A stretch of DNA of 19,782 nucleotides from a virus (taxonomy: Duplodnaviria; Heunggongvirae; Uroviricota; Caudoviricetes), in IMG/VR virus record IMGVR_UViG_638341196_000006. One strand, written 5' to 3'. The notes beneath the pieces are model-generated. The model saw nothing but the letters and a program-made list of their open reading frames with translations, did no database searches and was not told where the DNA came from. Each line of letters begins with the position of its first letter. Position 1 is the first letter of the stretch. Shown piece by piece: positions 1 through 19,782 of this stretch. The position numbers and the translations under genes were made by a program.

Positions 1-263
1 ATGAAAAAAAGAAATTTTAGCGCAGAGTTTAAACGCGAATCCGCTCAACTGGTTGTTGACCAGAAATACACGGTGGCAGATGCCGCCAAAGCTATGGATG
101 TTGGCCTTTCCACAATGACAAGATGGGTCAAACAACTGCGTGATGAGCGTCAGGGCAAAACACCAAAAGCCTCTCCGATAACACCAGAACAAATCGAAAT
201 ACGTAAGCTGAGGAAAAAGCTACAACGCATTGAAATGGAGAATGAAATATTAAAAAAGGCTAC
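1..263 (+). pseudogene. IS911 orfA, 5' portion, interrupted after the KKAT codon by IS30
   Basis: Reading frame from ATG at 1 continues into IS30 end sequence at 264; the native orfA continuation (gcgctcttgatgtcagactccctgaacagttctcgataa) resumes at about 1486. Confidence 0.8.
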
Positions 264-2391
<2,128 letters not shown>

Positions 2392-2611
2392 CCACTTCAT
2401 TTTGATATTTTCCAGCACCTCCGCCTTGGAGCTACCGGAGCAGTTGCGCAGGTCATCCGCACCATACAGAGGCGCTGGCATAATGGGAGCCTTATTTTCA
2501 GTAATCAGAAAGGAGGGTAATCGTTCTGGCTGTAACCATAATCATCTGCATGATTCTGGCTTACGTTTTTGCTGCGATTGTCTTTGTCTTTGAGAGTGGA
2601 AACCATATTTG

Positions 2612-3091
2612 CTACAGTTTCTGGTTTCTTTCCTTCAGTTTTTCTTTCAGTGTCTGCCCTGTTTCTGCAATGAATGGAATGCGGATTTCCATCTGGTAAC
2701 TGTCTGCGCCAGTCTTTCTGTTTGTGGTTAATACTTTCTGGAGGACGAGTCCGATTTTCTTTCCGTGAAACTCAGGTGCAACATATTTACTGACGGAAAC
2801 CATATGTTGCGTTAACTGCCCAATTCCTGTGCATCCCATCATGGCGTGAATAATGCTCGCCCCAAATTTATTTTCAGTGCCGTCATTCTTCTGAACACAA
2901 ACACTGAGATATTGGATTTTCCGTCCGTCGTCGGATTCTCCAGAAAACTCAATGAATCGGGCACCTTTTTCTGATTGCTTGAGTTCTGCTTCGGTGATGT
3001 TAATGATATGCGCACCCGTTTCGGTAATAAAACCACCTTGTCCGGCGGTCAGTGCTGATTCTTCGTTATAAGTAAAAATCACTTCATCCAT
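2612..3091 (-). CDS. hypothetical phage protein (159 aa) downstream of exo
   Basis: Intact ORF, stop-start adjacent to exo on the same strand; no motif I can name. Confidence 0.5.
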   Translation of the reverse strand: MDEVIFTYNEESALTAGQGGFITETGAHIINITEAELKQSEKGARFIEFSGESDDGRKIQYLSVCVQKNDGTENKFGASIIHAMMGCTGIGQLTQHMVSVSKYVAPEFHGKKIGLVLQKVLTTNRKTGADSYQMEIRIPFIAETGQTLKEKLKERNQKL

Positions 3092-3780
3092 TAGTTATTA
3101 ACCCCCCATTGTTCTCCAAATACAAAACCAATTTCCGCCAGTGCTTCGTCCATTTTGTCGATGAACTCCGGCACCATCTCATCAAAACTCGTCATGTACT
3201 TTTCATCCCGCTCGACCACGACATAATGCAGGCCTTCACGCTTCATGCGTGGGTCGTAGTTGGCGAAGTACCAGGCGTCCTTGTCTGTAACCCACATGCT
3301 GAATTGCACCTGGGCCATGTAAGCAGGCTTGATAGCGTCAAAGCCGCCAAGCCGGAACTTCATGAAGTCGCGGGAAGTGAAGGGGCATTTAAGCTCAAGG
3401 CCGTTACCGTCGCTGCATAAACCGTCGGGAGAGCAGGCGGTGCGCATGCTTTCGTCACGAAAAATTATTGGCGTTTCCGAGACGGTAACATCCGCGATAA
3501 ATTCGAAGATGGCACGGGCATCATCTTCGTATTGCTTTCCCCATGCGAGCGACTTAGCGTTAACTTCCGGTGCCACGCCGGTACAAACTTCAGCCAGCAG
3601 GGTGTGGAAGTATGAGATTTTTGTATCAGGCCATTTGCTGCCGGAACGTGGCTTTGCTATCACATTGTGAACTTCTGAAGCAGTGATAACACCGAGTCTC
3701 AGCTTGTGCCATCCATCATCGCCCTGGTCGAGGCTGGTAATATCCACGCCAGTTCGCTGGAGAATAATTTCTGGTGTCAT
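3091..3780 (-). CDS. exo: lambda-type exonuclease (Red-alpha / Exo)
   Basis: [11 protein letters not shown]...[26 protein letters not shown]...[21 protein letters not shown]...[10 protein letters not shown] is near-collinear with lambda Exo as I recall it. Confidence 0.9.
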
Positions 3781-4382
3781 GACACGGCCTCGCTGCTATT
3801 TTCCGTGGTGGCGTGAATTTTCGCTTCCGCCGTGGCCTTGTTTCTGGCAGCTTTCTTTTTGACAAAATCAAGCGTTTTGACAGCTTCTTCCTGACTGAGA
3901 TATTCATGTGATGCAATCGTGCGACGGAATGTTTTGGAACATAAGGGAAGCAGGTCATCCCATGTCTTGTTAATTTCGGTGATTGCCTGAGTGATCTCAT
4001 TGATAATCTCATCTGATGCGGGAGTGACGTCACGCTCAGGGATGTGATCAGCATTCAGGATGATACCTTCACCGGCCTGAGTGTTCAGGTAGTCGATAGC
4101 TGTATCCAGGCGATCGCGACGGGGCCAGTATTTGCTGGCGCGCTTAACAATGGCTTTTCTGGCCATTTCATCGGGGAAACTATCCCACGGGCTACTTCCT
4201 CCGTTATTTCCGGCTTTGCTGCACGCCCTGATGACCTCGATTTCCCTGTTGCTCATCTCTTCGGTCAGATAGTCGCCTTCGGATGTTTTTACGACACAAT
4301 AACCGCCAATGCGTGCGCCCCTGTCTACGAATGGGTTGTATTTGTGCGTGGGGGCGCAGTCAATACCGTTGGACTCGTAAAT
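3777..4382 (-). pseudogene. bet: bet / RecT-family recombinase, 5'-truncated by the IS600 junction
   Basis: C-terminal part ...ERDVTPASDEIINEITQAITEINKTWDDLLPLCSKTFRR resembles lambda Bet; the frame stays open upstream of the first ATG to the IS600 boundary (..YESNGIDC..GGYCVVKTSEGDYLTEE) with no start; overlaps exo by 4 bp. Confidence 0.75.
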
Positions 4383-4446
4383 TGAGGTAGCCTGAGTTTA
4401 ACGGACACTCCTTCCTGAAATAGAATGGCATCAGAAGGAGCTAATA

Positions 4447-4709
4447 ATGAGCAGAAAAACCCAACGTTACTCTAAAGAGTTCAAAGCCGAAGCTGTCAGA
4501 ACGGTTCTTGAAAATCAACTTTCGATCAGTGAAGGCGCTTCCCGATTATCCCTTCCTGAAGGCACTTTAGGACAATGGGTTACCGCCGCCAGAAAAGGAC
4601 TCGGTACTCCTGGTTCCCGCACGGTGGCTGAACTGGAATCTGAAATTCTGCAACTGCGTAAGGCGTTAAATGAAGCTCGCCTTGAGCGAGATATATTAAA
4701 AAAAGCAAC
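4447..4709 (+). pseudogene. IS600 orfA, interrupted after the KKAT codon by IS30
   Basis: Frame runs from ATG 4447 into the IS30 inverted repeat at 4710; native continuation (agcgtattttgcacaggagtcgctgaaaaatacgcgttaa) resumes at 5933. Confidence 0.8.
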
Positions 4710-5930
4710 TGTAGATTCAATTGGTCAACGCAACAGTTATGTGAAAACATGGGGTTGCGGAGGTTTTTTGAATGAGACGAACATTTACAGCAGAGGAAAA
4801 AGCCTCTGTTTTTGAACTATGGAAGAACGGAACAGGCTTCAGTGAAATAGCGAATATCCTGGGTTCAAAACCCGGAACGATCTTCACTATGTTAAGGGAT
4901 ACTGGCGGCATAAAACCCCATGAGCGTAAGCGGGCTGTAGCTCACCTGACACTGTCTGAGCGCGAGGAGATACGAGCTGGTTTGTCAGCCAAAATGAGCA
5001 TTCGTGCGATAGCTACTGCGCTGAATCGCAGTCCTTCGACGATCTCACGTGAAGTTCAGCGTAATCGGGGCAGACGCTATTACAAAGCTGTTGATGCTAA
5101 TAACCGAGCCAACAGAATGGCGAAAAGGCCAAAACCGTGCTTACTGGATCAAAATTTACCATTGCGAAAGCTTGTTCTGGAAAAGCTGGAGATGAAATGG
5201 TCTCCAGAGCAAATATCAGGATGGTTAAGGCGAACAAAACCACGTCAAAAAACGCTGCGAATATCACCTGAGACAATTTATAAAACGCTGTACTTTCGTA
5301 GCCGTGAAGCGCTACACCACCTGAATATACAGCATCTGCGACGGTCGCATAGCCTTCGCCATGGCAGGCGTCATACCCGCAAAGGCGAAAGAGGTACGAT
5401 TAACATAGTGAACGGAACACCAATTCACGAACGTTCCCGAAATATCGATAACAGACGCTCTCTGGGGCATTGGGAGGGCGATTTAGTCTCAGGTACAAAA
5501 AACTCTCATATAGCCACACTTGTAGACCGAAAATCACGTTATACGATCATCCTTAGACTCAGGGGCAAAGATTCTGTCTCAGTAAATCAGGCTCTTACCG
5601 ACAAATTCCTGAGTTTACCGTCAGAACTCAGAAAATCACTGACATGGGACAGAGGAATGGAACTGGCCAGACATCTAGAATTTACTGTCAGCACCGGCGT
5701 TAAAGTTTACTTCTGCGATCCTCAGAGTCCTTGGCAGCGGGGAACAAATGAGAACACAAATGGGCTAATTCGGCAGTACTTTCCTAAAAAGACATGTCTT
5801 GCCCAATATACTCAACATGAACTAGATCTGGTTGCTGCTCAGCTAAACAACAGACCGAGAAAGACACTGAAGTTCAAAACACCGAAAGAGATAATTGAAA
5901 GGGGTGTTGCATTGACAGATTGAATCTACA
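4710..5930 (+). mobile_element. IS30 copy 2 (1221 bp), inserted in IS600 with flanking AC duplication (4708-4709 and 5931-5932)
   Basis: Starts tgtagattcaattggtcaacgcaacag, ends ...gttgcattgacagattgaatctaca. Confidence 0.9.
4772..5923 (+). CDS. insI: IS30 transposase (383 aa)
   Basis: Same protein as 271-1422; SD ggagg 8 nt upstream of ATG. Confidence 0.9.
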   Translation: MRRTFTAEEKASVFELWKNGTGFSEIANILGSKPGTIFTMLRDTGGIKPHERKRAVAHLTLSEREEIRAGLSAKMSIRAIATALNRSPSTISREVQRNRGRRYYKAVDANNRANRMAKRPKPCLLDQNLPLRKLVLEKLEMKWSPEQISGWLRRTKPRQKTLRISPETIYKTLYFRSREALHHLNIQHLRRSHSLRHGRRHTRKGERGTINIVNGTPIHERSRNIDNRRSLGHWEGDLVSGTKNSHIATLVDRKSRYTIILRLRGKDSVSVNQALTDKFLSLPSELRKSLTWDRGMELARHLEFTVSTGVKVYFCDPQSPWQRGTNENTNGLIRQYFPKKTCLAQYTQHELDLVAAQLNNRPRKTLKFKTPKEIIERGVALTD

Positions 5931-6007
5931 ACAGCGTATTTTGCACAGGAGTCGCTGAAAAATACGCGTTAATCGAACAATGGCGACAACAATTTCCCAT
6001 TGAAGCG

Positions 6008-6826
6008 ATGTGTCAGGTATTTGGTGTATCCAGGAGCGGTTATTACAACCGGGTACAGCATGAACCCTCAGACAGAAAACAAAGTGATGAGCGGCTAAAA
6101 CTGGAGATTAAGGTGGCACATATCCGCACTCGCGAAACATATGGAACCCGGCGGCTCCAGACGGAGCTGGCAGAGAATGGCATCATCGTTGGTCGTGACC
6201 GACTGGCACGTCTTCGTAAGGAGCTAAGGCTACGCTGTAAGCAGAAACGCAAGTTCAGAGCGACTACGAACCCGAACCACAATCTGCCAGTTGCGCCAAA
6301 TCTGCTGAACCAGACGTTCGCTCCTACAGCACCAAATCAGGTCTGGGTGGCGGACCTGACGTATGTTGCCACACAGGAGGGATGGTTGTACCTCGCTGGC
6401 ATCAAAGATGTTTATACGTGCGAAATTGTCGGCTACGCCATGGGAGAGCGCATGACAAAAGAGCTGACAGGTAAAGCCCTGTTTATGGCGCTCAGGAGCC
6501 AGCGCCCACCTGCCGGGCTAATCCACCACTCTGATCGAGGTTCACAGTACTGCGCATACGATTACCGGGTCATACAGGAGCAGTTTGGTCTGAAAACATC
6601 AATGTCGCGTAAAGGTAACTGTTACGACAACGCTCCGATGGAAAGCTTCTGGGGAACGCTGAAAAATGAGAGCCTGAGCCACTATCGTTTTAATAACCGG
6701 GATGAAGCCATCTCAGTAATACGGGAATACATTGAGATTTTCTACAATCGTCAGCGTCGTCACTCTCGTCTGGGGAATATCTCCCCGGCAGCCTTCAGGG
6801 AAAAATATCATCAGATGGCTGCTTAA
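6008..6826 (+). CDS. IS600 orfB (DDE transposase domain)
   Basis: ...NQVWVADLTYVAT...HHSDRGSQYCA...RKGNCYDNAPMESF rve-type motifs. Confidence 0.8.
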   Translation: MCQVFGVSRSGYYNRVQHEPSDRKQSDERLKLEIKVAHIRTRETYGTRRLQTELAENGIIVGRDRLARLRKELRLRCKQKRKFRATTNPNHNLPVAPNLLNQTFAPTAPNQVWVADLTYVATQEGWLYLAGIKDVYTCEIVGYAMGERMTKELTGKALFMALRSQRPPAGLIHHSDRGSQYCAYDYRVIQEQFGLKTSMSRKGNCYDNAPMESFWGTLKNESLSHYRFNNRDEAISVIREYIEIFYNRQRRHSRLGNISPAAFREKYHQMAA

Positions 6827-8328
6827 AAAAAGAACAAATGGTAGTGTCCGCTATTGCCAGTACACCTCATTGACTTGATGAAATTGTGCACTTCAACCGA
6901 GGTTTGCAGCGGCGCGTTACTGAAGCCTTTAGGCCACACCCCGAACTTCTCTTTGTAGGTATGAGCGCACCATCCGTCACTCAGTGGCTTACCTGTCGCG
7001 TTGCGGTAATTCTGATAGCCCTTGATCTCACTCCACCACCGCTGTTTTTCCTCGCGGCTGTATTCGCGTTTCCCTTTGTTTACGCGAGAGAGTTTTCGAT
7101 CGCGGTCTGTTGCCACATCATCGCCACCAAGAGGACGAAACCCACATTTGGGACACATGTGTACACCAGCAGGCTTCATGAAGTGGCATTTGGGGCATTC
7201 TCTGGGAAGTTTTTCAGCTTTAACCTCGCCACCGCCAGCAGACGCTTTCATTCCGTCATTTTTGCCCGGCAGTTCGTCATACTCGATATCCTCGGGGAAA
7301 CCCAGCCGATGAACCGTGCCAGAATGGTCGAAAATCAACGCACGTTGTTTACCTGGGGCTGTACGTAACGCTCTACCTATGCACTGCAACCAACGGATTT
7401 CTGATTTTGTCGGACGGGCATAGATCAGGCAGCGAACATCGCTGTCAAATCCCGCAACCAGTACGCCGACGTTGACAATTATTTTGGTCACGCCCTCTTC
7501 AAAACGGCGAATGATGTCCTGTCGTTCATCATGGAGGGTATCTGCCGTCATCACCTCTGCGCCAATACCGGCCTGTAAAAACTCACGGGTAACAAAATTC
7601 GCATGCGCAACATTCACACAGAAGCAGATCGTCGGCAAATCCTCACCATTCTCAAGCCAGTTGCGAACGATATCGCCAACCAGATCCGAACTCCCCATGA
7701 TGGATGCGAGCTGCTCCTCGTTGTAATCCCGTCCAAATACGGTGTTACTGGTTTTTACGCCAGCCAGATCAGGCATTGAGGGGGCAAAAAACTCATAATC
7801 GCTCAGATCACCACGCTGAATAAGTTCACGAATCGTTGTAGGCTTGATCAGGCATTCGTAGTACTTCCCCATCCAGGCTGCGAACGGGGTACCGGAAAGT
7901 CCAAGAACCCTGATGTCTCTGTCCCGGATAACCTCAAGTAACGCACGACGCTTCATGTGTGCTTCATCGATGATCAGCAGATCGATGTTGTTAGGAAACT
8001 CACGACGGATCAGCGTGTCGGCACTGGCAATCTGAATCAGTCGTGACGGGTCATAGTTAGGGTGATCACGCCATACAAAACTGATTTCTTCCCACGGCAA
8101 ACCGTATTCGGTGAAACGTTCCGCTGTCTGGTTCAGCAGGATGGTGTACGGACAGACAAACATCACTCGCATACCACGTTCAACCATTCCGGCGGTGACG
8201 AATGCTGCAAGACCAGTTTTGCCAGAGCCAGTGGGTGCATACATCAGGTACGTGCGATGCTGTTTCCACTGGTGCCGCAGCTGGTTTAAACCGCGCTCCT
8301 GAGCAAAGTTTGGGATTATTTTCAGCAT
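6823..8328 (-). CDS. phage SF2 DEAD/DEAH-box DNA helicase with C-terminal zinc ribbon; the 3' end runs into the IS600 right end
   Basis: Walker A APTGSGKT, DEAH-like LIIDEAH, SAT-like GLSGTP, CPKCHF...CPKCGF Cys pairs; the last ~15 codons and the stop lie inside IS600 sequence (6826-6870). Confidence 0.8.
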   Translation of the reverse strand: MLKIIPNFAQERGLNQLRHQWKQHRTYLMYAPTGSGKTGLAAFVTAGMVERGMRVMFVCPYTILLNQTAERFTEYGLPWEEISFVWRDHPNYDPSRLIQIASADTLIRREFPNNIDLLIIDEAHMKRRALLEVIRDRDIRVLGLSGTPFAAWMGKYYECLIKPTTIRELIQRGDLSDYEFFAPSMPDLAGVKTSNTVFGRDYNEEQLASIMGSSDLVGDIVRNWLENGEDLPTICFCVNVAHANFVTREFLQAGIGAEVMTADTLHDERQDIIRRFEEGVTKIIVNVGVLVAGFDSDVRCLIYARPTKSEIRWLQCIGRALRTAPGKQRALIFDHSGTVHRLGFPEDIEYDELPGKNDGMKASAGGGEVKAEKLPRECPKCHFMKPAGVHMCPKCGFRPLGGDDVATDRDRKLSRVNKGKREYSREEKQRWWSEIKGYQNYRNATGKPLSDGWCAHTYKEKFGVWPKGFSNAPLQTSVEVHNFIKSMRCTGNSGHYHLFFF

Positions 8329-8708
8329 GACGCCCCCTTGCTACGTGATTTACCCGTTGCCGGGATCACGTCGATCTCATCGCTAACGTATTGATCCGGA
8401 TTACGTGAACAGCGCAGAAGCACGATACCAGGAATGCCGTATAGCTTGAGTCTGCGCAGTTTCAGTATTGAACGTGCCCGTGGTGACGCTCTGTCCACCT
8501 CGATCGCGCACCGTTCACCAGATGGGGCAACGACCATGATATCGACGAATCCGCGCTTACCGTTGCCCATATCAACCAGATAATTACGTTCGATCGCCAG
8601 TCCGGCATCACGCAATTTGGCAGCCAGCACATAATCAAACGTGACCTTGTCTTTTCCGGTGTAGAATTTGTTTCCGAGCAGGCTGATAACCACATGTTTG
8701 ATGAACAT
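8322..8708 (-). CDS. hypothetical protein, possibly a PD-(D/E)xK / VRR-NUC-like nuclease, translationally coupled to the helicase
   Basis: 128-aa ORF overlapping the helicase start by 7 bp; GFVDIMVVAPSGERCAIEVD resembles a nuclease core but the catalytic Lys is not evident; SD ggtgga upstream. Confidence 0.45.
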   Translation of the reverse strand: MFIKHVVISLLGNKFYTGKDKVTFDYVLAAKLRDAGLAIERNYLVDMGNGKRGFVDIMVVAPSGERCAIEVDRASPRARSILKLRRLKLYGIPGIVLLRCSRNPDQYVSDEIDVIPATGKSRSKGASC

Positions 8709-8890
8709 GGTACTATTTCCACCGTAATGGTTAGTATAATAACAATTTCTACAGAAACCATCTCACCCTATACAGTGATCTACCTAACCTATGGAGCTGC
8801 CTTCCTCTGGTAGTGCCCTTACAGGCACGGATGTTACAGATCTGCCCCCTTACCCCCTTCTTAGTAAAATTTCAAGTGCAATGGTTTAAT

Positions 8891-8905
8891 GTGAAATCAT
8901 TTCAC
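8891..8905. repeat. perfect 7-1-7 palindrome GTGAAATCATTTCAC in an intergenic gap of the leftward operon
   Basis: Read directly; between the 93-aa gene end and the 128-aa gene start. Confidence 0.3.
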
Positions 8906-8929
8906 AAAAAATAATCACCTTGATGAGAT

Positions 8930-9211
8930 CTATTCCTTCCGTATCGCTACTGGCGAAAGCATCCAGCCACGGCTGGCTCTCGCGTACTTCTGGACATACA
9001 CCCGTAACCGGGTGTTGGCGCTCCGTCTTGCCCTGTTGCCCTTCCTGAACGATACAGGCTCCTTGTCCCACTCTTCCTGGTACACTCTCGCGTACTCTGC
9101 TGCAATTTTTACCCTGGTGGTCGGGTCTAGCTGTAACAATTGCTCCTGTATCCAGTCCCGATCAGCATCACAGTACTGATCGGGCATAACCGTTTTGATT
9201 TGCCTGTTCAC
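8930..9211 (-). CDS. hypothetical phage protein (93 aa; true start may be the internal Met)
   Basis: ORF immediately downstream of the cro-like gene on the same strand; basic C-terminus; no recognisable domain. Confidence 0.4.
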   Translation of the reverse strand: MNRQIKTVMPDQYCDADRDWIQEQLLQLDPTTRVKIAAEYARVYQEEWDKEPVSFRKGNRARRSANTRLRVYVQKYARASRGWMLSPVAIRKE

Positions 9212-9233
9212 TCACACCTCCGATGGAGGGTTA

Positions 9234-9473
9234 TCAGGCTGTTTGCCTTACATGAAGCGGAATACCATCTTCCATGTTTAGGTAGTCATGCGGGTTTAGT
9301 TCATGGGGAGTTACATTCCAGTCTGTAGCTTTTGCCCATTCAATGGCTTTCCGCCCCTGAGGCATGTATCTCCCTGTAATAACCCCACTGACAAATCCCT
9401 GAGAAACTCCAACAATCGCCGCAAAATCGGCTTGTCTGATAGAGCTTTGTCTCAAGTACTCGTCAAGAGTCAT
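9234..9473 (-). CDS. Cro-like HTH regulator, divergent from cI
   Basis: 79-aa protein with helix-turn-helix QADFAAIVGVSQGFVSGVITG; divergent from cI with a strong promoter directly upstream. Confidence 0.6.
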   Translation of the reverse strand: MTLDEYLRQSSIRQADFAAIVGVSQGFVSGVITGRYMPQGRKAIEWAKATDWNVTPHELNPHDYLNMEDGIPLHVRQTA

Positions 9474-9499
9474 AGAGATCCTCCCATTTCAATTTTCCG

Positions 9500-9527
9500 A
9501 TATTAGCTTACCTGATTTAAATGTCAA
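9500..9527 (-). promoter_or_regulatory. pR-like promoter for the cro-like operon (-35 TTGACA at 9522-9527, 16-bp spacer, -10 TAATAT at 9500-9505 on the minus strand)
   Basis: Near-consensus sigma-70 hexamers read on the reverse complement; ATG of the cro-like gene is at 9473. Confidence 0.5.
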
Positions 9528-9540
9528 TAGGCTAGCTATT
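9526..9540. promoter_or_regulatory. candidate operator: imperfect palindrome AATAGgctagCTATT between the divergent -35 elements
   Basis: Inverted repeat read directly; position is typical of an OR-type operator. Confidence 0.3.
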
Positions 9541-9568
9541 TGATAAATATTTGTGTTGCTAATAAAAT
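9540..9568 (+). promoter_or_regulatory. pRM-like promoter for cI (-35 TTGATA 9540-9545, 17-bp spacer, -10 TAAAAT 9563-9568)
   Basis: Hexamers read directly; predicted start is only a few nt before the cI ATG at 9579, i.e. a near-leaderless message as for lambda cI. Confidence 0.4.
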
Positions 9569-9578
9569 CGGAGGCACT

Positions 9579-10298
9579 ATGACGAAGAAAATTACAATTA
9601 CTGACAAAGACATCCAGAACGCTGAACGACTGCGCAAAATCTGGGATGAAAAACGGAAACAGCTATCCCTAAGCCAGGAAAAAGCCGCAGATATCCTCGG
9701 CTTCAAAACGCAGGGGGCTGTTAGTCAGTTATTGAACGCAAAAATTGCGTTAAATACTGAAAATACCCTTAAGTTTGCGGCTTTATTACAGGTTCCTGCG
9801 GAAGAAATTAATCCAGATCTGAGTGATTTGTTACGCAGTATTCGTACCCACACACCGGGAAACAGGCGTAACCTGTTCGAGAAATATTACGAATATCCGT
9901 TACTCTCCTGCGTACAGGCTGGAGCTTTCTCAATGGATGATTTTTCGTACACCGCAAAGGATGCGATTAAGTGGATCTCCACCACCACAAAAGCCAGTGA
10001 CAGGTCGTTCTGGCTGGAGGTCAAGGGGCATTCAATGACCGCGCCGCAGGGTGGTAAACCCAGTTTCCCCGAAGGGATGCTGATACTCGTTGACCCTGAG
10101 CGGGAGATTGAGGATGGCGATTTTTGCGTGGCCCGAATGAATGGCGATGAATTCACCTTCAAACGATTCATTCGTGAGAGCGGTAAAGCGTACCTGGAGC
10201 CACTCAACCCACGATTCGACATGATTGAGTGTAACGAAAACTGCCAGTTTGTCGGAAAGGTCATAAAGTCGCAGTGGAATGATGAGACTTTTGATTGA
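9579..10298 (+). CDS. cI: CI-type prophage repressor (HTH N-domain plus LexA/S24-like autocleavage domain)
   Basis: ...[21 protein letters not shown]... HTH; C-terminal ...[37 protein letters not shown]...GDEFTFKRF... is near-collinear with lambda CI; I place the start at ATG 9579 rather than the track's TTG at 9540. Confidence 0.9.
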
Positions 10299-10419
10299 AC
10301 TCACAGGATGATATCAATAACCTTGCAGGGAGGCTATTTTATTTCCTTTTTCAGCGAAAAATCTCCGAGAACCCTCGCCCAATGCGGGCGGGGAGCAGTC
10401 GCAATCAAGTGAGCCATAA

Positions 10420-10590
10420 ATGAACAAAGACAAATCCTTGACACAACAAGTGGAAGAAATACTTAGCAAGCAAAAAGTTAGCGAGCAAGGAAAAATGATT
10501 CAATCATTAAAGAACATGGGCTTGATCAACAAGCCTGTTTTTACTTTGGCTTATGGACCAGATATTACAACCTGCCAAATGCACCAATAA
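10420..10590 (+). CDS. small hypothetical ORF (56 aa) downstream of cI, below the ORF-track cutoff
   Basis: ATG 10420 to TAA 10588-10590 (MNKDKSLTQQVEEILSKQKVSEQGKMIQSLKNMGLINKPVFTLAYGPDITTCQMHQ), immediately followed by a strong terminator; weak SD. Confidence 0.3.
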   Translation: MNKDKSLTQQVEEILSKQKVSEQGKMIQSLKNMGLINKPVFTLAYGPDITTCQMHQ

Positions 10591-10592
10591 CA

Positions 10593-10620
10593 AAACCCGG
10601 CCTTGGTGCCGGGTTTTGTT
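10593..10620. terminator. bidirectional rho-independent terminator (stem cccggc/gccggg, A-run upstream, T-run downstream)
   Basis: aaaacccggccttggtgccgggttttgttt; sits between the convergent cI-side operon and hicB. Confidence 0.7.
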
Positions 10621-10704
10621 TGCCTCCTGCTCGCCCCACCATTTACCAGTGCGCCGTAAATTCCCCATTCTTCGGCGGTGAGGATGTCAAAGACGAAGGG
10701 AACA

Positions 10705-11049
10705 TTAAGCCCCTGTGTGATGGTTGACTTCTTTTTCCAGCGCCTTATTAACAAAGGCGTTCAGTGATAAATCTTCTTCCATCGCCATTTCAGCGACCCG
10801 ACGATGCAGTTCTGGATCAAGTCTGACGTTAAACACACCTTTAAACGGGGTATCAGGCTCCTTTCCATCCTCCACACAAGACTGTAAATACAGCTCAACC
10901 GATGTCTTAAACTCCTGTTCCAGTTCAGCTAATGTAGAAGCCTCATAAGTTACCAGGTCTCGAATAAACGCCAGTTTTCCGTACAGGATATTATTTTCAA
11001 AATCTGGTTCTACTGTACCTAAATATCCTTTATATTTTAGATGATTCAT
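10705..11049 (-). CDS. hicB: HicB-family antitoxin (N-terminal HicB fold plus C-terminal ribbon-helix-helix)
   Basis: 114 aa; C-terminal ...LDPELHRRVAEMAMEEDLSLNAFVNKALEKEV is RHH-like; 4-bp overlap with the upstream toxin gene. Confidence 0.8.
   Translation of the reverse strand: MNHLKYKGYLGTVEPDFENNILYGKLAFIRDLVTYEASTLAELEQEFKTSVELYLQSCVEDGKEPDTPFKGVFNVRLDPELHRRVAEMAMEEDLSLNAFVNKALEKEVNHHTGA

Positions 11050-19782: not shown

Follow-up and report, generated by a model that had tools for sequence, protein, structure and literature searches.

The window, i.e. the whole stretch of 19,782 nucleotides analysed here, is 100% identical to AAMJ02000007.1 (S. dysenteriae 1012). It contains the following features:

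1..2399, plus strand: IS911, truncated by the window start, 99.8-100% identical to the RefSeq-annotated IS911 in genome L002
264-1483, minus strand: IS30 inside IS911, identified by IS30 repeats and a 2-bp duplication, AC
2400..2481, minus strand: 5' remnant of abc2 (anti-RecBCD), aligning to TL-2011a from 4280 onward
2612..3091, minus strand: ssb-like phage gene, 159 aa, annotated as a single-strand DNA binding protein in matching phages
3091..3780, minus strand: exo, intact, 229 aa, YqaJ/lambda-Exo-type exonuclease (Pfam PF09588, E=7e-28; 99% identity to phage exo)
3777..4382, minus strand: 3' part of recT, codons 116-316 and stop (partial Pfam RecT match; compared with a 316-aa reference translation)
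4380..4382: AAT, half of the 3-bp target duplication of an IS600 insertion in recT
4383..6869, plus strand: IS600, in two parts (4383-4709 and 5931-6869), assigned from its end sequences, its ORFs and 99.7% identity to annotated IS600
4710..5930, plus strand: IS30 nested in IS600, 1221 bp, with a 383-aa transposase (4772-5923) and a 2-bp duplication, AC
6870..6872: TTG, flank of the IS600 right end
6823..8328, minus strand: helicase-IS600 fusion ORF, 501 aa (Pfam ResIII, DEAD, Helicase_C; compared with a 506-aa protein)
8322..12781: immunity region, in native orientation relative to int
within 8322..12781, minus strand: 128-aa gene
9234-9473, minus strand: cro-like gene
9579-10298, plus strand: cI
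10705-11300, minus strand: HicB/HicA
12043-12781, plus strand: Rha', interrupted by IS1
12782..13549, plus strand: IS1, 768 bp, without target duplication
within 13550..16659, plus strand: ORF6N', truncated
14523-15305, plus strand: ORF6N/P22_AR_C antirepressor
15586-16659, plus strand: lambda-type integrase

We re-mapped the ends of the IS600 element. The left end (TGAGGTAGCC) begins at position 4383 and the right end (...ACACCTCA) stops at position 6869, about one base inside the end given by the original prediction. The whole insert of 2487 bp is made up of 1264 bp of IS600, the 1221-bp IS30 and the 2-bp duplication of IS30, the IS600 count being obtained by subtracting the nested IS30 and one copy of its duplication. 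Size, TG...CA ends and 99.7% identity to the RefSeq-annotated IS600 copies in L002 all identify the element as IS600. The triplets on either side had been predicted to differ, and they do: AAT (4380-82) lies on the left and TTG (6870-72) on the right, and no 3-bp direct repeat surrounds 4383-6869 after re-mapping. AAT occurs once at the insertion site in intact recT and TTG occurs once in the intact helicase gene. Undisturbed IS600 insertions in related loci follow the 3-bp repeat rule, as seen in two controls, TAC/TAC in recT of CP026836.1 and GTG/GTG in L002.

Within IS600, at 4710-5930, lies an IS30 on which the original prediction was silent. It is 1221 bp long, encodes a single transposase of the expected size (~383 aa) and is bordered by an AC duplication at 4708-09 and 5931-32. 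IS30 typically generates 2-bp duplications, and a preference for near-palindromic hot spots has been described (PMC9333248). The orfB of IS600 is intact (6008-6826, 272 aa, rve domains) and orfA is broken by IS30 at the frameshift window. An OrfAB fusion would not be producible from this copy, because IS30 interrupts orfA at the A7G slippery region, and the element can probably not produce an OrfAB transposase of its own. The IS30 inside IS911 lies at the homologous position in orfA. It is a remote possibility that the slippery frameshift window of IS3-family elements such as IS911 and IS600 is a true target hot spot for IS30, with one IS family inactivating another. The IS911/IS600::IS30 junction sequences of the window are present in ~1,200-1,300 of 5,426 complete E. 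coli genomes. An IS911 interrupted by IS30 is also annotated as a composite in E. coli K-12 (insN/insI/insO). Compared with that composite, the resident IS911 copy varies across the Shigella set in both the presence and the orientation of IS30, being without IS30 in CP026836.1, carrying it in one orientation in the window and in L006, and in the opposite orientation in CP027027.1.

On the left flank of IS600, a RecT-family gene of 316 codons keeps its C-terminal 201 codons; codons 1-115 and the start codon are missing. The 3777-4382 frame matches Pfam PF03837 with E=3.9e-14 and 53.1 bits (cut-off 24), covering profile positions 106-177 of 198 only, which fits an N-terminal truncation. RecT is the sole Pfam match of this annealing protein, and matching phage records annotate RecT. 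The prediction of a 5'-truncated bet lacking its start codon is therefore right as to the truncation but not as to the gene, which by its Pfam match and the phage annotation is of the RecT type, a functional counterpart of lambda bet and not Bet proper. Further left, the ssb-like 159-aa protein (2612..3091) gave no match in a Pfam search, and junction sequences show the 5' remnant of abc2 directly adjoining the right end of IS911 at 2399. On the right flank, residues 1-486 of the fusion ORF correspond to a phage DEAD/DEAH helicase and are identical to the intact 506-aa protein except for substitutions at residues 113 and 261. Residues 487-501 and the stop codon lie inside IS600, as predicted, and the helicase thus loses 20 C-terminal residues and gains 15 encoded by IS600.

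The two flanks had been proposed to come from non-contiguous DNA. Comparison with intact relatives bears this out. In every record common to the top-25 match lists of both flanks (NC_049917/MN067333, LC645417-22 and LC645451; Stx-type phages), the flanks lie ~9.6 kb apart on opposite strands, and in unrearranged copies of the same prophage (L024, L030 and L031; 99.6-99.8% identity) they lie 7.2 kb apart, again on opposite strands. The unrearranged order is primase-helicase-...-cro / cI-HicAB-Rha-kil-gam-recT-exo-ssb-abc2-...-int, recT and exo sharing the strand of int, so the earlier argument from the lambda layout holds as well. No native helicase-recT adjacency was found among the phage records inspected in the best-match rows, which rules out a native mosaic phage order. 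A simple adjacent deletion, in which a single IS600 removes the helicase-recT interval without inversion, is by itself compatible with mismatched flanks, and the region does suffer deletions, e.g. the one bounded by IS1 at 12782-13549. Such a deletion would, however, leave the relative orientation of the flanks unchanged, whereas here, compared with every intact relative, the flanks lie on opposite strands; the supposedly lost cro, cI, HicAB and Rha sit to the right of the helicase in the window; and the 5' part of recT (recT-N) survives beside a second IS600 in sister genomes. We give this explanation next to no credence, and the strand relationships in phages and unrearranged prophages rule it out.

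The reciprocal junction is present in sister Shigella genomes (L003, L004, L006, L007, L008, L016 and L017). There, the right end of an oppositely oriented IS600 adjoins AAT GTCCTTCTCGTAAAC, the 5' part of recT, in a 116-aa ORF. This second copy has its right end on AAT and recT-N and its left end on CTT and the 3' part of abc2. The halves of the target duplication have thus been exchanged: copy 1 carries AAT at its left end, copy 2 at its right end. In L003, L004, L006, L007 and L008, two inverted IS600 copies bound the segment. Its reversal compared with the unrearranged relatives is shown by the two flanks, which map to opposite strands in phages and in unrearranged prophage copies. The target duplication therefore exists, split between two IS600 copies, and such a split of AAT over two oppositely oriented copies is what marks an inversion between inverted IS600 elements. 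At the S. dysenteriae 1012 locus itself, the second copy is absent and the inversion is read from the sister genomes. No exchange partners of the TTG/CTT flanks were found. In the unrearranged CP026875.1 (L032), at a locus outside the window, two IS600 copies flank portal/terminase genes; a simple two-copy inversion does not account for the triplets beside them, CAT/ATG and TTT/AAA.

Misjoining of draft contigs through a repeated element could in principle produce such junctions, IS600 being multicopy and the source draft genome consisting of 189 contigs (table in PMC2974192). Against this, 13 contigs, complete chromosomes among them (CP027027.1; PSSP01000001.1, 5.1 Mb), share the identical fusion ORF of helicase and IS600 with the same order around it, and the complete genome CP027027.1 is continuous from recT-N / IS600 / ... 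Ea22 ... to ORF6N-Exc-Int-ipaH. The presence of the same junction in complete genomes rules out a misassembly, which we regard as scarcely conceivable.

CP026836.1 preserves a further arrangement. There, a single IS600 forms precisely both junctions, that with the helicase (TTG) and that with abc2 (CTT); the helicase points toward int, and recT has been struck independently at a second site (TAC). The abc2 gene spans 4065-4361 in TL-2011a, and position 1758 of L004 aligns to TL-2011a 4190. In sister genomes, the 3' remnant of abc2 adjoins the second IS600 copy. Between the 5' and 3' remnants 89 bp are missing, and the two parts, oppositely oriented, lie at the two far ends of the rearranged region.

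Together, these observations make it very likely that the IS600 at 4383-6869 is one of the two end-points of an inversion in a decaying lambdoid (Stx-phage-like) prophage of S. dysenteriae 1012. One IS600 inserted into recT and duplicated AAT, while the truncated helicase (TTG, right end) and the 3' part of abc2 (CTT, left end) had already been linked by another IS600. That helicase-abc2 junction stems from an earlier inversion of the helicase-to-abc2 block, a state kept in CP026836.1; this earlier event is reconstructed from one junction and the split abc2, not from both junctions. The two inverted copies would then have recombined by a homologous crossover anywhere in the IS600 (and IS30) sequence that they share, 1.3-2.5 kb in length, returning the helicase'-cI-recT-N block to its native orientation relative to int and leaving the 3' part of recT (recT-C), exo, ssb and the 5' part of abc2 stranded, inverted, beyond the helicase. 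The predicted precursor, an IS600 in recT with AAT on both sides, was not seen among the genomes examined.

The same four junctions are precisely what would be expected from a one-step intramolecular transposition, in which the helicase-abc2 IS600 attacks recT and generates the second inverted copy, the inversion and the split AAT at once. In its favour, IS30 sits at one and the same position in the two IS600 copies of the window lineage, which a copying of the 2.5-kb composite would produce; the distance from the donor copy to recT is only ~7 kb, and the independent TAC insertion in CP026836.1 suggests local hopping. An ordinary transposition of the composite with subsequent homologous recombination would, however, account for the shared IS30 just as well, and in L004 and L007 the second IS600 copy has its IS30 in the opposite orientation, which argues that the composites are not simple copies of each other. 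Moreover, IS3-family elements transpose by copy-out/paste-in via a circular intermediate, a mode which yields simple insertions, not replicative inversions. The final structure is compatible with homologous recombination of pre-existing copies and with one-step transposition alike and cannot distinguish them; we consider the one-step route unlikely and retain recombination between two resident inverted copies.

Deletions would have completed the present structure. Inspection of all contigs encoding the primase of the unrearranged prophage revealed no helicase 3' end or primase with TTG beside an IS600 left end, and the exact primase protein was found in unrearranged lineages only, within an index where absence is not proof. 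Primase has probably been deleted in the rearranged lineage, and an IS911-associated deletion probably took it together with the helicase 3' end. In strain 1012, a later IS1-bounded deletion would have removed the second IS600 copy and recT-N. The IS1 at 12782..13549 marks a deletion of ~9.1 kb, measured against CP027027.1, that took kil, gam, recT-N, the second IS600 copy, the 3' part of abc2, Ea22 and neighbouring genes. The truncated ORF6N protein has an exact match in the source genome alone, and the neighbouring 260-aa protein was used instead for comparison. The window alone shows an IS600 with mismatched flanks because this IS1-bounded deletion removed the second IS600 copy and recT-N. 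Not one event but two successive inversions and the IS1-bounded deletion are needed to account for it. Of the deletion or inversion first envisaged, it is specifically an inversion that fits, the missing 5' part of recT lying beside a second, inverted IS600 with the matching AAT. The prophage is also defective, as anticipated: recT is split and its 5' part deleted here, and the helicase is 20 residues short and no longer has the primase, nin and late genes behind it.

The ~7-kb helicase'-cro-cI-HicAB-Rha-gam-recT-N block, with its inverted IS600 ends, occurs in both orientations relative to int in sister Shigella genomes (CP026836.1 versus the window lineage). It is very unlikely that the block is a recurrently flipping segment; if it were, flipping might alter expression of the immunity/HicAB module or its neighbours, making this an IS-based invertible switch and not a one-off accident.

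IS-driven inversion and prophage decay in Shigella are already well documented, and no new mechanism is involved here. The locus is a worked example of how an IS copy with mismatched flanks can be resolved, through the reciprocal junction in sister genomes, to a specific history, in this case two nested inversions and two deletions. IS600, IS911, IS30 and IS1 have jointly dismantled a Shigella prophage of which the repressor, the HicAB toxin-antitoxin, the integrase and the adjacent ipaH effector gene remain. As far as we checked, the specific recT, helicase and abc2 junctions have not been described. IS1-, IS4-, IS629- and IS600-associated inversions distinguish S. flexneri 5b 8401 from 2a 301, and an inversion followed by a re-inversion restoring colinearity has been described in S. 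flexneri, as has one inversion attributed to IS600 (PMC1550401). As in those cases, inverted multicopy IS elements serve as portable homology, target duplications end up mismatched and a re-inversion restores colinearity, but those inversions span tens to hundreds of kb whereas the one described here covers ~7 kb inside a single prophage remnant. In the unrearranged prophage, gam-recT-exo on the int strand follows the lambdoid early-left operon layout, and Exo is of the YqaJ/lambda-Exo type. Compared with lambda Red (exo-bet-gam) and Rac RecET, however, the annealing protein is of the RecT family (PF03837), not lambda Bet, and the module is split, with recT-C and exo apart from gam and recT-N. 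Finally, the element itself is like any ordinary IS600 in its 1264 bp, TG...CA ends and orfA/orfB; it differs from an ordinary insertion in its AAT/TTG flanks and in the nested IS30 that cuts orfA.

The IS600 element was re-mapped by reading the sequence of 3500-7200 and aligning it to annotated IS copies. Its ends (left TGAGGTAGCC, right ...ACACCTCA) are bordered by different triplets, AAT on the left (4380-4382) and TTG on the right (6870-6872), and its length is explained by a complete IS30 that interrupts the A-rich frameshift window of orfA, where 2 bp (AC) are duplicated. Without IS30, the element measures 1264 bp and is 99.7% identical to RefSeq-annotated IS600.

Features at and around the IS600 junctions (window coordinates)
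264-1483: IS30 in the resident IS911 (compared with L003, 16846-18066, and L023, 11391-12559)
2400-2481: 5' part of abc2, opposite in orientation to the 3' part, adjoining the IS911 right end
left flank, - strand: 3' part of recT, a RecT-family gene (Pfam PF03837) of 316 codons, of which the last 201 remain
4383-6869: IS600, 2487 bp with nested IS30
4710-5930: IS30 in IS600 orfA, 1221 bp, complete (383-aa transposase ORF, 4772-5923)
right flank, - strand: DEAD/DEAH helicase, matching an intact 506-aa protein up to residue 486 except for two substitutions
12782-13549: IS1, 768 bp, no target duplication, linking Rha (at codon ~246) with the start of the first ORF6N gene

The Pfam match in the left flank (E=3.9e-14) is confined to the profile's C-terminal half, and recT is followed by a YqaJ-type exo and then an ssb-like gene. 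On the right, the helicase ORF runs for 15 codons inside IS600 after residue 486. The re-mapped ends, Pfam and the intact-protein comparison confirm the mismatched flanks, truncated annealing gene and helicase frame ending within IS600 of the original prediction. The annealing gene, which had been labelled bet, is indeed N-terminally truncated but is RecT-type rather than lambda Bet; likewise, the description of IS600 holds for the element and its flanks, to which the nested IS30 must be added.

IS30 is nested at a homologous position in two IS3-family elements of the window, IS911 (1-2399) and IS600, each time within the A-rich orfA frameshift window and with the same AC duplication. Among 5,426 complete E. 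coli genomes, ~1,200-1,300 carry each junction sequence, exactly or nearly so, two counts that may overlap; either these composites are old and widespread, or IS30 has a hot spot there. Between the same flanks, the resident IS911 has no IS30 in CP026836.1, an antisense one in the window and UYIS01000022.1, and a sense one in CP027027.1, reflecting either independent insertions at one dinucleotide or a flip in place.

Many Stx-converting phages match both flanks: their ssb-exo-recT region shares 99% identity with the left one (2551-4382), and their helicase-cro-cI region 97.7% with the right one. In every phage record common to both top-25 match lists (NC_049917/MN067333, LC645417-22, LC645451) the two lie ~9.6 kb apart on opposite strands, the native order annotated in NC_049917 being primase-helicase-...-cro / cI-...-kil-gam-recT-exo-ssb. 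Closer references were sought by exact-protein look-up of contigs with an identical exo protein or the cognate primase. Unrearranged copies of the same prophage (CP026875.1, QWSH01000121 and AASZXS010000123; 99.6-99.8% identity) carry the flanks 7.2 kb apart on opposite strands, with TTG and AAT occurring once each at the breakpoints. The expectation that the flanks derive from non-contiguous DNA is thus borne out. A native mosaic order is excluded by the phage records listed, none of which places helicase next to recT, a simple deletion by the strand relationships, and misassembly by complete genomes that carry the junction too. Two of the "unrearranged" loci (L024 and L030, 9055-10004) have a recT frameshift after ~residue 193 and a partial deletion of ssb-abc2-DUF2737; all lineages of this prophage are in decay, along different routes.

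Database records place the helicase-IS600 fusion ORF on 13 contigs (NCBI name "MULTISPECIES ... [Shigella]"), one of which, AAMJ02000007.1 from S. dysenteriae 1012 (PMC2974192), is 100% identical to the window across 18.3 kb. In CP027027.1, PSSP01000001.1, UYIS01000022.1, AKNA01000038.1 and AFFZ01000056.1, the helicase-cI-Rha block runs on via kil and gam into a RecT N-terminal ORF of 116 aa, which stops at a second, oppositely oriented IS600. The right end of this copy is followed by AAT GTCCTTCTCGTAAAC, exactly the recT sequence after AAT in the intact gene. Therefore, the 3-bp duplication of the recT insertion does exist: one half borders the window's copy on its left, and its partner borders the second copy on its right, a textbook pattern for inversions that end in two inverted IS copies.

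In comparison loci L004 and L007, where the second IS600 is complete, its left end borders CTT and abc2-3', after which come DUF2737 and Ea22/DUF551; 89 bp are absent between the two abc2 parts. CP026836.1 has at this locus a single IS30-free IS600 with its right end on TTG-helicase' (truncated), a junction identical to the window's, and its left end on CTT-abc2-3'; the helicase is oriented toward int and the same IS911/abc2-5' junction lies at the far end. CP026836.1 thus retains the arrangement left by a first inversion, which took in everything from helicase to abc2, and the helicase-IS600 junction is older than the recT inversion. Positive controls for the 3-bp rule were an independent IS600 in recT of CP026836.1 (clean TAC/TAC) and a GTG/GTG copy in an EIEC O121 genome (L002). 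Across the loci compared, only 2 of 11 distinct IS600 copies keep matching flanks; thus, mismatched flanks are the norm here.

The proposed history would begin with that helicase-to-abc2 inversion. The window lineage would then have undergone another, between the IS600 joining helicase to abc2 and the IS600 in recT, so that the helicase'-cI-recT-N block again has its native orientation with respect to int, while recT-C/exo/ssb/abc2-5' lies inverted on the far side of the helicase. The favoured mechanism is a homologous crossover between two IS600 (or IS600::IS30) copies in inverted orientation. If IS600 had instead transposed into recT in a single intramolecular step, the final structure and junctions would be the same, but IS3-family elements transpose by copy-out/paste-in. 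This favours homologous recombination, as do other recombinant elements in the region, such as a chimera in CP026824.1. Shigella precedents point the same way: inversions mediated by IS elements, one of them ascribed to IS600, and an inversion that was later reversed have been described (PMC1550401).

In this chimera (CP026824.1; L016, 3541-5963), the second "IS600" consists of an IS911 left part, then IS30, then an IS600 right part, indicating recombination also through nested IS30 copies. In AFFZ01000112.1 (L028, 6913), the right end of the recT-C-linked IS600::IS30 meets, in place of the helicase, the end of a SPATE-type autotransporter gene, another IS600-mediated exchange. Two inverted IS600 copies surround portal and large-terminase-like genes in CP026875.1 (L032, ~14000-19800); their flanks, CAT/ATG and TTT/AAA, each mutually reverse-complementary, do not fit a simple two-copy inversion. 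At 16660-17222, a breakpoint (~16740-16744) lies ~80 bp past the integrase gene, and the DNA beyond it belongs, in L002, to another prophage, whose ipaH end it forms; in CP026875.1 and CP026836.1 the same int adjoins ibs/mdtABC, reflecting either a further rearrangement or an alternative integration context at the int-proximal end.

Both genes joined by IS1, Rha and the ORF6N antirepressor, are truncated. At its position CP027027.1 has ~9.1 kb comprising kil, gam, recT-N, the second IS600, IS911::IS30, Ea22/DUF551, further IS elements and DUF4222. Relative to CP027027.1, IS1 therefore marks a ~9.1-kb deletion in strain 1012, which removed the reciprocal junction from this locus. No partner of the TTG flank turned up; this prophage's primase is on record in unrearranged lineages only, which suggests that the helicase 3' end and primase were lost in the rearranged lineage, probably via the adjacent IS911.

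The strain 1012 prophage is a remnant: recT is split with its 5' part missing at this locus, the helicase is 20 residues short at its C-terminus, and the primase, nin, Q, lysis and structural genes are all missing from their place downstream. The prediction that it is recombination- and replication-defective is reasonable. It retains cI, cro, HicAB, two antirepressor genes and integrase, with an ipaH effector gene adjoining. The HicA/HicB toxin-antitoxin pair lies at 10705-11300, between cI and Rha; HicB is shortened in the source-genome gene calls (43 aa vs 114 aa in sister genomes). Such elements, this mechanism and this outcome are familiar from Shigella; the particular sequence of events proposed for this prophage, though unsurprising, has probably not been described.
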